Shown here piece after piece: positions 1 to 64,000 of a DNA stretch of 64,000 bases. Source of the stretch: Escherichia phage QL01; the sequence record NC_028847.1. The stretch is one strand, 5' to 3'. The position numbers were made by a program, and so were the translations under genes. How positions within the stretch are numbered: position 1 is the stretch's first letter; every line of letters begins with the position of its first letter. The notes under the pieces were generated by a model, which saw only the letters and a program-made list of their open reading frames with translations, made no database searches and had not been told where the DNA came from.

Positions 1-1
1 T

Positions 2-1858
2 CAGATTACTAATGAAGTTGAACTGGTCGACTTATTTGGAGGTCCTAATAACGAAGTTGCTGATTACTTCATGTCGGGTATGAACTTCCTCCAGTATGGT
101 AACGACCTTCGTACTGTTCGTGTTGTTAACCGTGAATTCGCTAAAAACGCGTCTCCGGTAGCGGGTAACGTCCAAACCACTATTACTACTGCAGGTTCTA
201 ACTATGCGGTAGGCGATAAAATTAATATCAAATATAACCAGACTGTTGTTGAATCTGAAGGTCGTGTGACTTCTGTAGATACGGATGGTAAAATTCTTTC
301 CGTGTTTATCCCATCAGCAAAAATTATTGCTTATGCACGTTCTTTAAACCAGTATCCGAACCTCGGCCCGGCATGGACTGCTGAAGTAACTTCTGCCTCT
401 TCAGGTGTTTCTGGTACTATTACCGTTGGTAAAATCGTAACCGATTCCGGTATTCTTTTGACCGAAGCAGAGAACAGTGAAGAAGCTATTACTTCCCTAG
501 AATTCCAAGCGTCTCTTAAACAGTTTGGTATGCCTGGCGTGGTCGCTCTTTATCCTGGTGAAATTGGCAGCACCTTAGAAGTAGAAATTGTTTCTAAAGC
601 AGCTTATGATGTCGGTTCTTCTAAAATGCTGGATATTTATCCTGGCGGTGGTACCCGTGCTTCTATTGCCAAGGCAGTATTTAACTACGGCCCACAAACA
701 GATGACCAATACGCAATTATTGTTCGTCGTGATGGCGCTATCGTAGAATCTGTCGTACTTTCTACCAAAGAAGGTGAAAAAGACGTTTACGGTAATAACA
801 TTTATCTTGACGACTATTTCGCTAAAGGTACTTCTAACTATATTTTTGCTACCTCTTTGAATTGGCCTAAAGGCTTCAGTGGTATCATCAATCTTATGGG
901 TGGTGTATCTGCTAACGATCAGGTTACTGCGAGTGATTTGATGCAGGGTTGGGATTTGTTTGCCGACCGTGAAGCACTCCATATTAACCTTTTGATTGCT
1001 GGTGCTGTTGCCGGTGAAGGTGATGAAGTTGCTTCTACCGTCCAGAAACACGTTGTTAGTATTGCTGATGAACGTCAGGATTGCTTGGCATTTATTTCTC
1101 CTCCTAAAGGACTGTTGGTTAACGTTCCATTGACTCGTGCAGTAGATAATCTTATCGACTGGCGTACCGGTGCAGGTACTTTCGATACCAACAACATGAA
1201 CATTAGCACCACTTATGCTGCTATTGATGGTAACTATAAATATCAGTATGACAAATATAATGACGTAAACCGTTGGGTGCCTCTGGCCGCTGATATGGCT
1301 GGTTTGTGTGCACGTACTGATGATGTTTCTCAGCCTTGGATGTCTCCGGCAGGTTATAACCGTGGCCAGATTCTTAACGTTCTGAAATTGGCAATTGAAC
1401 CGCGCCAAGCTCAACGTGACCGCATGTACCAAGAAGCTATTAACCCAGTTGTTGGTTTTGCTGGTGGCGATGGTTTCGTATTGTTTGGTGATAAGACTGC
1501 AACCAAAGTTCCATCTCCGATGGACCACATTAACGTTCGCCGTCTGTTCAACATGCTTAAGAAAAATATCGGTGATGCCTCTAAATATAAACTGTTTGAA
1601 TTGAACGACAACTTCACTCGTTCAAGCTTCCGTATGGAAGTTTCTCAGTACTTAGATGGTATTAAGGCACTTGGTGGGATTTATGAAGGACGCGTGGTTT
1701 GTGATACTACAGTGAACACCCCTGCGGTTATTGACCGTAACGAGTTTATTGCTAATATATACATCAAACCGGCGAGATCGATAAATTATATCACTCTTAA
1801 TTTCGTGGCTACTTCTACCGGTGCAGATTTTGACGAGTTGATTGGACCACTAGTTTAA
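2..1858 (+). CDS. 18: tail sheath protein gp18 (5' partial; frame open to window start)
   Basis: ORF has no stop upstream of 71 back to position 2; long ORF immediately upstream of gp19 tail tube gene; T4 gene order. Confidence 0.85.
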   Translation, partial: QITNEVELVDLFGGPNNEVADYFMSGMNFLQYGNDLRTVRVVNREFAKNASPVAGNVQTTITTAGSNYAVGDKINIKYNQTVVESEGRVTSVDTDGKILSVFIPSAKIIAYARSLNQYPNLGPAWTAEVTSASSGVSGTITVGKIVTDSGILLTEAENSEEAITSLEFQASLKQFGMPGVVALYPGEIGSTLEVEIVSKAAYDVGSSKMLDIYPGGGTRASIAKAVFNYGPQTDDQYAIIVRRDGAIVESVVLSTKEGEKDVYGNNIYLDDYFAKGTSNYIFATSLNWPKGFSGIINLMGGVSANDQVTASDLMQGWDLFADREALHINLLIAGAVAGEGDEVASTVQKHVVSIADERQDCLAFISPPKGLLVNVPLTRAVDNLIDWRTGAGTFDTNNMNISTTYAAIDGNYKYQYDKYNDVNRWVPLAADMAGLCARTDDVSQPWMSPAGYNRGQILNVLKLAIEPRQAQRDRMYQEAINPVVGFAGGDGFVLFGDKTATKVPSPMDHINVRRLFNMLKKNIGDASKYKLFELNDNFTRSSFRMEVSQYLDGIKALGGIYEGRVVCDTTVNTPAVIDRNEFIANIYIKPARSINYITLNFVATSTGADFDELIGPLV

Positions 1859-1888
1859 GTTTACTTGCTCTAAGCTTTATGGTATAAT
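1859..1888 (+). promoter_or_regulatory. sigma70-type early promoter (GTTTAC-N18-TATAAT) whose -10 overlaps ATG of HNH ORF
   Basis: Motif read directly after gene 18 stop; coordinates approximate. Confidence 0.5.
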
Positions 1889-2543
1889 GCGCGTATACAC
1901 AATACGCGCAAGGATTTCTAAAGTGATTATTACTAAATTTGTTGATGTAAAAATAAATACTAACAATTACAGTTATTTCTTAGACTTAGGGTATGAGTTG
2001 GAACCTCTAGGAGCACCGAAGCATGGGCATAAGTGCCAAACTATTCGAGCAAAAGTTTCTGATTTAAAGGATGGTTCTAATAAAGAAGTTCAATGTATCT
2101 GCGATAAATGTGGCACAGAATTCAAACAAAGGATTGCTAGAAATACCGATGTATGTTATCCTTGTAGGCGTCATGAAGCTCTTATAGGTAACACCAACGG
2201 TAAAGCTAATAAAGGTAAAACTCTACCTCATATGCAAGGTGAAAACCATCCAAGATGGAACCCTAATAAATCTGAATACTTTGCTTATGCATCAAAGGTT
2301 AGAGCTGTTACTTATGCTTGTAAAGACGAGTGGATGGCTTGGGAAAATGCAGATAAAATAGGGTTATGTGGAGTTGAAGGTGCTTACCAATTAGACCATA
2401 AGGTTTCAGTAGCTTATGGATTCTATAACCATATCCCAGCAGAGATAATTGGACAATTATCAAATTTAGAAATAATCACTTGGGAATCCAATAGAGCTAA
2501 AAGTAAGTCTAGTTCAATAGACTTATGGGACTTACTATCCTAA
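1887..2543 (+). CDS. HNH homing endonuclease-like protein (CxxC...CxxC zinc finger plus HNH-type motif LDHK...N...)
   Basis: Translation contains C-x2-C ... C-x2-C and a His/Asn-rich C-terminal motif typical of phage HNH endonucleases; inserted between genes 18 and 19; true start uncertain (ATG 1887 or in-frame GTG ~1923). Confidence 0.65.
   Translation: MRVYTIRARISKVIITKFVDVKINTNNYSYFLDLGYELEPLGAPKHGHKCQTIRAKVSDLKDGSNKEVQCICDKCGTEFKQRIARNTDVCYPCRRHEALIGNTNGKANKGKTLPHMQGENHPRWNPNKSEYFAYASKVRAVTYACKDEWMAWENADKIGLCGVEGAYQLDHKVSVAYGFYNHIPAEIIGQLSNLEIITWESNRAKSKSSSIDLWDLLS
1889..1909 (+). promoter_or_regulatory. GC-rich perfect hairpin (GCGCGTAT-ACACA-ATACGCGC) inside first codons of HNH ORF
   Basis: 8-bp inverted repeat seen in sequence; could sequester translation start. 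Confidence 0.45.
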
Positions 2544-2687
2544 ATAAATTATATCTCCTTAATCTATTATCCCAGGCTGTAATATAAAGAACCTAAAACC
2601 ATTATACCATGAGTTTGGTTACAGCGTACATCACGCAGAATTGCGCCTGGGGTTGATTATTCTTTAGGAATATGATTTATCAACTGT

Positions 2688-2695
2688 TATAAATA
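2688..2695 (+). promoter_or_regulatory. late promoter TATAAATA (gene 19)
   Basis: Exact T4 late promoter consensus about 55 bp upstream of gene 19 ATG. Confidence 0.6.
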
Positions 2696-2708
2696 AATTA
2701 ATCAGAAC

Positions 2709-2729
2709 GTTCCTGGTGTGTCCAGGAAC
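2709..2729 (+). promoter_or_regulatory. hairpin (GTTCCTGG-TGTGT-CCAGGAAC) in gene 19 leader
   Basis: 8-bp perfect inverted repeat between late promoter and SD. Confidence 0.45.
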
Positions 2730-2747
2730 TGACTTAAGAGGCATCCC

Positions 2748-3239
2748 ATGGAGTTGACAGATATCACTCGTGCATTTGAGTCAGGTGACTTTGCACGCCC
2801 TAACCTTTTCGAAGTGGAAATTCCATTTCTTGGTAAAAACTTTAGCTTTAAATGTAAAGCAGCACCAATGCCTGCTGGCATTGTAGAAAAAGTACCGGTT
2901 GGCTACATGAACCGTAAAATTAACGTAGCTGGTGACCGTACGTTTGATGATTGGACAATTACCATTTATAACGATGATGCACATGACACCCGTCAAGCAA
3001 TTGTCGATTGGCAGAATCTCTGTCACGGTATGACCAATGAAATTACCGGTGCAGCACCTGCAGAATATAAGAAACAAGCAGTAGTTCGCCAGTTCCATCG
3101 TGACGGCAAGACTGTGACCAAAGAAGTTACAATTTACGGCTTATGGCCTACTAACGTTGGTGAAGTCCAGATGGACTGGGACTCGAATAACGAGGTAGAA
3201 ACATTTGAAAGCACATTTGCTATTGACTGGTGGGAATAA
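2748..3239 (+). CDS. 19: tail tube protein gp19
   Basis: 163 aa, near-identical blocks to T4 gp19 (TRAFESGDFARPNLF..., LWPTNVGE...DWDSNNE). Confidence 0.96.
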   Translation: MELTDITRAFESGDFARPNLFEVEIPFLGKNFSFKCKAAPMPAGIVEKVPVGYMNRKINVAGDRTFDDWTITIYNDDAHDTRQAIVDWQNLCHGMTNEITGAAPAEYKKQAVVRQFHRDGKTVTKEVTIYGLWPTNVGEVQMDWDSNNEVETFESTFAIDWWE

Positions 3240-3268
3240 GTTTTTACTTTTATAGCAAATTATGATAG

Positions 3269-3276
3269 TATAAATA
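3269..3276 (+). promoter_or_regulatory. late promoter TATAAATA (GIY-YIG endonuclease gene)
   Basis: Consensus motif about 30 bp upstream of ATG 3307. Confidence 0.55.
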
Positions 3277-3306
3277 CATTCAAACAATGAAGTCAAGGAG
3301 TTTAGA

Positions 3307-3888
3307 ATGTATTGTACTTACTTAACCATATACACGGGGTCTAAACTACCCCGTCGTTATATTGGCTCAACATACGTTGAAAGGATTCTCAAAGAAGGAT
3401 ATAATGGTTCTGTATTATCCCAAGCATATAAAAAGATTTGGAATCTAGAACGTAAAGAAAATCCGCACCTTTTCAAAACCAGAATTTTATCTTTATTTGA
3501 AACCGATAAAGAAGCTCGTATAGCTGAGAAAGAGCTTCAAATAAAGTATAATGTAGTTAAATCTAAAAACTATATAAATATGTCATTAGCTCAGCCTGAC
3601 GGGTTCTTTGGAATGTCTCGTAAAGGGATTCCAATGAGTGAACATGCCAAACAGCTACAAAGAGATTGTAGGTTAGGTAAAAAGAGGCCTGAACATTCTA
3701 AAGCTCTAAAAGGACGTAAGCGACCAGACCAAGCCAAAGCTATGTCTGGTGAAGGTAATCCGATGTTTGGTAAAGAACATCCGGCTAAAGGCAAAAAGAT
3801 TAATCAGCCAAGGATGATTTGCCCTATCTGTGGTGTTGAATCAACTCGTTCGGCTATAACACGTTATCACAAACATGAAAATGAATGA
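3307..3888 (+). CDS. GIY-YIG (Seg-like) homing endonuclease
   Basis: N-terminal YLTIY...RRYIGST matches GIY-x10-YIG motif; basic C-terminal DNA-binding region; preceded by TATAAATA and AAGGAG SD. Confidence 0.7.
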   Translation: MYCTYLTIYTGSKLPRRYIGSTYVERILKEGYNGSVLSQAYKKIWNLERKENPHLFKTRILSLFETDKEARIAEKELQIKYNVVKSKNYINMSLAQPDGFFGMSRKGIPMSEHAKQLQRDCRLGKKRPEHSKALKGRKRPDQAKAMSGEGNPMFGKEHPAKGKKINQPRMICPICGVESTRSAITRYHKHENE

Positions 3889-3889
3889 G

Positions 3890-3897
3890 TATAAATA
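3890..3897 (+). promoter_or_regulatory. late promoter TATAAATA (gene 20)
   Basis: Consensus motif immediately after endonuclease stop. Confidence 0.55.
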
Positions 3898-3905
3898 GAA
3901 TTATC

Positions 3906-3923
3906 AAGGAGCTTCGGCTCCTT
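3906..3923 (+). terminator. UUCG-tetraloop hairpin (AAGGAGC-UUCG-GCUCCUU) between endonuclease gene and gene 20
   Basis: Perfect 7-bp stem with UUCG loop seen in sequence. Confidence 0.5.
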
Positions 3924-3945
3924 ATCCCATTCATCGGAGACTCTA

Positions 3946-5520
3946 ATGGCAAACTTTAATACAATATTAAGTTTTCTTAAGCCATGGGCTAATGAAGACG
4001 AAAAAGAATATAAACAACAAATTAATAACAATTTAGAGTCTGTCACCGCACCTAAGCTTGATGATGGCGCTCGCGAAATTGAGACACAAGAGCAAAATAT
4101 TCCTTATAATGCTCTTATGCAACAGATGTTTGGTAGTAATGAGCCTGAAGTTAAAAATACCAGGGAACTTATTGATACCTACCGTAATTTAATGAACAAC
4201 TATGAAGTCGACAACGCCGTACAGGAAATTGTGTCTGACGCTATTGTCTATGAGGATGATAAAGAAGTAGTTGCATTGAATTTAGACGGGACAGAATTTA
4301 GTCAAGCAATTAAAGATAAAATCTTGGCCGAATTCAGTGAAGTTTTAAACCTTTTAAATTTCCAACGTAAAGGTACTGACCATTTCCAACGCTGGTATGT
4401 AGACTCAAGAATTTTCTTTCATAAAATTATAAACCCTAAAAAAATGAAAGATGGCGTACAAGAGCTTCGTCGCTTAGACCCACGCCAAGTCCAATATATT
4501 CGTGAAATCGTTACACGTATGGAAGATGGCGTTAAAGTTGTAGACGGATATCGCGAGTTTTTCGTTTATGATACAGGCCATGAAAGTTATTGCGCTGATG
4601 GACGCATTTATTCAGCCGGGACTAAAGTTAAAATTCCTCGTGCTGCAGTGGTTTATGCTCATTCTGGATTATTAGATTGTTGTGGTAAAAACATCATTGG
4701 CTATTTGCAACGTGCTATTAAGCCTGCAAACCAGCTTAAATTGATGGAAGACGCAATGGTCATCTACCGTATTACACGTGCTCCTGACCGTCGTGTGTTT
4801 TATATCGATACAGGTAATATGCCTTCACGTAAGGCTGCAGCACAAATGCAACATATCATGAACACGATGAAAAACCGTGTGGTGTATGATGCTTCGACAG
4901 GTAAAATTAAAAACCAACAACACAATATGTCCATGACTGAAGACTATTGGTTGCAACGTCGTGATGGTAAAGCGGTAACAGAAGTTGATACAATGCCAGG
5001 TGCTACTGGTATGAGTGATATGGATGACGTTCTTTATTTCCGCACAGCACTTTACCGTGCGTTGCGTGTTCCTGAATCACGTATCCCTAGCGAGTCTAAT
5101 TCTGGTGTTATGTTTGATGCCGGTACAGCAATCACTCGTGACGAATTAAAATTCTCTAAATGGATTCGTCAACTACAAAACAAATTTGAAGAAATTTTCC
5201 TAGACCCGTTAAAAACAAACCTCATTCTTAAAAAGATTATTACAGAAGATGAGTGGGAAAAGGAAATAAATAATATTAAAGTTACGTTTAACCGTGATAG
5301 CTATTTCAGTGAAATGAAAGATGCTGAAATCATGGAACGCAGAATCAATATGCTAACGATGGCTGAACCATTTATTGGTAAGTATATTTCACATCAAACG
5401 GCTATGAAAGATTTCCTCCAAATGACCGACGAAGAAATTAATCAAGAAGCTAAGCAAATTGAAGAAGAGTCTAAAGAGGCTCGTTTCCAAAACCCAGATG
5501 AAGAAGAAGAGGATTTCTAA
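3946..5520 (+). CDS. 20: portal vertex protein gp20
   Basis: 524 aa, same length as T4 gp20 as recalled; position after gene 19. Confidence 0.93.
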
Positions 5521-5765
5521 TGGAAGATTTAATCGAAGCTATTAAATCAAACGACCTCGTAGCAGTTCGTAAAGCAGCAGCCCCGCTTATCGAATCTCGA
5601 GTAACCGCTTTGATTGAAGCCCGTAAAGCAGAAATTGCTCGCTCCGTTATGATTGAAGGCGAAGAAGCTGACGAAGATGACGAAGACGACGAAAAATCCG
5701 ATAAAGCAGATAAGAAAGACAAAAAAGAATCTGACGATGCGGATGATGACGAGGACGACGAATAA
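5520..5765 (+). CDS. 67: prohead core protein gp67
   Basis: 81 aa with highly acidic C-terminus (DEDDEDDE...), ATG overlaps gp20 stop; T4 order 20-67-68-21. Confidence 0.88.
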
Positions 5766-6193
5766 TGTTCCTTATCCCTGATGATTACGAATTAACTCTA
5801 GAAAGCGTAGAGGCCAAAATTCCAGAAGCACAGGGACGTTTTGCTGCTCTTTCTGAAGCGCTCGAGAAAAGCGATATAAATAATCTTGTAGAGAACATGA
5901 TTGCTGAAGGCGATATCGAATGTGCTATCGCTCTTGGTTCTTTAAATGAATCAATGGCTCTTAACGAATTTATCGTTAAACACGTTTCCTCTAAAGGTGA
6001 GCTTACTCGTACTAAAGATATTAAAACCCGTCAACGTAATGCGTTCCAAACGACAGGTTTATCTAAAGCAAAACGCCGTCAGATTGCTCGTAAAGCATCT
6101 AAAACCAAACGTGCTAATCCGTCTACTCAAGTACGTGCCGAACGTAAGCGTAAGAAAGCCCGTTCTAAACGTAAAGCTTTTGGACTTAACTAA
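5765..6193 (+). CDS. 68: prohead core protein gp68
   Basis: 142 aa, basic C-terminus, position between 67 and 21. Confidence 0.85.
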
Positions 6194-6828
6194 TGAAACC
6201 TGAATTGCTCATCGAACATTGGGGACAACCAGGTGAAATTATCGATGGGGTTCCTATGTTGGAATCTCATGATGGAAAAAATTCTGGGCTTGCTCCCGGC
6301 CTTTATATAGAAGGCATTTTCATGCAAGCAGAGGTAGTTAACCGTAATAAACGCCTTTACCCAAAACCTATTTTGGAAAAAGCCGTTGCCGATTATATGG
6401 CAGAACAGGTTGCTACTAAACAAGCTTTAGGAGAATTAAACCACCCACCTCGTGCTAACGTTGACCCTATGCAAGCTGCTATCATTATTGAAGATATGTG
6501 GTGGAAAGGTAATGATGTTTATGGACGTGCACGTATCATCGAAGGTGACCATGGCCCTGGTGATAAACTAGCTGCAAATATCCGAGCTGGCTGGGTTCCT
6601 GGTGTTAGTTCTCGCGGTCTTGGTTCTTTAACTGAAACCAATAAAGGATATAAGCGTGTAAACGAAGGTTATAAATTAACCGTCGGTGTTGATGCAGTAT
6701 GGGGACCATCTGCTCCTGATGCTTATGTAACTCCGAAGCAAATTACAGAATCACAAACGGTAGAAACCGATACCAGTGCCGATGACGCCTTTATGGCTCT
6801 CGCAGAGGCCATGAAAAAAGCGTTATAA
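6193..6828 (+). CDS. 21: prohead core scaffold protein and protease gp21
   Basis: 211 aa, position and size match T4 gp21. Confidence 0.9.
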   Translation: MKPELLIEHWGQPGEIIDGVPMLESHDGKNSGLAPGLYIEGIFMQAEVVNRNKRLYPKPILEKAVADYMAEQVATKQALGELNHPPRANVDPMQAAIIIEDMWWKGNDVYGRARIIEGDHGPGDKLAANIRAGWVPGVSSRGLGSLTETNKGYKRVNEGYKLTVGVDAVWGPSAPDAYVTPKQITESQTVETDTSADDAFMALAEAMKKAL

Positions 6829-6831
6829 ATA
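6824..6831 (+). promoter_or_regulatory. late promoter TATAAATA (gene 22)
   Basis: Motif overlapping gp21 stop codon. Confidence 0.55.
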
Positions 6832-6858
6832 TTATTATCTAAACAACAGGACTACAAA

Positions 6859-7674
6859 ATGCTTAAAGAACAACTGATCGCCGAAGCACAGAATATTGAT
6901 GCTTCCGTTGCTCTTGACAGTATTTTCGAATCAGTTAATATTTCTCCGGAAGCAAAAGAAACTTTCGGCACTGTATTCGAAGCTACCGTCAAGCAACACG
7001 CCGTGAAACTGGCTGAATCTCACATCGCTAAAATCGCTGAAAAAGCGGAAGAAGAAGTCGAGAAAAATAAAGAAGAAGCTGAAGAAAAAGCCGATAAGAA
7101 AATCCAAGAAGCTGCCGGTCGTTTCCTTGACCACGTTGCTAAAGAATGGATGGCTGAAAACCAGCTGGCTGTTGATAAAGGTATTAAAGCCGAACTGTTC
7201 GAATCCATGTTGATGGGTATGAAAGAACTGTTTGTTGAACACAATGTGGTTGTTCCAGAAGAAGCAGTAGATGTTGTTGCTGAAATGGAAGAAGAACTCC
7301 AAGAGCAGAAAGATGAAACCGCTCGTCTGTTCGAAGAAGTTGGTAAGCGCGACGCGTATATTAATTACGTACAGCGTGAAGTTGCTGTTACGGAAGCAAC
7401 TAAAGACCTGACTGAATCCCAAAAAGAAAAAGTTAGTTCTCTGGTAGAAGGCATGGATTATTCCGATGCATTCGGTAGAAAAATTGGCGCTATTGTTGAA
7501 ATGGTTAAAGGTCAGTCTGACGTTGAAAACCCAATCACCGAAGCCGCTATAAATAAAAATGTAGACGATGCTGCGGCACTGAATTACATTTCAGAAGCAG
7601 TTGAAGAAAAAGGCGCTAAGCCTACCCTGTCCTTCGCGGACCTGTCTGCAATCGCAGCATCACGAATTTCTTAA
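6859..7674 (+). CDS. 22: prohead core scaffold protein gp22
   Basis: 271 aa, acidic coiled-coil-like protein preceding major capsid gene. Confidence 0.9.
   Translation: MLKEQLIAEAQNIDASVALDSIFESVNISPEAKETFGTVFEATVKQHAVKLAESHIAKIAEKAEEEVEKNKEEAEEKADKKIQEAAGRFLDHVAKEWMAENQLAVDKGIKAELFESMLMGMKELFVEHNVVVPEEAVDVVAEMEEELQEQKDETARLFEEVGKRDAYINYVQREVAVTEATKDLTESQKEKVSSLVEGMDYSDAFGRKIGAIVEMVKGQSDVENPITEAAINKNVDDAAALNYISEAVEEKGAKPTLSFADLSAIAASRIS
7548..7555 (+). promoter_or_regulatory. late promoter TATAAATA inside 3' end of gene 22 (gene 23 promoter)
   Basis: Motif within gene 22 coding sequence about 140 bp upstream of gene 23, as in T4. Confidence 0.5.
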
Positions 7675-7695
7675 TTTAATAAGGTTATACAACAC

Positions 7696-9255
7696 ATGAA
7701 AAAGAATGCATTAGTTCAAAAATGGTCCGCTCTGCTGGAAAACGAAGCCCTTCCTGAAATCGTGGGTGCTTCTAAACAAGCTATCATCGCTAAAATTTTC
7801 GAAAACCAGGAACAAGACATCCTGACTGCTCCGGAATACCGTGATGAAAAAATCTCTGAAGCATTTGGTTCTTTCCTGACCGAAGCTGAAATTGGTGGTG
7901 ACCACGGTTATGATGCTACCAATATCGCAGCTGGCCAGACTTCTGGTGCTGTAACTCAGATTGGGCCGGCAGTAATGGGTATGGTTCGTCGTGCTATTCC
8001 TCATCTGATTGCTTTTGATATTTGTGGTGTTCAGCCTCTGAATAACCCTACCGGCCAGGTATTTGCCCTTCGTGCAGTTTATGGTAAAGACCCTATCGCT
8101 TCTGGCGCTAAAGAAGCTTTCCATCCGATGTATTCTCCAGACGCTATGTTCTCTGGTCAGGGTGCTGCTGAAACTTTCGAAGCACTGGCTGCAAGCAAAG
8201 TTCTGGAAGTTGGTAAAATTTATTCTCACTTCTTCGAAGCTACCGGTGCTGCACACTTCCAGGCTGTCGAAGCCGTAACCGTTGATGCTGCTGCTACTGA
8301 TGCCGCTAAACTGGATGCTGCTGTTACCGCTTTGATTGAAGCTGGTAAGTTGGCTGAATTGGCTGAAGGTATGGCTACTTCTATCGCTGAACTTCAGGAA
8401 GGCTTTAACGGTTCTACCGATAACCCGTGGAACGAAATGGGCTTCCGCATCGACAAACAAGTTATCGAAGCTAAATCCCGTCAGCTGAAAGCAAGCTACT
8501 CTATCGAACTGGCACAGGACCTTCGTGCAGTACACGGTATGGATGCAGATGCTGAACTGTCCGGTATCCTTGCTACCGAAATTATGCTCGAAATCAACCG
8601 TGAAGTTATCGATTGGATTAACTACTCTGCACAGGTTGGTAAATCTGGTATGACCAACACCGTTGGCGCTAAAGCTGGTGTGTTTGACTTCCAGGACCCG
8701 ATTGATATCCGTGGTGCTCGTTGGGCCGGTGAGAGCTTTAAAGCCCTTCTGTTCCAGATTGATAAAGAAGCAGCCGAAATCGCTCGTCAGACCGGTCGTG
8801 GTGCTGGTAACTTCATCATCGCTTCCCGTAACGTAGTTAACGTACTGGCTGCAGTTGATACTTCTGTAAGTTATGCAGCTCAAGGTCTGGGTCAAGGTTT
8901 CAACGTTGACACAACCAAAGCAGTATTTGCCGGTGTTCTTGGTGGTAAATATCGCGTTTACATCGACCAGTATGCACGTTCCGATTACTTCACCATCGGT
9001 TATAAAGGCGCTAACGAAATGGACGCAGGTATCTACTATGCTCCGTACGTTGCACTGACCCCGCTGCGTGGTTCCGATCCGAAGAACTTCCAACCGGTAA
9101 TGGGCTTCAAAACTCGTTACGGTATCGGTATCAACCCGTTCGCTGACCCTGCTGCTCAGGCTCCTACCAAACGTATCCAGAATGGTATGCCTGACATCGT
9201 TAACAGCCTTGGTCTGAATGGTTACTTCCGTCGCGTATATGTTAAAGGTATCTAA
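7696..9255 (+). CDS. 23: major capsid protein gp23
   Basis: 519 aa; long stretches identical to T4 gp23 (SKQAIIAKIFENQE, AEIGGDHGY, TSGAVTQIGPAVMGMVRRAIP, YYAPYVALTPLRGSDPKNFQPVMGFKTRYGIGINPFA). Confidence 0.98.
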   Translation: MKKNALVQKWSALLENEALPEIVGASKQAIIAKIFENQEQDILTAPEYRDEKISEAFGSFLTEAEIGGDHGYDATNIAAGQTSGAVTQIGPAVMGMVRRAIPHLIAFDICGVQPLNNPTGQVFALRAVYGKDPIASGAKEAFHPMYSPDAMFSGQGAAETFEALAASKVLEVGKIYSHFFEATGAAHFQAVEAVTVDAAATDAAKLDAAVTALIEAGKLAELAEGMATSIAELQEGFNGSTDNPWNEMGFRIDKQVIEAKSRQLKASYSIELAQDLRAVHGMDADAELSGILATEIMLEINREVIDWINYSAQVGKSGMTNTVGAKAGVFDFQDPIDIRGARWAGESFKALLFQIDKEAAEIARQTGRGAGNFIIASRNVVNVLAAVDTSVSYAAQGLGQGFNVDTTKAVFAGVLGGKYRVYIDQYARSDYFTIGYKGANEMDAGIYYAPYVALTPLRGSDPKNFQPVMGFKTRYGIGINPFADPAAQAPTKRIQNGMPDIVNSLGLNGYFRRVYVKGI

Positions 9256-9270
9256 GATATAACCTTATTA

Positions 9271-9290
9271 TGGGAGACTTCGGTCTCCCA
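9271..9290. terminator. bidirectional UUCG-tetraloop hairpin terminator after gene 23 (UGGGAGAC-UUCG-GUCUCCCA)
   Basis: Perfect palindrome followed by T-rich tract; lies between convergent gene 23 and the minus-strand small ORF. Confidence 0.65.
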
Positions 9291-9304
9291 TTCTTGTTTC
9301 TGTA

Positions 9305-9571
9305 TTATGCAATCTTAACTCGGCGGTTGATGATATCACGGAAGTCAATACGATTTTCTTGGATTTTCAGCCAGTTACCAGATTTGTCTTTGGTATGGGT
9401 AGAGTATTCACCGTTCCACCAGAAGTCGGTAGCATAAGCCATGGCTTCGTATTTCTTAACTAAGGCATTCACTGCATTACCATTAGGATTGTTACCGAAT
9501 TTTTCTACCAGAGCTTTGATGTCTTTATCAAGAGCGGAAAGAGTAGTACGAATAAAGTTTAACTTGTTCAT
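9305..9571 (-). CDS. hypothetical protein (early-promoter small ORF antisense to capsid genes)
   Basis: ORF with GAGGAG SD before internal ATG (MNKLNFIRTT...); preceded on minus strand by GTTTAC-N18-TACTAT promoter; no recognisable family. Confidence 0.55.
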   Translation of the reverse strand: MNKLNFIRTTLSALDKDIKALVEKFGNNPNGNAVNALVKKYEAMAYATDFWWNGEYSTHTKDKSGNWLKIQENRIDFRDIINRRVKIA

Positions 9572-9600
9572 TTTTAATCTCCTCATGTTTTGATAGGTCT

Positions 9601-9630
9601 ATAGTAACATGTGAGAATCTTGCTGTAAAC
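9601..9630 (-). promoter_or_regulatory. early promoter GTTTAC-N18-TACTAT (drives 9305..9571 ORF)
   Basis: Motif on minus strand; same extended TACTATAGACCTATCAA pattern as other early promoters in window. Confidence 0.55.
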
Positions 9631-9636
9631 AACTTT

Positions 9637-9644
9637 TATAAATA
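9637..9644 (+). promoter_or_regulatory. late promoter TATAAATA (gene 24)
   Basis: Consensus about 30 bp upstream of gene 24 ATG. Confidence 0.6.
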
Positions 9645-9672
9645 AACATATACCCTCAATAAGGAAAGCGCA

Positions 9673-10956
9673 ATGGCAAAGATTAACGAATTACTGCGCG
9701 AGTCAACAACTACTTCCAGCAACTCATTGGGTCGCCCTAATCTTGTTGCTTTGACCCGTGCTACAACCAAATTGATTTACCGTGATATTATCGCCGAACA
9801 ACGTACTAGCCAGCCTATTGCTGCACTGTATGGTGTCAAATATCTTACCCCTGATAATGAATTTAGTTTCCAGACAGGTGCCTCTTATGGTGGTGAAGTT
9901 GGTTCTAAAGACCGTGAAACTATCCCAGAACTCACAGATAAGGCCCAGGCGATTGCTCAGGGTGAATATTTCAAGTACCAGAATGTGGTTTATAAGGCTC
10001 TTAAAGCAAGCCCACTCGCGTCCACTAGCGCCACAGAATTGGCTGAGGCTCTTCAAGAAGGTTTAGTGTCATTAACATGTCGTCTGGTTCCTGATGCTGC
10101 CCATACCACTAAATTTGAAGCGAGTGATGTAGAAATCTCTGATGCTGTATTCCAGGTTAATAAATGGAATGCTCCGGTTAAGACCCGTAAATTGAAGACG
10201 GCTTTGACTGTAGAATTAGCGCAGGATATGGAATCAAATGGCTTTGACGCGCCGGCGTTCTTAGAAGACCTCTTGGCTACAGTAATGGCAGATGAAATTA
10301 ATAAAGACGTTCTGCAATCTCTAATAACCGTATCCAAACGTTATAAAGTTACTGGTGTATCTGATAACGGCATCATCGATTTGTCTTATGACAGTGCTCC
10401 TGAATCTGCACGTAAACTTTATGAACTCGTTTGTGAGATGAATTCTGAAATCCAGAAAACTACTTCTTATTCTGGCACGTTTGTTGTGGCTTCAAGTCGT
10501 GTGGCTGCAATGCTTGCAGGTTCTGGCTGGTTAAAACATAAACCCGAAGATAATAATTGGCTTCCGGAAACTGCATACGGATATTTGTTGAATGGGCTGC
10601 CTCTGTTTTGTGACGTTAACAGTCCATTAGATTATGTTACCGTTGGTGTTAAAGAGAATTACGGCGGTAATGAAGTTGTCGGTTCTATTTTCTACGCTCC
10701 CTATACCGAAGGCTTAGATTTAGATGACCAAGAACACGTCGGTGCTTATAAGGTTATTGTTGACCCGGATTCATTACAACCTTCTATTTCTCTGATGGTT
10801 CGTTATGCACTATCAGCTAACCCGTACACCGTGGCTAAAGACGATAAAGAAGCTCGTGTTATCGATGCAACCAATATGGATTTAATGGCTGGGCAGAGCA
10901 ATATGTCTTATCTGGTTGGCGTTAAACTTCCGGCAATTATTTACGAGGCTGATTAA
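9673..10956 (+). CDS. 24: capsid vertex protein gp24
   Basis: 427 aa; N-terminus MAKINELLRESTTT...GRPNLVALTRATTKLIY matches T4 gp24. Confidence 0.96.
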   Translation: MAKINELLRESTTTSSNSLGRPNLVALTRATTKLIYRDIIAEQRTSQPIAALYGVKYLTPDNEFSFQTGASYGGEVGSKDRETIPELTDKAQAIAQGEYFKYQNVVYKALKASPLASTSATELAEALQEGLVSLTCRLVPDAAHTTKFEASDVEISDAVFQVNKWNAPVKTRKLKTALTVELAQDMESNGFDAPAFLEDLLATVMADEINKDVLQSLITVSKRYKVTGVSDNGIIDLSYDSAPESARKLYELVCEMNSEIQKTTSYSGTFVVASSRVAAMLAGSGWLKHKPEDNNWLPETAYGYLLNGLPLFCDVNSPLDYVTVGVKENYGGNEVVGSIFYAPYTEGLDLDDQEHVGAYKVIVDPDSLQPSISLMVRYALSANPYTVAKDDKEARVIDATNMDLMAGQSNMSYLVGVKLPAIIYEAD

Positions 10957-12236
10957 TGTCTAAGATTGTAGACCTAATTAAAGAATCCACATTGACGGCT
11001 GCCAGCTCGGTTGGCCGTCCTGCTCTTCTTTCATACACCCAAGCAACTAATAAACGAATCTTTAAAGCCCTAGTTGCTGAACAAAAAACAAATCAACCGG
11101 TTGCTGCTCTGTATGGGGTACGTGTACTGAATCCTGACGACAAAATGACTTATCTTGGTGGAGCAACATTTGCGGGCCAGATTGGTATGACGGAACGTGA
11201 AAATATTCCAGAATTTACTGATTCATCTACAGCTTATGCGGTCGGTGATATGTTCCAGTTTGAAAGCGTAGTGTTTAAAGTTCTAGAAGCATCTCCTTTC
11301 GCCGGAACCACAGAAACCAACCTCAGCGAAGTTATTTCTGAAGCAGTGGCAGCCGGCCATATCCGTATGGTGTCGGATGCTGCTATTACTTCTAAATTTG
11401 AACAGGGCCATCCTGAAATTGCTGAAACCGGATTCCGTATCGACAAATGGCAATCTGAAGTTAAATCACGTAAACTGAAAACTTCATTGACAGTCGAATT
11501 AGCCCAAGACCTAGAATCTAACGGGTTTAATGCTCCTAATTTCGTTGAAAATCTGCTAGGCATTCAAATGGCAGAAGAAATTAATAAGGATGTATTACAG
11601 TCATTAATTACCGTGAGCTCTCGTTTTAAAGTCCAGGGTGTTTCTGAAAAGGGTGTATTAGACCTTACCAACCCTCGCTACGATAATGCCCAGGACCGTG
11701 CTCGCACATTATATTATTATATGTGTGAGATGAACTCTGCCGTCCAACGACAGACTTCTTTTGCCGGGACTTATGCAGTAGCTAGTTCTCGTTGTGCTGC
11801 TATTCTCGCCGCCTCTGGTTGGGTTGAGAAAAAGGAAGACCAGGACGAATTGGCTTATGGTATATTAAAGAATGGCCTACCACTTTATGCTGATATGAAT
11901 AGTCCATGTGATTATGTTATTGTTGGTGTAAATGCCCAGATGGGTGAAGGACAGACGGTCGCATCTTTATATTATGCGCCTTATACGGAAGGTTTGAATG
12001 TGGTTGACGAAGAAGGTGATACTTCAGTTGGTGAATTTAAGGTTATTGTTGACCCGGAAAGCTTACAACCTACAGTAGCATTGCTTGCTCGTTATGCATT
12101 GACTGCAAACCCTTATACCGTCGCTAAGGACGATAAAGAAGCCCGCATTATTGATGGTTCTGATATGGACAAAATGGCTAATCAAAGTCAATTGAGTTCT
12201 TATCTCGGCGTAAAATTACCGCCTTTAGAAAAATAA
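10956..12236 (+). CDS. capsid vertex protein gp24 paralog (divergent tandem copy)
   Basis: 426 aa, collinear similarity to the upstream gp24 (KSRKLKT.LTVELAQD.ESNGF.AP.F.E.LL, VLQSLITVS.R.KV.GVS, YYAPYTEGL, YAL.ANPYTVAKDDKEAR.ID) but clearly diverged; ATG overlaps gp24 stop. Confidence 0.9.
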   Translation: MSKIVDLIKESTLTAASSVGRPALLSYTQATNKRIFKALVAEQKTNQPVAALYGVRVLNPDDKMTYLGGATFAGQIGMTERENIPEFTDSSTAYAVGDMFQFESVVFKVLEASPFAGTTETNLSEVISEAVAAGHIRMVSDAAITSKFEQGHPEIAETGFRIDKWQSEVKSRKLKTSLTVELAQDLESNGFNAPNFVENLLGIQMAEEINKDVLQSLITVSSRFKVQGVSEKGVLDLTNPRYDNAQDRARTLYYYMCEMNSAVQRQTSFAGTYAVASSRCAAILAASGWVEKKEDQDELAYGILKNGLPLYADMNSPCDYVIVGVNAQMGEGQTVASLYYAPYTEGLNVVDEEGDTSVGEFKVIVDPESLQPTVALLARYALTANPYTVAKDDKEARIIDGSDMDKMANQSQLSSYLGVKLPPLEK

Positions 12237-12257
12237 AAGGGACCGTAAGGTCCCTTT
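12236..12257. terminator. GNRA-tetraloop hairpin (AAAGGGACC-GUAA-GGUCCCUUU) between convergent gp24 paralog and rnlB
   Basis: Perfect 9-bp stem, T-rich downstream on plus strand. Confidence 0.65.
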
Positions 12258-12262
12258 ATCGT

Positions 12263-13270
12263 TTATTTGGATACTAGTTCAATCCATACATGTCTTAATG
12301 TTTCTTTTACGCACTCAACGAGCTGCTTTTTAACTTCAACGGGATTTTCCGCATCAGTTAATTCCAATTCTTCACGGGCGGCTTCTTCAAGGATATCCTG
12401 GACTGTCAAGCCCATCACCTTTCCGAAATCCTTCGGCGATACTTCGCCAATCTTACTGATGACATTGTTAATGCGGTTAACAGTCACATAATCGGTGAAT
12501 TGCCACATCAAATCCATATCGTCTTGGGACAATACCACTGCAACTTTAATAGGCTTATCAGACTTTTTCTTCTCGCTGAATTTAGAGTTCTTACATTTAA
12601 TCGCCACACGATTTCCGTTTGGAAGCCAGAGCGGATAACAAGGTTTTAATACGTACCCTTCAGCGGTAAATACTTCACCTTTTACTTCAGCATTCCACAC
12701 ATAGGCATTAGCTTCAATTAGCCCGACGTTATCTACCATAAAATTATAATCAGGAAGGACGGAATCTAAATCATTTGGCAATTTAATAAGGTCTTCAAAT
12801 TTACCACGTCCTAAAAGTGGAGCCAGTTTAAATCCAAAGGTCTTACAAAATGATTCCATCATATAATCATCGACATAGGTCACATCACCACTTTCGGTGG
12901 TAACAATAATGTCAAATACATAAAAATCTTTAGCACCGTAATCAACATTCTTCTGAATGCCTGTTCCAGCGAATTCACCGAAAACTTGATAAGATACAGC
13001 TGCCGAAGTTTCCATAATATCTTGTACGGCTTTAATAGAATCGGCATAGTTCTTAAGTACAATTTCATAGCCATAGAAATCTTCAGCAGGGAGGATAGGG
13101 CCAGTGCGCTTGGCGCATGTGACTGCGTCACGTTCTATGATTAAACTAAAGTTGGTTCCATGAATCTTCTCACGTGCTACCCATTCACCACCAGTCAAAC
13201 CATTAGTACGGAGTTTTTCGATAAACTTACTGTTGTAGTGGTTTTCGAGACTGCTATATTTCTTGAACAT
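12263..13270 (-). CDS. rnlB: RNA ligase 2 (RnlB)
   Basis: 335 aa; KIHGTN nucleotidyltransferase motif I; position after gene 24 as in T4 (gene 24.1). Confidence 0.9.
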
Positions 13271-13356
13271 AAATCACCATAATAAATATAATTAAATAGA
13301 AGAGCTAGTAGTCTTCTGTCACCAAGCCAAATGGTTTAACGGAAGGACCTAGACCC

Positions 13357-13382
13357 ATTATATCACACCTAAATTTAAAGCA
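13357..13382 (-). promoter_or_regulatory. candidate MotA-dependent middle promoter (TGCTTTA box, 13 bp, TATAAT) upstream of rnlB
   Basis: Motifs read on minus strand; spacing consistent with T4 middle promoters. Confidence 0.35.
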
Positions 13383-13384
13383 TA

Positions 13385-13594
13385 TTACTTTGAACTAGAA
13401 CGCGCTTTGCGCCGAACCTTGTTGTTCAATCTTTTACGATAAACAACCTTTTCTTTCGCTTTAAATTTGGCCTTGGCTTGTTCTACATCAACCCATGCTT
13501 TGGCCATGTCCTTAGCGGTCCCGCCCATTTTTTTAGCAATTTCTATAAAATTCAACCCAGATTCGTGTAAAAAATGTACTTTAACCTTATCCAT
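13385..13594 (-). CDS. hypothetical small basic protein, possible HTH (T4 24.2/24.3 position)
   Basis: Internal ATG (MDKVKVHF...) with GAGAGA SD; lysine/arginine-rich C-terminus. Confidence 0.5.
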   Translation of the reverse strand: MDKVKVHFLHESGLNFIEIAKKMGGTAKDMAKAWVDVEQAKAKFKAKEKVVYRKRLNNKVRRKARSSSK

Positions 13595-13666
13595 AACAAT
13601 TCTCTCGTTGAGTTGGTAAACCCATCTTAACATAGAATTTTTAACTTGTAAACAGGAATTTTGTAC

Positions 13667-13686
13667 TTTAATGCAAAATGGGCCTT
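13667..13686 (-). terminator. hairpin terminator after hoc (AAUGGGCC-GCAA-GGCCCAUU on minus strand)
   Basis: 8-bp stem seen in sequence, U-rich tract follows on minus strand. Confidence 0.55.
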
Positions 13687-13697
13687 GCGGCCCATTA

Positions 13698-14546
13698 TTA
13701 ATAAATGTAATCGTATATAATACCAGCTTCTAAAGCGGTGCGATGAATAATTCGACCATTACGAGATTCTTGTACATCAACCTCTGAATAGTCGGTAATC
13801 ATTTTTTGAAGTGTATATCGGTGCAAATAATACGGGCTATCCGGGTCATCTGTTTTCCAGTCTTTGCCTTCAAGAGTCATTTTCTGGATTTCATCCATAA
13901 CCCACCAACCAACCCAAATATATGCTGAATTACGAACAGGGAGTGGATGAACGTAAGGTAATTCGCCATCCAGAACCGGTGCGACTTTAGCCGTGACTGT
14001 TACATTACCGGTTTTTGTGACAGTCGCCGGGTTATAATCAGTCGCCGAAACCACAACAGAAACTTCAATAACCTGTGAACCTTCAGTGCTTGTATCGATT
14101 GCTAGAGTATCCGTGGTGCCAACTACAGGAGAACCGTCTTTCTTCCAAGAATAGGCAAAAGTAGCACCAGCAGGAGCGCCGACCACATCCGCTTTAAAAG
14201 AAGCTGGAGTGCCTTCCGGAACATTAATCGAAGCTGGGGTTAATGTCACAGAAACACCAGTCATAGTTTTATTCTGGATAGTTAAAGTCGTCTCAGCTTC
14301 AGCAGTTTCCGGTTCGCCGTCCGCTGGTGTAGTTGTTGCAACAACTTTAATAGTCTTGCTGCCTGCTGGACCAACAGCAACATAATCCATTGCAGCAGTC
14401 ACAGAAGATTGAGGAACGCCATCAACAGTCCAGACAAATGATTCAGTACCTTCAGCTGCAGCACCGGAACCGGTCGCAGTGAAATTGGTTGTTGCTCCAA
14501 TAACGGCCGTAGCCGCCGAAGGAGAAATATCTACGGTATAAGCCAT
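13698..14546 (-). CDS. hoc: Hoc outer capsid decoration protein (short form, two Ig-like domains plus capsid-binding domain)
   Basis: 282 aa; Ala/Thr/Val-rich Ig-like repeats then conserved C-terminal block (HPLPVRNSAYIWVGWWVMDEI...) ; position before inh. Confidence 0.85.
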   Translation of the reverse strand: MAYTVDISPSAATAVIGATTNFTATGSGAAAEGTESFVWTVDGVPQSSVTAAMDYVAVGPAGSKTIKVVATTTPADGEPETAEAETTLTIQNKTMTGVSVTLTPASINVPEGTPASFKADVVGAPAGATFAYSWKKDGSPVVGTTDTLAIDTSTEGSQVIEVSVVVSATDYNPATVTKTGNVTVTAKVAPVLDGELPYVHPLPVRNSAYIWVGWWVMDEIQKMTLEGKDWKTDDPDSPYYLHRYTLQKMITDYSEVDVQESRNGRIIHRTALEAGIIYDYIY

Positions 14547-14555
14547 AATAAACCC

Positions 14556-15227
14556 TTATTTTAAAGTGACAAAAGATGAGTTACGAGTTTCTCGTACTAG
14601 AACAGACCCATTACGATTGATGTAATAAATCAAGCTGAATAGTGTTTGGTGTGCGGTAGGATGTTGGAAACTGGTTGGACGTTCTTTCCAATCCGGAGTC
14701 TCAGAAATCCATTGGTAAATCCACCAAGGAACGGTGCAATAACCTGGGTTCTTACCGATAAGCAAAAGATTAGGACTGAAGTTTTCAGGTAAAGAGAATA
14801 CAGGTTTTTCAGATTCAACAACCTTGGCTATAGCCCCTTTGAATTTCTCTTCGTCAAATGGAACATCCTCTTCGATAATCTCTACCTTAGGAAGTTCGGC
14901 TACCTCAACGACTTCTACTGCAGCCTCAGGGGCATCGAACAACAGGGTGGCTTCTTCTTTAGCTGGTTCAGCACCATCAACAAATTCGTTAGCACCTGTA
15001 AGTTCGTCGGCAGCATCAATCAAATCAGAAATGGACAACCCTTCGGTTTCTGGGAGTGGTTCGTCAGCCAAGGCTTTAAGGCCTTCAGAGATATCGATAA
15101 TCAAATTATCAAACGAACGGGTTTTCTTAAGTTTTAAACCGAACTGTTCGCCGTATTCGATTAACTTAGCTTTAGCTTCTTTTTTATCTTCGAGTGCACG
15201 AAGCTCTTCAATATATTGAGTATCCAT
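14556..15227 (-). CDS. inh: Inh, inhibitor of prohead protease gp21
   Basis: 223 aa; size and position between hoc and uvsW match T4 inh. Confidence 0.8.
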   Translation of the reverse strand: MDTQYIEELRALEDKKEAKAKLIEYGEQFGLKLKKTRSFDNLIIDISEGLKALADEPLPETEGLSISDLIDAADELTGANEFVDGAEPAKEEATLLFDAPEAAVEVVEVAELPKVEIIEEDVPFDEEKFKGAIAKVVESEKPVFSLPENFSPNLLLIGKNPGYCTVPWWIYQWISETPDWKERPTSFQHPTAHQTLFSLIYYINRNGSVLVRETRNSSFVTLK

Positions 15228-15246
15228 AATTAGTCTCTTGTTGGTG

Positions 15247-15254
15247 TATAAATA
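15247..15254 (+). promoter_or_regulatory. late promoter TATAAATA (uvsW)
   Basis: Consensus about 28 bp upstream of uvsW ATG. Confidence 0.55.
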
Positions 15255-15260
15255 TAACTA

Positions 15261-15268
15261 TATTTATA
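15261..15268 (-). promoter_or_regulatory. late promoter TATAAATA on minus strand (inh/hoc)
   Basis: Reverse-complement consensus in the same divergent intergenic region. Confidence 0.5.
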
Positions 15269-15282
15269 ACTGAGAATTACTT

Positions 15283-16779
15283 ATGCAAATTCAAGTACAT
15301 TTTGATAATTTTAGTCATGTCCGTATTGAATGCGATGAATCTACATTCTACGAACTCAGAGACTATTTTAGCTTTGAAGCTGATGGATATAAATTCAACC
15401 CTAAATTTCGTTATGGTCAATGGGACGGACGTATTCGCCTTCTGGATTACAACCGTAAACTTCCTTATGGATTGGTCCCTCAAATTAAAAAGTTCGCTGA
15501 ACAATTTGAATACTCTCTGTGGATTGACCCACGTATTCTTGAACAGGAAGATATTTCTCGTGAAGATTTTGATTCATGGGTGGCTTCTCAAGAAATTTAT
15601 TCAGGGTCTACCAAGATTGAGCCTCATTGGTATCAGAATGAAGCCGTATACAACGGCCTGACAAAACGTCGCGCAATTCTGAATTTACCTACATCTGCAG
15701 GTAAATCATTAATCCAGGCACTCCTGAGTCGATATTACGTTGAGAACTATGAAGGTAAAATCCTCATCTTAGTTCCTACTACTGCACTTGTCGACCAGAT
15801 GATTAACGACTTCATCGATTATCGTCTGTTCCCTAAAGCCGCAATGCTTGGTATTCGTTCAGGTACTGCTCGTGATTCCGATGCAATGATTTATGTTTCA
15901 ACTTATCAAACCGCTATCAAGCAACCTAAAGAATGGTTTGCTCAGTTCGGTATGTTTATGAACGACGAATGCCATTTGGCTACAGGTAAATCTATTTCTA
16001 CTATCATCGAAGGCCTAACCAACTGTATGTTTAAATTCGGTTTGTCTGGTTCTTTAAAAGATGGTAAAGCTAATTTAATGCAATATATGGGTTTGTTTGG
16101 TGATGTGTTTAAGCCAGTATCCACCTCCCAGTTAATGGAAGAAGGACAGGTTACTGACCTTAAAATCAACAGTATTTTCCTTCGATACCCAGACGAATTC
16201 ACGGTTAAAATGAAAGGTAAAGATTACCAATCAGAAATCAAGGTCATTACTAAGGCTACTCGTCGTAATAAATGGGTTGCTAATTTAGCTGTTAAACTCG
16301 CTAAGAAAGAAGAGAACGTATTCCTGATGTTTAAAAACATCGAACACGGTAAAACTCTTTTTGAAATGGTTAAAGAGCAACATAAAGAAGTTTATTACGT
16401 ATCAGGTGAAGTTAATACCGAAACGCGTAATGCTCTGAAAGTAATGGCGGAAAATGGTAAGGGTATTATTGTTGTGGCAAGTTATGGTGTGTTCTCTACT
16501 GGTATTTCCGTTAAGAACCTTCACCACGTTGTATTTGCCCATCCAGTAAAATCTAAAATCATTGTACTCCAGACAATTGGTCGTGTACTCCGTAAACATG
16601 CCTCTAAATCAACAGCACAGGTGTGGGATATCATCGACGACATGGGTGTTAAGCCTAAATCAGCTACGGCTAAAAAGAAATATGTTCATTTGAACTATGC
16701 CCTCAAACACGCTTTAGAACGTATTCAACGTTATGCTGATGAGAAATTTAATTACGTAATGAAACAGGTGGATTTATGA
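15283..16779 (+). CDS. uvsW: UvsW DNA/RNA helicase
   Basis: 498 aa; N-terminus (VHFDNFSHVRIECDESTFYELRD.FSFEADGYKFNP) and Walker A region (LNLPTSAGKSLIQALL) match T4 UvsW. Confidence 0.96.
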   Translation: MQIQVHFDNFSHVRIECDESTFYELRDYFSFEADGYKFNPKFRYGQWDGRIRLLDYNRKLPYGLVPQIKKFAEQFEYSLWIDPRILEQEDISREDFDSWVASQEIYSGSTKIEPHWYQNEAVYNGLTKRRAILNLPTSAGKSLIQALLSRYYVENYEGKILILVPTTALVDQMINDFIDYRLFPKAAMLGIRSGTARDSDAMIYVSTYQTAIKQPKEWFAQFGMFMNDECHLATGKSISTIIEGLTNCMFKFGLSGSLKDGKANLMQYMGLFGDVFKPVSTSQLMEEGQVTDLKINSIFLRYPDEFTVKMKGKDYQSEIKVITKATRRNKWVANLAVKLAKKEENVFLMFKNIEHGKTLFEMVKEQHKEVYYVSGEVNTETRNALKVMAENGKGIIVVASYGVFSTGISVKNLHHVVFAHPVKSKIIVLQTIGRVLRKHASKSTAQVWDIIDDMGVKPKSATAKKKYVHLNYALKHALERIQRYADEKFNYVMKQVDL

Positions 16780-17003
16780 AAACCTTTAAAGAAGTTATTC
16801 AAGAAGCATCTATTGAAAGCTTCATGGCTAAAATTGGTTCTTGTCAGACTATGGATGGTCTGAAGGAATTGGAAAAGTATTACAAAACTCGTAGTAAGGA
16901 AGCCGAACTTCGTGATTCGGATGATATTAGCGTGCGTGATGCATTGGCTGGTAAGAGAGCTGAATTGGAGTCGATGGACGACGAGGAAGAGGAAGATTTC
17001 TAA
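16776..17003 (+). CDS. uvsW.1: UvsW.1 small acidic protein
   Basis: 75 aa, ATG overlaps uvsW stop (ATGA), acidic C-terminus; T4 positional homolog. Confidence 0.8.
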   Translation: MKTFKEVIQEASIESFMAKIGSCQTMDGLKELEKYYKTRSKEAELRDSDDISVRDALAGKRAELESMDDEEEEDF

Positions 17004-17011
17004 ACAAAAAA

Positions 17012-17033
17012 GGCCCAACCTTTCGGAAGGGCC
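17012..17033. terminator. hairpin between convergent uvsW.1 and uvsY.-2 (GGCCC...UUUC...GGGCC)
   Basis: Stem with internal mismatch; A-run on plus side gives U-run on minus strand. Confidence 0.5.
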
Positions 17034-17062
17034 AATAACCATAAATGGCTATACACACTAGA

Positions 17063-17230
17063 CTAAAGTAGTAATTGGGTTTCGTTCAGCTGTTCTTCAG
17101 TGTTTTCCGTAACCGGCAAGCTTTGAACGTAATTATAGCATGAGCCCGGATGAACCGGACCTTTTTCTGTTTCAACAACCAATGCAGCATCGATTGGAGT
17201 TTTACAGACAACGCAAATCTTATCTGACAT
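17063..17230 (-). CDS. hypothetical small protein (uvsY.-2 position)
   Basis: 55-codon ORF read manually (MSDKICVVCKTPIDAALVVETEKGPVHPGSCYNY...), AAGGAGA SD 7 nt upstream; below ORF-track length cutoff. Confidence 0.55.
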   Translation of the reverse strand: MSDKICVVCKTPIDAALVVETEKGPVHPGSCYNYVQSLPVTENTEEQLNETQLLL

Positions 17231-17258
17231 GATTGTCTCCTTAGTTTAACTTACATAC

Positions 17259-17357
17259 CTATTTATTACTTGCTAAAGCAGCATTAATGAATTCTTGGAG
17301 AAGTTTCATCTTATCGGCATCTACTTTAATGGGTTTGGTATTTTTAGTACGTCTCAT
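17259..17357 (-). CDS. hypothetical small protein (uvsY.-1 position)
   Basis: 32-codon ORF (MRRTKNTKPIKVDADKMKLLQEFINAALASNK) whose ATG overlaps uvsY stop; manual read. Confidence 0.4.
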   Translation of the reverse strand: MRRTKNTKPIKVDADKMKLLQEFINAALASNK

Positions 17358-17791
17358 TATTTACCCGCCTCAAATTGTCTCATCTCATGCATGGTCTTAA
17401 GGTTAAAACCACGCGCCTTAATAGCATCAAGTGCTGAACTACAAAAGTCTTGTAATAAAGCCCAATACTGAATTGATGTGTCGATTTTAATTACACTAGA
17501 ATCCGCAGCCATAACGGTCTTTAATTCAGATTTCTCATATTGGTCCATACAAACCTCATCACCAGGCTCTCCACGTCCCGTGTAGAAATCTAATCGCTTC
17601 TTAAGTGAGGTCTTTTTCTGGATTTCTAATCTCATTATTTCTTTCTTACAATTCGTATACAGCCTTAGCCATTTGCTGTGCAGCAAAACGTTGTTCTGTA
17701 CTTCATATTGTAAACGAGTTCCATCAATCTTTAAATCCTCGTCTAATGCGTCCTGGAATGATTCTAACTTATATTCAATCTCTTTACTCAT
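17357..17791 (-). CDS. uvsY: UvsY recombination mediator
   Basis: Strong similarity to T4 UvsY (TRLQYEVQNNVLLHSKWL, KSELKTVMAADSSVIKIDTSIQYWALLQDFCSSALDAIKARGF); start moved to internal ATG (MSKEIEY...). Confidence 0.93.
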   Translation of the reverse strand: MSKEIEYKLESFQDALDEDLKIDGTRLQYEVQNNVLLHSKWLRLYTNCKKEIMRLEIQKKTSLKKRLDFYTGRGEPGDEVCMDQYEKSELKTVMAADSSVIKIDTSIQYWALLQDFCSSALDAIKARGFNLKTMHEMRQFEAGK

Positions 17792-17849
17792 CGCATGTTT
17801 CCTGTGTAATAACCATAGGACCATTATACACTATTCATTTGAACAGCAA

Positions 17850-18239
17850 TTAACCACTCTGTGAGAGCTGGATTCTAATTTGCTCTAATGTATCTGGGTC
17901 ATCAACGATACTAAACTGAACGGTCACGATAATCGAGTTATCATCGTACACAGGTGTCACACCTACAGCTAGAGCAGAAATTCTGGGTTCGAAGTTCCGC
18001 ACTGCGGAAACTATATTACGCTTAATGGTATCCGTGATTAATGGAGTAATATTCTCAAACAATTGGTTGCTGATGTCACAACCGAATTCAGGCATAAAAG
18101 GGCGCGAACCCTTGCGAGTAGTAATAATGCCTAACAAACTATTTTTTACTGCGCGAGCACCTGTAGCTTTAGCGACGTCTCTATTCCAAGACGTCCTCAT
18201 TTCAGGGTCTAAATCTGAATACATTTTATTGATATTCAT
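17850..18239 (-). CDS. 25: baseplate wedge subunit gp25
   Basis: 129 aa; NSLLGIITTRKGSRPF.PEFGCD.S.QLFEN.TPL matches T4 gp25. Confidence 0.95.
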   Translation of the reverse strand: MNINKMYSDLDPEMRTSWNRDVAKATGARAVKNSLLGIITTRKGSRPFMPEFGCDISNQLFENITPLITDTIKRNIVSAVRNFEPRISALAVGVTPVYDDNSIIVTVQFSIVDDPDTLEQIRIQLSQSG

Positions 18240-18862
18240 TACATCACCTTAAAGAACTCTTTAAGTCCCTCAATAACGTGGACGGTGTGTTCACCACATT
18301 CACAAGAAATAGGTATAGCCAAAATAGGCTTAGGGGCGACTAGTGCATCATAAACTTCTTTTATATCTTTTTCTGTTATCACAGAATAAAGGTCATCAAG
18401 TTCCGCATCGCTTAAATCGGAAAGAAAAAGCTTTTCACCTGCAGAAGTTAAAATATAATCGATACACCCGGCGACCATCATAGCTCTATTTTTATCTTCA
18501 AAGAGTTTAGGATATCTGAAAACAATTTTAAAGTTGCCAAAGTCTTTAATAACATCCGGCTCTTTACCCAATGTTGCTCGAGTTAGTGTCATAGGGACAA
18601 CCTGTGAGCGACCACAACTACAACTCCACTCACGTTCTATATTCACTTCAGCTAATGAATGGGCCCACAGGTTTATCACCAGGAGCTCAGATTCTTGCTT
18701 GTTTAAATCACGGGCATCTGTGCAATTCGAAATGAGTTCATTGATAAAGGACTCTATTCTGCCTTCTAATTTAGCTTGGAGCAAGTCCTTATATTCTCTG
18801 AGGGTAAATGCTCTGCATTTTATGGTTTTGTTTTTAATTTTTACGTCAAAAGTATAATTCAT
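18239..18862 (-). CDS. 26: baseplate hub subunit gp26
   Basis: 207 aa; position between 25 and 51, divergent from 51 as in T4. Confidence 0.85.
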   Translation of the reverse strand: MNYTFDVKIKNKTIKCRAFTLREYKDLLQAKLEGRIESFINELISNCTDARDLNKQESELLVINLWAHSLAEVNIEREWSCSCGRSQVVPMTLTRATLGKEPDVIKDFGNFKIVFRYPKLFEDKNRAMMVAGCIDYILTSAGEKLFLSDLSDAELDDLYSVITEKDIKEVYDALVAPKPILAIPISCECGEHTVHVIEGLKEFFKVM

Positions 18863-18880
18863 TGTCTTCTCCTTTAAGCT

Positions 18881-18892
18881 TATTTATAAATA
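18881..18892. promoter_or_regulatory. overlapping divergent late promoters (TATTTATAAATA) for gene 26 (minus) and gene 51 (plus)
   Basis: TATAAATA present on both strands in 12-bp palindromic element, as known for T4 genes 26/51. Confidence 0.55.
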
Positions 18893-18912
18893 CATCAATA
18901 AGAGGACACCCT

Positions 18913-19665
18913 ATGGCTAATATAGTACGTTGTGAAATGCCTGATGGAGTCCACCGATTTAAACCTTTTACAGTAGCTGATTATCGTGATTTTATTTTGA
19001 TTCGAAATGACATGAATAATAAATCGCCTGAAGAGCAAAAACAAATTTTAGATGAGTTACTGGAAGAATACTTCGGTGAATATCCTATGTCATGGCGCCC
19101 ATATATGTTCATTGAACTTTATACGTCATCACTCGGCAAGACCAAAATTCCTATCCGATACACTTGTAGTAAGTGTGAAAAGGATAGACAAGTTTTATTC
19201 AATTTGAAACAGACCAAGTTAGATAATCCCACAATTGAAGTGGCCGGCTTGAAGCTAACATTCAAATTTCCGGAAATAGAATATCAAGACAAATCCGAAT
19301 TGATTCTGAACACCCTCCAAACCGTGGAAGATGAAAACGGGAAATATAATTGGACTGACCTTTCTGAAGAAGACCAATTAGCCGTAATAGATGCTATAGA
19401 CTTATCCACTTTAGAGGATATAGTCAAACAAACTAGCCCTATTAATTTTGAACTAAAATATGGATGCTGTAATCGTAGAACAATTACGTATACCGATATT
19501 TTAGAGGTGTTTAAGCTTATAGTCAACCCGGATGAGATATTTTTATTTTACCAAATAAACCATTTATTGGTAAAGAACAATTATTCATTAGAAAGCATTA
19601 TGCAGATGATTCCAATCGAACGCGGTATTGCTTTGTCTTTGGTTGAAAAGGACCTTAAGAAATGA
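18913..19665 (+). CDS. 51: baseplate hub assembly catalyst gp51
   Basis: Track ORF starts at TTG 18862; first ATG ([16 protein letters not shown]...) gives 250 aa similar to T4 gp51 size. Confidence 0.85.
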
Positions 19666-20831
19666 GTTCAAAAACTATGCAACGTGAAGGCTTTCCTAAT
19701 ATTAGTATACGCCTTTACGAAGATTATGACGCCTGGTTAGAGCATCGTTTTGTTGAACTAGGCGCGACATTTACTACTCTAACAATGCGAGATGGGCTTT
19801 ACGGTAGTAATGAAGGGTTGCTTCAGTTTTATGATGCAAAGAACCTTCATACTAAAATGGATGGTGAGCAGATTATTCAAATTTCTGTTAAGAATGCTAA
19901 CTCTGAACGTACCCAATCAAGAATTTATGGAAGTAAACACTTTGCTGTAGGAGTGGATTCGAAGGGCGACAATATCATAACAATACAACTCGCCCCAATC
20001 CACTTTTTAGAGAATCTTAAATTTAGTCGTATGTTCTTCCCGAGTGTTCAAGAAACATTAACTGAAATGATTGGTGTTATTTATCAAGACCGTCCGCTTC
20101 TTGCTCCTCCTTTGAACGGGATAAACGTTTACGTTCCTAATGTTCCTTGGTGTGATTCAATGGACCGTTATATGGAATTTGTACGAGAAGTAGGTATGGC
20201 CGTTGAATCTGATAAATTTGTATTTGTCTGGGAAGATATAGATGGTATTTCTATCATGGACTACGAATTTATGGTTAACCAAGAGCCTATTAATTTTGTA
20301 GTGGGTGAACCGCGATTAATAGGTCAATACGTTCAAGATATGGATACACCTATCGCATTTGATTTTGAATGGTTAACTAAAGCCAACCAACATTCCAGAA
20401 AACCATATGAAAACGCTACTGTATACGCCCACTCTTTCTTAGACAAAAACGCCACACGAATTACTTTTGGTGACGGGCAAAACAGTATATTGGTTTCTCG
20501 CTCCGGTGGATATTCTGATTATACCTACCGAAACGGTTTTGAAGAAGCCGATAGATTAGTTACTATGGCCCAATACGATGGATACGCTCATTGTAAGGTA
20601 TATGGTAACTTTGAACTAACTCCAGGCGATAAGATTAATTTCTATGACCCTAAAAACCAATTCCAGTACGATTTTTATGTAGACGAAGTTATTCATGAAG
20701 TGAGTAACAATACATCAATTACAAACCTTTATATGTTTACTAATGGTAAGCCTATTAAGATTGAAGAACCGCCGAAGGTTAAAAATGAACTTAAAACTGA
20801 TACTCCCGATCAAGAAAATAACGCTGGGTGA
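19662..20831 (+). CDS. 27: baseplate hub subunit gp27
   Basis: 389 aa; extensive identity to T4 gp27 ([52 protein letters not shown]). Confidence 0.96.
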
Positions 20832-21312
20832 CAAAGAGATTTCCATTCCTAAATTGGGTCTTAAACACCAGAAATTGGTTAAAGATGAAAAGGACCCTTA
20901 CAAGGCCCTCTATATGACAATGGAATCTATTTGTAAAGGACTGTCTGCAGCAGAAACAGATTTTGCTGCTTTACACCTTTTAGAATTCAACGGACGATTA
21001 AAAGAAAAAGTAACTAAAGATGGATTCACATATAATTTAAATGACCTTTATATTTGCCAACGACTTGAATTCCAGTTCCAAGGTAAAACGTTTAAATTTA
21101 AATCACATGAACCATTTCAAACATTTGGTCCTGTTGATAGTGTACTACAATCTCTTTATCTTGGTGATGATGTACCAGATTTTCTGGATATGCCTGCCTT
21201 TGTTGCTACATGGGCCGACGATATAACTTCTACTGTAGCTATCCCTGGTCCTAATGGTCCTATCAAAGGATTGCTTAAAATCATGGATATCTTAAATGAA
21301 GAACGAATCTAA
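20785..21312 (+). CDS. 28: baseplate distal hub subunit gp28
   Basis: Internal ATG (MNLKLILP...) with GAAGG SD inside 3' end of gene 27, as T4 gp28 overlaps gp27; 175 aa. Confidence 0.8.
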
Positions 21313-23032
21313 TCAGAATAGTTTTCGTCGCAATAAACTGATTGAAGAAATGGCTCCTCAGCGTCGTGCTGAGGCGCTAGCCCAAACTCAGAACGACGAA
21401 TTAGGAAATATATCAGATGTTTTATCCGATTCCCAGGCGGCGTCTGAATTGCTCTCTGAAGTTGTTGAGACAAAGTCTAACCAGATTATTAATTCTGTAG
21501 ACCGAGTAGACAAAAGCGTCCAAGATGTTGTCGCTGGAACAGAATTAACGGCCGAAGCCATATCAGAACAAACCCAACAGTCTAAAGCTCTTTCGGATGC
21601 ATTAAACGAAAAGATTAATAAGCTTTCTAATATGTTGGAGGCTAAATTTTCTGGTATTTCTATTCCACCGGAAGGGAGCTCATTAAAGGTTATTGAAGAC
21701 TCTATTCCAGAAGAACCTAAGGCCGAAACTCCTAAAGTTCCTGCTGTTGTTGAAGATATTCTTCCACCTGAAGATAATAAACCTGACGCCGAATTTATGC
21801 CTGAGCCTCCTAAAAATTCAGATGAAGGTAAAGAAGGTGATAAGACTTCTCTTTCCGAGAAAATCGAAGCCCTTACTAAAATAACTGAAAAGGGATTTAA
21901 AGCTTCTATAGGCGTCGCTGATAGAATTTCAGGCATGCTTTTTAAGTATACCATTACCGCTGCCGCTGAAGCTGCTAAACTCGCAGCAGGTTTAGTCCTT
22001 TTAATATTTGGTATAGATGCCATTCGCGTATACTTCCAATATTTCATGGACCAATTTGAGTCAGGGTGGAAAGAATTTAACGATAAGTTTAAAGAGTGGG
22101 GACCATTACTTGAAGGGCTAATGACATGGGCCAAGAATGCTGAAGCCATGTTTAGTGAAGGAAACTGGTTAGGTCTGGCTGAAGCTATTATTCGTGGTAT
22201 GGTTAATCTTACCAAAAATATGGCACAACTTTTAATGCTTGGTATTTCTAAGTTGATTTCTGCTATTTTAAGTAAAATACCTGGTATGGGTGATTTAGCT
22301 GAAAACGTAGAGGCTTCTGCTTTAATGTCATATCAGCAAAATACCGGAGCCACTTTGGACGATGAAGACCAAACTAAAGTGGCCAAGTACCATGATAGAC
22401 GTTCAGCCGAGGCTTTAGAAACAGCCGAGAAAATGAATAAGAAGTATAAGGATAAACCTGAGCTTATAAACCAGGCAGAGAAATACGGTAATCTTACTAA
22501 AGAACAAGCCGACCAATTACGCGCAGGTGGAATTGACACAAGCTTCCGTGACCTCCCTGAAGAAGAACGTTTAGAGTATTTCAAGAAACGTGATAAAGCT
22601 CAGGCTGATATTATTCGTTTGACACAAACCGCTGATAATATAATGAAGCCAGATTCTAAAGATATCGAAAATGCTAAAGCATTTAAAGCTGATATCGAGA
22701 AACAATTGGCAGACCCTATTATGGCTAAAGGTGGGGCACCGAAAGACCTTAATATCCAGCAATTACTCGATAAGATGAATAAATCTTTAGAGAAATTTAA
22801 TGAAGCTGAAAAGCCTAAACCTGCTTCTGTAGCGGAATCTCCTGAAAATACCCAGGTTAAAAAGGTTGATGAGCAAATGAGAGCAAAGGAAAATGCTAAA
22901 TATAGTCAGCAAGCTCCAACTCAAATAAATCAGCAAACGAATATCAAGAAAACGAGTAAGACAAGCTATAATATGCCCCCACAGTCCTCTACTCCGGCCC
23001 CTGGTATGCGTCAAGCTACTAAAGTTAATTAG
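21296..23032 (+). CDS. 29: baseplate hub subunit / tail length determinator gp29
   Basis: 578 aa, size and position match T4 gp29. Confidence 0.85.
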   Translation: MKNESNQNSFRRNKLIEEMAPQRRAEALAQTQNDELGNISDVLSDSQAASELLSEVVETKSNQIINSVDRVDKSVQDVVAGTELTAEAISEQTQQSKALSDALNEKINKLSNMLEAKFSGISIPPEGSSLKVIEDSIPEEPKAETPKVPAVVEDILPPEDNKPDAEFMPEPPKNSDEGKEGDKTSLSEKIEALTKITEKGFKASIGVADRISGMLFKYTITAAAEAAKLAAGLVLLIFGIDAIRVYFQYFMDQFESGWKEFNDKFKEWGPLLEGLMTWAKNAEAMFSEGNWLGLAEAIIRGMVNLTKNMAQLLMLGISKLISAILSKIPGMGDLAENVEASALMSYQQNTGATLDDEDQTKVAKYHDRRSAEALETAEKMNKKYKDKPELINQAEKYGNLTKEQADQLRAGGIDTSFRDLPEEERLEYFKKRDKAQADIIRLTQTADNIMKPDSKDIENAKAFKADIEKQLADPIMAKGGAPKDLNIQQLLDKMNKSLEKFNEAEKPKPASVAESPENTQVKKVDEQMRAKENAKYSQQAPTQINQQTNIKKTSKTSYNMPPQSSTPAPGMRQATKVN

Positions 23033-23040
23033 GATTAATA

Positions 23041-24129
23041 ATGAAAGTAAAAGAACTTGACTTTGATGTAGCCTCCTTGTTTAAAGGAGGTTCAAAGACC
23101 TCCGCAGGTCAATCTAAAACACCAGCAATAAAAACCACGGTAACCGCTCAGTATCCAGCTGAGCGTGCTTCAGGTAATGATACCTCAACCGATATGGTAT
23201 TAAACGACCTCTATAAAAACGGATTGCTTTTTACTGCATATAATTTTAGTTCTCGTGTATCTCCGGATTTGCGTAACGACCGTTCGAGTCAAATGACTAA
23301 AAAGTTCTCAAGTGCAGCCAACAAATTAACAGGCAATAGTGGAACATATAGTGCTGTTAAAAACTTATTTGGTGGAAATACTAAGGGCGTTAAATTTGAT
23401 ACCCAAGCCTTAGCTAATATCCTTTTACCTCGTTCTAAATCTGATGTGGATTCCGTATCACACAAATTTAATGATGTTGGTGAGTCCTTAATTACTAAAG
23501 GCGGTGGTACTGCTACAGGTATTTTAAGTAACGTTGCTAGTACCGCGGTATTTGGTGCATTAGAATCTGTGACTAACGGCGTAATGGCTGATTCAGGCGA
23601 ACAGATATACACTACAGCTCGTAGTATGTACGCCGGTCCGGATAACCGTACTAAGGTATTCACTTGGGAAATGACTCCACGAAATGCCCAAGACCTTATC
23701 CAGATTATTAAAATATACGAAATCTTCAACTATTATTCTTACGGCGAAACGGGTAATTCGGCTTTCGCAGGTGAATTAAAAGAGAAGATTGATACTTGGT
23801 ATCGTTCTACATTTAAAAAAGAAGCTATTGACAAGTTTGATGGTAAGCTATTAGGGGAAAGTATTACAAGCTTCCTTTCTAATGTTATTGTGGTAAGTAA
23901 CCCAACCATTTGGTATATCCGAAACTTTGGTGATAGCAGTTCATATGATGGTCGTGAAGATATTTTTGGCCCATGCCAAATCCAGAGTATCCGTTTTGAT
24001 AAAACTCCGGACGGCCATTTTAACGGATTGGCTATTGCTCCTAACTTACCATCTACGTTTAGTTTAGAAGTTACTTTCCGTGAAATTATTACTCTGAACC
24101 GTGGCTCACTTTATACGGAAGGATTCTAA
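23041..24129 (+). CDS. 48: baseplate tail tube cap gp48
   Basis: 362 aa, position and size match T4 gp48. Confidence 0.85.
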   Translation: MKVKELDFDVASLFKGGSKTSAGQSKTPAIKTTVTAQYPAERASGNDTSTDMVLNDLYKNGLLFTAYNFSSRVSPDLRNDRSSQMTKKFSSAANKLTGNSGTYSAVKNLFGGNTKGVKFDTQALANILLPRSKSDVDSVSHKFNDVGESLITKGGGTATGILSNVASTAVFGALESVTNGVMADSGEQIYTTARSMYAGPDNRTKVFTWEMTPRNAQDLIQIIKIYEIFNYYSYGETGNSAFAGELKEKIDTWYRSTFKKEAIDKFDGKLLGESITSFLSNVIVVSNPTIWYIRNFGDSSSYDGREDIFGPCQIQSIRFDKTPDGHFNGLAIAPNLPSTFSLEVTFREIITLNRGSLYTEGF

Positions 24130-25082
24130 TGTATACTTTACAAGAATTTCAGAATCAGGCAATTAATATTGACCTACAAAGGAATAACCTGTTTAGTGTG
24201 GTATTTGCCACAGTTCCTTCTTCTAAATCTCAGACGCTCCTCGACCAGTTCGGTGGAGCTTTATTTAACAATATCCCATTGAATAGCGATTTGTTTGGTA
24301 TTACACAAGGAGAGTTGACCCAAGGTGTTACGACATTAGTGACAGCGGGCACTCAGAAGTTGATTCGTAAGTCAGGCATAAGTAAATATTTGATTGGAGC
24401 TATGTCATCCAGGGTTGTGCAGAGCTTACTAGGAGAGTTTGAAGTAGGTACATATCTGATGGATTTTTTCAATATGGCCTATCCTACGGCAGGTCTTTTA
24501 GTCCACGCCGTTAAAATCCCGGATAATACTTTGAACTATGAAATGGATTTGAACCACAACTCACCTAACATCAAAATTACCGGAAGAGAATATTCTCCAT
24601 TAGTATTAAGCTTCCGTATGGATTCTGAAGCTGCTAACTACCGTGCTTTTAATGATTGGGTTAATAGTGTTCAAGACCCTATTACACAATTAAGAGCATT
24701 ACCCGAGGATGTTGAAGCCGACATTCAAGTCAACCTTCATTCTCGTAATGGATTACCCCATACAGTAGTAATGCTTAATGGTTGTGTTCCTGTTGGTGTT
24801 TCGTCACCGGAATTATCCTACGACGGTGATAACCAAATTGCTTCATTTGATGTTACATTTGCTTATAGAAGTGTACAGACGGGTGCAGTTGGTAAACAAG
24901 CTGCTTATGAGTGGTTGGAAGATAAGATTATTAAAGGCGTCGCTGGGCTAAGTGAGAGCAATTCGCTGAGTTCTTCAGTGGCCAAATTAAGTAGACTTTC
25001 AGGAGCTTCTAGTGGATTAACAGGATTGGTTAATACATTTGGTGGGCGTGCTATTAATAATGGAATATCGAGGCTGTTATAA
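24129..25082 (+). CDS. 54: baseplate tail tube initiator gp54
   Basis: 317 aa, position and size match T4 gp54. Confidence 0.85.
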   Translation: MYTLQEFQNQAINIDLQRNNLFSVVFATVPSSKSQTLLDQFGGALFNNIPLNSDLFGITQGELTQGVTTLVTAGTQKLIRKSGISKYLIGAMSSRVVQSLLGEFEVGTYLMDFFNMAYPTAGLLVHAVKIPDNTLNYEMDLNHNSPNIKITGREYSPLVLSFRMDSEAANYRAFNDWVNSVQDPITQLRALPEDVEADIQVNLHSRNGLPHTVVMLNGCVPVGVSSPELSYDGDNQIASFDVTFAYRSVQTGAVGKQAAYEWLEDKIIKGVAGLSESNSLSSSVAKLSRLSGASSGLTGLVNTFGGRAINNGISRLL

Positions 25083-25086
25083 CAAA

Positions 25087-25110
25087 AAAGGAGAGCATAT
25101 GCTCTCCTTT
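25087..25110. terminator. bidirectional hairpin terminator (AAAGGAGAGC-AUAU-GCUCUCCUUU) between gene 54 and minus-strand small gene
   Basis: Perfect 10-bp stem flanked by A-run and T-run. Confidence 0.7.
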
Positions 25111-25116
25111 AGGGGT

Positions 25117-25407
25117 TTATTTACGGAACGAAATGAAACCTGCTGCAGTCATTAATGGCTGCTTTTTAACAAAGACCGTGATAGAAATAGGAGCTTCAGA
25201 TTCGAGTTGTCCTGTCACTACACCGTTAAAAATGTTTTCGGTTTGTTCTGGATAAGAAAAATTCTCAACAGGTCGGATATCAAACTGTTTGTCTTCACCG
25301 AAAACTCGACGTAATTCATTACCTACGGCACTGTCAAACTCTTCGGAAGCAGGGATAACGTTTTCAACTACCAGTTCTTGACCATTAAAACGGAATGCAG
25401 ATTTCAT
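25117..25407 (-). CDS. hypothetical protein (alt.-x position, early promoter)
   Basis: 96 aa ORF with GAGGAG SD; GTTTAC-N18-TACTAT promoter immediately upstream overlapping alt stop. Confidence 0.6.
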   Translation of the reverse strand: MKSAFRFNGQELVVENVIPASEEFDSAVGNELRRVFGEDKQFDIRPVENFSYPEQTENIFNGVVTGQLESEAPISITVFVKKQPLMTAAGFISFRK

Positions 25408-25435
25408 AATGTTCTCCTCATGTTTGTGTAAGGTA

Positions 25436-25465
25436 ATAGTACCACATCCTTGTGGTGTTGTAAAC
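25436..25465 (-). promoter_or_regulatory. early promoter GTTTAC-N18-TACTAT overlapping alt paralog 1 stop
   Basis: Motif on minus strand upstream of 25117..25407 ORF. Confidence 0.5.
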
Positions 25466-27588
25466 TACATTTTGAATTTATTTGATAAAGAAGAGATATC
25501 CAAAGACGCGGCAAGGATTTCCATAGCTTCGTTGCTTTCAGAAACGGATTCATTAACCAAGAATTGACTAAATCCATCCATCAGGCGAACTTCACCAGTT
25601 TCCATCAAATGGTCACCATCGTAAACAGATTCGCTGAGCTCTGAAGGAGGCGTTACGGTAGCTTCCATAAGGTATTTGTGAGATACTCTATCATTCATGG
25701 CAAAAGCCGCTACTTTATCAACCTTCAACAATAATCCACGCGGAAGGATAATTTCTGCTTCTTCGGCATATTCTGTAAGGTCACCAGGAGCGATAACTTT
25801 AACTGCTTCAGCACCTCGAATAACCATACCAATTTCAGCAATTCTATCTGCAGGACCTTCAGGTGCAATTGGATTACCAAACTCGTCTTCTTCCCATTCT
25901 ACCTCTTCGTCATCGACTTCACCCACATCAGATGAACTACCACTAGCCAATTTAAACAACTCATCAGCGGAGGACAAAGAACCTTCACCACCAACAAAAA
26001 CGGCTTGGTTGTCGAGGGCCATATAATTTTTACCGAATTCACCAAAGATGTTAGGCTTTAATGAGGCTGACACAAAGTTCTTAAAGTAAAATGTTTTGTT
26101 ATCGATATTATGGCGCAGAATTTTGTATGGCAAATCCTGACCACGATACAAAATAGTACCCTTAGGAAGTTTAATACCCTTAGTAAATGCTGAGTCTAAA
26201 TCCTTAATCAATTTAATAGCCGTTGTATTGTTTTCGGATTCAGGTTTACCTAAAAGGAATAAGTTCATAGGAGCATATTCAGCCGCGCAATATTCAATAA
26301 TAGCATTGCTTTCGTCTTTGGTTAGGTCCTTAGGTTTAATGAGCTCGCCTGAATAAGCATATGCATCACTAATAGAATCGTTAACCAGTTTATAAACGGC
26401 TTCCATAGCGAAAGCAATTCTAGATGCTTTCTCTGAAGGGGAACCCTTAAAACGGGTACTCAGGTTATTAACAATTTTCTTAATAATATCCAGACTATTG
26501 GTTGTATTGATTTGCGAAAGGCCACTTAAAAGTCTATCGACTTCTGTATTAAAAAATGCCATATTATTAGAGTAAATTTCAAACCCTTGTTTATCTCTAT
26601 TAGCATAATTTAGTTTAAATTTACTATCAGTCATTAAAGCGTGTGTGAGAGCAATAGTGTATCTAAAGTTGGCAAGGTCCTCGCTCTTAGATTTAAACTG
26701 AGAAGCCTGACGCATTTTAGTAATGGCACCTTTTTTAAAGTTCTGACTAATCTGTTCAATACCTTCGTTCTCAGGGCCTTCAGCCGTGTGAACCGGTACA
26801 GAAGCTTCAAACTCGTTATAAACCTGCAATTCTTTAGGGGACAAAGTTTCAGGCTCAGCAGTAGAATACTGCGCGGCCGCAGCCATACGACGCGAAATCT
26901 TAGTACGAGAGATAACGGCCTTATCAGTACGTTTCTCTTCAACTTGTGCAATAGATGCCGCTACGGCTTCTACTTTACTTACGGCCTGGCCTGTTTTCTT
27001 AGAAACATACACTTCGCCAACTTTAGACTCAACTTTAGTATAAAGATCGGCATTAATTTCAGGCATACCCTTGATATCTTCAATATTAGCACCGCGACGT
27101 ACTAAAAGAACGTAGGTATGTTTTCCGCTGAATTGGAACATGTCGTCAACAACTTTAAACTTACCACCGGTACGAGCCATAGCCAAACGAGCTAATACGC
27201 GCTGAACGGTAGGACCTTTACCTTTCATTTTCTTAGTAGGGAAACGGAATAAAACCGCGTCCATTTTAAGTTTGATTATTTGTTCATATATGGTATCGAA
27301 AATGGTGTTCAGTGTACCGAGTGGATCGGTACCCAAACCACCCTTGAGTTCTGCCGGAGCGCCTTTAGCAGATAAACTCATTAAGATAACATGGACGTAC
27401 TTATCGCCATTTTTAACCATCTTAATAGCGTCGCCTTCGGACGCATAAGATACCATACGTGCTACTAAATTGTCATTACCAGGAGCATGTACCGCAAAAA
27501 TCTGCGGTACGCCTGAGCCAGGTTTAAGATTTGTTACCGGATAGTTTTTAGCGGAATCGCTATCAAAAACTTCGTTTAAATTTTCCAT
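25465..27588 (-). CDS. Alt-like ADP-ribosyltransferase paralog 1 (most divergent copy)
   Basis: 707 aa; first ~200 aa nearly identical to paralog 2 and collinear with T4 Alt; C-terminal ART region with YRGQ, FVSASL (variant of STS) and EAEIILPRG; acidic insertion. Confidence 0.85.
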   Translation of the reverse strand: MENLNEVFDSDSAKNYPVTNLKPGSGVPQIFAVHAPGNDNLVARMVSYASEGDAIKMVKNGDKYVHVILMSLSAKGAPAELKGGLGTDPLGTLNTIFDTIYEQIIKLKMDAVLFRFPTKKMKGKGPTVQRVLARLAMARTGGKFKVVDDMFQFSGKHTYVLLVRRGANIEDIKGMPEINADLYTKVESKVGEVYVSKKTGQAVSKVEAVAASIAQVEEKRTDKAVISRTKISRRMAAAAQYSTAEPETLSPKELQVYNEFEASVPVHTAEGPENEGIEQISQNFKKGAITKMRQASQFKSKSEDLANFRYTIALTHALMTDSKFKLNYANRDKQGFEIYSNNMAFFNTEVDRLLSGLSQINTTNSLDIIKKIVNNLSTRFKGSPSEKASRIAFAMEAVYKLVNDSISDAYAYSGELIKPKDLTKDESNAIIEYCAAEYAPMNLFLLGKPESENNTTAIKLIKDLDSAFTKGIKLPKGTILYRGQDLPYKILRHNIDNKTFYFKNFVSASLKPNIFGEFGKNYMALDNQAVFVGGEGSLSSADELFKLASGSSSDVGEVDDEEVEWEEDEFGNPIAPEGPADRIAEIGMVIRGAEAVKVIAPGDLTEYAEEAEIILPRGLLLKVDKVAAFAMNDRVSHKYLMEATVTPPSELSESVYDGDHLMETGEVRLMDGFSQFLVNESVSESNEAMEILAASLDISSLSNKFKM

Positions 27589-27591
27589 TAT

Positions 27592-29637
27592 TTACCCTTG
27601 GATGAATTTTTCTGGCGTTTCGTCAAAATTAATACATGAAGCTAAAATAGGCATTATATCCACCTTGGTCGATTTGACGAATGAATCAAAAGACACAGGG
27701 TTGTCGGTCTCTGTTTCTACGCCTTGGTAAACAACCAATTCGCCGGTTTCCATCAATGCATCACCATCATAGATAACCGCATTTTCTGCTAGTTGGTCTG
27801 TGGTCTGGATATCAGCTTCCAATAATTTGGTGTTGTAGTTTCCTTTATATGAGGCATCTGTAATTTTAGTAATCTTAACAGTAGTTCCACGTGGAAGAAT
27901 AACCTCTTGTTCTGTTGGAGAACCTGACAATTTACCTGGCACAATTACGTTAATAGAGTCTGCACCGGAAATTTTCCAACCGATGTTCATCATTGTATTT
28001 TCGGAACTCGTCAGCATACTTGGAAGAACAATTTCATTATCGCCTTGGAAAGATGTCCCAGCGCGATAGTCCTGATGAACTGCGGCCATTGCGACGTTTG
28101 ATACCCAGCCGCCAAAGATAATCGGCTTAAGGGACGTTGATACATAGTTCCTGAAATAAAACAATTTTGAGTGTTTGATTTTATCAAAAGTGTTAACATT
28201 TAAATATTGACCACGCCAAAGTGTAATATCAGGTGGCAATTTATGGCCAATTTCAAATGCTGCATCCATATCATTAATTACTTCAATTACACGATAACTA
28301 TCAATAAATTCTGCATCCTCTTCATAATAATTACCCAACAAATAATTATTAACATCGGTATAATATTGGCCACAATAAGAAGAAATAGCCTCACGCTGCT
28401 CATACTCAAATCGATTATCGCTATAACTGGCTGTAAAATGCATAACACTTTCTGACGCTTCATTAGCAAAGTCGGTAACAGCAGCACTTATACGTTGAGC
28501 ATACTCTTGTTCCCAAAGCTCTGCTGCATATTCTGCCGCATCCATATTAGGAGGAGCCTCATTCATTTTTCTTTCAATAAATGCAGCTTTGCGAAGGTTA
28601 AGAACCTCTGCACATGATTCGGCAAAAATCTGCATCTGCTTCATACTGCCGACAGGAGCACGTTTAAGTTCACGATGCATACGGTTAAAAATTGGGTCAG
28701 AGTCTTCGACTCGAATTTCTTCTTTCCAAACACCGTTTGCTCGCATAGCCATATCTGCCGCGCGCATACGCTCCATAGTATTCGTTTCAGAAGGTTGAAT
28801 AAAAATTTCTAGTTCTTCATAATCATCGATAAGTTCCGCTGTTGCTGGGGCACTAAATTTTGATGCCTCTGCATCAATCTCATTCCAACCTTCCGGAACT
28901 TCATCTCGAGGAGAATACTGGGCTGCGGCTACAGCACGCCTAGAAATCTTAGTAGTAGTAATAACGGCCTTATCCGTACGTTTTTCTTCGACTGCCGCTA
29001 TACTAGCAGATAGTGCTTCTATTTTGGTTACCGATTGGCCTGTTTTCTTGGATACATAAACCTCACCAACTTTAGACTCAACCTTAGTGTAAAGGTCTGC
29101 ATCAATTTCAGGCATACCTTTTATGTCCTCAATATTAGCTTGTTTACGGACCAGTAAAACGTATGTATGTTTGCCTGTAAATTGATACATATCATCGACA
29201 ACTTTAAACTTGCCGCCAGTACGAGCCATCGCCAAACGTGCCAATACACGTTGAACAGTAGGACCCTTACCTTTCATTTTCTTGGTAGGGAACCGGAAAA
29301 GAACTGCATCCATTTTAAGTTTGTTTACTTGTTCGTATACAGTATCAAAAATGGTATTCAGCGTACCAAGTGGGTCAGAACCTAACCCACCTTTCAACTC
29401 GGCTGGGCTACCCTTAGCAGACAAACTCATCAAAATAACATGAACATATTTGTCGCCCGGCTTAACCATTTTAATAGCGTCTCCTTGAGACGCATAAGAT
29501 ACCATACGAGCAACCAGATTATCATTACCTGGTGCTTGGATAGAGAAAATCTGTGGAATACCGGAACCCGGTTTAAGATTTGTTACTGGATAGTTTTTAG
29601 CGGAATCACTATCAAAAACCTCATTTAAATTTTCCAT
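27592..29637 (-). CDS. Alt-like ADP-ribosyltransferase paralog 2
   Basis: 681 aa; conserved N-terminal region, WRGQ, YVSTSL, EQEVILPRG motifs, C-terminus ...PEKFIQG as in T4 Alt. Confidence 0.88.
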   Translation of the reverse strand: MENLNEVFDSDSAKNYPVTNLKPGSGIPQIFSIQAPGNDNLVARMVSYASQGDAIKMVKPGDKYVHVILMSLSAKGSPAELKGGLGSDPLGTLNTIFDTVYEQVNKLKMDAVLFRFPTKKMKGKGPTVQRVLARLAMARTGGKFKVVDDMYQFTGKHTYVLLVRKQANIEDIKGMPEIDADLYTKVESKVGEVYVSKKTGQSVTKIEALSASIAAVEEKRTDKAVITTTKISRRAVAAAQYSPRDEVPEGWNEIDAEASKFSAPATAELIDDYEELEIFIQPSETNTMERMRAADMAMRANGVWKEEIRVEDSDPIFNRMHRELKRAPVGSMKQMQIFAESCAEVLNLRKAAFIERKMNEAPPNMDAAEYAAELWEQEYAQRISAAVTDFANEASESVMHFTASYSDNRFEYEQREAISSYCGQYYTDVNNYLLGNYYEEDAEFIDSYRVIEVINDMDAAFEIGHKLPPDITLWRGQYLNVNTFDKIKHSKLFYFRNYVSTSLKPIIFGGWVSNVAMAAVHQDYRAGTSFQGDNEIVLPSMLTSSENTMMNIGWKISGADSINVIVPGKLSGSPTEQEVILPRGTTVKITKITDASYKGNYNTKLLEADIQTTDQLAENAVIYDGDALMETGELVVYQGVETETDNPVSFDSFVKSTKVDIMPILASCINFDETPEKFIQG

Positions 29638-29640
29638 TAT

Positions 29641-31725
29641 TTACCCTTGGATGAATTTTTCTGGGATGTCATAGAGGTCTATGCATGAAGCCAAAAGAGG
29701 CAGTACATCAAACCGTGTAGATTTAACAAATGAATCAAAAGATAAGGGGCTTTCGGAAGTATCGAAGTCATCTTGATATACGACCAACTCGCCGGTTTCC
29801 ATTAGTACATCACCATCATATACCACAGATTCTTGAAGCTCATCTGTTGTCATAACTTCAGCTTGAATGAGTTTTGTATTACTAGATGTTGTTCCATCAT
29901 TATTAGAAGCATCTGTTATTTTATTAACTTTGACCATTAATCCACGCGGTAGAATAACTTCGGCTTCAGTTGCTATTCCGAGATTTCCTGGATATACGAC
30001 ATTAACTTTATGGGCCCCATCAATAGCCCATCCTATTTGAACTTTAACATAATCAGGATTTTCTTTATATGCTCTTATTTCATTAGGATTAATAGTTATT
30101 CCTTCTTCATTTTTATCGACTGTCAATTCATTGCGAACTTCAGGTTCTAAAAGACCGATACCAGCGTGCGTAACACCAAAACGTCCGAAAATTATAGGGG
30201 TCAATGAAGTGGATACAAAATTTCTAAAATAAAACACTTTATTTTTAACTAGTGCTTCGTATATAGGAGCAGTCATACTCTGGGCACGATAAACTGTGAT
30301 GCCCTCTGGTATACGGTCGCCATTTTCAAAAGCAGAATCCAAATTATTAACTGCAGATTCGATATCTTTTTCGCTCATAACCTCATAGTTCTGAGGATTA
30401 TAACGTCCTAAAAGAAGATTATTTATGTCTGTATATCCTGAACCACAATATTCTCTGATACCACGCTTTTGTGATGGAGTATATTTAGAACCCTCACGAG
30501 CAATAGTAATATCGACCATAATACCGCCACCTACACCAGCAAAACTATACACGCGTTTTTTAATGAACTTGGTCTTGGCCGCTTTCCACTTGGCCTCTGT
30601 CAATTCGTTCCAAAGGTCATCAGGTTGGCCTTTACGGGTTCTGTTATGAATAGCCAGCCACTCGCCTTTGTATTCTTCGAAAATGGTATTAATAGTAGAG
30701 GCATATTTTTCTAGGGCTTTAACAGATGTCAAAGGTTCGTTTTTGATGGCCGTAAGGATTTTCTCTTTAATTTTCTCTTGGATTTCGCCAATACCGTGAA
30801 GTGGGAACAATTTGTAATCGTAATGCAATTCTTCAGCAGTGCCTTCAGCCACTATATTAGCAACCTTATTTTTAGCCGCAGGAGAATTGTTATTAGTAAC
30901 CATTTCCTGAGCCTCAGGGATTAATGGAACTGTTGCCGGTTTATTAAAATCTACTGCAGTAGCTTCATATTTCTTAAACAGCTCACTTTCATTACGATAA
31001 GATTCTAACGATTGACTTGCTGCAATGGCACGTCGAGAAATCTTAGTCTTGGTTATAACCATTTTATCAGTGCGACGTTCTTCAACCTTAGCAATACTAC
31101 CGGCAATAGCAGTTTCTTTAGTAACCTGCATGCCTTCTTTTTTGGAAATATAAACTTCGCCGACATCAGAATCTACCTTAGTATACAATTCAGCATTAAT
31201 TCCAGGCATACCTTTGATATCTTCTATATCAGCTTGTTTACGAACTACCAGGATGTAAGTATGTTTACCGGTAAATTGGTACATAGCCGGAACTACTTTA
31301 AAACGTCCACCTGTTTTCTGTGCTACCAAACGTTGGATAATCCGTTGAACGATAGGGCCTTGACCTTTCATTTTCTTAGTAGGGAAACGGAACATCACGG
31401 CATCCATACGAAGCTTTTTAACTTGGTCATAAACCACATCAAAAATAGTATTAATCGCATCTACGGGAGTAGGGCCTAGGCCACCTTTAAGTTCGGCAGG
31501 CGAACCTTTAGCTGAAAGGCTCATAAGGATAACGTGGGCATATTTATCACCCATCTTAACCTGTTTAATAGCATCACCTTCAGAAGCGTAGGATACCATA
31601 CGCGCCACTAATTGGGATTCTGCGTCACCAATCTTCCAAATCTGGGGTACTTTAAGTTTTGGGTTCAAGTTTACTGTAGGCAGTGTGCCTTCGGACTCAA
31701 ACACTTCATTTAATTGTTCGGTCAT
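29641..31725 (-). CDS. alt: Alt ADP-ribosyltransferase (closest to T4 Alt)
   Basis: 694 aa; long blocks matching T4 Alt (KISRRAIA.SQSLES, PSQKRGIREY.GSGY.DINN.LLG, VFYFRNFVSTSL, EVILPRGLMVKVNKITDAS, ...KFIQG). Confidence 0.95.
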   Translation of the reverse strand: MTEQLNEVFESEGTLPTVNLNPKLKVPQIWKIGDAESQLVARMVSYASEGDAIKQVKMGDKYAHVILMSLSAKGSPAELKGGLGPTPVDAINTIFDVVYDQVKKLRMDAVMFRFPTKKMKGQGPIVQRIIQRLVAQKTGGRFKVVPAMYQFTGKHTYILVVRKQADIEDIKGMPGINAELYTKVDSDVGEVYISKKEGMQVTKETAIAGSIAKVEERRTDKMVITKTKISRRAIAASQSLESYRNESELFKKYEATAVDFNKPATVPLIPEAQEMVTNNNSPAAKNKVANIVAEGTAEELHYDYKLFPLHGIGEIQEKIKEKILTAIKNEPLTSVKALEKYASTINTIFEEYKGEWLAIHNRTRKGQPDDLWNELTEAKWKAAKTKFIKKRVYSFAGVGGGIMVDITIAREGSKYTPSQKRGIREYCGSGYTDINNLLLGRYNPQNYEVMSEKDIESAVNNLDSAFENGDRIPEGITVYRAQSMTAPIYEALVKNKVFYFRNFVSTSLTPIIFGRFGVTHAGIGLLEPEVRNELTVDKNEEGITINPNEIRAYKENPDYVKVQIGWAIDGAHKVNVVYPGNLGIATEAEVILPRGLMVKVNKITDASNNDGTTSSNTKLIQAEVMTTDELQESVVYDGDVLMETGELVVYQDDFDTSESPLSFDSFVKSTRFDVLPLLASCIDLYDIPEKFIQG

Positions 31726-31748
31726 AATAATTCCTCTTTAATAACCTT

Positions 31749-31756
31749 ATTTATGC
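31749..31756 (-). promoter_or_regulatory. late-promoter-like CATAAATA upstream of alt array
   Basis: 7/8 match to TATAAATA about 25 bp upstream of alt ATG; first base deviates. Confidence 0.35.
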
Positions 31757-31760
31757 CAGA

Positions 31761-31778
31761 AAAGGCCCGAAGGCCTTT
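31761..31778 (-). terminator. hairpin terminator (AAAGGCC-UUCG-GGCCUUU on minus strand) after 31780..32004 ORF
   Basis: 7-bp stem, UUCG loop, U-rich tail. Confidence 0.6.
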
Positions 31779-31779
31779 A

Positions 31780-32004
31780 TTAAAGTACTAACAGCGTACG
31801 GTACACTTCAAATTTAGGACCCTTTTCATAGCGGTCGAAATTATCTTTAAAATCAGCGAACGCGATTTCATTTTCAAATTCAAGGACAATTTGGGACACT
31901 GCAGTGGAGACATCCCCACCTTCTTTATATCCAATAACCACGGTTTCTAAATAAGCTTTCATATTATAGACCAGTTTGAGACCAATCACCGAATACATCT
32001 TCAA
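31780..32004 (-). CDS. hypothetical protein
   Basis: 74 aa ORF between ligase and alt, followed by hairpin terminator; start may be internal ATG. Confidence 0.45.
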   Translation of the reverse strand: MKMYSVIGLKLVYNMKAYLETVVIGYKEGGDVSTAVSQIVLEFENEIAFADFKDNFDRYEKGPKFEVYRTLLVL

Positions 32005-33487
32005 ATGTATCAGCTTCTGTTTTATCGAAACGCCAACCTTTAATAATTGGAAGGAAAATACCTACAGTATCGGTACGTCCTTTAGAATGAACCCAACCAT
32101 TACATTCACAGTCGGCAATACGGCCAATCAATTTACCTTCACGAGCTTGTTTCATAAGAAGTTCACGGTCTAAATCAGGCCGGTCTTCCAATGGAATCAA
32201 TACCTTTTTACCTGATTTATCTTTCTTATGGGTGGTATCTTTAAAGCCTGAACCACAGTCACTTGTAATTCGACGACAACGTGATACTAATTCAACACCA
32301 CCAAGTTTGTTAGGGTCCTTCGAGTGTTCATAATAACCTACTACTTCTAAAGCAATATCGATTACTTCTTTGAACTTGATAAGATTCTTAGAACGGCGGT
32401 TTTCCCAGTAGGAGTCCATGTTCTTAAGGATAATACCTTCCAGACCTTGGTCGACATATTTCTTATAAACGACTTTAGCTTCTTCAAGATTATTAACCCA
32501 CTGGTTTTCGATAGCTTCAACACGCGTTGTGCCATGCAATACGACATTATGAGCCACCATAAGTTCTAAGGCTGTAAAGCGTACATCATACTTATCACCT
32601 TTAATTTTGCCTTCAGAATACACGACATCCAGTGGGACATAATCCCATGCCTGTAATACCATACCAGCGGCTTCAGATGGGGTGATAGTTCCTTGAAGAG
32701 CCTTATTAGCCAATCCATTTGACGTAGAACGATCGGCGACAGTTTGGAATTCTTTGGCTTTACTTAATTCAGGAAGTTCCTCGTCAAACATACTAAACAA
32801 ATCATTAGATGCTTTAGGTTCAACTTTAGGAGTATGGTAAACTAATTCGCCATCAATCATAACGCCATTAGGATGACGTTGACGAGCTTCTTCGGTCATC
32901 GCCATTAATTCAGCAGCTAAAAGATGAAGCCCTTGGTATTCATTACCACCACGAGTAAGGAATGTCACACCATCGTTACGAACTTCGGCAAAACAACGAG
33001 CACCATCAGCTTTTAATTGAGCAAACGCTGGCCATTTAATATTTTTCTTAATCAAAGCTTCATCATAAGAACTCGCCAACATCTGCTGTTGTTCAGGGAT
33101 TAAACCTTTCCAAACCTTGTTAGCAATAGAAATCGATGCACCACATTCAAGGTCGCGCATCATTACACGACGTAATACCTCGGCATCCGGGGCCTTAGCA
33201 TCAGCAATGATTTGAGCCAGTTCTTCAATAGCCGCATTACCCGTAATCTTACGTGTGGCTAATGTGAATTCAGCGAAATCAAGAAGGTCCTCAAGAGTAA
33301 TCATACCAAAGGATTGAGATGTAAATCCAGGTTCTGGCCACTTTTTAATACCGTAGTTCAGACGACGGGTATAAGCCATACGATAAACACGTTTCAGAAG
33401 CTCATTGTCCTTTTCACGAGCAATAATGGCTTCTTTAGCTTTAGTAGAATCAATAGCAGCAATTTCGTTTAAAATATCTAAAATCAT
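31964..33487 (-). CDS. 30: DNA ligase gp30 (ATP-dependent)
   Basis: Strong identity to T4 DNA ligase (RKITGNAAIEEL, RVMMRDLECGAS.SIANKVW.GLIPEQ, AQLKADGARCFAEVR, EGIILKN, CECNGW); start moved to ATG MILDILNEIA with GAGGTGA SD. Confidence 0.96.
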   Translation of the reverse strand: MILDILNEIAAIDSTKAKEAIIAREKDNELLKRVYRMAYTRRLNYGIKKWPEPGFTSQSFGMITLEDLLDFAEFTLATRKITGNAAIEELAQIIADAKAPDAEVLRRVMMRDLECGASISIANKVWKGLIPEQQQMLASSYDEALIKKNIKWPAFAQLKADGARCFAEVRNDGVTFLTRGGNEYQGLHLLAAELMAMTEEARQRHPNGVMIDGELVYHTPKVEPKASNDLFSMFDEELPELSKAKEFQTVADRSTSNGLANKALQGTITPSEAAGMVLQAWDYVPLDVVYSEGKIKGDKYDVRFTALELMVAHNVVLHGTTRVEAIENQWVNNLEEAKVVYKKYVDQGLEGIILKNMDSYWENRRSKNLIKFKEVIDIALEVVGYYEHSKDPNKLGGVELVSRCRRITSDCGSGFKDTTHKKDKSGKKVLIPLEDRPDLDRELLMKQAREGKLIGRIADCECNGWVHSKGRTDTVGIFLPIIKGWRFDKTEADTFEDVFGDWSQTGL

Positions 33488-33497
33488 AATCACCTCA

Positions 33498-33776
33498 TTA
33501 GTCATGGATTCTATTATAAGCCACATCAGCCAAAAGCAAGTCTAATCGCTTATGATAAGAGAACACAAATCTCATTCGCCCATCAGATTTGAACTTGGAC
33601 ATAAAGTGGACATAAATGAATCCCTGTTCGACGCATTCGCGCCAAACAGGATGGTCTTTAGCCGGATTTACATCAAATGAGTAATCATGATTCACATGAC
33701 GAATAAACTGGTTTACATGACCATAATCCATTGTAGTGGTAGGACCATAGTCTGAAATTGTATGAACTACAAACAT
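33498..33776 (-). CDS. hypothetical protein (30.1 position)
   Basis: ORF with GAGG SD before internal ATG (MFVVHT...). Confidence 0.5.
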   Translation of the reverse strand: MFVVHTISDYGPTTTMDYGHVNQFIRHVNHDYSFDVNPAKDHPVWRECVEQGFIYVHFMSKFKSDGRMRFVFSYHKRLDLLLADVAYNRIHD

Positions 33777-33777
33777 A

Positions 33778-34416
33778 TTAACCTCGAGCAATCCATTCAA
33801 CTGCGGCATTATTACGAAGGGATTCGATTGCTGCGATATCGTCCCATGAATTAACCTTTACGGCCAAATTAGGTTTAAAGTCACGTTCACCACGAGCCAA
33901 CCAATAAACTTGGATATCCATGAGAACATTAGATGCGGCATCACAGTGGTGAGCCAAATCATCAACATAAAACTTAATACGTTTACCGTACGTATTTTTA
34001 GCTCTTATGAAGAGGTCTTCTTTTGATTCTGAATGACCACACATCAGAATCTCCTTGAATGCGCCAGGGAACAAAGCATTCAAATTGAATTGTCTATTCA
34101 GCAGTGCATCAATTGAGTCGCCTAGCGCAGTCACGGCTACAAAATCGAAGTCTTTTTTGAGCTTGTTGATATGTTTTAATGCGTCCATGTAAGGAGACAG
34201 ATAACGAATAAAATCTGACTGATTGTACTTCTCGATTAAACGAGCGCCTAATTCATTATCACAATTAAACAGCTCACCAGGAGATAAGAAACGTTCGTCC
34301 TGAATCATATTCAAAATATGTTCTAAAGGCAAATTATATTTCTGTGCGAAATAAGGCAAGCCGGACTGCCAACTTAAACATACTCCATCGATATCTGTTA
34401 AGATAACTGGTTTCAT
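33778..34416 (-). CDS. HAD-superfamily-like hydrolase (30.2 position)
   Basis: N-terminal ILTDIDGV resembles HAD motif I (DxDG); 212 aa. Confidence 0.55.
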   Translation of the reverse strand: MKPVILTDIDGVCLSWQSGLPYFAQKYNLPLEHILNMIQDERFLSPGELFNCDNELGARLIEKYNQSDFIRYLSPYMDALKHINKLKKDFDFVAVTALGDSIDALLNRQFNLNALFPGAFKEILMCGHSESKEDLFIRAKNTYGKRIKFYVDDLAHHCDAASNVLMDIQVYWLARGERDFKPNLAVKVNSWDDIAAIESLRNNAAVEWIARG

Positions 34417-34871
34417 AATAAATCTCTCAATTTGTTTAGGATGTCGATAAACTCTTTTTCAGTTAGTATTGTATCACATTCTGTAAGGTGGCTCGCCATC
34501 GAATGCTTTAAAACTTTGCCCTTTGTAGCTTGTAATGCGTCGCGGAATCCTTTGTTTTGGAGCGCTGCTTCAAAATATGCATTTGTATACAACTCTTTCC
34601 ATGATGTAGAGTATCTTGAAAAGGGAATTCCAAGCCAGAAAAGCGTCCCACGGTCCGCAGCTCTTGCATAAGCTCTTCCAGTTTGTTGTGCGGCCAGACC
34701 GGACATCCCAAATATACGTTTTTGTTGTTCATGATTTCTCACCTTACACCCTTGGAGGAATCCTTCGAGCCCTCCAAATTGGATACCATCCATAACGAAA
34801 GGCCATTTAGCAAAGTTACTTAATGCACATGATGGCCATGGAAAATTGCTTCTTATTTCTAACTCAGACAT
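34413..34871 (-). CDS. NADAR/YbiA-like domain protein (30.3 position)
   Basis: Motif pattern LSNF...WPF..DG..F...E.FLQ resembles NADAR (YbiA-like) family signature; start placed at internal ATG overlapping upstream stop. Confidence 0.55.
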   Translation of the reverse strand: MSELEIRSNFPWPSCALSNFAKWPFVMDGIQFGGLEGFLQGCKVRNHEQQKRIFGMSGLAAQQTGRAYARAADRGTLFWLGIPFSRYSTSWKELYTNAYFEAALQNKGFRDALQATKGKVLKHSMASHLTECDTILTEKEFIDILNKLRDLL

Positions 34872-35076
34872 CTTTGACACTTATAATTTCGACATCAGCC
34901 CAATGACCATAACCAGGTAGACGGTCTTCAATAGATAATCCGCCATCAGATTTCAGCATTTTAATTGTTTTAGTATATGGTTCATCTTGTGGATGCACAG
35001 GAGATAAATCAGTTACACGATAAGTCACTTCGACCATTTCCGTACCTAATAATTTCTGAATCAATTTCTTAAACAT
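34864..35076 (-). CDS. hypothetical protein
   Basis: 70 aa ORF with GAGGA SD. Confidence 0.5.
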   Translation of the reverse strand: MFKKLIQKLLGTEMVEVTYRVTDLSPVHPQDEPYTKTIKMLKSDGGLSIEDRLPGYGHWADVEIISVKDV

Positions 35077-35077
35077 A

Positions 35078-35272
35078 TTATCCTCGCTTTAAACATTTGA
35101 TTACAGACAGTTCACCGCCCATGCGAACGTCTTCAGTTCCATCGACCCATAAGACGGTGTAGGCTTCTTTAATAGTAACATTACCTAATTTAAAAGCAGG
35201 TAGAACCTTGGAAATCATTCCAGGAATACCTACACCTTTTAACTGAACCGTTTGCGATAAGAATAATTTCAT
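35078..35272 (-). CDS. hypothetical protein
   Basis: 64 aa ORF, tightly packed with neighbours. Confidence 0.45.
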   Translation of the reverse strand: MKLFLSQTVQLKGVGIPGMISKVLPAFKLGNVTIKEAYTVLWVDGTEDVRMGGELSVIKCLKRG

Positions 35273-35273
35273 G

Positions 35274-35570
35274 TTAGCCTCGGTATTTCATTTGGAAGCA
35301 ATGCTGCTCGTCACATTCAATAAAGAACTTGCGGTCTGCAGCAGAAATAATAATTCGTTCATCTTGACGGGCGTCCGTTTTGATAGATTTCATATCATAA
35401 GACACTTTATCATACGGTATATAGATTTTATACACGTCGCCATTCTGGGCGAAATCAACACGGAATAGCTCTAGACCTATTAAATCAGTTACAAGACTGT
35501 TTATAGCATAGAACCCGTCAAGCTGGCTAGTAGGCAAACAGTACCATTTACCTTCAATAAACTCTAACAT
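35274..35570 (-). CDS. hypothetical protein
   Basis: Track start is TTG; internal ATG (MLEFIEGKWY...) has GAGG SD. Confidence 0.5.
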   Translation of the reverse strand: MLEFIEGKWYCLPTSQLDGFYAINSLVTDLIGLELFRVDFAQNGDVYKIYIPYDKVSYDMKSIKTDARQDERIIISAADRKFFIECDEQHCFQMKYRG

Positions 35571-35578
35571 AATTAACC

Positions 35579-35866
35579 TCAATATCTCATCTGAAAGCCG
35601 TGTGATTTAACATTACCACCATAGATGTCAGAGGTATTGACTTCACGGGCGACACTTGGGTCGATATTGATATCATGGTTGAGCTTAGTGATTGCTAGGG
35701 TATCACGACCATTAACAGTACGGAATTCTACCGGGCATACAACATCAGCATAGGCCTTAATAGATTCACGAGTGGGTTGTTTGTCGGCAGGAACGTCTTT
35801 ACCTGCTTTAGAGAAAACAACTTCACAGAAATTTTTACGAGTATCAAAATAAGTGGTCATAAACAT
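35579..35866 (-). CDS. hypothetical protein
   Basis: Internal ATG (MFMTTYF...) preceded by GAGGAAAA SD. Confidence 0.5.
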   Translation of the reverse strand: MFMTTYFDTRKNFCEVVFSKAGKDVPADKQPTRESIKAYADVVCPVEFRTVNGRDTLAITKLNHDINIDPSVAREVNTSDIYGGNVKSHGFQMRY

Positions 35867-35882
35867 AATATTTTCCTCAAAG

Positions 35883-35898
35883 GAGGCCGAAGCCTCCA
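35883..35898 (-). terminator. hairpin (GGAGGC-UUCG-GCCUCC) after 35908..36273 ORF
   Basis: 6-bp stem with UUCG loop seen in sequence. Confidence 0.45.
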
Positions 35899-35907
35899 TT
35901 TTTAAGA

Positions 35908-36273
35908 TTAGATGTCGAATTCATTCAGAACTACATCAAAGATTGCTTCCAGGTGTTCAGGTTTAGCTCGGTTGCTCAGGATGTGACGAATCCAAGTTTT
36001 AACCAGAAGCTTACGATTAACACCGTTCCAGCAAGGATGGGTACCTAAATCACGTTGACGGAAATCATCATCTAAAGCGATTTTAAAAGTAGAACCTTCC
36101 ATTGTGATTGAAACCGTAATACCATTTTCAAAGCGCATATAAACGTAGTTAGGAGTCATGCACTGTTCGATTTCGCACACCGCGCCGTTGTTGTGTTTCC
36201 ACAGGCAAATAACTTCAGAAGAACCAGCGATACCGTTAGAAACATATTTACGTTCGAAGTTGATGTAGTTCAT
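35908..36273 (-). CDS. hypothetical protein (early gene)
   Basis: 121 aa ORF with GGAGAATAAA-ATG leader shared with 36347..36679 gene; early promoter upstream. Confidence 0.6.
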   Translation of the reverse strand: MNYINFERKYVSNGIAGSSEVICLWKHNNGAVCEIEQCMTPNYVYMRFENGITVSITMEGSTFKIALDDDFRQRDLGTHPCWNGVNRKLLVKTWIRHILSNRAKPEHLEAIFDVVLNEFDI

Positions 36274-36318
36274 TTTATTCTCCAGTTTGTTTTCGTATTA
36301 TTTGGTACAGGTCTATAA
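36274..36318 (-). repeat. ~45-bp leader repeat copy 1 (TATAGAC.TGTACCAAATAATAC.AAAACAAACTGGAGAATAAA-ATG)
   Basis: Near-identical to 36680..36724; duplicated 5' leader/SD region of two adjacent early genes. Confidence 0.7.
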
Positions 36319-36344
36319 TAACACAACCTGTACCAAAGTAAAAC
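36315..36344 (-). promoter_or_regulatory. early promoter (TTTTAC-N17-TATTAT)
   Basis: Motif upstream of 35908..36273 ORF; embedded in inverted repeat GGTACAGGT/ACCTGTACC. Confidence 0.45.
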
Positions 36345-36346
36345 AT

Positions 36347-36679
36347 TTATTTCACAACATTCCAATTTTTCATATCAAGTTTACCAACTTTTTTCATCTG
36401 AGCAATCAGACGTTCAGCACGTGTACGGGCATTAACATAATAGAATTCACCATTTTTGTTTTCTTCAATACGACCAGTAATTACAGTTTTCAGTTCATAA
36501 ATCCAACCTGTAAAGAAGTTGTGAAGCTCGATGGTGAATGTAAAATCAGTACCCATACCTTCAGTTGTTTCAACTTCGATGATATCACCTTCAACTGCAG
36601 TCAGGACCCACATGGTTTCTTGATATTCACCGTTGAAACATTTAGCTTTAACAGATGCATTCAGATTTACAGTTTTCAT
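36347..36679 (-). CDS. hypothetical protein (early gene)
   Basis: 110 aa ORF with identical leader/SD to 35908..36273; early promoter upstream. Confidence 0.6.
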   Translation of the reverse strand: MKTVNLNASVKAKCFNGEYQETMWVLTAVEGDIIEVETTEGMGTDFTFTIELHNFFTGWIYELKTVITGRIEENKNGEFYYVNARTRAERLIAQMKKVGKLDMKNWNVVK

Positions 36680-36724
36680 TTTATTCTCCAGTTTGTTTTA
36701 GTATTATTTGGTACATGTCTATAG
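36680..36724 (-). repeat. ~45-bp leader repeat copy 2
   Basis: Differs from copy 1 at two positions. Confidence 0.7.
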
Positions 36725-36749
36725 TATCATGCCTACCGGAGATGTACAC
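36721..36749 (-). promoter_or_regulatory. early promoter (GTGTAC-N17-TACTAT)
   Basis: Motif upstream of 36347..36679 ORF. Confidence 0.45.
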
Positions 36750-36775
36750 CCTTTTTTAAAGATTTAGAAACAAAA

Positions 36776-36797
36776 ATGGGACTCCGAAGAGTCCCAT
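36776..36797 (-). terminator. hairpin terminator (GGGACUC-UUCG-GAGUCCC on minus strand) after 53-aa ORF
   Basis: 7-9 bp stem, UUCG loop, U-rich tail on minus strand. Confidence 0.6.
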
Positions 36798-36800
36798 AAC

Positions 36801-36962
36801 TTATGCCTGAGGCTTACCAAAGCAAGCAGCATCTGCACGCAATACTGCACGAGCACGAGCTTGAAGCTTATCAACTACCTGATTGATACGCTTGTTGGAC
36901 GCACGCTTGTAACCAGCGCGTTTAGAGGTACCGTCAACTACTTTAACTTCTTTCTTAGCCAT
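36801..36962 (-). CDS. hypothetical small basic protein (53 aa)
   Basis: Manual read: MAKKEVKVVDGTSKRAGYKRASNKRINQVVDKLQARARAVLRADAACFGKPQA; followed by UUCG-hairpin terminator; below track cutoff. Confidence 0.45.
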   Translation of the reverse strand: MAKKEVKVVDGTSKRAGYKRASNKRINQVVDKLQARARAVLRADAACFGKPQA

Positions 36963-37224
36963 TTTAAATCTCTTAAATTAGGATGCAGGACTTATTGGCG
37001 TTGCCTGCGCAAGCCCTCAAGGGGAACATAGGTTTCGGATATTTAACGACAGGATAACCATAAACCTCGTCATCATACCAACCACGACTTAGACAGATAA
37101 CCTTTTTCTGACGCGTGATAGTACAAAATACATTCAAGAGGTACACCGTAAAACTGTTGGGGTCTTAAAACTATAATGATTCGCAAATCATTAATCAAAC
37201 AGTTCGACGGCTCCTCGATTTAAC

Positions 37225-37473
37225 TTACTTCAGGGTAATAATAAAATGACGTACTGCTTTACGAGCTGCTGAAGCCAAAGGCTTAGCAAATTTCAGTTCA
37301 TCTTTAGCTTCCAGTTCAGCAGCCAGAGTAGCCTGAGCAGGATTCAGATGTTTGAAATAACGCAGGATTTCCAGTGCTTCGGCCTCAACATCAATAGATG
37401 CGCCGTAGTTTTCGTGACCGTTGTTCCAAGCGTTGCGTTGCAGTTCAAGAGCGTGATTCAATTGTTTGTTCAT
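37225..37473 (-). CDS. rIII: rIII lysis inhibition accessory protein
   Basis: 82 aa, same length as T4 rIII as recalled, located between gene 31 and the 30.x cluster. Confidence 0.8.
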   Translation of the reverse strand: MNKQLNHALELQRNAWNNGHENYGASIDVEAEALEILRYFKHLNPAQATLAAELEAKDELKFAKPLASAARKAVRHFIITLK

Positions 37474-37619
37474 TTTAGTTTCTCAATTCGAGATAAAGAT
37501 TGGTGGACACGTTCTTCTGAATTTCACTTCCTTTCGGCAAGTCTCTCAGTTGTAGTCCACCGCTTAGGATTCTCCGGTTAACTAACTAGTCCGGCAGCCA
37601 ATCCATATTATTATTTATA

Positions 37620-37943
37620 TCACTTATAAAGGCAAGGAATAGCTTTATAGTGACAGGTAACGAATTTTTGTTTAATTTCTTTAGGTTGTTTAATACCCAA
37701 TGCAACCAACGGATGAGGCACGTTAGCAATCTTACCAACAGGAAGTGGAGTCAAATCGCCTACTTCACAAAAATCTTCAGGGACATCAGGTCCTACAGAA
37801 TAAATTTCACAAAGTTCAGGGATTTCACCTTGATGAAGTTTGCCAATAACGATACCAGATGCAGTAGTTTCTTCATCACCGGCTTGTTTTGGTTCGGAAA
37901 CGAGAATAACATATTCTCCGACCGCTTTAATAGGAAGTTCCAT
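37620..37943 (-). CDS. 31: gp31 head assembly co-chaperonin (GroES-like)
   Basis: 107 aa; [20 protein letters not shown]...[43 protein letters not shown] match T4 gp31. Confidence 0.96.
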
Positions 37944-38001
37944 ATTTAATCCATATTGTTTTGTTGATAGATTAATAATAACACGCTATTCTTAAAGCAT
38001 A

Positions 38002-38301
38002 TTACAGGACAAGCAGAGTTTCAGTCTGAAGGCCGTTAATAGAAATCAGCTTATCGAAACGGAATGAGCGCCAATCATTAACCTTGGTATCAAATACTCT
38101 GATATAATTAACAGGTTCTTTATTGGCTTCTGGCCCAGGGGCCTGGACTTCTTTATACGGCAGCAGGTCTAAGTCGCGAGTACAAGTCATACGACGGGCA
38201 CTACCATCAGCTTTTTCAAACAGGACTTCGTGAAAACCAACAGACAAAATAGTCTTGACTTTTTCACGGAGACGAATAGTTTCTTGTTCGGTTAAAATCA
38301 T
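38002..38301 (-). CDS. hypothetical protein (31.1 position)
   Basis: 99 aa ORF with ATG start, between 31 and cd. Confidence 0.55.
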   Translation of the reverse strand: MILTEQETIRLREKVKTILSVGFHEVLFEKADGSARRMTCTRDLDLLPYKEVQAPGPEANKEPVNYIRVFDTKVNDWRSFRFDKLISINGLQTETLLVL

Positions 38302-38303
38302 AA

Positions 38304-38537
38304 TTATTCCAGAATAGTTTTGATAGTGGTTGCATTACGCTCTTTTAGAGCTCTTAATAGGCTATGGCAATTATCAAGAATAGGCACCGTTTTATATTTC
38401 ATTTCAGCGCGAACCCACTCGGATTTATAGTACGATTTCCAACGAGAGAAAAAGTACTTTTTATATTCTACTGAATAGGCTATCAGGTTTTCACCTTTTG
38501 AGTTCAGACCTGAAAATTTAACTAGACGAAATTTCAT
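38304..38537 (-). CDS. hypothetical protein (31.2 position)
   Basis: 77 aa ORF, ATG overlaps cd stop. Confidence 0.55.
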   Translation of the reverse strand: MKFRLVKFSGLNSKGENLIAYSVEYKKYFFSRWKSYYKSEWVRAEMKYKTVPILDNCHSLLRALKERNATTIKTILE

Positions 38538-39082
38538 TATTCACCACAATAGTTTTGAATTGATTCCCAGTTCAAAGAACGGAGACCTGTACGATTATAC
38601 TGGATAACTTCGATGCCTGATTCACGGAGGATATCGTCCCACCCTTCAGGATTTCGGTCATAGAGCTCAGCATAAACCAATGTTTTAATTCCAGACTGCG
38701 CAATAGACTTAGCACAATCGGCGCACGGAGATAATGTCACGTACATCGTAGCGCCATCAATAGAACTTCCGGTACGAGCTGCAAACAAAATAGCATTCAG
38801 TTCAGCATGGATTTCATTTTTAGATGACCATGCAGCGTGAGCCATGCGGTGTTCTTTAAGAAGAACAGATTTATGCGACATCCGCGCTGGGTCATACACA
38901 ACACGGGTCCAGTCTTGTTCCACAGCATGGTCACAACAGTTAACACCGCCGGACGGTGAACCGTTATAGCCTGTAGAGATAATGCGACCATTCTTTTCGA
39001 TAACCGCACCCACTTTCCATGAACAACATTTTGATTCTTGAGAAATCAGATATGCAATCTGAAGGTATGTGCTTGCTTTCAT
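38537..39082 (-). CDS. cd: dCMP deaminase
   Basis: 181 aa; zinc-binding motifs HAELNAI and SPCADC typical of dCMP/cytidine deaminases; T4 position. Confidence 0.92.
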   Translation of the reverse strand: MKASTYLQIAYLISQESKCCSWKVGAVIEKNGRIISTGYNGSPSGGVNCCDHAVEQDWTRVVYDPARMSHKSVLLKEHRMAHAAWSSKNEIHAELNAILFAARTGSSIDGATMYVTLSPCADCAKSIAQSGIKTLVYAELYDRNPEGWDDILRESGIEVIQYNRTGLRSLNWESIQNYCGE

Positions 39083-39312
39083 TCTATGAACACTCGCTGC
39101 GCTTCGACCAGACCATCAGAACCAAGTTTCAACTGGGTAATCTGGCCGCCATTTTTAGGATTAACGATAACCAATACCGCACGTGGTGATTCCTGAATTA
39201 CTCGCAGAGTTGCGTCAGGAAAACGTACAGAAACCTTATTAATCAGGGCCTGGGCAAATTCTTTAACTTTAACTTGGAACTGCTCTACAGTAATAGGTTG
39301 TTCGCTCAGCAT
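39079..39312 (-). CDS. hypothetical protein (cd.x)
   Basis: 77 aa ORF, compact arrangement. Confidence 0.5.
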   Translation of the reverse strand: MLSEQPITVEQFQVKVKEFAQALINKVSVRFPDATLRVIQESPRAVLVIVNPKNGGQITQLKLGSDGLVEAQRVFIE

Positions 39313-39866
39313 TAGATGGTCTCCAACTTAAGTTGTTTGGTAGTGGTAGCTTGGGTAACGTCGCCTTTAACAATATAACACACTTGTTGGAACGACTTAG
39401 TCAAAAGCTCTTCAGCCTGACGATCGGCTTGTTCCTTTGTGTTATGGCGAGAATGAACTTCAATCTTACCATTTTTAACAATAAGCACTTTCCAATCGGC
39501 CGTAGCTTTTACTGGCTTAGGTTCTGGCTTTACAGCAATACTCGTAGTAGCCAGTGGACGTACTACTTCAATAAAGTATTCGAATTCATGGGCAAAGGCG
39601 CCTACTGAATTAAAAAGAACACTAGTTGCATCATCGGGATTACCTGTGATTTTGCTCAGGTCAACAAACATCAACTCATCGTATACACGAATTCGGCTTA
39701 CACGTGGCTTCCCGTTATGGTAATCAATTTCAACTTCAAACGGGTTCATACCTACATACTTGGCAAAAGCTGTATTGAGGCCGTAAGCGCCGTTATTAGT
39801 GAATTTGTTTTTAGTGTATTCACCAACGAACTTATAAAACTTACGCTCTTCAAAGAACTGGCTCAT
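39312..39866 (-). CDS. hypothetical protein (cd.x)
   Basis: Internal ATG (MSQFFEERKF...) with GAGGAAAT SD. Confidence 0.5.
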   Translation of the reverse strand: MSQFFEERKFYKFVGEYTKNKFTNNGAYGLNTAFAKYVGMNPFEVEIDYHNGKPRVSRIRVYDELMFVDLSKITGNPDDATSVLFNSVGAFAHEFEYFIEVVRPLATTSIAVKPEPKPVKATADWKVLIVKNGKIEVHSRHNTKEQADRQAEELLTKSFQQVCYIVKGDVTQATTTKQLKLETI

Positions 39867-39928
39867 TTCGATTTCCTCATTTGTTTCGGTAGGACTACTA
39901 TACCACAGTCCTACCATAGTGTAAACAC

Positions 39929-40207
39929 TTAAATTGCTTCGACAACTACCGTTTGTTTCTGGAAGTCCATTTTGCATGAAATAGTCAAAATGTGGTTATC
40001 AATTTTAAATGGAACGATTGCAAATGCTGCACCTGGCGTGAGTTGAACAGTGATTGCATCAACTGCATCCGGGAACATGATTTCCAGAATAGCAGACAAA
40101 CGACCGTGCACTTTTAGTTCAGTCGACGTGTCGACGGTTTCGTATAGATAATCAGATACAATCTGACTAAAAACTACTTTAACAATTTCAGAATAAGTAG
40201 GGAACAT
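39929..40207 (-). CDS. hypothetical protein (cd.x)
   Basis: 92 aa ORF with GAGG SD. Confidence 0.5.
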   Translation of the reverse strand: MFPTYSEIVKVVFSQIVSDYLYETVDTSTELKVHGRLSAILEIMFPDAVDAITVQLTPGAAFAIVPFKIDNHILTISCKMDFQKQTVVVEAI

Positions 40208-40214
40208 AATTACC

Positions 40215-40430
40215 TCAGTGTACTGTATGGACCTTCACGTTAACAATAAACCGGTCAACGACTTCAGTCAGAGGAACAAACTCAACATAGTACTCGCCTT
40301 TGTAACGTTCATTGAGGTCATTACGAAGGGCCGCTAGTGAGTTAATGAGGGTAGGAGACATATTCTGACCTACCAGTTTCTGAAGCTCTTTATAAGCTTC
40401 TTCTTCAACTTCATGGTGTTTGTTATACAT
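40215..40430 (-). CDS. hypothetical protein (cd.x)
   Basis: Start moved to internal ATG (MYNKHHEVEEE...) to avoid overlap with upstream ORF. Confidence 0.45.
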   Translation of the reverse strand: MYNKHHEVEEEAYKELQKLVGQNMSPTLINSLAALRNDLNERYKGEYYVEFVPLTEVVDRFIVNVKVHTVH

Positions 40431-40620
40431 AATGTTCTTCCAAGAAGGCAAGGAGTTCAGGAGCGGATTTAAAAATACCACCATCGACCTTGTCTTCATC
40501 TTTATAGTCCATAACATCCAGGCCAATACGTCCATCAGTTAAAGGCCATACGCCAAAGAAAAAGCATTTACGTTTTTCAATTTCTTCGATTGTACGAAAA
40601 ATCTTTTCAATGTTATTCAT
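40423..40620 (-). CDS. hypothetical protein (cd.x)
   Basis: 65 aa ORF. Confidence 0.45.
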   Translation of the reverse strand: MNNIEKIFRTIEEIEKRKCFFFGVWPLTDGRIGLDVMDYKDEDKVDGGIFKSAPELLAFLEEHYV

Positions 40621-40809
40621 AGGTTTTCCATGGTAATGGGATTTTAGTTTGCTTTACTGTTAATTCAATACCTGGGTTCTTGGCTTTTAATTTAAGGCAT
40701 TCTTCCCAGGCTTTAGATTGACTAGTGAATACACAGAACTGCCCATTGTTAGTTCCGACTAAACCGCCGTCCACATGAACAACGGCCCAGGTTTCATGGT
40801 GCCAGGCCA

Positions 40810-40810
<1 letters not shown>
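40613..40810 (-). CDS. hypothetical protein (cd.x)
   Basis: Internal ATG (MAWHHETWAV...) overlapping pseT stop. Confidence 0.45.
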
Positions 40811-42010
<1,200 letters not shown>

Positions 42011-42014
<4 letters not shown>

Positions 42015-42493
42015 ACACCAAGTTCCTTATAAAGTTCTTCACGGCAAGTTTTAAGGGTTTTACCTGATTCGTAAGCAACACTTTCAGGAACATCACCGAG
42101 GGTTACTGCGGATTGCATTTGTCCATGGCGTTTAGCCGCATATTCAAAACTTTTTACTAGCTCGCGAATACGTTCTTTTTCATTGTACTCTTCAATGAAT
42201 TCAGGGTATTCCCAAACCGGGCGCATCATACGATACCACTGTTGGATGGTGATATAATTACTTCCATTCAAATTAATAATCTGCGAAGGCTCAATAGACC
42301 CTGGAGCATAAAAAGTTACCTGTCTTACTACATCAATACCGTCCACAATAGCCCAAGCAAAATTGAAAGTTGCCTTCTTTTCAAGCGGTGTACTTGCACA
42401 GGACCCTAATTTTAAGAGCTTTTGTAATACAGGAGATTTAACGCCTGAAATGTATTCAGGCTTAGCCACAAAACTGTTATCACGTAAAGTCAT
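42011..42493 (-). CDS. hypothetical protein (early gene)
   Basis: Internal ATG (MTLRDNSFVAKPEY...) with GAGGAAAT SD, downstream of GTTTAC-N18-TATAAT promoter. Confidence 0.55.
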
Positions 42494-42527
42494 AATAATT
42501 TCCTCAAATTTTATAATCCGTAGGAGC

Positions 42528-42557
42528 ATTATACTCTGCTCCCAAGAGTTTGTAAAC
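42528..42557 (-). promoter_or_regulatory. early promoter GTTTAC-N18-TATAAT
   Basis: Consensus motif upstream of 42011..42493 ORF, overlapping end of 35-aa ORF. Confidence 0.55.
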
Positions 42558-42664
42558 TACTTTCCGAAAAGACCGCCAATACATATACTAATCAGAATTC
42601 CAAAACAAAAGCAGACAAAACCAAATCTAACAATATCCCATCCATCAGTACACGCTTCAATCAT
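42557..42664 (-). CDS. hypothetical small hydrophobic peptide (35 aa, predicted single transmembrane segment)
   Basis: Manual read: MIEACTDGWDIVRFGFVCFCFGILISICIGGLFGK; ATG overlaps o-spanin TGA (ATGA) with GAGGAG 8 nt upstream. Confidence 0.45.
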   Translation of the reverse strand: MIEACTDGWDIVRFGFVCFCFGILISICIGGLFGK

Positions 42665-42951
42665 TTGCACTTCTCCTCTTTTAGACCGGAACGATAATAA
42701 CATAACATGGATTTCTGGTCTTGTACATATCTTTTTACGTCATTCAACCAAATACGATGTTCTTGGGAATCTTCAAATGGCATTCCAACCCAAGCTTTAC
42801 CATCGATTACCTTAACCTGCCATTTAACATTATGTTTGGCAATAGGTTGTGGCCATGAAGGATGTAGTTGTTGCTTAGGCACTACAGGGATGTCCTGGGC
42901 ACATCCAACTAACAAGCCAATAGATAATACTACCACAGATAATTTAATCAT
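42661..42951 (-). CDS. o-spanin (outer-membrane lipoprotein, pseT.2-like)
   Basis: Signal peptide with lipobox LLVGC, 96 aa, overlaps i-spanin end; T4 pseT.2/pseT.3 spanin pair as recalled. Confidence 0.8.
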   Translation of the reverse strand: MIKLSVVVLSIGLLVGCAQDIPVVPKQQLHPSWPQPIAKHNVKWQVKVIDGKAWVGMPFEDSQEHRIWLNDVKRYVQDQKSMLCYYRSGLKEEKCK

Positions 42952-43301
42952 TCTGTAATGCTCCTGAAGTCTTCTGTAAAGGAATCGAAGGACTTGTTGA
43001 TTTGTTTTTCGACCAATCCTGGCTTACTTGCCACCACGTGCGCCTTCTTCGAATCTTTACGGAGCTTTTCATTTTCTACCTTAATTTTATCCATTCGGGC
43101 ATTCATTTCAGTAGTACGGAATTCAATATCAGAGTATTGGCCACGTAGGTCATCTACGGCTTCGGCATTCTGTTTAGCCGTTTGCTGGGTTGTTTTCAGT
43201 TCTTCAGTAAGGGTATCAATACGACTTGATTGATACGAAATAAAACCATAAGCACCTACTGCAATGGCTCCAGCTAAAAGGTAAATACTTAATTTAGACA
43301 T
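42948..43301 (-). CDS. i-spanin (inner-membrane, pseT.3-like)
   Basis: N-terminal TM helix (LSIYLLAGAIAVGAYGFISY) followed by coiled-coil periplasmic domain; 117 aa. Confidence 0.8.
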   Translation of the reverse strand: MSKLSIYLLAGAIAVGAYGFISYQSSRIDTLTEELKTTQQTAKQNAEAVDDLRGQYSDIEFRTTEMNARMDKIKVENEKLRKDSKKAHVVASKPGLVEKQINKSFDSFTEDFRSITE

Positions 43302-43789
43302 TTGGTAATAATCTCGATGATGTCATCACGTGACAGGGAATTAATAAGAACCGTTTTAGGATTTTCACACTGAATTTTATACGTTTCAAACATAAAACAT
43401 AATTCTTCAGCAGTATGGTAAGGACTTGAAATGCCAAGGCGATTAAACTTGTCGCTTAATGGGTCGCAAATCAAATAGAACGTGATGCCTGAGATTTTAA
43501 CATTAGGTTGGCTAATATTAATAAACACCTCGGCATCGTATTTGGAAAGGTTGTTTTGGAGAAACTCGACCATAGAGTTAACAGCTTGAGGCATTGCTTC
43601 ACGCTTTTCTTCAGCATAACGGGTAGAGTATTCTTTTTGCTTGATTTTCTTTTTAGCATTTTTAGCTAAAGTAACACGAAGATCGGTCAGGTAACCTACT
43701 GCACGAGAACCTTTAAAAACTTGGATGCCGTCAGTAGAGTCACCAAAAGCCTTAACAACCATTTCGTTAGTAATCATTTGCATATTCAT
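43289..43789 (-). CDS. hypothetical protein at alc position (possible Alc-like)
   Basis: 166 aa, position between rnlA and spanins where T4 has alc (167 aa as recalled); sequence identity not verified. Confidence 0.45.
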   Translation of the reverse strand: MNMQMITNEMVVKAFGDSTDGIQVFKGSRAVGYLTDLRVTLAKNAKKKIKQKEYSTRYAEEKREAMPQAVNSMVEFLQNNLSKYDAEVFINISQPNVKISGITFYLICDPLSDKFNRLGISSPYHTAEELCFMFETYKIQCENPKTVLINSLSRDDIIEIITKCLN

Positions 43790-43819
43790 TTTGTTTTCTC
43801 CTCATTAGTTGGTAAGTCT

Positions 43820-43848
43820 ATACTAACACGTCATGAGGAGATGTAAAC
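43820..43848 (-). promoter_or_regulatory. early promoter GTTTAC-N17-TAGTAT
   Basis: Motif between rnlA stop and 43289..43789 ORF. Confidence 0.5.
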
Positions 43849-44996
43849 TACTCTACCACAATTTCTTTCAAATATTTTTCAGGGATTTGGGCCTTATGAT
43901 TTTTCAAGAACACAGAGTTAATCTGGTCCATGACCGTATCATAATTAATACCGCCTACGTACGCCTGCATAAGAATAGAGAACAACCCTGGGAAGTCCTT
44001 AAGGATTAGCTGTCCAGTAACGGCATAGTCTTTACGGTCGCGACCTTTGAGTTGAGAGTAAGCTGCTTCTAACAAGGCTAATGATTGTTCTAGGTAATCT
44101 AAATGGATGCGTTCAAAGGCATCGATTTTCTCGATAGCAAAGGAATCTGTACTGAACAGACCACGAAGGTCATCAGTTCCACCAGCCACTACAACTTCAA
44201 ACAAACGTTCGTTGTTGTTAATGGAATCTTTGGTATGATGCAGTGCACTGTACCAGGCGGTTTTGAGTTTAAAGAACGTACCATCTTTCAGTACAAAGAT
44301 GAAACCTTCAATACCTTCTTGTTTACGGATGTTTTCTACGAAATCACCTTCAGCGAGGTCATAGCTTTCAACCAAATGCTTACGCAGGGCCCCATCTTTA
44401 AACAATTCAGCATACGGAATATATTCACCTGTTTCATTATTACGAACGTTTAACAGGATGAGGTTTGTTTCTTGGTAAGCCAGCACGATACGGTTGGTAG
44501 GTGCTACATATTCAAGGTTGCAGGTATACCCAGCTTTGGTGATTTCTTCTAGACGTGCGGCAAAAGCCTCGTTCTCAGGGAGACGAAGGAACCGTAAAGA
44601 ATCATGCACCATTGATGAATGGATAGAGCCTTTAGATTTAACAGAAAGATACTGTCGGTCCATGAATGTAGAAATCAGAGAACCATCTTCCTTAGCCATT
44701 ACGAGGTCGATATTTTCTGGCGACAAATCCAGACCGATAGTCATAGGGTTTTCGTCGAGGTTAAAGAACTTTTGCATAGGACGAGCGGCAATACGTACAG
44801 GACCTTTCTCGTCCATTTCAAACATAATGCCTCGGCACTCTAGTGCGCCGTCTTCCAACCAATCACTGTATGATGCGTAGTTATAACTAAAGATGCGATA
44901 GTTGACTCCTAGAGCACTCTGAAAGTCTTTAAAGAAGAACTTAGATTTAGTCGAGTTTTTAACCAGGGCCATCAAGTTATCATATAATTCAATCAT
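43848..44996 (-). CDS. rnlA: RNA ligase 1 (RnlA, gene 63)
   Basis: RIFSYNYASYSDWL, ALECRGIMFEMD, KEDGSL adenylation lysine motif, FVAPTNRIVLAYQE, ILLNVR.NETGEYI match T4 Rnl1. Confidence 0.96.
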   Translation of the reverse strand: MIELYDNLMALVKNSTKSKFFFKDFQSALGVNYRIFSYNYASYSDWLEDGALECRGIMFEMDEKGPVRIAARPMQKFFNLDENPMTIGLDLSPENIDLVMAKEDGSLISTFMDRQYLSVKSKGSIHSSMVHDSLRFLRLPENEAFAARLEEITKAGYTCNLEYVAPTNRIVLAYQETNLILLNVRNNETGEYIPYAELFKDGALRKHLVESYDLAEGDFVENIRKQEGIEGFIFVLKDGTFFKLKTAWYSALHHTKDSINNNERLFEVVVAGGTDDLRGLFSTDSFAIEKIDAFERIHLDYLEQSLALLEAAYSQLKGRDRKDYAVTGQLILKDFPGLFSILMQAYVGGINYDTVMDQINSVFLKNHKAQIPEKYLKEIVVE

Positions 44997-45406
44997 TGCT
45001 TTATCCTATGTTGGGTATTCCAAGGTGGATTAAATTTCTTTATGAACATTGGCTCTTCAAGAGACATGGTCTCAACTGACATAGTTCCAAGTTCGTTAGT
45101 CATCGACAGATTAAAGCACTGCCGTGCATAGAACTCCACCTTTTTACCTGCCATTAATGCTTCATGAATCAGAATGGACTTAGTCGAATCCGACGTTTGG
45201 TCCTTACGATTAATAGCGGTTCGGTAGTAGTTGATGCGCTTACGAAGATTTTTAGTCTTCCCGACGTAGACTAGTATATCATCAACCGCTATAGCATATA
45301 TGACATTTTGTTTATTTGGTACTGTGAGTGGAGCTATGGTGGCGTCATCTTGGAGTTCTAGGGTGACGTACTTGATAAAGCTAAATTCGTCTGCGATTTC
45401 TTTCAT
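44993..45406 (-). CDS. denA: endonuclease II (DenA), GIY-YIG family
   Basis: YAIAVDDILVYVGKTKNLRKRINYYRTAINRKD...ARQCFNLSMTNELGTM matches T4 EndoII; start at MKEIADE. Confidence 0.95.
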   Translation of the reverse strand: MKEIADEFSFIKYVTLELQDDATIAPLTVPNKQNVIYAIAVDDILVYVGKTKNLRKRINYYRTAINRKDQTSDSTKSILIHEALMAGKKVEFYARQCFNLSMTNELGTMSVETMSLEEPMFIKKFNPPWNTQHRIKQ

Positions 45407-45414
45407 AGCAATAA

Positions 45415-45428
45415 GGGGCCGAAGCCCC
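45415..45428 (-). terminator. hairpin (GGGGC-UUCG-GCCCC) between nrdB and denA
   Basis: 5-bp GC stem with UUCG loop. Confidence 0.45.
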
Positions 45429-45433
45429 ATTCC

Positions 45434-46612
45434 TTAAAAATATTTCTTGTACGATGCCATTACTTTTTCATCGACATCGTTATCAATTTGTGCTACAAGG
45501 TAAGAACTGATTTCCACTTCCTGAGGAGCAGCCTGTACAGCATCAGAGTTCAGGTATTCGCGAATCCAAGGATAAGGATGGCGGGCAGGAGCATCAGTAA
45601 TAGGACACGGTAAGCCACATTGCTTCATACGAGAAACTGTCAGGTAATCGACAAAAGCACCCATGTTCTGAGTATTTAATCCAGGGCAAGTACCATCTTT
45701 GAACAGGTGAGCAGCCCATTCTTTTTCTTGACGGTTAACTTCCATGAAAATATCAACTGCTTCTTGTTCACACTCTTGAGCAATTTTAACCCATTCGTCA
45801 CCGTCAGTACCAAGTTGGAGTTGACGAATAATGTACTGAGTACCTTTAAGGTGAAGCTGTTCATCACGTGCAATGAACTTCATAATCTTAGCATTACCTT
45901 CCATGATTTCCATGTTTTTATGGAAGTTAAAGGTGCATGCGAAAGATACATAAAAACGAATAGCTTCCAATGCGTTGATTACATGAAGGCAAAGGTAAAG
46001 GGATTTCATTAGCTCACGCTTCCAATACATCTCATGCTCAATAGCATCTTCAATATCGTCTTCGTCTGCATTAATTTCTTTTTGGTATTCGATATCAGCT
46101 TTAGCATTCTGCCAATAGCGAGTTTTCTCAATAACGTCGTCGTAATAACGACCAATAGATTCAGCACGTTTCATAATAGCGTCATCTAACAGAATTTCAT
46201 CAAATACCTTTGACGGGTCTGTATAGAGGTTACGCATGATATGGGTATATGAACGAGAGTGAATAGTCTCACTAAAGGTCCATGTAGCCACCCATGTATC
46301 AAGGCTAGGGTCTGAAATCAAGGCTTGAAGTGCAGCAGAAGGAGCACGTCCTTGGATACTATCCAGAAGTGATTGATACTTCAGGTTATTGGTAAAAATA
46401 TTTTGTTGGAATTGTGGAAGCTTATTAAATTGAGCAGCATCCATCATCAAGTTGACTTCTTCTGGACGCCAGAAAAAACTCAACTGCTTTTCACAAAGCT
46501 CTTCGAATACTTTATGACGTTGGATATCATAACGGGCAATACCCAATCCTGAACCAAAGAACATCGGCTCGACTAAAACATCAACTGGGGTGGTATTAAA
46601 AACTGTAGACAT
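45434..46612 (-). CDS. nrdB: ribonucleotide reductase small subunit NrdB (no intron)
   Basis: Continuous ORF with near-identity to T4 NrdB (ISFFWRPEEVNLMMDAAQFNKLPQ.QQNIFTNNLKYQSLLDSIQGRAPS); start at MSTVFNT. Confidence 0.96.
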   Translation of the reverse strand: MSTVFNTTPVDVLVEPMFFGSGLGIARYDIQRHKVFEELCEKQLSFFWRPEEVNLMMDAAQFNKLPQFQQNIFTNNLKYQSLLDSIQGRAPSAALQALISDPSLDTWVATWTFSETIHSRSYTHIMRNLYTDPSKVFDEILLDDAIMKRAESIGRYYDDVIEKTRYWQNAKADIEYQKEINADEDDIEDAIEHEMYWKRELMKSLYLCLHVINALEAIRFYVSFACTFNFHKNMEIMEGNAKIMKFIARDEQLHLKGTQYIIRQLQLGTDGDEWVKIAQECEQEAVDIFMEVNRQEKEWAAHLFKDGTCPGLNTQNMGAFVDYLTVSRMKQCGLPCPITDAPARHPYPWIREYLNSDAVQAAPQEVEISSYLVAQIDNDVDEKVMASYKKYF

Positions 46613-46665
46613 ATTATTCTCATTTGTTAGTGACTCATCCATGAGTCAATTATAATCAGATTTTA

Positions 46666-48921
46666 TTAAAGCTTACATGCTGCACAATCGTCGGCTTTAG
46701 GAGTTTCGATTTCGTAGTCATCAGTACCAGAGCCATCACGGGTGTTATGATAGTAAAGGTTCTTACCGCCGTAGTACCAGAAATACAGCAGGTCATCAAG
46801 CATTACCGACATCGGAACTTTTCCTTTTGGAAAAATCTGTGGGTCATAATATGTATTAGCTGATGCCGATTGACACACCCATTTCAACGCTATTGCCACT
46901 TGGGTAAGATAAGGTTTATTACCTTTCTTAGCGAGGCTCCAAGCGTAATCGTAGAGTCCTTGGTTATGTTCTACATTAGGAACTACCTGACGGAAGTTAC
47001 CTTCTTTAGATTCTTTAATACTTACCGGACCACGTGGAGGTTCGATACCGTTTGTAGAGTTGGAAACCTGGCTGCTTGATTCACACGGCATAAGTGCTGA
47101 TAATGTGCTATTACGGATGCCATGTTTAGCCAAGTCTTCCCGCAACGACGTCCAGTCACAAACATAGTTAGGGGCTGCGATTTGGTCAATCTTTTTATTG
47201 TACCAGTCGATAGGTAATTCGCCTCGAGACCATTTAGTGTCTGAATAATACTCGCAATGTCCTTTTTCTTCGGCCAGCTTGATGGATGCTCGGATAAGTC
47301 CATATTGTAATCTCTCAAACAATTCATGAGTTAAATCGTTAGCGTCTTCATAAGAAGCAAAGTTGCTTGCTAACCAAGCGGCGTAGTTCGTAACACCAAC
47401 ACCCAGGTTACGACGTTTCTTAGCCTTCAGAGCTTCAGGAACAGGATAATCTTGATAGTCCAACAGGTTATCAAGTGCACGTACTTGTACTTCAGCCAGC
47501 TCGTTGATTTTGTCTTGGTCCTGCCAATCGAAGTTATCCAATACGAATGCAGACAACGTACACAAACCAATTTCAGCGTCAGGACTATTCACGTCAGTAG
47601 TCGGGATAGCAATTTCACAACACAAGTTGCTCTGACGAATAGGAGCTTTTTCACGAATAAATGGTGTGAAGTTGTTAGTGTTATCAACGAACTGAGGATA
47701 AATTCGTGCAGTGCCTGAACGTTCAGTCATGAACAATTCGAAAAGGTCGCGTGCCTTAATACGTTTCTTACGAATACTAGGGTCTTTTTCTGCGGCTTCA
47801 TACAATTCACGGAAACGGTCTTGGTCTTCGAAATAAGAATAGTAAAGCTCACCACCCATTTCATGAGGACTAAACAACGTGATGTAATCATTTTTACCGA
47901 AACGTTCCATCATAAGGTCGTTCATCTGGATTCCGTAGTCCATATGGCGAATACGGTTCTCATCGACACCTTTGTTGTTTTTCAGAACGAGCAGATTTTC
48001 AACTTCCAAATGCCAAATAGGATAATAAGCAGTAGCAGCGCCGCCACGGATTCCACCTTGTGAACATGATTTAACAGCAGTCTGGAAATGTTTCCAGAAT
48101 GGAATAACACCGGTATGCTTGACTTCGCCCATGCCAATACGAGAACCTTCAGCACGAATCATACCAACGTTGATACCAATACCGGCACGTTTAGAAATGT
48201 ATTCAATTATTGAGTTAGCAGTTTTGTTAATAGATTTCAGTGAGTCGCCTGCTTCAATAACCACACAAGAACTAAATTGACGGGTTGGTGTACGTGCTCC
48301 AGCCATAATAGGAGTTGGTAATGAAACCTGACGGGTACTTACAGCATCATAAAAACGAATAATATGTGCTAAACGATTACCTGGCTCGTCTTGGTGTAAG
48401 GCCATACCAATACACATGATAGCGAACTGAGGGGTTTCGTAGATTTTACCGGTTGTTTTATCTTTAACCAGATATTTCTCTTTAAGCTGCATCGCACCAG
48501 CATAAGTCAATTCGAAATCGCGTTCATGCTTTATATGAGATTCTAAGAAAGTAATTTCTTCTGCAGAATATCGAGACAACAATTCAGGGTCATATTTACC
48601 TTCGTTAACACAATAGGAAATATGGTCGATAAAGCTACGTGGTTCGAACTGCCCATAAACTTCTTTACGCAGTGCAAACATCAATTCTTTTGCAGCAACA
48701 TATTGGTAATCAGGCTCTTCAACCGAGATAAGGTTGGCTGCTACCTTAACAGTCAGATTTTGGATATCTTTGGTAGTCATACCGTCACGAAGATGGGATT
48801 TGATTTCTTCGTATAATTCATAGGGGTCGATTTGGGTTCCTTCACAGCCCCAAGTCAGAACTTTAATAATTTTTTGTGCGTCAAAATCTTGGGATACACC
48901 ACTACTTTTTTGTACTTGCAT
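46666..48921 (-). CDS. nrdA: ribonucleotide reductase large subunit NrdA
   Basis: 751 aa; extensive identity to T4 NrdA including C-terminal ...ADDCAACKL. Confidence 0.97.
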   Translation of the reverse strand: MQVQKSSGVSQDFDAQKIIKVLTWGCEGTQIDPYELYEEIKSHLRDGMTTKDIQNLTVKVAANLISVEEPDYQYVAAKELMFALRKEVYGQFEPRSFIDHISYCVNEGKYDPELLSRYSAEEITFLESHIKHERDFELTYAGAMQLKEKYLVKDKTTGKIYETPQFAIMCIGMALHQDEPGNRLAHIIRFYDAVSTRQVSLPTPIMAGARTPTRQFSSCVVIEAGDSLKSINKTANSIIEYISKRAGIGINVGMIRAEGSRIGMGEVKHTGVIPFWKHFQTAVKSCSQGGIRGGAATAYYPIWHLEVENLLVLKNNKGVDENRIRHMDYGIQMNDLMMERFGKNDYITLFSPHEMGGELYYSYFEDQDRFRELYEAAEKDPSIRKKRIKARDLFELFMTERSGTARIYPQFVDNTNNFTPFIREKAPIRQSNLCCEIAIPTTDVNSPDAEIGLCTLSAFVLDNFDWQDQDKINELAEVQVRALDNLLDYQDYPVPEALKAKKRRNLGVGVTNYAAWLASNFASYEDANDLTHELFERLQYGLIRASIKLAEEKGHCEYYSDTKWSRGELPIDWYNKKIDQIAAPNYVCDWTSLREDLAKHGIRNSTLSALMPCESSSQVSNSTNGIEPPRGPVSIKESKEGNFRQVVPNVEHNQGLYDYAWSLAKKGNKPYLTQVAIALKWVCQSASANTYYDPQIFPKGKVPMSVMLDDLLYFWYYGGKNLYYHNTRDGSGTDDYEIETPKADDCAACKL

Positions 48922-49342
48922 AATTTCCTCAATATGTTAGGTTCTATAATTATTCTATCATAGAACCTGTTAAGCATGGACTGATATTTATAGGTCTTCT
49001 AATGAGAACGTGTCTTTGAAAAGTTTGTTAACAACCAGGGCTATCACATCCCCATGACAGTCCTTAGGTTTACAGGTACACGCTATACGCATACCTCTAA
49101 GGGTTTCAAGATGTTCTCTTTTAATTTCGCCCGATTTTATTTTAGCAATAAAGTATTCTTTAAAGTTCTTGATATTTTCCTCGCGGGTTCCATCTTTAAA
49201 TGGATTACCCCACATAGTTCCACGTTGGATATTGACATCAAAGTCTTCTTTATACTTGTTAACAACTCTGCAAACTCTCATTATAGCACCAAATTCAGCC
49301 CAACCATAATAACCAAAAACAGAGTACAGATTATTTGAATTT

Positions 49343-51028
<1,686 letters not shown>

Positions 51029-51053
51029 TTTATTCTCCTTAGTTGATAAGGCT

Positions 51054-51083
51054 ATAGTATCACTACCATAGCCTGGTGTAAAC
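51054..51083 (-). promoter_or_regulatory. early promoter GTTTAC-N18-TACTAT
   Basis: Motif upstream of 50789..51028 ORF. Confidence 0.55.
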
Positions 51084-51311
51084 TTATTTTTGAATTAAGC
51101 CCATATAAAATTTAGCGTCTTCCGGGTGCATACCGTCACAATACTCGTCAGCCATAAAGCGGGTAAGGTCTTCAAGAGGACCTTGGACTTCAATTTGCAT
51201 ACTACAGAATTGGGTATCTTTAATATGGGTCATAACTAAAGAAGGATAACGATTACGGATAACTTCGTAAGTGTATTCAAAATCAACGATATCAATATTA
51301 ACCTTAGCCAT
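51084..51311 (-). CDS. hypothetical protein (frd.x, early)
   Basis: Start at internal ATG (MAKVNIDIV...) with GAGGAAAA SD; early promoter upstream. Confidence 0.55.
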
Positions 51312-51343
51312 TTTATTTTCCTCACTCATTAGTTGATAGGTCT

Positions 51344-51372
51344 ATAGTATCATGTTTAAAGGCATTGTAAAC
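51344..51372 (-). promoter_or_regulatory. early promoter GTTTAC-N17-TACTAT
   Basis: Motif upstream of 51084..51311 ORF; cassette nearly identical to 52057..52085. Confidence 0.55.
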
Positions 51373-51374
51373 AC

Positions 51375-51635
51375 TTATTTTTGAATTTTATCAAGCCATT
51401 TACCAAGCTTAATCATTTCTTTGGTAGCTTTTTCCATACTTCTAAATTTAACCAGTAAAGGTTGGGCATCAACACCCATAACTAAGGTGGTTACAAGACT
51501 ATGTTCACCTACAAGCCATAATGAATAAGTTTGGATATCGAGCCCGTAATTTCGGTCTTTATGAACTCGTACACCCATCACTTCAAATTTCTCACTGGCT
51601 TTTTCTACTGCATCCAGGAAATCATCTTTAGTCAT
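51375..51635 (-). CDS. hypothetical protein (frd.x)
   Basis: Start at internal ATG (MTKDDFLDAV...) abutting upstream stop. Confidence 0.45.
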   Translation of the reverse strand: MTKDDFLDAVEKASEKFEVMGVRVHKDRNYGLDIQTYSLWLVGEHSLVTTLVMGVDAQPLLVKFRSMEKATKEMIKLGKWLDKIQK

Positions 51636-51636
51636 A

Positions 51637-52026
51637 TTAGGCCTTAAAAGTTTTTTGCAAAAGTTCAATGATTTGGTCAACGTTCTGTTCGGTGACAATG
51701 CAATGGATTTGAGTCACACCGGCCTTAGCAATAGGCTCATCGATTTCTTTATCTTCCACAACATATTCACGGAAGCAATAGAACTCGTCTTCATGCAACT
51801 CAAAATAATTTGGCACCAACCCAACTTCATTATAAATCTCGCCGTTAGCGCATTCGATTTCAGTCACAAATTTGTCGCCATCCATAGTCACCATATCCTT
51901 TACTTCAAACCAACCGCCGTTGTCTTGGATAAGGCCGACCATGCTTTTATTATTTTCATATTCGTCCATTTCAATAAAGTCTTTAATGCATTCAGGACGA
52001 AGTTCATAAGTTTTACCGATTTCCAT
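51637..52026 (-). CDS. hypothetical protein (frd.x, early)
   Basis: 129 aa; GAGGAAAT SD; early promoter upstream. Confidence 0.55.
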   Translation of the reverse strand: MEIGKTYELRPECIKDFIEMDEYENNKSMVGLIQDNGGWFEVKDMVTMDGDKFVTEIECANGEIYNEVGLVPNYFELHEDEFYCFREYVVEDKEIDEPIAKAGVTQIHCIVTEQNVDQIIELLQKTFKA

Positions 52027-52056
52027 TTTTATTTCCTCATGTAGTTGATAGGGCCT

Positions 52057-52085
52057 ATAGTATCATGTTTAAAGGCGTTGTAAAC
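52057..52085 (-). promoter_or_regulatory. early promoter GTTTAC-N17-TACTAT
   Basis: Motif upstream of 51637..52026 ORF. Confidence 0.55.
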
Positions 52086-52101
52086 CATTAAATGCCAAAA
52101 A

Positions 52102-52121
52102 GGGAAGACCGAAGTCTTCCC
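52102..52121 (-). terminator. hairpin terminator after gene 32 (GGGAAGAC-UUCG-GUCUUCCC)
   Basis: 8-bp perfect stem, UUCG loop, U-run on minus strand. Confidence 0.7.
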
Positions 52122-52137
52122 ATTATAAATCAATAAC

Positions 52138-53043
52138 TTATAGACCAGCTAACAGGTCGTCCAGACCATCGTCATCAGAAGGACTTACTGACGGCTCAGG
52201 AGTAGTGGAACGAGTCGGTGTAGATGGTTTAGAATCATATGCATCAAGGTCTGCACTGAATGCGTCCAGGTCATCACCAATCTTATCAGCGGCTGCAGAA
52301 GCTTTAGCGGCAGCACCACCAAGAGCAGCTGTACCAACAACTTTCTTAAACTTGGCTTCGTTAGTTTCGAATGATTTGAAATCGAGCAGTTTAGAAAGGT
52401 CGTGCATTTCTTCCATCAATTTAGCTTGGTAAGCTTCATCATTGATGTTAGGAATTTCAGACTGACCCATGAATTTGGAATCGTCATAGTTCTTGAAGTC
52501 GCCAACTTTCTTAGATTTCAGTACGAAGTTCGCACCATCAAACGGACATGTTACGTCAACCGGCACTTCACCAATATCGGTATCAACTTCAACCATCTGG
52601 TTGATTTTATCCATAATTTTCTGACCGAAACGGAATTTAAACACTTTACCTTCGTTAGCAGGCACTGCACTATCCTTAATAACAAGGATGTTAGCCCAGA
52701 AGGAAGTTTTACGTTTCATCAGTTTGTATTCGGCATTATTAGTATTAAAGGTATCATTCTGGTTCATGTATTTACATACAGGACATGAATCGAAATCACC
52801 GTGTGTAGACGTACAGTTTTCAATGTACCATTGACCATTTTTCTTAAAGCCGTGGTTAACGAGCTTAATGAATGGAGATGGATTTTCTTCGTTTTTCGAA
52901 GGTAGGAAACGAATTACCGCAGTACCAACGCCATTGTCATCTTTCAATTTCCATTCAGCTTTATCATCGGAAGAGAAAGAAGAACCACCTTTCATTGCAG
53001 ACAGTTGAGCAGCCAGTTGGGAAGGGTCTTTACGTTTAAACAT
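52138..53043 (-). CDS. 32: single-stranded DNA-binding protein gp32
   Basis: 301 aa; MFKRK...[33 protein letters not shown], acidic C-terminal tail; matches T4 gp32. Confidence 0.96.
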
Positions 53044-53132
53044 ATTATTTACCTTAGCAGATTTAGCAGTTATATTTTATTAACAGTTTTTAACAGATTG
53101 AGTTAGTATATTAACACAGTTGGTTTGAAGCA
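53044..53132 (-). promoter_or_regulatory. gene 32 5' leader, candidate autoregulatory translational operator region
   Basis: AT-rich unstructured leader upstream of gp32 start; T4 gp32 is known to autoregulate via its leader; elements not individually resolved. Confidence 0.35.
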
Positions 53133-53786
53133 TTAAAACTTACAAGATTTGATAGTTTCAATGAACAATTTACGAGCTTCTAAATTATCGATTATAAGAA
53201 TTTTCTTATAAGCATTTAATTTAGTCGAATACTTAGACCATACTAAATCGTTGGTCTGTTCATCATGTTTATTTATTATATCCATAAATGAATCAAGCAA
53301 AATAAACGTTTCGAATGAAATCACATTCGATTGAAGGAGCTTAAAAATATAGCTCGAGTTAACTTTTTTATTATAATCAAAAATTTCAGAAAGCGCTTGA
53401 ACTTCCACTTTCTTACTAAAATAATAAATGTTTTTGATATCATCCTCAAAAACTTGTTTTATTCTTTTAAGTCTACCGATATATTCTCGGTAAAAGACTA
53501 AGGCGTCAGCATCACTGATGTCGCCAATCCATGCGTCTTGGTTAGCCACCAAGTTACTCATGAAGATAAGAGCAAGCTCTTTCAAAGTGTATTTATCACT
53601 CAATTTCTCAAAGAAATATTTGTCACGACGTTTTTGATAAGCCGTATCAGAGATTCGCATGACCCAGTTATATTTTATAACGTCGTATTTGGCATTGAAG
53701 TGATGTTTGAGCATTAAGTATAGTGAATATACGCTCTTACCATTCACCATACGGTTATTGTTTGGTGGCATGCGAATCTTAATCAT
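53133..53786 (-). CDS. 59: helicase loader gp59
   Basis: 217 aa; near-identity to T4 gp59 (RRDKYFF.KLS.KY.LKELALIF.SNLVANQDAWIGDISDADALVFYREYIGRLK). Confidence 0.96.
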   Translation of the reverse strand: MIKIRMPPNNNRMVNGKSVYSLYLMLKHHFNAKYDVIKYNWVMRISDTAYQKRRDKYFFEKLSDKYTLKELALIFMSNLVANQDAWIGDISDADALVFYREYIGRLKRIKQVFEDDIKNIYYFSKKVEVQALSEIFDYNKKVNSSYIFKLLQSNVISFETFILLDSFMDIINKHDEQTNDLVWSKYSTKLNAYKKILIIDNLEARKLFIETIKSCKF

Positions 53787-54085
53787 AACAAGAAATCCAG
53801 AGTATTAGTTTTTTGCGTTCGAGCCATTGAAGGTCGAAGCAAGTTATCATCAATGGCTTCGTTCATAATTTTATCAATAATTCCTGCAGGCAAATAACGA
53901 GCAAAGTTACCTTCAGGGATGCTATTCTCTTCCAACCATGCGGTAGCCGCTTCGAGGTAACTACAACCTTCAGCTTCAACAAAGGCCTCAATATCAAGAC
54001 CGTTCTGTTGTTTGTTTACGAGCACATGGACAGGTTCGGAAGCGGTATTAACCGCTCCATCAAAATCATTCAAAGATTGTGTCAT
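53783..54085 (-). CDS. 33: late transcription co-activator gp33
   Basis: 100 aa; SYLEA.TA.LEENSIPE...LLRPS...TLDFLL matches T4 gp33 C-terminus. Confidence 0.9.
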   Translation of the reverse strand: MTQSLNDFDGAVNTASEPVHVLVNKQQNGLDIEAFVEAEGCSYLEAATAWLEENSIPEGNFARYLPAGIIDKIMNEAIDDNLLRPSMARTQKTNTLDFLL

Positions 54086-54335
54086 ACAGTTCTACCACTT
54101 CAGTTTTTTCGTCTTCGAAACGTTCACGAGTGCCTTTATGGTACAGAGAGAACAGTTGGTTAAACATTTTACCGTCTACACCAAGTTCAGTCTTAGCACG
54201 GTCTTTGATATCTTTAATTTCGTCACCGTAAGCTTCCATTTTTAATTTAGTATCGGAAGCAGACTTAATCAGTTGTGCCAATGTGTTGCCATGTTCTTCT
54301 TGATTGAATTCAACTTTCACTTTTTCTTTAGCCAT
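54066..54335 (-). CDS. dsbA: DsbA dsDNA-binding protein
   Basis: Track start is GTG; ATG (MAKEKVKVEF...) with AAGGTGA SD gives 89 aa, T4 DsbA length as recalled. Confidence 0.8.
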   Translation of the reverse strand: MAKEKVKVEFNQEEHGNTLAQLIKSASDTKLKMEAYGDEIKDIKDRAKTELGVDGKMFNQLFSLYHKGTRERFEDEKTEVVELYDTIFE

Positions 54336-54345
54336 TATATTCACC

Positions 54346-55293
54346 TTAATAAAAATCAGCTACTGTAGCGGTTAGTTTAGACAAACCCGATTTAACGAAA
54401 TAAGGATAAACTTTAGATTTCGAAGGTTTGTTATACGTATTATATCTTTCAGTAATTAAAGCAACAATATCATCCGGAATAAAGTCCATATCAATTAAGA
54501 TTTGGTTTTCACAGAAACGTTCATATTGTTCTTCAGTAAGAAGTGTTTTAATTATATCATGGTCATAATAATTAAGAGCAATTGCTTCAAGTTCCTTGGC
54601 ACGAGTGCTAGGAGTACGCTCGCCTTCAACCATGGTCAACCAATAATCACCACGAACTTTAATACTCGCGACGTTATCTTTACGGTCACCTTTAACAACC
54701 TTAGTCACGCAATCAAGCAATGCATCACCAGATTTTGTTTTGACGAATTTTTTCTGCATTGGGGACCATTGTTTTACACCAGGGAATTTATGAAGTTGGG
54801 TAAAGTCACCATCAGAAGAACCAATCATAACAGGGTGGCCTAAAGCCGTAAGGATTCGGGTTAAAACAGCAATATGGTCGTCAGCTTCGATTGTATCGAT
54901 ATTCATAACAATATAAGGCATGTTTTGTTCCAGTTCATCAACAATAATATGCATTGCTGTGAATAAACCTTCCCAATCAAATGGTGATTCGTCACGAGCC
55001 TTAGCACGGTTTTTCTTATAATAAGAAGAATAACGACGACGCCAATAACCTGATTTGGAGTTATCAACACAAATAATTAATTGGTTGTAACCTTGTTTAC
55101 GGAAGTCTTTAATGTTTTTCTTAATTGAATTCAACACGAGGTGTCGAAGCATTGCGGTAGTTACTTTAGGAAATCCAGCATTCTCACCAAACTCTTGGAA
55201 AGCCGCAGCCATAATGATTTGGCTGAAATCTAGGAGTAAAAATCCATCTTTTTGTTGGTCTTCTTCAGGAAGTAAAAAATCTAAATCGTTCAT
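54346..55293 (-). CDS. rnh: RNase H (5'-3' exonuclease/flap endonuclease)
   Basis: 315 aa; IDFSQI, CID.NAKSGYWRR, IEADDHIAVL, SSDGDFTQLHK.P.VKQWSPM.KK, NVASVKVR.D.W.T.VEGERTPS match T4 RNase H. Confidence 0.96.
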   Translation of the reverse strand: MNDLDFLLPEEDQQKDGFLLLDFSQIIMAAAFQEFGENAGFPKVTTAMLRHLVLNSIKKNIKDFRKQGYNQLIICVDNSKSGYWRRRYSSYYKKNRAKARDESPFDWEGLFTAMHIIVDELEQNMPYIVMNIDTIEADDHIAVLTRILTALGHPVMIGSSDGDFTQLHKFPGVKQWSPMQKKFVKTKSGDALLDCVTKVVKGDRKDNVASIKVRGDYWLTMVEGERTPSTRAKELEAIALNYYDHDIIKTLLTEEQYERFCENQILIDMDFIPDDIVALITERYNTYNKPSKSKVYPYFVKSGLSKLTATVADFY

Positions 55294-55324
55294 ATGAACC
55301 TCTGTTCAAGTAGTTGAGAGGTCC

Positions 55325-55353
55325 ATTATATCATGGGTTTTAAGGAAGTAAAC
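55325..55353 (-). promoter_or_regulatory. early promoter GTTTAC-N17-TATAAT (rnh)
   Basis: Consensus motif upstream of rnh ATG. Confidence 0.55.
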
Positions 55354-55360
55354 ATCTTGC

Positions 55361-55368
55361 TATAAATA
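55361..55368 (+). promoter_or_regulatory. late promoter TATAAATA (gene 34)
   Basis: Consensus about 33 bp upstream of gene 34 ATG. Confidence 0.6.
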
Positions 55369-55400
55369 GTTCTATACCCTGAAAACGAAAAGGAAATAAA

Positions 55401-58400
55401 ATGGCCGATATTTTAAAACCTGCCTTCCGTGCTACATCCGGACTCGATGCTGCAGGCGAGAAAGTTATCAATGTTGCCAAAGCCGATTACAATGTATTAG
55501 ACGACGGCGTCAACGTTGAATTCTTTATAGATGAGAACACCATCCAGGCGTACGACGAGACGCGCGGATATAAGAAAGGGTTTGCCGTAATCCATGACCA
55601 ACGTATCTGGGTTGCTCAACGTGATATCAATGCTCCAGCAGGAACCTTTGTACCTGGTTATTGGACTGCTACCCGTACTGACCCTAAATGGATTACCGTA
55701 GCATCTCCTACACGCCAGCTGGCTTCCGGTGAATATATTGCTGTGGATTCTGCTGCTAGCTTTACTACATTTACCCTGCCTCCGAACCCTACTGATGGTG
55801 ATACCATCGTAATCAAGGATATTGGTGGCCGTGTAGGTTATAATGAAATTAAGCTCCAGTCTAGTTCTGCTCCAGGTGGTGGTAATCAGAAAATTGTCCG
55901 TTTCGGTAACCAGTTCACTGAGACCTTAATTACGAAGCCTTTTTCCTATAATATGATTATCTTTGCCAACCGTTTATGGCATTTCTGGGAAGCAGCTAAT
56001 GAAGAACGTGGTATTCGTGTAGAACCGAACACCGCCCAGTTCCAATCACAAGCGGGTGATAACGTTTTACGTCGTTATACTTCAGGTGCAGTAATTAAGT
56101 TTACTCTTCCTAAGTATGCGAACCAAGGTGATATTATTAAAACCGTTGATATCGATGGTTTAGGAAGTAAATTCCACTTAATCGTTGAAACATTTGATGC
56201 GTCATCTTCATTAGGTAAGCCTGGCCAGCATAGCATGGAATTCCGTACTTCAGGTGATGGATTCTTTGTTTATAACTCTACCGAAAAATTATGGTATGTT
56301 TGGGACGGCGACCGACAAACTCGTTTACGTGTAATTCGTGACGATGTTGAACTCTTGGCTAACGAAAGTGTTATTGTTTTTGGTCCTAATAACACGACAC
56401 CCCAGACAATTAATATCACATTACCTACCGGTGTGGCCCAGGGTGATGTCGTTAAGATTGCTCTGAACTATCTCCGTAAAGCTCAGACAGTAAATATTAA
56501 GGCTGCCGTAGGAGATAAGATTGCTTCATCCGTCCAGTTGCTTCAATTCCCTAAACGTTCAGAATATCCACCAGAAACCGAATGGGTATTGAATGACGTA
56601 CTGACCTTTAATGGCAATATAAGTTATACTCCGGTTATTGAACTGAGTTATATCGAAGACACCACTACAGGTGGCAAATATTGGGTTGTTGCCCAGAACG
56701 TTCCTACTATAGAACGTGTGGATTCTAAAGATGATTTAACTCGTGCTCGTTTAGGTGTTATTGCCCTTGCGTCCCAGACTCAAGCAAACGTTGACCATGA
56801 AAATAATCCTGAAAAAGAACTTGCAATTACTCCACAGACTTTAGCTAATCGTGTAGCGACTGAATCTCGTCGTGGTATTGCTCGTATTGCTACTACTGCT
56901 CAGGTGAACCAGGACACAACCTTCGCATTCCAGGACGATTTGATTATTTCTCCTAAGAAATTAAACGAACGTACTGCAACCGAAACCCGCCGTGGTGTTG
57001 CTGAAATTGCTACGCAAGTTGAAACTGATGCTGGTATAGATGATACTACAATCATCACTCCTAAGAAGCTACAAGCGCGCCAGGGTTCGGAAAGTCTTTC
57101 AGGTATTGTAACATATACCTCTACTGTAGGAACCACTCCTGCGACTGCTAGGGACACCGTAGGTACTAACGTTTATAATAATAACGTAGGCAATTTGGTT
57201 ATTTCTCCTAAAGCTCTTGACCAGTATAAAGCTACCCAAGTTCAACAGGGTACGGTATATCTTTCTAACCAATCTGAAGTTAACGCAGGCCAATCGGCAA
57301 GTGGATTTGCCAACAGTGCTGTTTCTCCGGAAACATTACATGCTCGTGTGGCTCTTGATACTCGTACAGGGTTAATTGAAATTGCTACGCAACAGGAAAC
57401 TGATACTGGAACAGATTATACTCGTGCGGTAACGCCTAAGACGTTAAATGATAGGAAAGCTACGGAAGGATTGACTGGTATTGCTAGAATTGCAACACAG
57501 GTAGAATTTGATGCAGGTACGTTAGATAATGTTATTTCAACTCCGTTGAAAATTAAAACAAGATTTAATGATACTGCTAGAACTTCTGTCTCAGCAGCCA
57601 GTGGTTTGGTTGAATCAGGAACCTTATGGAACCATTATACACTAGATATTAGAGAAGCAAATGAGACACAACGTGGTACTGCTCGCCTGGCAACCCAGAC
57701 CGAAGTCAACGTTGGTACTGATGACAAAACCATCATCACTCCTTTGAAATTACACTCTAAAAAATCTACTGAAAGTTCTGAAGGTATTATTCGTGTTGCA
57801 ACCAATACCGAAACAACCGCAGGAACTTCTAAAGTTTTGGCTGTAAGCCCTTCTGGTTTAAAATATGTAGTACAGACCGAAACTACTTGGGAAGCTACTG
57901 CACTTCGTCGTGGATTTGTTAAATTAACCGAAGGTGCTTTAACCCATTCAGGAAATAAAGTTACTGGTTCTGGTGTTAAATTCAACTCAGGTACAGGCCT
58001 TTATGAGAACGATGATACTGTTCTGAACGCAGCGAACTATCCTAAAACGGGTTATGCGGTTTCATCTTACGAGATGAATAAAACTTTACAGAACTTTTTA
58101 CCTATAAATGCTACGGCTGTGAACTCCGAGAAATTGGATGGCCTAGATTCACTCCAGTTCATTCGTAGAGACGTCGATCAAACGGTTAATGGTTCTTTAA
58201 CCCTGACCAAACAATTGAACCTGGCAGCTCCTCTAGTGTCTTCTAGTACTGCTAATATTACCGGCAATACTATTTTAGGTTCTCTGGAAGTAACCGGAAA
58301 TTCTACTTTTAAAAATGATGTATCTGTTAGCTCAGGTAAATCTATTAAATTTGTAGGACCCCAGTCTGGCGCAGGTTCTTGGGATTCTCAGGCAACTAAT

Positions 58401-59453
58401 TTTGCACCTATTTTCTCTGAGATAAATTCTACTGTTGATGCTAGTTATCACCCTATTGTTAAGCAACGATTAGGGCAGGGTACTTTCTCTTTAGGTACTT
58501 TAAATGACGGTTCCGGCGATTTTAAAATCCATCATATTAGCAGTGCTTCTGGTGCTTTAAAATCTTCCTACTGGACCTTTAATACGACCGGTGATTTTGC
58601 TGTTAATAGTGGTTCTATTAGTATTTCTAAGAATGCTAATATCACAGGTATAACCACTTCTAACGGTGTTTCTACAACCACACTAAATGCTTCTGCTCTG
58701 TCTTCGTTGCAAAACGTAACTACTTCAGGTACTATCGTTTCCACCGGACAGGTATCGGCAAATAATGGTTTGGTTGCTCAAAAATACGTCCGTTCTGTTG
58801 GTGTTAAACCTACATTAGCATCCCAGGCCCCTACTGCAGAAACAGTTGGCTTCTGGTCTGTTGATATCAATGATTCGGCCACATTTAACCTGTTCCCTGG
58901 TTATTGGACGATGAAAACGAAACGCCAGGTTAATATCGATACGGTCCAAACTAAACCTGCCGGTGTTTCTGATGAGATATGGAATGCTTCTGGTTGGTTG
59001 ACAGAAACAGGTGCATTTAGTTCTCCGGCTATTCGTTATCGTAACGAAGACGGTAGTTTTGGTGACGAAGTTCTCGGTACGTCAGGTCAGAAATTACGTG
59101 GTACTTGGTTTGATTATTCTGTTCGTGATAAGGAAGTTAAATATCCTGGTACGTTAACCCAGTTTGGTAATACATTGGATTCATGTTATCAGGATTGGGT
59201 GTGCTATCCTACAGGACTGAATGGTGGTACTATTCGTTATACACGTACCTGGCAGAAAAATAAAAACGCATGGACTACGTTCTCTATGGTCTATACGGCA
59301 GATAACCCTCCTTCTGCGGAAGAGGTTGGTGCATTGCCTGCTGATAACGCCACAATGGGTAACATTACAATCCTTGATTGGTTACGTATTGGTAACGTTC
59401 GTATTATTCCTGACCCGGTCACTAAATCCGTTAAGTTTGAGTGGATTGAATAA
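55401..59453 (+). CDS. 34: long tail fibre proximal subunit gp34
   Basis: 1350 aa; long identity blocks with T4 gp34 (ASSVQLLQFPKRSEYPPE, RARLGVIALA.QTQANVD, ATETRRGIARIATTAQVNQ, GTLTQFGNTLDS.YQDW, PDPV.K.VKFEW.E). Confidence 0.97.
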   Translation: MADILKPAFRATSGLDAAGEKVINVAKADYNVLDDGVNVEFFIDENTIQAYDETRGYKKGFAVIHDQRIWVAQRDINAPAGTFVPGYWTATRTDPKWITVASPTRQLASGEYIAVDSAASFTTFTLPPNPTDGDTIVIKDIGGRVGYNEIKLQSSSAPGGGNQKIVRFGNQFTETLITKPFSYNMIIFANRLWHFWEAANEERGIRVEPNTAQFQSQAGDNVLRRYTSGAVIKFTLPKYANQGDIIKTVDIDGLGSKFHLIVETFDASSSLGKPGQHSMEFRTSGDGFFVYNSTEKLWYVWDGDRQTRLRVIRDDVELLANESVIVFGPNNTTPQTINITLPTGVAQGDVVKIALNYLRKAQTVNIKAAVGDKIASSVQLLQFPKRSEYPPETEWVLNDVLTFNGNISYTPVIELSYIEDTTTGGKYWVVAQNVPTIERVDSKDDLTRARLGVIALASQTQANVDHENNPEKELAITPQTLANRVATESRRGIARIATTAQVNQDTTFAFQDDLIISPKKLNERTATETRRGVAEIATQVETDAGIDDTTIITPKKLQARQGSESLSGIVTYTSTVGTTPATARDTVGTNVYNNNVGNLVISPKALDQYKATQVQQGTVYLSNQSEVNAGQSASGFANSAVSPETLHARVALDTRTGLIEIATQQETDTGTDYTRAVTPKTLNDRKATEGLTGIARIATQVEFDAGTLDNVISTPLKIKTRFNDTARTSVSAASGLVESGTLWNHYTLDIREANETQRGTARLATQTEVNVGTDDKTIITPLKLHSKKSTESSEGIIRVATNTETTAGTSKVLAVSPSGLKYVVQTETTWEATALRRGFVKLTEGALTHSGNKVTGSGVKFNSGTGLYENDDTVLNAANYPKTGYAVSSYEMNKTLQNFLPINATAVNSEKLDGLDSLQFIRRDVDQTVNGSLTLTKQLNLAAPLVSSSTANITGNTILGSLEVTGNSTFKNDVSVSSGKSIKFVGPQSGAGSWDSQATNFAPIFSEINSTVDASYHPIVKQRLGQGTFSLGTLNDGSGDFKIHHISSASGALKSSYWTFNTTGDFAVNSGSISISKNANITGITTSNGVSTTTLNASALSSLQNVTTSGTIVSTGQVSANNGLVAQKYVRSVGVKPTLASQAPTAETVGFWSVDINDSATFNLFPGYWTMKTKRQVNIDTVQTKPAGVSDEIWNASGWLTETGAFSSPAIRYRNEDGSFGDEVLGTSGQKLRGTWFDYSVRDKEVKYPGTLTQFGNTLDSCYQDWVCYPTGLNGGTIRYTRTWQKNKNAWTTFSMVYTADNPPSAEEVGALPADNATMGNITILDWLRIGNVRIIPDPVTKSVKFEWIE
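56810..57890 (+). repeat. in-frame ~40-residue sequence repeats within gp34 shaft (A-TE-RRG-A-IAT ... TD-T-ITPKKL units)
   Basis: Seen in translation: at least six consecutive units of similar motif; coordinates approximate. Confidence 0.6.
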
Positions 59454-59461
59454 GAGGTATT

Positions 59462-60583
59462 ATGGAAAGATTTATGGCAGAATTTGGACAAGGATATGTC
59501 CAGGTTCCTACATTATCTGAAAACAATGCTGTAAGGTATAAACTTAGTATAGCGGGTAGTTGTACTAAGTCTACCACAAAAGCATATGTTAAATTTCAAG
59601 ATGGGAACTTCGGTTCCCAGAATTTTCAAAATGGATTAAACCTTATAGAAATCGATGTTAGTGCTGAACCCAAAATAGTGGCTAACAAAACTTATAGTTT
59701 TACAAAAGATTTTGATGTTATTTCTGAAGCTTTTATAACGTATATAAATTCTATACCAGCCAATAGAATAGTTTGTTTAGTATCTTCTGGTAGATTAAAT
59801 GCTTCACAAAAACTTATCGATTGGTTCCATGCAGCAGGAAGTACCGCATTTCCATCTAAATGGCTAATAGACCGCTTCGAGCCGTCTTATTCAGCATTTT
59901 ATGTTTCAGGAAGGAATGCTATAGTAATGGAACATGTGCTTTATAATGATGGGGTATTGGTCGAAGATGTTTCTACTCCATTGGAAGTGGTATTTGACGA
60001 TATCAGTGATGTTGGCGGTACAGGATATCCTGTCAGAATTGTTGAAGATGAAAACACTTATCTAAGCAATGAGGGAGATGAAATTAAGCGATTTCCTACA
60101 GAATCTCCTACCGCCCCATTAACAGATTATAATATGAAACCAGGTGAATTCTTTTATCTTAAGTTTCAATTAATGTGCGACCAAGCTTTAAAAGATGTCG
60201 GGACTTCTCAGATGTCTGTTAGATTTTTTAACGCCTCAGGTGCTTTAACTGGGACAGTTAATATGGACGTTCCTTCCAACGTTCCTGCCGGTGCATGGAT
60301 GACATTTGAACGGGTAGTAATGGTTCCTGAAGGTACTACAGACTTTACCCTTTATGCCAGAAAAACAGCTTCGGCTGGCCAAGGCGGAGTTCGAAATGTT
60401 ATGTTCGGTGAGATATCTGAATCAGAACCTCAGCCAAAACCTGCTGAATTTGGTGTTAACGGTATTCGTATGAACTTTGGTACGGAAACTAAAAATATGG
60501 GTACTACCATAGCCCAGCTATATGATAAAACAGGCACTAAACCTGGTCAGGTTTGGGTCGCTGAATTTAGAGAAAAATATTAA
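59462..60583 (+). CDS. 35: long tail fibre hinge connector gp35
   Basis: 373 aa, position between 34 and 36; followed by strong hairpin terminator. Confidence 0.85.
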   Translation: MERFMAEFGQGYVQVPTLSENNAVRYKLSIAGSCTKSTTKAYVKFQDGNFGSQNFQNGLNLIEIDVSAEPKIVANKTYSFTKDFDVISEAFITYINSIPANRIVCLVSSGRLNASQKLIDWFHAAGSTAFPSKWLIDRFEPSYSAFYVSGRNAIVMEHVLYNDGVLVEDVSTPLEVVFDDISDVGGTGYPVRIVEDENTYLSNEGDEIKRFPTESPTAPLTDYNMKPGEFFYLKFQLMCDQALKDVGTSQMSVRFFNASGALTGTVNMDVPSNVPAGAWMTFERVVMVPEGTTDFTLYARKTASAGQGGVRNVMFGEISESEPQPKPAEFGVNGIRMNFGTETKNMGTTIAQLYDKTGTKPGQVWVAEFREKY

Positions 60584-60612
60584 GGAACCTTCGGGTTCCT
60601 TTTTCGTTTTCT
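60582..60612 (+). terminator. rho-independent terminator after gene 35 (AAGGAACC-UUCG-GGUUCCUU then U-run)
   Basis: 8-bp stem, UUCG loop, TTTTCGTTTTC tail. Confidence 0.75.
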
Positions 60613-60617
60613 ACGGC

Positions 60618-60625
60618 CATAAATA
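60618..60625 (+). promoter_or_regulatory. late-promoter-like CATAAATA (gene 36)
   Basis: 7/8 match to TATAAATA about 35 bp upstream of gene 36 ATG. Confidence 0.4.
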
Positions 60626-60658
60626 TATAAAAGGCTATAACTCCCAAAGGAAACTCAA

Positions 60659-61306
60659 ATGGCAGATTTAAAATTAGGTTCTACAGCAGGAGGTTCAGTA
60701 TTATGGCACCAAGGTAATTTTCCCTTAACGCCTGTATCAAACGACCTTCTTTACAAAACATATAAAGTTTACACTGAATATAATAAACCACAAGCCGCTG
60801 ATAACGACTTTGTTTCAAAAGCAAATGGTGGTAATTATAAGAATAACGTGTATTTTGAAAAAGGGCTGACCTTTAATGATACCAATGGATATGGTATTAA
60901 ATTAGGAGCAAGAACCGGCGGAGCACCGTTCACGGCTTCTTTCCGTATTAAAGGTGCTTTTGGATATGAAACGGAAGATGGTACTCCGTTCATGATATTC
61001 GACCCAAGTACAGTAGTAGGTGCTAAACGCCTCACAGTAATGGGTGATTCATTATTCCGTCAGGTATACGATGAATCTGGCCGCGTATTCAGCCCAGGCA
61101 ACACCCCTACTAAAGCCCAAGTAGGATTATCGTTAGTAGATAACGCAAAACAAGTCCAAATAAATAATACTAACATGCAAACAATGACCGGAGTACTTGC
61201 TGCTCCTAACTTTATTTCGCTGAATCCGGCCTCTGACGCAGGACACGTTCCTCGTTTTGACCAGATTGTTATTAAAGATTCTATTCAAGATTTTGGTTAT
61301 TATTAA
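60659..61306 (+). CDS. 36: long tail fibre distal subunit connector gp36
   Basis: 215 aa; MADLK.GST.GGSV.WHQGNFPL, YNKPQAADNDFVSKANGG, NPAS...HVPRFDQIVIKDS.QDFGYY match T4 gp36. Confidence 0.95.
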   Translation: MADLKLGSTAGGSVLWHQGNFPLTPVSNDLLYKTYKVYTEYNKPQAADNDFVSKANGGNYKNNVYFEKGLTFNDTNGYGIKLGARTGGAPFTASFRIKGAFGYETEDGTPFMIFDPSTVVGAKRLTVMGDSLFRQVYDESGRVFSPGNTPTKAQVGLSLVDNAKQVQINNTNMQTMTGVLAAPNFISLNPASDAGHVPRFDQIVIKDSIQDFGYY

Positions 61307-61314
61307 GAGGCATT

Positions 61315-64000
61315 ATGGCTACTTTAAAGCAAATCCAATTTAAAAGAAGTAAAGTAGCCGGTGTACGTCCGGCACCGGCCCAGTTGGCTGAAGGCGAACT
61401 GGCTATTAACTTAAAGGACCGTTTACTTTTTACTAAAGACGATACTGGAGCGATTATCGACCTTGGCTTTGCTAAAGGCGGTAATATCGACGGAAACGTT
61501 ATTCATAACGGTAACTACACTCAAACCGGTAATTATAATCTGTCTGGTACTTTTACCCAAACAGGTAGTTATACGACATCCGGAAGTATAACAGCAAATG
61601 GTGATATTACTGCAAAATCTCGCCTAATGACGGATATGGGCGAAGTTTTGGTACGTGGCAATGGTACCGCACATGTTCGATTCCAGGATTTAGCTGATGC
61701 GCGCGAAAGAGCTATAATTTATTCTCAAAACCGTACTGGGGATACCAAGCAAATCTTGAACGTTCGTGTTCAGGATTACACTAATTCGACATCTAATATT
61801 TTTGCATTCAACGGCGACGGTTTATTTTATGCTCCGTCTATTTCCGCCGGAACATCAGTAAAATCTCCGGTAATTTATACTAATACTGTTAATACAGACA
61901 GTAAGAATATTGGCGATTATGATATATCTTCATTAGCAAATAATAATTCTGCCACGGATAAAAACTATTTGCGCGTTGTACGTACCGACCCAGCGTCTGC
62001 AATACTTCATGAAATTTGTGAAAATAACGGTATCAGTTGGTATTCTGGTTCAACCCCTACTGATTATATGTTGTCTTTTGCTTATTCCGGTGGTTTTCAA
62101 GCAGGTCATTCGATTGCAGTAGGTATGGAATCAGGGCCTTTGACATATTCAACCTTAGGTAAAGGTTCTATTGTTCTTGGTGATAATGATACCGGGTTTA
62201 AATGGAAACAAGACGGCCTGTTCTATACAATTAATAATGGAGCTTATACTTTACTTACAACTCCAACTGAAGTTACAAGCCTTAAACAGTTAGTTGCGGG
62301 TTATTCAACCAACGGTTCTGATTTAATTCTTCCTACAACTCAAAACTATCCATTAGTTATTGTTAATACTACTAATGATAAAAACAGCTTCGGCGACGGT
62401 CAAACTCTTTTAGGTTATCACCAGAGCGGCAAATATCACCATTATTTTCGTGGCAAAGGTGTAACAAACGTTAACACCGCCGGCGGGTTGTTGGTTACTC
62501 CTGGTAACGTTGAAGTCCGGGGCGGTTCGGTTAATATTGATGGTCTCAGTAATGCTTCTACAGTGCTTTTTAAAGGAAATACTACAGGATATAGTTCAGT
62601 CGATAATATAGAGCTCAAAGTTTGGGGTGACACTTTTAATACGGTAGGTGGTTCTCGTAAAAACGTAATGGAAACATCTGATGCTACTGGCTGGATGCAT
62701 TATATTCAACGAACTACAGAAGGTAAAGTCGAATCCTATTTAAATGGTACCATGAATGTAATTGAAGGATTGACTGTCAATCAAGATACATCCTTAAAAC
62801 GTAATCTGTATGTTTCCAATGAAATTAAAGTTCGCGCTGCTAGTGGTCTTCGTATTTGGAACGATAAGTATGGTGTTATTTTTCGAAATTCGGAAGACCA
62901 ACTGCATATTATTCCGACCAATGCCAATGCCGGCGAAAGTGGTGGATTGGGCCCATTACGACCGTTAAGTATTACATTAGACACCGGCATAGTTAAAATT
63001 CCTAACTTAGCAGCCAACCAGGTTTCTTTTAGTAGCACAGGTGTATTGGAATTCATCGCCGGTAACGGTTCATCTTATGCTAACCAGAACACAACTAAAG
63101 CTCCATTGTATCAAACGCTTGGTTCTGCGACTCAAGCATTCTATCCTATTACTAAGCAGAAAAATACAGTTTCTAACGTAACTGTTACTCAAGGTATGGA
63201 CCGAGCTACGAGCGAATACCGAATTGTTGCTCAAGGTGATTTGCTTGGTGATGGTGATGCTACAGGATTGCAATACTGGCGATTTACCAAAGAAGGTAAC
63301 TTTATAACTCGGAACCGCTTATATGCCGGTACAGCTTTCATGAATACCGATGGTAATATTGCAGGTTCTATTTGGAACAAGTATAGCGGTGCTACTAACC
63401 TTGATGCTGCAGTGAATACTCGTGTTGGTAAAGGCGGCGATACAATGACTGGCAAATTAATCGTTAAAAGAGGCTCTGACGCTATTAACATTGCTGCCGA
63501 TGAAAATGATTCTGCTTATTTACTTGGAACATCGGGTGGAGCGAATTCGTGGTACATCGGTAAAGGCGGAGCAGATGACACTGCTTCATTTTATAATTTC
63601 AAAACTACCGCAGGAATTACTCTTAATAGTGTAGGCGATATTGATTTTAATGTTAAAAAACAATCTACTGCAGCTTCATTAAATTTTTATCGTTTATATT
63701 TAAACGGAAGACAGTGGACAGCTACTCAAGGCCACGGATATAATAATCAATGGCAAACAGAAGCCCCATTCTTCGTTGACTTTGGTGAATCTGTTCCGAA
63801 AGATAGTTATATGCCAATTATCAAAGGAAAAAGCCAAATCATTAACGAAGGATATGCCACAAAGGCAGATTTTGGTATTATTAGATTGGGCGGAGATGCT
63901 ACTTGGGGAAATGCAGTAATTCGTGTTGGTTCTGCGGAAAGTGGAGATAGCAGTCATCCTAATGCAATATTTGTGTTTCAGGCTAATGGCGATTTTAAAG
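61315..64000 (+). CDS. 37: long tail fibre distal subunit gp37 (3' partial, runs off window)
   Basis: Frame open from ATG 61315 to window end (read manually; not in ORF track because no stop); N-terminal ~50 aa (MATLKQIQFKRSK.AG.RPA...LAEGELAINLKDR..FTKDD.G.IIDLGFAKGG) match T4 gp37, rest divergent. Confidence 0.88.
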   Translation, partial: MATLKQIQFKRSKVAGVRPAPAQLAEGELAINLKDRLLFTKDDTGAIIDLGFAKGGNIDGNVIHNGNYTQTGNYNLSGTFTQTGSYTTSGSITANGDITAKSRLMTDMGEVLVRGNGTAHVRFQDLADARERAIIYSQNRTGDTKQILNVRVQDYTNSTSNIFAFNGDGLFYAPSISAGTSVKSPVIYTNTVNTDSKNIGDYDISSLANNNSATDKNYLRVVRTDPASAILHEICENNGISWYSGSTPTDYMLSFAYSGGFQAGHSIAVGMESGPLTYSTLGKGSIVLGDNDTGFKWKQDGLFYTINNGAYTLLTTPTEVTSLKQLVAGYSTNGSDLILPTTQNYPLVIVNTTNDKNSFGDGQTLLGYHQSGKYHHYFRGKGVTNVNTAGGLLVTPGNVEVRGGSVNIDGLSNASTVLFKGNTTGYSSVDNIELKVWGDTFNTVGGSRKNVMETSDATGWMHYIQRTTEGKVESYLNGTMNVIEGLTVNQDTSLKRNLYVSNEIKVRAASGLRIWNDKYGVIFRNSEDQLHIIPTNANAGESGGLGPLRPLSITLDTGIVKIPNLAANQVSFSSTGVLEFIAGNGSSYANQNTTKAPLYQTLGSATQAFYPITKQKNTVSNVTVTQGMDRATSEYRIVAQGDLLGDGDATGLQYWRFTKEGNFITRNRLYAGTAFMNTDGNIAGSIWNKYSGATNLDAAVNTRVGKGGDTMTGKLIVKRGSDAINIAADENDSAYLLGTSGGANSWYIGKGGADDTASFYNFKTTAGITLNSVGDIDFNVKKQSTAASLNFYRLYLNGRQWTATQGHGYNNQWQTEAPFFVDFGESVPKDSYMPIIKGKSQIINEGYATKADFGIIRLGGDATWGNAVIRVGSAESGDSSHPNAIFVFQANGDFK

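Follow-up and report, generated by a model that had tools for sequence, protein, structure and literature searches.

[quoted passage not shown] T4 MobA and MobE are encoded by optional intergenic genes located by conserved genes, and have an HNH-type motif, presumed nicking, and biased inheritance (PMC2988022). Another arrangement is the promoter-early stem-loop cassette (PeSL) described by Arbiol et al. 2010 (PMC2839356), which in RB49 and phi1 is composed of a stop codon, a sigma-70-like promoter, a stem-loop, a Shine-Dalgarno sequence, and a variable ORF start; a subclass has the stem-loop just downstream of the -10 box, the promoter and terminator activities of PeSLs were demonstrated experimentally, and JS98 was named as having PeSL-like sequences (PMC2839356). 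The closest systems also include the I-HmuI/HNN-type HNH nucleases and small phage HNH nicking enzymes (Gme HNH 4h9d, GVE2 HNH 5h0o), the Hef-like proteins (U5 Hef; LIMEstone1 F-LimVII and F-LimVIII), and ORF19.1 of T6 (PHROG 5104), the earliest deposited member of its family (1994). A literature search on ORF19.1/gene 19.1, where Candida gene names dominate, and on the 18/19 junction returned no functional study of this family.

We analyzed a 64,000-nucleotide stretch (the window) of a JS98-like Dhakavirus, in which a gene lies between gene 18 (tail sheath) and gene 19 (tail tube). We regard it as probable that this is a free-standing optional cassette of the ORF19.1 family, located where the tail sheath gene ends, at its stop codon, which encodes a 206-aa HNH-type homing nuclease behind a PeSL head.

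Comparison with described systems

The gene shares with T6 ORF19.1 and PHROG 5104 full-length homology (43-49% identity), the position after the gene 18 stop codon, the GTG start, and a preceding hairpin, whereas the T6 allele has a type-B N-terminal domain, a GGGGCUUCGGCCCC hairpin, and no clear early promoter. Compared with the T4 Mob proteins, no sequence relation was found (hhalign probability of the family profile against MobE, the only Mob compared, 0.1%), the domain order is reversed (here zinc ribbon N-terminal and HNH C-terminal), and the Pfam HNH model is reached or nearly reached by the Mob proteins but not by our query. Moreover, T4 mobA, C, D, and E are promoter-less, but the gene in the window has its own predicted early promoter.

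PeSLs are found mainly in hyperplastic early regions, where they flank ORFans on both sides (PMC2839356); here a single PeSL-like unit is located in a late virion module, in late-gene direction and before a nuclease gene, and its stem is GCGCGTAT in place of the GGGG/CCCC of typical PeSLs. The T4-type hairpin control of I-TevI, I-TevII, I-TevIII, segB, and Aeh1 mobE is similar in that transcripts from the promoter, here as predicted, begin inside a hairpin formed only by read-through RNA. It differs in that the promoter here is of the early type and the read-through RNA is late, which would reverse the timing, and in that the hairpin here stops one base before the ribosome-binding site, which the T4-type hairpin covers. 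The nearest known case is seg43(25) of Aeromonas phage 25, where the hairpin likewise stops shortly before the ribosome-binding site (PMC2988022). The Acinetobacter-phage alleles of the ORF19.1 family resemble the T4-type control, with TATAAATA inside a hairpin.

Regarding the Hef-like proteins, F-LimVIII is located in the gp18-gp19 interval and the DUF7487 repeat module of these proteins is also present in some ORF19.1 relatives, but the Hef-like nuclease is of the Vsr/DUF559 PD-(D/E)XK type, not HNH. A Hef-like identity was ruled out for the ORF19.1 family, because the Hef-like type combines DUF7487 with a Vsr-type nuclease; the DUF7487 and Vsr/DUF559 domains were absent from the query, and hhalign against F-LimVII and F-LimVIII was not significant.

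Locus, insertion site, and boundaries

Alignment with insert-free relatives placed the insertion point of the cassette at the gene 18 stop codon (Table 1). The 18-19 spacer is 889 nt here versus 185 nt in the insert-free IME08, and the last codons of gene 18 are CCA CTA GTT TAA here versus CCT TTA GTA TAA in IME08. An inserted gene between genes 18 and 19 had been reported in a preliminary description of this DNA, and indeed the gene is optional, present at the 18|19 junction, and missing from most close relatives. The same description took genes 18 and 19 of T4 to be adjacent; no gene separates them, but the 116-nt spacer between them means that they are not strictly so. Similarly, the 204-bp non-coding spacer which it saw behind the inserted gene is non-coding (204 nt at 2544-2747), but about 189 nt of it are the native 18-19 intergenic region, which is also present in insert-free relatives.

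This native region is near-identical in IME08, and also in PSD9, UP19, and Bp7. It contains a conserved folded element at 2571-2651 (fold z = -3.56), the late promoter TATAAATA at 2688-2695, a hairpin at 2709-2729 (-13.6 kcal/mol), and the Shine-Dalgarno sequence of gene 19 at 2736-2741. An Rfam scan of 1800-4000 gave no match.

Table 1. Features of the 18|19 locus, with positions in the window.
Feature	Position	Strand	Remarks
Gene 18, tail sheath	71..1858	+	Left flank; Pfam Gp18_dom_I, Phage_sheath_1, Phage_sheath_1C; 5' end cut by the window
Optional cassette, ~704 bp	1855..2558	+	Alignment with insert-free relatives; boundaries approximate, +/- few nt
Sigma-70 / T4-early-type promoter	1859..1888	+	-35 GTTTAC 1859-1864; TGn 1880-1882; -10 TATAAT 1883-1888; spacing 18 nt
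In-frame ATG	1887..1889	+	Start in the preliminary description and by some gene callers; rejected as functional start
Stem-loop	1888..1910	+	GCGCGTAT / ATACGCGC, loop ACACA, T1888-A1910 closing pair; directly abuts -10
Shine-Dalgarno AAGGA	1910..1914	+	8 nt upstream of GTG; read from sequence
ORF19.1-family gene	1923..2543	+	GTG start, 206 aa; phrog_5104 profile, AlphaFold
CxxC...CxxC zinc ribbon	2100..2165	+	C60, C63, C78, C81 (GTG numbering); near-invariant columns; presumed part of DNA-binding domain
HNH-like beta-beta-alpha core	2394..2501	+	D158-H159, N181-L182, N190, K193
Native 18-19 intergenic region	2559..2747	+	Pushed downstream by the cassette
Gene 19, tail tube	2748..3239	+	Right flank; Pfam Phage_T4_gp19

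Start codon of the ORF19.1-family gene

The 218-aa ORF of the preliminary description exists as an open frame between genes 18 and 19 (1887 to 2543, 218 aa counted from the ATG), but the conserved start is GTG 1923, which shortens the product to 206 aa. Comparison of the alleles points to GTG 1923, not ATG 1887, as the functional start. The sequence AAGTGATTAT, which contains the GTG, was invariant in 7/7 aligned enterobacterial-phage alleles, and AAGGA, AGGA, or GGAG was kept at the Shine-Dalgarno position in relatives. The phrog_5104 profile matched over its positions 1-209 (E = 4.9e-86), starting at residue 13 of the 218-aa frame; the N-terminal extensions before the GTG were unrelated in sequence, and V/M-I-I-S/T-K was conserved. 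The GTG start is annotated in the T6 and PSD9 records, and the T6 record states 'ORF19.1 likely begin by GTG codon' (T6 ORF19.1, 43.6% identity over 205 aa, E = 9e-48, tblastn; PSD9, 98.5%). The upstream ATG was missing in Nispero and COW86c and was followed by a stop codon in VR7; ATG 1887 itself is not conserved, lacks a ribosome-binding site, and contributes its G as the first base of the stem. With GTG 1923 as the start, the promoter and the hairpin would be located upstream of the gene and not over its start.

Promoter and stem-loop

The GTTTAC-N18-TATAAT motif begins 1 nt after the gene 18 stop codon. This pattern occurred 3 times in the 64-kb window versus 0.09 expected, and the -35 box, the 18-nt spacing, and the -10 box were kept in VR7, Nispero, COW86c, and myPSH1140 (five lineages with the window), with differing spacer sequences, all of which supports the promoter that had been proposed at this place. 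The other two GTTTAC-N-TATAAT promoters of the window also have stem-loops.

The stem (1889-1896/1902-1909) is a perfect 8 bp, or 9 bp with T1888-A1910, with a 5-nt loop (-13.4 kcal/mol, z = -4.6). Across 6 phages 97.7% of the cells were paired and 3 pairs were changed on both sides, and at this position myPSH1140 carries CGGCTAC/GTAGCCG, a stem that is unrelated. Thus the perfect 8-bp hairpin noted earlier is real in its pairing and conservation, but its placement over the start codons is not, as it lies upstream of GTG 1923 and covers neither AAGGA nor GTG; AAGGA (1910-1914) and GTG (1923) were unpaired in the minimum-free-energy fold of 1800-1960. The stem-loop has no U-run and a simple terminator scan made no call, and the late promoter TATAAATA was absent from 1859-1922. 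In T6-type carriers the native T4-type hairpin is kept downstream and an extra GGGGCUUCGGCCCC hairpin is present before the gene; the T6-type hairpins have UUCG tetraloops. A GTTTAC/TATAAT promoter is missing from the T6-, S16-, and Acinetobacter-phage alleles located at the same site, and very distant alleles are without any regulatory head.

As the -10 box ends at 1888, normal sigma-70 spacing predicts a transcription start at about 1895 (1893-1897), inside the 5' arm of the stem, so that RNA from this promoter would not contain the hairpin. The preliminary description had proposed that early transcripts lack the ATG but carry the hairpin, in a T4-style sequestration of the start site. This regulatory logic fails, because it depends on ATG 1887 while the comparison points to GTG 1923; moreover, the predicted transcription start is inside the 5' arm, AAGGA and GTG are left unpaired, and the late promoter is not inside the hairpin. 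We found both PeSL traits that were looked for, namely a sigma-70-like promoter between the stop codon and the Shine-Dalgarno/start, and a stable adjoining stem-loop, the position of which agrees with the published subclass behind the -10 box. The head of the cassette fits the already described PeSL type and not a start-codon-hiding device.

Nuclease assignment

The product is a probable HNH-type homing nuclease, judged from conserved residues and the predicted fold. The query carries a D-H...N-L...N..K motif, of which D158, H159, N181, L182, N190, and K193 did not vary among 39-40 sequences and reached at least 90% conservation in a further 144, and the AlphaFold model (mean pLDDT 89.9) contains a beta-beta-alpha unit. 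The query gave a DUF4379 treble-clef match with E = 0.053, and 24/144 relatives gave such matches, the best reaching 7.3e-6. Sub-threshold matches were obtained to HNH_4 in 15/144 relatives (best 19.5 bits vs cut-off 22) and to HNH in 9/144 relatives (best 18.4 vs cut-off 21.4), and in the relative P0174 profile positions 3-47 of 47 were aligned over the motif. Some relatives contained modules that homing enzymes typically have (NUMOD3 or DUF7487), and the BFVD matches included proteins named HNH or homing endonuclease (E = 1e-7 to 1e-4).

The query had no match to a nuclease family in Pfam and NCBIfam and no Pfam HNH match at E <= 1, the family profile found no HNH chain among PDB sequences (zinc-finger noise only), Foldseek of the model against PDB gave no significant match, and hhalign against Acj9 p173 showed no relation. 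The HNH-like protein of the preliminary description is borne out by CxxC...CxxC, the invariant D-H...N...N motif, and the modeled beta-beta-alpha unit, but not by a Pfam/NCBIfam HNH match of the query. We consider that the N-terminal half is most likely a treble-clef-like zinc ribbon for DNA binding and the C-terminal half a putative cysteine-less HNH-type (D-H...N...N) beta-beta-alpha-metal nuclease. The 'other HNH' of T6 in Petrov et al. 2010 was considered as a candidate for ORF19.1 and could not be confirmed; T2 also has one, yet no 18-19 insert.

Distribution and signs of horizontal movement

The ORF19.1 family has long been known from sequence records, and it is patchy at the same junction in many T4-like genera, with mosaic alleles. 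Three phage records have the cassette in common and UP19 carries a chimera of it, but it is missing from the majority of about 49 close records; the Dhakavirus carriers are PSD9, UGJNEcP3/4, and UP19, and most Dhakavirus genomes have no cassette. A homologue directly after gene 18 was present in T6 and about 70/674 Tequatrovirus-level records, and also in VR7, S16, Nispero, COW86c, pSs-1, RB10, and myPSH1140, but T4, T2, and Acj9 have no 18-19 homologue. At the protein level, ORF19.1-type proteins had about 7,700 cluster representatives at E <= 1e-3. The annotation of the family is 'hypothetical' nearly everywhere, and 'homing endonuclease' in two records. Among the 80 closest IMG/VR loci, 35 were flanked directly by gp18 on the upstream side and by gp19 on the downstream side, and a further 16 had one of these neighbours, with gp18 identity to the window of 34 to 89% (median 46%). 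The locus is kept across phages with 34-50% gp18 identity, which old vertical inheritance with losses could also explain.

The traits of free-standing homing endonuclease genes that were tested were found, namely an optional intergenic gene and incongruence with the flanks or mosaic alleles. Presence and absence varied among genomes with 93-98% identical flanks, and the boundaries were clean. The identities of the ORF and gp18 were discordant (VR7, 90% in gp18 and 49% in the ORF; COW86c, 77% in gp18 and 66% in the ORF), two types of N-terminal domain occurred side by side in the same genera, in contrast to the genus-specific 3' end of the gene, and the N- and C-terminal halves of the family proteins had different affinities. 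The comparison of carriers and non-carriers at the 18|19 junction defined neither a cleavage site nor a co-conversion tract nor a polymorphism for immunity. Carrier-specific changes at the end of gene 18 were inconsistent, as the window and PSD9 differ and UP19 keeps CCT TTA, and in Tequatrovirus the non-carrier SA20RB has GCA at the gene 18 end, as carriers do. A search for flanking direct repeats or a second PeSL for excision found only short, probably chance repeats.

Discussion

We presume that the nuclease most likely functions in the manner of the T4 seg and mob genes, and would cut or nick an insert-free 18|19 junction in mixed infection, after which repair would copy the cassette into the related phage; such homing would explain why the gene is always at the 18|19 junction yet patchy in presence. 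The sigma-70-type promoter may give the gene its own transcript, presumably early, which would start inside the 5' arm of the stem and leave AAGGA and GTG free. The stem-loop would then form only in RNA reading through from gene 18, where it would probably serve as a 3' stabiliser or attenuator in place of the native post-gene-18 structure, displaced by 704 bp, and it may, in addition, lower the translation of the nuclease late in infection.

The other readings of the locus seem to us less probable, to differing degrees. An old accessory gene, vertically inherited, lost many times, and not self-mobilising, whose nuclease or DNA-binding product would serve the phage (for instance by keeping out competitors, breaking down foreign DNA, or counteracting defence), would suit the gp18-gp19 position kept in the distant T4-like contigs, between which homing by recombination is implausible, and the failure to find a target site and co-conversion tract. 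We consider it unlikely, however, as it does not sit well with the varying presence between near-identical, cleanly bounded flanks, the incongruent similarity of the ORF and gp18, the mosaic alleles within a genus, the 33%-identical paralogue at a second site of the 18-19 spacer in Bp7 and related phages, or the NUMOD3 or DUF7487 homing-enzyme modules in some members. Movement by PeSL-PeSL recombination (the mini-circle model of Arbiol et al.), with the nuclease as a passenger and not the driver, is more doubtful still: the head follows the textbook PeSL layout (stop codon, -35, -10, stem-loop, Shine-Dalgarno, start) and the two further promoters with stem-loops indicate that such units recur in the genome, but there is a single PeSL, the 3' boundary has no promoter/stem-loop repeat, no long flanking direct repeats exist, alleles without the promoter, or in very distant cases without any head, share the site, and the observed site specificity is far tighter than shuffling predicts.

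Two readings of the hairpin itself have very little in their favor. The start at ATG 1887, with early RNA that carries the hairpin and lacks the ATG, translation only from late read-through, and a hairpin that sequesters the start, agrees with the open frame, with gene callers that use such upstream ATGs (P0001, P0002, P0005, P0012, P0014), and with an in-frame ATG at the hairpin foot in T6-type alleles. It was largely refuted by the comparison, in which conservation and the profile match begin only behind the extensions, VR7, Nispero, and COW86c cannot use this start, and the GTG with its ribosome-binding site is invariant; in addition, a transcription start in the 5' arm, as predicted, means that early RNA cannot carry the hairpin. 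Equally improbable is that the inverted repeat at +1 is a DNA operator for a dimeric repressor, possibly an autorepressing nuclease, with no RNA hairpin, although the palindrome overlaps the predicted transcription start and autorepression of I-TevI via a promoter-overlapping operator is documented (PMC2988022). The stems are wholly different between lineages (GCGCGTAT, TGCACATA, CGGCTAC) and only the pairing is preserved, which is the signature of a structural hairpin and not of a sequence-specific operator, and the UUCG tetraloops of the T6-type hairpins also argue against an operator.

Returning to the homing cassette with a PeSL head, we tentatively suggest a broader possibility, in which the ORF19.1 type is a large, unnamed zinc-ribbon + HNH homing clade that has followed a single target, where the tail sheath gene ends, across the T4 superfamily, and its enterobacterial branch reverses the late-promoter-in-hairpin switch: the nuclease RNA would be early and hairpin-free, and the late gene 18 read-through would be capped or attenuated and poorly translated.

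The current understanding is not overturned by these findings. The annotation would be corrected in start codon and product length, and 'hypothetical protein' would become probable HNH-type homing nuclease, a member of a big putative nuclease family missed by current profile libraries. If the activity is true, ORF19.1 would represent a new free-standing HNH lineage with a defined, highly conserved target, and would offer a natural setting in which to test how a late operon of high expression is insulated by a mobile gene. The cassette also accounts for a common polymorphism in the length of the T4-like virion module, which is otherwise rigid and in which the 18|19 junction is a repeatedly colonised hot spot, occupied by the ORF19.1 type, by the distant paralogue at the second site in Bp7-like phages, and by the Hef-like gene of LIMEstone1.

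Insertion at the junction of genes 18 and 19

DNA matching identified the source of the window as a JS98-like T4 relative (top matches: Dhakavirus phages PSD9, UGJNEcP3/4, UP19, IME08, Bp7 and JS98), and the gene between gene 18 (tail sheath, gp18) and gene 19 (tail tube, gp19) belongs to a family that databases already contain, ORF19.1. The 18-19 spacer is 889 nt in the window and 185 nt in insert-free relatives such as IME08, thus about 704 nt are extra, and among about 49 close records the insert is shared only with PSD9, UGJNEcP3/4 and, as a chimera, UP19. Its left edge is the final codon and stop of gene 18 (native, ...CCT TTA GTA TAA TCTATTATCCC; window, ...CCA CTA GTT TAA GTTTAC...), and its right edge lies about 15 nt past the ORF stop, where a duplicated TTAGTATAATC is still visible in PSD9 and UP19 and the window copy is degraded. 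A non-coding spacer does follow the ORF, as previously described, but it is mostly the native intergenic region, which carries the late promoter, hairpin and ribosome-binding site of gene 19 and is nearly identical between insert carriers and non-carriers.

The native Dhakavirus spacer also contains an 81-nt element closed by CCCAGGC...GCCTGGG, nearly invariant in five phages against 3-7% divergence in the adjoining coding DNA. The fold of the 217-nt spacer has a z of -3.56, and there is no Rfam match; the element may terminate gene 18 transcripts or stabilise their 3' ends, or it may be an RNA not yet recognised as such. In addition, the 12 nt ATAAATTATATC form an exact direct repeat, with one copy within gene 18 and the other directly after the ORF stop. 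The window right junction (TATCTCCTTAATC) is unlike that of PSD9 (TATTATTAGTATAATC) and resembles the gene 18 copy of the repeat, and the gene 19 late-promoter region (2683-2700) is matched at 83% identity by the 18 nt at 2534-2551; templated repair may have left these likenesses, or they may be due to chance.

Positions of features in the window and in related phage records
Feature	Record	Position	Remark
Gene 18 (tail sheath), end	window	1858	
12-nt direct repeat	window	1781-1792; 2544-2555	
-35 box GTTTAC	window	1859-1864	followed by 18-nt spacer
Extended -10 TGn	window	1880-1882	
-10 box TATAAT	window	1883-1888	
Open frame between genes 18 and 19	window	1887-2543	
Perfect stem GCGCGTAT/ATACGCGC	window	1889-1896/1902-1909	
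Native 18-19 intergenic region	window	~2559-2747	remainder of the non-coding spacer
81-nt spacer element	window	2571-2651 (+)	
Gene 19 late promoter TATAAATA	window	2688-2695	in native region
Hairpin	window	2709-2729	in native region
Gene 19 (tail tube), start	window	2748	
TATAAATA upstream of GIY-YIG gene	window	3271-3278	
GIY-YIG/NUMOD3 gene	window	3307-3888 (+)	
Gene 20 (portal)	window	3946-5520	
Gene 20, two CDS	L004 (Bp7)	3948-4271; 4277 onward	
Second GTTTAC-N-TATAAT promoter	window	42528-42557 (-)	
Third GTTTAC-N-TATAAT promoter	window	55325-55353 (-)	
Paralogue	L004 (Bp7)	2041-2712	
Paralogue	L031, L036, L039		
Paralogue	L097 (Serratia 4S)	401-1084	
F-LimVIII	L099 (LIMEstone1)	8128-9918	opposite strand

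Start codon and probable nuclease domain

What the preliminary description observed is largely correct; its interpretation holds for the type of gene but fails for the start codon and the regulatory logic. Judged from conservation, the protein is 206 aa long and starts at GTG 1923, not at the assumed ATG 1887, because seven phages of five genera all have the string AAGTGATTAT unchanged, the encoded N-terminus V/M-I-I-S/T-K-x-V is conserved, an AAGGA precedes the GTG by 8 nt, the PHROG profile match starts at residue 13 of the long frame, and the ATG-initiated extensions proposed by some gene callers (MRVYTIRARISK, MRARTPGAHYKDFQ, MGLRPLFSRKQ, MRGASAPYYCIK) are mutually unrelated. These extensions are translated promoter and hairpin DNA; VR7 has a stop two codons past its ATG, and Nispero and COW86c have no counterpart of the upstream ATG.

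D158-H159, N181-L182, N190 and K193 are invariant and the four zinc-ribbon cysteines nearly so. In the confident AlphaFold model (mean pLDDT 89.9) a strand (155-159) ends in D-H, a second strand (182-186) follows N-L, and a helix (187-193) bears N190. Pfam HNH_4 was matched by 15 of 144 relatives and HNH by 9, on the D-H segment and, in relative P0174, across the whole 47-position profile; NUMOD3 was found in five relatives and DUF7487 in three. BFVD matches included entries named HNH or homing endonuclease (E = 1e-7 to 1e-4). The window protein itself reached no curated threshold, no HNH chain was found in PDB by sequence with the family profile, and Foldseek against PDB gave no significant match. 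These results do not amount to the lack of an HNH fold that would have refuted the claim for this gene, and we regard the assignment, formally a prediction, as probable.

Promoter, hairpin and PeSL

The GTTTAC-N18-TATAAT promoter and the perfect hairpin are present as first described. The motif GTTTAC-N16-18-TATAAT occurs three times in the window (0.09 expected from shuffles), and a looser sigma-70 scan of the window gave no enrichment. The stem is lengthened by a T1888-A1910 pair (-13.4 kcal/mol, z = -4.6). Five lineages (window/UP19, VR7, Nispero, COW86c and myPSH1140) share one plan: gene 18 stop, (G/C)TTTAC or TTGTAC, an 18-nt non-conserved spacer, TA(T/C)AAT, an immediate 8-11 bp stem-loop, ribosome-binding site and GTG. 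Pairing of the stem is preserved in 97.7% of cells, three pairs are altered on both sides (G-C to A-U twice, C-G to U-A once), and a covariation score as high as the observed one arose in just 4 of 500 shuffles. In myPSH1140 the stem at the same place has an entirely different sequence (CGGCTAC/GTAGCCG, -17.4 kcal/mol). No clear promoter is present in the T6, pSs-1, RB10 and S16 alleles, whose GC stem is capped by a UUCG loop, and very distant alleles lack signals altogether, their start lying within a few bases of the gp18 end.

Sigma-70 transcription usually starts 7 nt downstream of the -10 box. The stem starts at or before the last base of this box, therefore the promoter transcript, predicted to begin at about 1895, would lack most of the 5' arm. 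The predicted fold of a 66-nt RNA from 1895 has no stable structure, and in that of read-through RNA (1800-1960) the hairpin forms while AAGGA and GTG are unpaired.

Sequestration of the start site, as in T4 homing endonuclease genes, had been proposed for this hairpin. T4-type control is defined by a hairpin sequestering the ribosome-binding site and a late promoter inside the hairpin (PMC2988022); the window gene has neither, with AAGGA and GTG left free, and its hairpin stops short of the ribosome-binding site, at its immediate upstream side, as does that of the one exception noted, seg43(25) (PMC2988022). The plan instead matches the promoter-early stem-loop (PeSL) cassette of RB49/phi1. 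In that cassette the upstream stop codon is followed by a strong sigma-70-like promoter, a Shine-Dalgarno and the start of a variable ORF, with a stem-loop at any of five places, among them the one directly 3' of the -10 box (PMC2839356). The same study found PeSL promoters very strong, showed by reporter assays that the stem-loops cut read-through like a strong terminator, and mentioned JS98 with PeSL-like sequences (PMC2839356). On its sequence plan, the regulatory head of the window gene is a PeSL. T6 has a new hairpin just after gene 18, and its native late promoter and T4-type hairpin (GGCCTG...CAGGCC) persist on the gene 19 side of the insert; in Acj9, which lacks the insert, gene 18 is directly followed by a GGGGCTTCGGCCCC hairpin. 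From these cases we infer that the cassette stem-loop would mainly serve gene 18 transcripts, in 3' end formation, RNA stabilising or read-through attenuation. It would thereby replace the displaced native structure, leaving expression of the nuclease gene to that gene's own promoter.

The classical T4 arrangement is that of the Acinetobacter-phage alleles (L013 Acj61, L014 AbTZA1), the window having the early-promoter version. Their long hairpin GGCTCTCTATA...TATAGAGAGCC, about 60 nt before 2501, encloses the late promoter TATAAATA upstream of the gene, its outer stem extends to the ribosome-binding region, and the start codon is ATG. The other two window promoters of this motif also have stem-loops. 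In the second, GGAGCA..TGCTCC overlaps the -10 box; in the third, GGACCTCT..AGAGGTTC starts directly after it and the 3' arm includes the Shine-Dalgarno of the downstream ATG, therefore read-through RNA, not promoter RNA, would hide the ribosome-binding site.

Distribution and mobility

Relatives were found by tblastn in 246 phage records, with a homologue directly 3' of gene 18 in VR7 (annotated gp19.1), S16, Nispero, COW86c, pSs-1, RB10, myPSH1140 and LG358. The T6-type insert is present in about 70 of 674 Tequatrovirus-level records and absent from T4 and T2. Among the 80 closest IMG/VR loci (gp18 34-89% identical to that of the window), the gene is in 35 directly preceded by gp18 and directly followed by gp19, in 16 more it has just one of these neighbours, mostly at contig ends, and in one it lies between them but reversed; more distant relatives, in other contexts, have only the C-terminal domain in common. 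A profile search of 1.84 billion representatives gave 7,663 matches at E <= 1e-3 and 129 at E <= 1e-30. Family members of the first search had no precomputed Pfam domains, the window protein is 98.5% identical to a PSD9 'hypothetical protein', two genome records of the family already use the label 'homing endonuclease', and no functional study of the family was found in the searched literature. The family is large, keeps to one junction throughout the T4 superfamily and shows a reversed promoter-in-hairpin geometry, which makes experiments on it reasonable.

The insert is patchy among near-identical genomes, and ORF similarity does not track gp18 similarity (gp18/ORF identity to the window: VR7 90%/49%, COW86c 77%/66%, UP19 96%/50%). 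N-terminal domain type A (window, pSs-1, Nispero, COW86c) and type B (UP19, T6, VR7, myPSH1140) both occur within Tequatrovirus and within Dhakavirus, and the final ~30 residues are genus-specific, a pattern that would be expected from partial gene conversion between alleles. No cleavage site or immunity polymorphism was definable at the junction, and no flanking repeats supported PeSL-mediated excision. By analogy, the gene would work most like the T4 mob genes; its protein has no detectable relation to MobE, and its domain order is reversed.

Other nuclease genes around the tail tube gene

In Bp7, IME540, vB_EcoM_005 and Serratia 4S a paralogue (about 33% identical) with the same CxxC and D-H/N/N motifs lies directly upstream of gene 19, at a second site in the spacer, where its own hairpin and TATAAATA precede it in place of the native late promoter and hairpin. 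In LIMEstone1 the interval holds F-LimVIII, an unrelated Hef-like gene (DUF7487 repeats and a Vsr/DUF559-type nuclease); comparison with the LIMEstone Hef-like proteins led us to reject a Hef-like identity of the window gene. ORF19.1-family relatives P0159 and P0175 have a DUF7487 module too, placed between their Zn ribbon and HNH-like domain, which suggests exchange of DNA-binding modules among nuclease families.

A second free-standing, seg-like endonuclease gene (GIY-YIG/NUMOD3) lies between genes 19 and 20 (phrog_314 'homing endonuclease', E = 1e-29; weak SegE_GIY-YIG and NUMOD3 matches), shared with Bp7 and absent from PSD9, UP19 and IME08. Therefore, in this phage an optional nuclease gene lies on each side of the tail tube gene, a combination found in no other single record among those retrieved. 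Portal gene 20 is one 524-aa ORF in the window and two CDS in the Bp7 record, where the split is probably a sequencing or annotation artefact.

Follow-up and report, generated by a model that had tools for sequence, protein, structure and literature searches.

The closest described systems are encoded by bacteriophage T4 and comprise the freestanding GIY-YIG homing endonucleases SegE and SegD (Pfam PF19835), the Seg enzymes SegF, SegG, and SegB, and I-TevI, the endonuclease of the td intron. SegF, SegG, and SegB cut a neighboring conserved gene of a relative that lacks the seg gene, some way off the insertion point, and the stretch between the cut and the seg gene is obligatorily co-converted (PMC2988022, PMC2330249). 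For I-TevI, segB, and mobE, a late promoter is combined with a hairpin that blocks the initiation of translation on longer transcripts (PMC2988022). In T4, the SegE gene is flanked by inh/hoc and uvsW and the SegD gene by genes 23 and 24, whereas the seg gene analyzed here lies between genes 19 and 20. The earlier note on this DNA knew of no seg gene at this position in T4, and indeed the T4 19/20 gap measures 83 bp and has no gene inside.

The window, that is, the whole stretch of 64,000 nucleotides that was analyzed, belongs to a T4-like coliphage in the JS98 group (genus Dhakavirus), for which Bp7, vB_EcoM_005, and IME540 are the nearest relatives in the databases (~99% identity). We consider it likely that positions 3240 to 3888 constitute a freestanding Seg-type homing endonuclease cassette with the 3' end of gene 19 as its target. 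SegE is the best profile match of the encoded protein, which has in common with SegE and SegD the signature YIG...GY-GS, an E...(S/T)KNYxN motif past the third strand, a basic C-terminal half, and its encoding by a freestanding gene lodged among conserved genes of the phage. It differs from these two enzymes in that its C terminus has predicted NUMOD3 repeats and a predicted CCHH zinc finger and in that it stays below the Pfam gathering threshold and is known here from its sequence and a structural model. With I-TevI, the window protein shares a NUMOD3 element that matches residues 164 to 204 of the I-TevI DNA-binding domain, and its gene shares the late promoter directly upstream together with a hairpin that occludes initiation, the latter being a prediction for the window (PMC2988022). 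In contrast to I-TevI, however, the window gene is not intron encoded, the protein identity is ~20%, the α1 segment carrying R27 and H31 is shortened, the putative zinc finger is located at the extreme C terminus and not in the linker, and no helix-turn-helix was detected. The window protein follows the modular logic of I-TevI and of the Seg enzymes of T4. The same behavior as for SegF, SegG, and SegB is predicted, with the last 25 to 75 nt of gene 19 as the candidate stretch in the window, although the predicted target differs from theirs in being a late structural gene (tail tube). The window seg gene is a further, uncharacterized case of a well-known kind of mobile element, which databases already call a homing endonuclease or HNH, and it does not alter what is known of the workings of these elements. 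In a search of an incomplete literature collection, general reviews of T4 mobile elements were found but no description of a seg gene in the 19/20 gap.

The gene between genes 19 and 20 and its predicted protein

Positions 3240 to 3945 span exactly, end to end, the 19/20 gap, the flanks of which are set by Pfam and PHROG matches (Table 1). The 193-aa reading frame that the earlier note had placed there is the sole long one in the gap, and it is preceded by the Shine-Dalgarno sequence AAGGAG at 3295 to 3300, 6 nt before the ATG. The encoded protein is identical in Bp7, vB_EcoM_005, and IME540. The sequence TATAAATA is present in 16 copies in the window compared with 6.6 expected, and none of 100 shuffled sequences reached this number. 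One internal copy, at 3573 to 3580, was considered as a promoter for a truncated DNA-binding protein and was rejected because it merely results from the codons that specify N-Y-I-N-M and was found in just three of the eight orthologues examined. An Rfam scan of positions 1800 to 4200 returned a chance-level CrcZ match alone (18 bits against a threshold of 95), and no paralogues of either the seg gene or the reading frame between genes 18 and 19 were found within the window.

Table 1. Features of the gene 18 to gene 20 region, with positions in the window
Feature	Position	Strand	Remarks
Gene 18 (tail sheath)	71-1858		Strong Pfam and PHROG matches
HNH-like reading frame between genes 18 and 19	1887-2543		218 aa
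Gene 19 (tail tube)	2748-3239		Pfam Phage_T4_gp19 at 2.8e-10; PHROG match
Synonymous-substitution tract	3175-3239	+	Final 65 nt of gene 19 (nt 428-492 of the gene); seg linked
Cassette leader	3240-3306	+	Missing from empty-site phages (alignments); carries its own TATAAATA box and AAGGAG
Leader RNA hairpin (predicted)	3267-3318	+	-13.1 kcal/mol; z, -2.7
Late-promoter box of the seg cassette, TATAAATA	3269-3276	+	
Seg-like endonuclease reading frame	3307-3888	+	193 aa; ATG start; stop codon included
Predicted GIY-YIG catalytic domain, SegE type	3307-3621	+	aa 1-105
Basic linker with predicted NUMOD3-type DNA-binding repeats	3622-3819	+	aa 106-171
C-terminal CxxC...HxH zinc-finger-like module	3820-3876	+	C172, C175, H188, H190
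Right junction, GAATGAGTATAAATAG	3883-3898	+	Same as gene 19 end plus promoter in empty sites
Second box, TATAAATA	3890-3897	+	Native gene 20 late promoter
Hairpin AAGGAGC-UUCG-GCUCCUU (predicted fold)	3906-3923	+	7-bp stem, UUCG loop
Gene 20 (portal)	3946-5520		Pfam Portal_T4 at 5e-193; PHROG match

A family set of 152 homologues was collected, and 50 of these were aligned. The ~105 N-terminal residues are strongly conserved in this alignment, with Y9, G11, Y18, Y32, G34, S38, E48, E74, and N91 being invariant across the 50 homologues, and the candidate catalytic residues of the seg protein are Y9, Y18, R26, E74, and N91. Within the GIY-type motif T7-I8-Y9, Y9 aligns with the GIY tyrosine of SegD, SegE, and I-TevI. 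The second-strand motif reads Y18-I19-G20; I19 and G20 are kept in at least 90% of the 50 homologues, and Y18 and G20 do not vary when SegD, SegE, SegG, and I-TevI are aligned with the seg protein. N91 aligns with N90 of I-TevI and with the asparagine of SegD, SegE, and SegG, while E74 aligns with the glutamate of SegD and SegE and is one residue off E75 of I-TevI in the MAFFT alignment. R26 sits in a predicted helix (residues 24 to 30) and is an arginine in eight 19/20 orthologues and a lysine in avDM12, and the position varies in the wider family, some members of which have N or S. It is probably the counterpart of I-TevI R27, with the correspondence being ambiguous in the I-TevI alignment, where R26 adjoins a gap.

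An AlphaFold model calculated from the alignment has a mean pLDDT of 86.8, with values of 97 to 98 for the N-terminal domain. In the model, this domain follows the order strand-strand-helix-helix-strand-helix, a three-stranded sheet with flanking helices, as in the GIY-YIG fold. The best three Foldseek matches are chains of the I-TevI catalytic domain, and the best fold matches are all GIY-YIG nucleases. When the profile of the 50-sequence family was compared with T4 SegE, hhalign returned a probability of 94% (E value of 1.3e-7; 73 columns; 34% identity). PHROG 314, labeled "homing endonuclease," matches the seg protein at 1e-29, and UniRef names likewise refer to a homing endonuclease. The earlier note had proposed a GIY-YIG enzyme with a basic C terminus from the letters of the sequence, and both parts are borne out, with TIY(9) and YIG(18-20) in the N-terminal region and the profile matches just given, albeit without the Pfam thresholds being reached. 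In the note, a protein that profile searches could not assign to GIY-YIG would have counted as a refutation, and this was not the outcome. SegE_GIY-YIG (PF19835) scores 17.6 bits (cutoff, 25) and NUMOD3 scores 16.1 bits at aa 144 to 158 (cutoff, 20.4); PF01541 was not reported, TIGR01453 scores 14.5 against 56, with nothing useful from NCBIfam, and so no Pfam or NCBIfam model attains its curated threshold for the seg protein. A PDB search with the single protein sequence found nothing. Among the 50 family members, PF19835 is matched by 7 and PF01541 by 2, all weakly. These sub-threshold scores are a sensitivity limit of the models and not a failure of structure or motif.

The C-terminal part (residues 101 to 193) has a pI of 10.3, with 22 lysine and arginine residues versus 9 aspartate and glutamate residues. 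NUMOD3 is matched by 37 of the 50 family members, at best with 1.3e-22, and the family profile also matches the I-TevI DNA-binding domain in its NUMOD3 region (PDB 1i3j, E value of 0.0016; hhalign E value of 2.9e-5). Residues 169 to 187 are modeled as a β-hairpin followed by a helix, and the CxxC...HxH module is kept in a subset of the family, with zf-C2H2 being matched by four members. As judged from these comparisons and the model, the seg protein consists of a divergent SegE-type GIY-YIG domain, a basic NUMOD3 linker, and a putative C-terminal CCHH zinc finger.

Cassette boundaries, distribution, and selection

The cassette of ~649 bp starts directly after the stop codon of gene 19. The empty site, as represented by JS98 and PSD9, has a 19/20 gap of 57 bp with the arrangement TGA-G-TATAAATA-GAATTAT-hairpin-...-GGAG-ATG. 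The late promoter that the earlier note had assigned to the seg gene and the second late promoter and UUCG hairpin that it had seen ahead of gene 20 are all present. However, the last two do not belong to the element; the segment from 3890 to 3923 is unchanged in the empty sites of JS98 and PSD9, and this promoter and hairpin are therefore native to the 19/20 intergenic region and lie outside the mobile cassette. The right junction GAATGAGTATAAATAG likewise matches the empty site, and the last codon and the stop codon of seg therefore reuse native sequence. On the other side, the leader contains the motif (T)ATAAATAcATTCAAAyAAyGAAGT, which is conserved in orthologues from other genera.

The cassette is found in 5 of 53 Dhakavirus records, and ~45 Dhakavirus genomes are without the reading frame and have the empty site. 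The gene is located in the same gap and in the same orientation in eight Straboviridae genera, namely, Dhakavirus (window phage, Bp7, vB_EcoM_005, and IME540) and, as orthologues with 49 to 83% identity, Mosugukvirus (Pectobacterium PM2), Kanagawavirus (Kosakonia 305), Jiaodavirus (Klebsiella KP13MC5-5), Karamvirus (Enterobacter myPSH1140 and ZX13), Moonvirus (Citrobacter Moon), Chrysonvirus (Aeromonas avDM12-TAAL), and Lazarusvirus, which belongs to a different subfamily (Acinetobacter Konradin). A 175-kb IMG/VR contig has a 48%-identical relative, also in the 19/20 gap and in the same orientation; at 76 of the 80 IMG/VR loci, the gp19/gp20 flank is missing. The distant homologues examined sit elsewhere, beside gene 39 in HX01 and beside thyA in a Rhizobium phage. 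Within genera, the presence of seg is sporadic (~1 in 140 Jiaodavirus phages and a minority of the phages in Karamvirus, Moonvirus, and Lazarusvirus), and presence or absence with a precise empty site is also seen in four genera besides Dhakavirus.

Pairwise dN/dS values among the orthologues range from 0.10 to 0.23 for the whole protein. Both halves are under purifying selection, which is as strong for the nuclease domain (dN/dS of 0.05 to 0.22) as for the DNA-binding part. As read from the genomes, this distribution combined with purifying selection marks a gene that is active, site specific, and moving horizontally, and the seg gene is real and intact and is very probably active as an endonuclease.

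It is conceivable, if unlikely, that the gene is a decayed or domesticated relic, the product of which binds DNA, for example, to repress the neighboring late promoters, and neither cuts nor homes. The canonical arginine is not invariant across the wider family and the Pfam scores are under threshold, as might be expected of a relic, but Y9, Y18, E74, and N91 are invariant, and it is difficult to reconcile a loss of cutting with a nuclease domain that is selected as strongly as the DNA-binding part over the range given above. A repressor would have a precedent in I-TevI, which doubles as an autorepressor at its late promoter (PMC2988022), and the context GA(TA)G-TATAAATA is common to the seg and gene 20 promoters; however, sporadic presence together with a foreign flanking tract (see below) fits recent mobility and not a host function that has become fixed.

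The end of gene 19 and the predicted homing site

Gene 19 was compared within one genus at a time between a phage with and a phage without seg, and differences at nt ≥425 were set against the total (binomial P values). For the window versus PSD9 (Dhakavirus), 15 of 22 differences fall into this part, all 15 of them at nt 429 to 491 (P of 8e-9). The corresponding numbers are 7 of 9 for KP13MC5-5 versus KP17 in Jiaodavirus (P of 3e-5), 13 of 19 for myPSH1140 versus CC31 in Karamvirus (P of 8e-8), 6 of 12 for Konradin versus AC4 in Lazarusvirus (P of 0.003), and 11 of 22 for Moon versus CF1 in Moonvirus (P of 6e-5). The tract differences are nearly all synonymous, with 0 to 1 amino acid changes per pair in the five pairs, and the gp19 proteins of the window and PSD9 are identical. 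On the other side of the cassette, the first 100 nt of gene 20 contain 0 to 1 differences in 5 of 5 pairs, and over the whole of gene 20, the window and PSD9 differ at 1 of 1575 nt.

The last 92 nt of gene 19 of the window are matched with 100% identity only in three seg-positive Dhakavirus phages. The next-best matches are from Jiaodavirus (91 to 93%), with members of its own genus reaching just ~84%. In view of this 1:1 linkage to seg and of best relatives outside the genus, the Dhakavirus tract appears to be foreign, and its linkage to the cassette is strict. Furthermore, the codon for Ser145 switches between AGY and TCN in several pairs, which points to allele exchange and not to point mutation.

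By analogy with the T4 Seg enzymes, we read the gene 19 tract as a co-conversion tract that would have arisen from a break made in the recipient on the upstream side of the insertion. Three genera (Dhakavirus, Jiaodavirus, and Karamvirus) have the left edge of the tract at nt 429, whereas Moonvirus has it at nt 417 and Lazarusvirus at nt 468. A single fixed left edge as a marker of the cut site was rejected because of these differences among genera, and therefore, only an interval of 25 to 75 nt is given for the cut; a cut or recognition site is predicted within approximately the last 25 to 75 nt of gene 19 (window positions ~3165 to 3239). No nucleotides are common to all seg-positive tracts across the genera, and the direction of the changes differs by genus. 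For SegF and SegG, the distance between cut and insertion is roughly 200 to 330 bp, and in comparison with this distance, the window tract is shorter.

A slightly less probable alternative than a relic is that the gene was acquired through ordinary, endonuclease-independent recombination and that the tract is merely donor flank or a polymorphism hotspot, with no meaning for a target site. T4-like genomes are mosaic, and an insertion acquired in this way would bring donor flank too; however, five genera repeat a one-sided pattern that is dense in gene 19 and leaves 0 to 1 differences in the first 100 nt of gene 20, and the orthologues are always located in exactly the 19/20 gap, while the distant homologues examined are not. 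The variation of the left edge by genus is in line with such recombination. The same applies to a control pair of seg-negative Moonvirus phages, CF1 and Ursula, which also shows an excess in the gene 19 tail (11 of 28 differences); in the seg-negative pair PSD9 and JS98, there is no such excess (4 of 20). In view of CF1 and Ursula, the tract may vary also through causes besides the carriage of seg, for example, past loss or target escape. An analogous one-sided tract at the end of gene 18, beside the other endonuclease gene, also argues against ordinary recombination, as does the co-conversion between cut and insertion site that is documented for T4 Seg enzymes (PMC2988022).

Expression, the proposed homing cycle, and the 18-19-20 region

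The 5' arm of the predicted leader hairpin (3267 to 3285) overlaps the promoter box, its 3' arm (3300 to 3318) spans the seg AUG (3307 to 3309), and the Shine-Dalgarno sequence is located in the loop. Such a leader hairpin is predicted in seven of eight orthologous cassettes, with z scores for the equivalent structure of -3.9 in PM2, -5.9 in Kosakonia 305, -1.35 in Moon, -4.7 in KP13MC5-5, -4.0 in ZX13, and -2.8 in Konradin. In KP13MC5-5, both arms are of other sequence and the Shine-Dalgarno sequence is covered instead. This recurrence was judged from individual folds and not from a formal covariation count because the MAFFT alignment misregisters the 3' arms owing to variable spacing between the Shine-Dalgarno sequence and the AUG. 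T4 late transcripts begin ~6 nt past the promoter box, so that a transcript from the cassette's own promoter is predicted to be without most of the 5' arm and to be translatable. We infer that the leader hairpin may provide translational control of seg in the style of I-TevI.

Taking nuclease activity, cut position, immunity mechanism, promoter use, and hairpin function from the biology of the family, we propose the following cycle for the homing cassette. During coinfection with a relative that lacks seg, the enzyme would bind the intact end of gene 19 together with the adjoining intergenic region and would introduce a double-strand break in roughly the last 25 to 75 nt of gene 19. Repair from the seg-positive genome would then copy the cassette plus the donor version of the gene 19 stretch. 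The seg-positive genome itself would be protected by the insertion, which splits the site, by the synonymous changes in the tract, or by both. The seg gene would be expressed late, from the TATAAATA box of the cassette, with the leader hairpin silencing seg on read-through gene 19 mRNA and the short transcript from its own promoter being translated.

The reading frame in the 18/19 gap is a member of a family that lacks annotation and is characterized by a four-Cys zinc ribbon, the motif GENHPRWNPNK, and, at the C terminus, the pattern YQLDH...NL...W...N..K; 8 of 37 family members match Pfam HNH_4 weakly, and one matches HNH at 4e-5. It is common to the window and PSD9, a 47%-identical member is found in the same gap of Karamvirus, and Bp7 has a distant member of the family that is inserted further downstream. 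In the last 100 nt of gene 18, the window shows 29 differences from JS98, which has an empty site, and 0 from PSD9, and the only amino acid change relative to JS98 in the last 150 nt is one conservative Ile/Val exchange. By these counts, the end of gene 18 shows the same one-sided signature as the end of gene 19. No database phage has both elements together (18/19 and 19/20), as found in the window. The earlier note had seen two endonuclease families on either side of gene 19 and a possible hotspot. The first point agrees with an HNH-like frame at 18/19 and a GIY-YIG frame at 19/20, and the hotspot for endonuclease genes in the 18-19-20 region is supported by junctions that are both polymorphic in Dhakavirus, Karamvirus, Moonvirus, and Lazarusvirus.

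The remaining reading, by far the least probable, that the seg protein is itself an HNH endonuclease, as it is named by RefSeq in Bp7, vB_EcoM_005, PM2, Moon, Kosakonia 305, and Konradin, has these product names and the label of PHROG 10820 as its only arguments and is refuted by the best fold matches, which include no HNH structure, by the profile match to T4 SegE together with the UniRef and PHROG 314 designations, by the lack of a His-Asn-His/Asn motif, and by the lack of any HNH family among the Pfam matches of the 50 family members. The RefSeq designation "HNH endonuclease" for these proteins is a mislabel. This work therefore flags a systematic RefSeq error ("HNH" for GIY-YIG) as well as a divergent GIY-YIG subfamily that is missed by Pfam models.

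The seg gene adds to the catalogue of T4-type freestanding endonucleases a defined predicted homing site, the 3' end of the tail tube gene 19, and a compact 193-aa enzyme with a predicted GIY-YIG, NUMOD3, and zinc finger architecture. It further shows that the core late-gene block 18-19-20, usually deemed stable, repeatedly receives endonuclease genes of two unrelated families in several genera. This bears on the origin of mosaicism within conserved structural modules and on phylogenies based on gp19 or gp20. A wider view, which we put forward tentatively and which is more doubtful than the homing cassette itself, would be that the gene represents an undescribed, Pfam-invisible Seg branch that homes to the tail-tube/portal junction in at least eight Straboviridae genera, that the gene 19 tract records an ongoing arms race, and that gene 19, being doubly flanked through the additional HNH-like element at 18/19, is preferentially inherited in mixed infections. 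If there is such an arms race, seg-positive phages would hold an "immune" allele, and some seg-negative phages would hold escape or ex-seg alleles. If gene 19 is doubly flanked in this sense, marker exclusion would act on a core structural gene, both between and within genera.

The gene 19 tail of Ursula, a phage without seg, resembles that of the seg-positive Moon and is an example of a possible escape or ex-seg allele. Other insertions are seen at the 18/19 and 19/20 junctions in other phages.

The gap between the tail sheath and tail tube genes

In phage QL01, an ORF also occupies the gap between gene 18 (tail sheath) and gene 19 (tail tube). The family to which its product belongs is unassigned in Pfam. 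The protein combines a zinc ribbon of four Cys residues with two motifs, GENHPRWNPNK and, in the C-terminal part, DH..N..N; both its fold and its weak Pfam matches point to HNH. Over its final 100 nt, gene 18 differs at 29 positions from that of the Dhakavirus phage JS98, in which the site is empty, and at none from that of PSD9, which also has this ORF. Within the last 150 nt of gene 18, the only amino acid change from JS98 is one Ile/Val exchange. From these comparisons, the ORF looks like another homing element, and the end of gene 18 like the co-conversion tract that belongs to it.

The native intergenic sequence that follows the ORF is predicted to form a long, stable RNA structure, and none of 200 shuffled sequences folded as well. 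An Rfam scan gave no match for this structure, and the late-promoter box of gene 19 (2688-2695) lies directly downstream of it.

Features at the two gaps (window coordinates)
Feature	Position	Strand	Details
3'-terminal 100 nt of gene 18	1759-1858	+	29 differences from JS98, none from PSD9
ORF between genes 18 and 19	1887-2543	+	218 aa
Stable fold in native 18/19 intergenic region	2544-2690	+	-39 kcal/mol, z -4.7
Perfect TATAAATA within seg	3573-3580	+	codons for N-Y-I-N-M, catalytic Asn among them

Co-occurrence of the two endonuclease genes

None of 50,697 phage records contains together the two endonuclease genes found at 1859-3945 of the window, namely the 18/19 ORF and seg, the GIY-YIG (Seg-type) endonuclease ORF between genes 19 and 20 (portal). 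Within the same records, coverage of positions 2400-4200 reached at most 88%, in phages of the Bp7 type, the 18/19 gap of which holds an occupant different from that of the window. Phages of the PSD9 type have the 18/19 ORF and an empty 19/20 gap. On the basis of these sequence matches, QL01 looks like a recombinant of Bp7-type and PSD9-type phages.

Consequences and possible traces of seg insertion

In several other genera, a GC-rich stem-loop directly follows gene 19 when the 19/20 gap is empty; its loop is UUCG in KP17 and CC31, and of the GAAA type in CF1 and T4. This stem-loop, probably a terminator or stabilizer, is the element whose place the seg cassette takes in those genera. Dhakavirus phages have a hairpin downstream of the gene 20 promoter, which is kept despite the insertion; seg insertion therefore leads to the loss of a probable terminator or stabilizer in some genera but not in Dhakavirus.

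Citrobacter phage Ursula lacks seg in its 19/20 gap, but the last 68 nt of its gene 19 differ at 6 positions from those of Moon, which has seg, versus 11 from those of CF1, which does not. Ursula may have acquired this Moon-like tail by once carrying seg and losing it, or the tail may be an escape allele that resists cleavage. The 18/19 gap of Ursula holds an annotated HNH gene.

The perfect TATAAATA within seg was considered as an internal promoter and rejected; since only three of the eight orthologues examined carry the box, it is probably a coding coincidence.

Annotation of relatives

The RefSeq name for the GIY-YIG orthologues in Bp7, PM2, Moon, Konradin, and Kosakonia 305 is "HNH endonuclease," and in the myPSH1140 record, both seg and the HNH-like 18/19 ORF are unannotated. 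Gene 20, a single ORF of 524 codons in the window, is annotated in the Bp7 record (3592-5165) as two coding sequences (3592-3915 and 3921-5165), a split that is probably due to a frameshift or a sequencing error.

Follow-up and report, generated by a model that had tools for sequence, protein, structure and literature searches.

A small antisense early-type transcription unit between capsid genes 23 and 24 of Escherichia phage QL01 and related T-even coliphages

Why should a short gene with an early-type promoter lie, on the opposite strand, between two late capsid genes of a T-even coliphage? We addressed this question for the spacer separating genes 23 and 24 within a 64,000-nucleotide stretch of Escherichia phage QL01 (NC_028847.1), hereafter the window, which represents a JS98/Bp7-like T-even coliphage (Dhakavirus). 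The upstream flank of the slot is gene 23 (positions 7696 to 9255, plus strand), a 519-aa ORF for the major capsid protein, whose region is 94-99.9% identical at the nucleotide level to JS98, Bp7 and vB_EcoM_FB, where it is annotated as the major head protein. The downstream flank is gene 24a (9673 to 10956, plus strand), encoding the capsid vertex protein and directly followed by its paralog 24b (10956 to 12236), to which it is 56% identical. The short spacer between these late genes holds, in antisense orientation, a self-contained transcription unit comprising an 88-aa ORF, the T4-type sigma-70 promoter and strong ribosome-binding site in front of it, and a stem-loop at its 3' end. We regard it, with high confidence, as a real, early-type and mobile accessory unit.

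The minus-strand 88-aa ORF that the initial annotation had placed between the capsid genes is present at 9305-9571 (MNKLNFIRTT...RRVKIA, with the stop codon at 9305-9307), and the GAGGAG Shine-Dalgarno sequence named there lies at 9579-9584, 7 nt upstream of the ATG. An alternative 93-aa reading of the same frame is possible from the ATG at 9586; the 88-aa start is conserved in all homologs, and HX01 carries an in-frame stop just upstream of it. A purine-rich block at the Shine-Dalgarno position is likewise conserved in all homologous loci. The dN/dS ratio between the window and VR5 is 0.055 (18 synonymous and 5 non-synonymous changes), and deeper pairs gave 0.1-0.3, for an overall range of 0.05-0.3. 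Purifying selection acts on the ORF, which is a genuine protein-coding gene. This selection, together with the conserved frame and a confident predicted fold, speaks against the degraded fragment of a known gene that the initial annotation had allowed for.

The GTTTAC-N18-TACTAT early-type promoter sequence described earlier was also recovered on the minus strand (9601..9630), with the -35 box at 9630-9625, an 18-nt spacer and the -10 box at 9606-9601. T4 early promoters reportedly combine GTTTAC, a 17-19 nt spacer and TAnnnT, often with a TG and an A/T-rich upstream sequence. All of these sequence features occur at this site, including a TG at 9609-9608, one base upstream of the -10 box, and the A/T-rich TATTTATAAAAGTT upstream of the promoter; the predicted transcription start lies near 9594. 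The pattern GTTTAC-N17-19-TAnnnT was found at 13 sites in the window, ten of them on the minus strand (nine besides the promoter of the ORF), against 3.1 +/- 1.8 sites expected from first-order Markov shuffles. A phylogenetic footprint spanning loci from Dhakavirus, Gaprivervirus, Mosigvirus, metagenome contigs and the T4 segD upstream region revealed conservation of the -35 box, the TGn, the -10 box, the Shine-Dalgarno sequence and AAAATGAA, with a scrambled spacer; the promoter elements are conserved across genera. Back to back with it stands the late promoter of gene 24a, TATAAATA (9637-9644, plus strand), which had been correctly named as a flank of the unit. This late promoter forms the A/T-rich upstream region of the early promoter, is separated by 7 nt from the opposite-strand -35 box, and is invariant across all aligned loci, including slots without the ORF.

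At the other end of the ORF, the G+C-rich hairpin ATGGGAGAC-TTCG-GTCTCCCAT (9270-9291) folds on both strands, at -15.2 kcal/mol on the plus strand (z -4.2) and -14.8 kcal/mol on the minus strand. The tails that follow it are TCTTGTTTCT on the plus strand and AATAAGGTTA on the minus strand; a T-run (9292-9301) is present on the plus strand only, where the hairpin is the intrinsic terminator of gene 23, and the terminator scan reports that strand only. The initial description of a bidirectional terminator is therefore half supported, holding for the fold on both strands and failing for the T-run, which serves the gene 23 strand alone. On the minus strand, the hairpin is only the 3' stem-loop of the small ORF's transcript, without a U-run. 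The same stem occurs in Mosigvirus and in the unit found in phage ZJUN4 (see below).

Rather than being peculiar to one genome, the ORF is the regular occupant of the slot, in the same position and orientation, in the genera Dhakavirus, Gaprivervirus and Mosigvirus. Its equivalents include JS98 orf173, VR7 ORF190c, HX01 gp293 and RB69ORF188c/189c, and the QL01 protein is identical to that of vB_EcoM-E33. An intact-frame homolog was found in 232 phage records, at 33-100% identity, and in more than 200 phage genomes every source annotates the gene as a hypothetical protein. Four states of the slot occur among related phages, namely empty, ORF, ORF plus segD, and segD alone, which bears out the earlier suspicion of a recombination-prone site. 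The slot is empty in most Tequatrovirus and in Jiaodavirus and Kanagawavirus; in AdolfPortmann (Tequatrovirus), KP01 (Jiaodavirus) and Q7622 (Kanagawavirus), the gap between genes 23 and 24 measures 81-90 bp, with nothing between them. The ORF is present without segD in JS98, VR5, VR7, HX01 and the window, as it is in most ORF carriers.

Comparison of the unit with its flanking genes points to movement independent of the capsid module. In the Tequatrovirus ZJUN4, the intergenic unit is 94.5% identical to that of the window and the flanking capsid genes are 98.7% T4-like, a mosaic in which a unit of roughly 380 bp has moved into a Tequatrovirus backbone. The capsid genes of contig L010 are 92-93% identical to those of the window, and its ORF allele is of the Mosigvirus type (61% identical to that of HX01 and 27% to that of the window). 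When HX01 is compared with the window, identity is 33% for the ORF, 84% for gp23 and 70% for gp24. By these alignments, ORF alleles have been swapped and do not follow the phylogeny of the capsid genes. RB69 and phage mogra carry frameshifted copies of the gene. Independently of the capsid genes on either side, the unit has been gained, lost, exchanged and turned into a pseudogene. Distant homologs extend beyond this group: the Vequintavirinae phage ABPH49 and a related contig carry them within arrays of small same-strand genes, and a siphovirus contig carries one between a gpJ-like tail tip gene and replication genes. The siphovirus copy has a promoter-like site upstream and a hairpin downstream. 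In the Vequintavirinae-like contig L008, a hairpin follows the homolog and the promoter match is at chance level only; around the ABPH49 gene, no comparable promoter or hairpin was seen.

In T4, as the initial annotation stated, the slot is occupied by segD, on the minus strand and without the ORF. The segD gene encodes a free-standing GIY-YIG homing endonuclease and its coding sequence is unrelated to the ORF, whose product has no Pfam match above noise to a GIY-YIG domain or to any other, in agreement with the earlier claim. The idea that the ORF sits there instead of segD did not hold, since IME08-type Dhakaviruses carry both genes and a homologous promoter precedes T4 segD. In the IME08-type phages, the ORF is followed on the same strand by segD, whose ATG lies 3 nt after the ORF stop, and segD is inserted exactly at the ORF stop codon (KIA-stop to KAA-stop). 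An apparent C-terminal truncation of the ORF product in segD-carrying phages, where tblastn reached residues 1-72 only, was rejected as an artefact of the BLAST default composition-based statistics and low-complexity filtering. The T4 segD locus resembles the ORF unit in occupying the same slot between genes 23 and 24 in the same antisense orientation, and its upstream region is homologous, with ATTTAC-N18-TATTAT, then GGAG, then AAAATGAA. The T4 literature describes segD as the only homing endonuclease gene antisense to its neighbours, reportedly without a promoter of its own, and its orientation has been noted as odd (Edgell 2010). Our comparison suggests that segD landed in the antisense unit and, in T4, inherited its early promoter; the odd orientation would then follow from the entry of segD into a pre-existing antisense unit. 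In published omics data, T4 segD belongs to the 'early RNA, middle protein' class, and the SegD protein was detected (PMC9697503 supplements). An inherited early promoter fits these data on early segD RNA.

The ORF product matches PHROG 6003 with an E-value of 6.8e-50 (residues 1-88 on profile positions 1-88 of 90), and all 13 diverse homologs tested match the same family. The protein is basic, hydrophilic and soluble, of approximately 10 kDa and with a pI of about 9.6. This basic pI is equally compatible with nucleic-acid binding. The AlphaFold2 model (pLDDT 93.9, pTM 0.79) shows a helix-helix-beta hairpin-helix arrangement. The profile and structure-prediction searches that the initial annotation had called for yielded PHROG 6003 as the only significant PHROGs match and a confident fold without a match outside the family. 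Searches of Pfam, NCBIfam and PADLOC with the window protein and diverse members returned nothing above noise; weak matches to DUF5380, JAB, CBASS cyclase, curcumin reductase and Ca_bind_SSO6904 were far below curated cut-offs and were discarded. Searching the PDB by sequence gave no match, Foldseek against the PDB found no solved structure matching the predicted fold (best E at least 2), and BFVD returned models from the protein's own family only. The product has no sequence or structural match to characterised anti-phage defence or counter-defence families. An exhaustive HMM search over 1.84 billion representatives gave ten matches, among which the giant repeat proteins P0022 and P0024 seem spurious, their scores adding up weak matches across repeats, and P0020 is a chimeric contig product. 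A scan of IMG/VR retrieved known isolates only, Rfam had no match in the ORF region, and our literature search found no paper describing the ORF or PHROG 6003. PHROG 6003 is an uncharacterised, phage-only family.

Taken as a whole, the best explanation, and one we hold to be reasonably probable, is a mobile early accessory unit whose product acts on a host factor. Host RNA polymerase would transcribe the gene in the first minutes of infection, as the early RNA of T4 segD behind a homologous promoter leads us to expect. The small, basic, soluble protein would then bind a host macromolecule, either a defence component or a target of host takeover, and this binding would benefit the phage conditionally, on certain E. 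coli strains but not under laboratory conditions. The host-factor step, whether counter-defence or takeover, is drawn by analogy with other small, early, dispensable and horizontally mobile T-even genes, and taken by itself we give it slightly less than an even chance. More tentative still, and in our judgement rather doubtful, is the fuller proposal that PHROG 6003 is a new counter-defence or host-takeover factor with a fold absent from solved structures and has spread, as an early plug-in unit, through three coliphage lineages unrelated to one another. The lineages meant here are Tevenvirinae, Vequintavirinae-like phages and a siphovirus. Were this proposal true, it would account for T4 segD opposing its neighbours and yet being expressed early.

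The alternative that survives best, although an unlikely one, is that the product is a small nucleic-acid-binding protein, a modulator of nucleoid or transcripts like MotB or Ndd, and not a binder of a specific host protein. A pI of 9.5-9.8 in seven of the eight family members examined, invariant polar residues that are Asn, Gln and Lys (K3, N30, N32, N35, Q71), and a size and order of secondary structure that superficially recall HU/IHF would suit such a role. However, structural likeness to HU/IHF is absent (Foldseek E 9.6, TM 0.22), searches for similarity to DNA- or RNA-binding folds found none, the remaining member has a pI of 8.0, and the basic residues are poorly conserved across the family.

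A less probable reading holds that the promoter and its transcript matter more than the protein, with an 'anti-late' RNA restraining early capsid expression or with the unit insulating the late promoter of gene 24. With no U-run behind the hairpin on the minus strand, early transcription would run into gene 23, and the early -35 box and the gene 24 late promoter, 7 nt apart, are conserved together; the promoter has also been kept in T4 despite loss of the ORF. This reading fits poorly with the purifying selection at the protein level and the confident fold, and with the expression of these capsid genes in most Tequatrovirus, Jiaodavirus and Kanagawavirus genomes, where the slot contains no promoter. 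Moreover, homologs in other phage families are not beside capsid genes, and the promoter retained in T4 has an obvious coding cargo in segD.

It is more improbable again that the ORF is functionally tied to SegD, either as a landing pad that bears or borders its target site or as a helper or immunity factor. The exact insertion of segD at the ORF stop codon in IME08-type phages, the homologous promoter in front of T4 segD, and the explanation of segD orientation by entry into a pre-existing antisense unit all invite this idea. Nevertheless, most ORF carriers have no segD, T4 has segD and no ORF, and no endonuclease gene adjoins the homologs in Vequintavirinae or the siphovirus. Free-standing homing endonucleases co-locate at any intergenic site, so that co-location needs no functional link.

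Very improbable, too, is a virion protein, head-associated or internal, that would be packaged along with the DNA and then injected, as T4 IPI, IPII and IPIII are, its location among head genes reflecting this role. The ORF does lie between the major capsid and vertex genes, its product is small and basic (pI 9.6) like the T4 internal proteins, and Mosigvirus-type members, a single sub-clade, weakly match phrog_8765 'internal virion protein' (E 0.0015-0.05). In addition, early promoters and stem-loops likewise border the internal-protein genes of T-even phages (Arbiol 2010, PMC2839356). We tested this identity against IPI, IPII and IPIII and rejected it: neither sequence nor profile comparison revealed any likeness (hhalign probabilities against IPI and IPII are 0.2% and 1.8%, respectively), and the T4 internal proteins fall in other PHROGs. 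The N-terminus lacks the capsid-targeting MKT(Y/F)(Q/K)EF, which ends in the Glu cleavage site of IPII and IPIII, and reads instead M-x-K-x-x-F, with no Glu near position 10. No gp21 cleavage site is conserved either, as the candidate L-x-E motifs vary (LVNK in VR7), and helix 1 is integral to the confidently predicted compact fold. The homologs in a siphovirus and a Vequintavirinae phage, both without T4-type head assembly, and the lack of a late promoter ahead of the ORF on its own strand also argue against a virion role. Finally, a chance reading frame or degraded remnant of a known gene, which the shortness of the ORF, its intergenic position and the 'hypothetical protein' label in all databases might suggest, is already effectively refuted by the dN/dS of 0.05-0.3, a frame kept across 232 records at 33-100% identity, the pLDDT of 93.9, the conserved start context, Shine-Dalgarno sequence and promoter, and the lack of likeness to any larger protein.

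The ORF is not a discovery in itself, because it is already annotated in hundreds of genomes; it adds one to the uncharacterised early orphan genes of T-even phages. What the locus offers is a natural case, cleaner than most, of a promoter, gene and hairpin being swapped as a unit between genera inside an otherwise conserved capsid module. Since all four slot states exist in sequenced isolates, gain, loss and exchange can be compared directly, and an explanation is at hand for the antisense oddity of T4 segD. A protein that is confidently folded, mobile, dispensable and without known relatives is also a reasonable, if not outstanding, candidate for anti-defence screens.

Two kinds of known cassette invite comparison with the mobile early unit described here. 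Like morons (Hendrix et al. 2000, as summarised in Arbiol 2010, PMC2839356), it adds one gene, equipped with a promoter of its own and a stem-loop, between neighbours that adjoin each other in related phages; the gene runs counter to the operon around it, and close relatives may have it or lack it. Unlike them, it resides in a virulent phage, where expression from a prophage does not arise; its stem-loop serves gene 23 as well and is not followed by a U-run when read on the strand of the ORF; and transfer appears to proceed via homologous flanks and not by illegitimate recombination. Its nucleotide composition is not distinct either, the ORF having a G+C content of 39.0% against a window mean of 39.9%, with no foreign signature. 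The initial label of moron-like cargo still stands for an extra, separately promoted gene that is mobile, as in ZJUN4, although its composition is ordinary; a hairpin is present, with the T-run on the gene 23 strand only. The second kind are the PeSL plus ORFan cassettes of RB49 and phi1, with analogous elements at T-even internal-protein loci (Arbiol et al. 2010, PMC2839356). A PeSL is one fused composite repeat of about 50 bp with a -35 of the TTGACA type and the stem-loop within or next to the promoter, whereas in our unit the promoter, with its T4-type GTTTAC, and the stem-loop lie approximately 310 bp apart at opposite ends of the ORF. A few such cassettes have been reported inside virion modules, nearly always with genes of unknown function (Arbiol 2010, PMC2839356). 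In both arrangements, an orphan gene is enclosed by an early promoter of the sigma-70 type and a stem-loop, a layout that combines transcriptional insulation with modular exchange.

The region 8800-10200 of the window is 99.9% identical to Escherichia phage vB_EcoM_FB, 99.7% to Bp7 and about 95% to JS98, all members of the genus Dhakavirus, subfamily Tevenvirinae, and the local gene order is 21, 22, 23, a small ORF on the opposite strand, 24a, 24b and rnlB, again on the opposite strand. In the slot between gene 23 (major capsid protein, 7696-9255, plus strand) and gene 24a (capsid vertex protein, 9673-10956, plus strand), the elements reported in the initial annotation were largely recovered: the 88-aa minus-strand ORF lies at 9305-9571, its GAGGAG Shine-Dalgarno sequence (SD) on the complement of 9579-9584, 7 nt 5' of the ATG, and its early promoter, also on the minus strand, comprises GTTTAC at 9630-9625, an 18-nt spacer and TACTAT at 9606-9601, with a TG one base 5' of the -10 element. 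The proposed gene 24 late promoter is TATAAATA, the T4 late-promoter consensus, on the plus strand at 9637-9644, 28 nt upstream of gene 24a. The claim of a bidirectional terminator did not hold: the hairpin at 9270-9291 folds stably on both strands (-15.2 and -14.8 kcal/mol), but a T-run follows it on the gene 23 strand only, so it is a canonical terminator for gene 23 and a mere 3' stem-loop for the small ORF. The capsid vertex gene itself is duplicated in the window, 24a and 24b (10956-12236, plus strand) being tandem paralogs with 56% protein identity in which the 24a stop overlaps the 24b start; the same duplication appears in the annotations of JS98, IME08 and VR7 and in the sequence of contigs L010 and L018, whereas gene 24 is single in T4, HX01 and RB69.

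The window contains 13 copies of the motif GTTTAC-N17-19-TAnnnT, where first-order Markov shuffles yield 3.1 +/- 1.8; of these sites, ten are on the minus strand, the strand of rnlB and the other leftward genes, and several share the form TG(n)TACTAT. The promoter of the small ORF is no chance match. An alignment of 11 loci, spanning the interval between the initiation codon of gene 24 and the opening codons of the minus-strand gene, revealed a footprint retaining the reverse complement of TATAAATA, the -35 GTTTAC (ATTTAC in T4, GTGTAC in contig L010), the TG-n-TAnnAT -10 element, the purine-rich SD and the start context AAAATGAA. The 18-nt promoter spacer, by comparison, is scrambled among the same loci, which indicates selection on the promoter elements. 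The nine further minus-strand sites with N17-18 spacing (55353, 52085, 51372, 51083, 43848, 42557, 39926, 25465 and 13653), several with TG(n)TACTAT, are likely other early promoters of the phage; those at 52085 and 51372 have nearly the same sequence, GTTTACAA[CT]GCCTTTAAACATGATACTAT.

The small ORF is a regular occupant of this slot in three genera, always in the same orientation: in the Dhakaviruses JS98, JS10, VR5 and IME08 its product is 93-100% identical to that of the window, in the Gaprivervirus phages VR7 and SP18 about 64%, and in the Mosigvirus HX01 about 33%. In most Tequatroviruses the slot is empty, with a spacer of about 83 bp holding only a terminator hairpin and TATAAATA (e.g., Bas44 AdolfPortmann), and it is likewise empty in Jiaodavirus and Kanagawavirus. 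The homing endonuclease gene segD, correctly given in the initial annotation as the T4 occupant and also on the minus strand there, stands alone in T4, PST, ECML-134 and about 50 other records, and both genes are found in IME08, IME341, UP19, F2, JM10 and the LF82 series. The small ORF is thus a partner of segD, arranged in tandem with it in IME08-type phages, and not, as had been proposed, a gene taking its place. The segD insertion in IME08, about 667 bp long, starts exactly at the small-ORF stop codon (KIA* becoming KAA*), and the segD ATG lies 3 nt past that stop on the same strand. An apparent truncation of the small ORF in segD carriers (tblastn coverage 1-72) proved to be an artefact of BLAST default filtering, the ORF being intact there. 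Downstream of 24b, IME08 (L002 7344-8076) carries a plus-strand gene annotated 'tail fiber protein' where the window, JS98 and VR7 have minus-strand rnlB, which is another rearrangement near the slot.

According to a review by Edgell, Gibb and Belfort (2010, PMC2988022), segD is alone among the T4 homing endonuclease genes in running counter to its neighbours, no promoter specific to it could be found, and its transcripts were presumed to be vanishingly scarce. In the supplementary tables of a time-resolved T4 omics study (2022, PMC9697503), segD is classed as 'early-RNA_middle-Protein', with SegD protein intensities rising during infection. The T4 region 5' of segD (L007 2734-2823, corresponding to NC_000866 107233-107322, minus strand) is homologous to the early promoter and leader of the window and aligns with them throughout, reading ATTTAC-N18-TATTAT with TGn, then GGAG and then AAAATGAAA. 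The simplest reading we infer from these alignments is an origin in three steps: an antisense early unit would already have been present in the slot, segD would have inserted behind its ORF to give the IME08 state, and the T4 lineage would then have lost the small ORF, or never received one, leaving segD directly behind the promoter of the unit. The segD promoter and the clean four-state polymorphism of the slot are modest by-products of this analysis.

Sequence comparison shows that the unit is mobile, dispensable and fast-evolving in its behaviour. The Tequatrovirus vB_EcoM_HZ_ZJUN4 carries a Dhakavirus-type small ORF (97% amino-acid identity) within a 381-bp intergenic unit (L013 1660-2041) that includes the Dhakavirus-type hairpin and is 94.5% identical to the window, while the 300 nt next to it in genes 23 and 24 match T4 at 98.7% but the window at only 82% and 70%. 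This is a clear case of inter-genus transfer; one breakpoint lies just beyond the stop of gene 23, the other at the late promoter of gene 24. Its converse is shown by metagenome contig L010, a 173-kb T-even genome (ENA ERZ27245996) whose gp23 and gp24 are 92-93% identical to those of the window and whose slot (4001-4273) holds a Mosigvirus-type allele that shares 61% identity with HX01 and 27% with the window. The window and HX01 share 33% identity in the small ORF, against 84% in gp23 and 70% in gp24. In RB69 (L031 292-532, RB69 109291-109531) two indels relative to HX01 disrupt the ORF, whose pieces are annotated as ORF188c and ORF189c; in phage mogra (L030 1801-2069) it is split into mogra_94 and mogra_95 by one indel, which lies in an A-run and could be a sequencing error. 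These frameshifts show the gene to be dispensable, under laboratory conditions at least. At 39.0%, its G+C content matches the window mean (39.9%), so the gene has not come recently from a source of different base composition.

The small ORF is a real, conserved coding gene, not a degraded fragment. Homologs at 33-100% identity occur in 232 of 50,697 phage records (tblastn), and Nei-Gojobori dN/dS is 0.055 between the window and VR5 (18 synonymous and 5 non-synonymous differences), 0.08-0.10 within Dhakavirus and 0.11-0.31 for deeper pairs. The protein is a full member of PHROG 6003 ('unknown function'), matched over its full length (E 6.8e-50), with M1, K3, F6, G31, N32, N35 and Q71 invariant and L14, L21, N30, A45 and S57 nearly invariant in the family. 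AlphaFold2, with a 16-sequence alignment, predicts a compact fold (pLDDT 93.9, pTM 0.79) of helices at 3-25, 31-48 and 77-87 and a beta hairpin at 52-61 and 67-71. Every public source names it 'hypothetical'; it is an ordinary, previously annotated orphan gene of known kind.

Profile and structure searches, suggested in the initial annotation, returned its own family and no functional relative: Pfam, NCBIfam and PADLOC gave only noise, profile searches of PDB sequences gave no match, Foldseek found nothing in the PDB below E 2, and BFVD returned only a member of this family. When 1.84 billion cluster representatives were searched exhaustively with an HMM, 10 matches were obtained; those judged genuine are 84-90-aa proteins or pieces of such proteins, in phage context where checked; two giant repeat proteins are apparently spurious sums of weak repeat matches. 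P0020 (160 aa, on a 701-bp ENA contig), whose last 35 or so residues correspond to residues 32-64 of the small-ORF product, fused to unrelated molybdopterin-oxidoreductase-like sequence, is almost certainly an assembly chimera, and the JGI name 'NADPH-dependent curcumin reductase CurA' for the 90-aa L010 protein is mistaken, the score being 12.8 bits where the cut-off is 440.

Beyond the T-even phages, homolog P0021 lies on a 35-kb contig within a run of small same-strand genes, including T7 gp0.6-like, DUF7222 and Phage_g100 domains, and shares 61% identity with a protein encoded by the Vequintavirinae phage ABPH49. On the Vequintavirinae-like contig a hairpin follows the ORF, then a strong promoter for the next gene, and the sole promoter-like match 5' of the ORF is weak and no better than chance would give; this copy may have the layout of an independent transcription unit. 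No comparable promoter/hairpin bracket was seen around the ABPH49 homolog. P0023 is encoded on a siphovirus contig, with a lambda-J-like tail tip gene on one side and a DEAD-helicase replication block on the other. Its ORF has a terminator upstream, a TG-extended sigma-70 promoter match and a hairpin downstream, which is the layout of an independent transcription unit.

By analogy, we tentatively place the gene among the known T-even accessory genes concerned with host defences or host takeover, with which it shares a predicted early timing, small size and a non-essential nature; like them, it passes horizontally between unrelated coliphages, is not found in bacterial genomes and has diverged much more rapidly than the genes beside it. 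The gene would be transcribed by unmodified host RNA polymerase right after infection, its leader of about 22 nt with GAGGAG would allow efficient translation, and the compact basic protein might then bind a host macromolecule. All eight PHROG 6003 members examined are hydrophilic and about 10 kDa, and seven have a pI of 9.5-9.8 (8.0 in P0021); a general nucleic-acid-binding role is nonetheless improbable. Somewhat less probable still is a mainly transcript-level role of the unit, antisense or insulating, and a role linked to segD, its tandem neighbour in IME08-type phages, is very unlikely. A virion internal protein is equally hard to credit: a weak phrog_8765 match is confined to one sub-clade, but the protein has neither profile similarity to T4 IPI or IPII nor a capsid-targeting sequence, and the family lacks a conserved gp21 cleavage motif.

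The unit may also be compared with known mobile elements. The description 'moron-like cargo in a recombination-prone slot' stands as regards a moron-like, mobile unit and a plastic slot, though the ORF is a regular resident in its genera: layout and presence/absence pattern resemble morons, and composition and terminator fit more poorly. Although the composite PeSL repeat itself is missing, the unit is similar to the PeSL-plus-ORFan cassettes of RB49 and phi1 and to the early-promoter/stem-loop elements at T-even internal-protein loci (Arbiol et al. 2010, PMC2839356).
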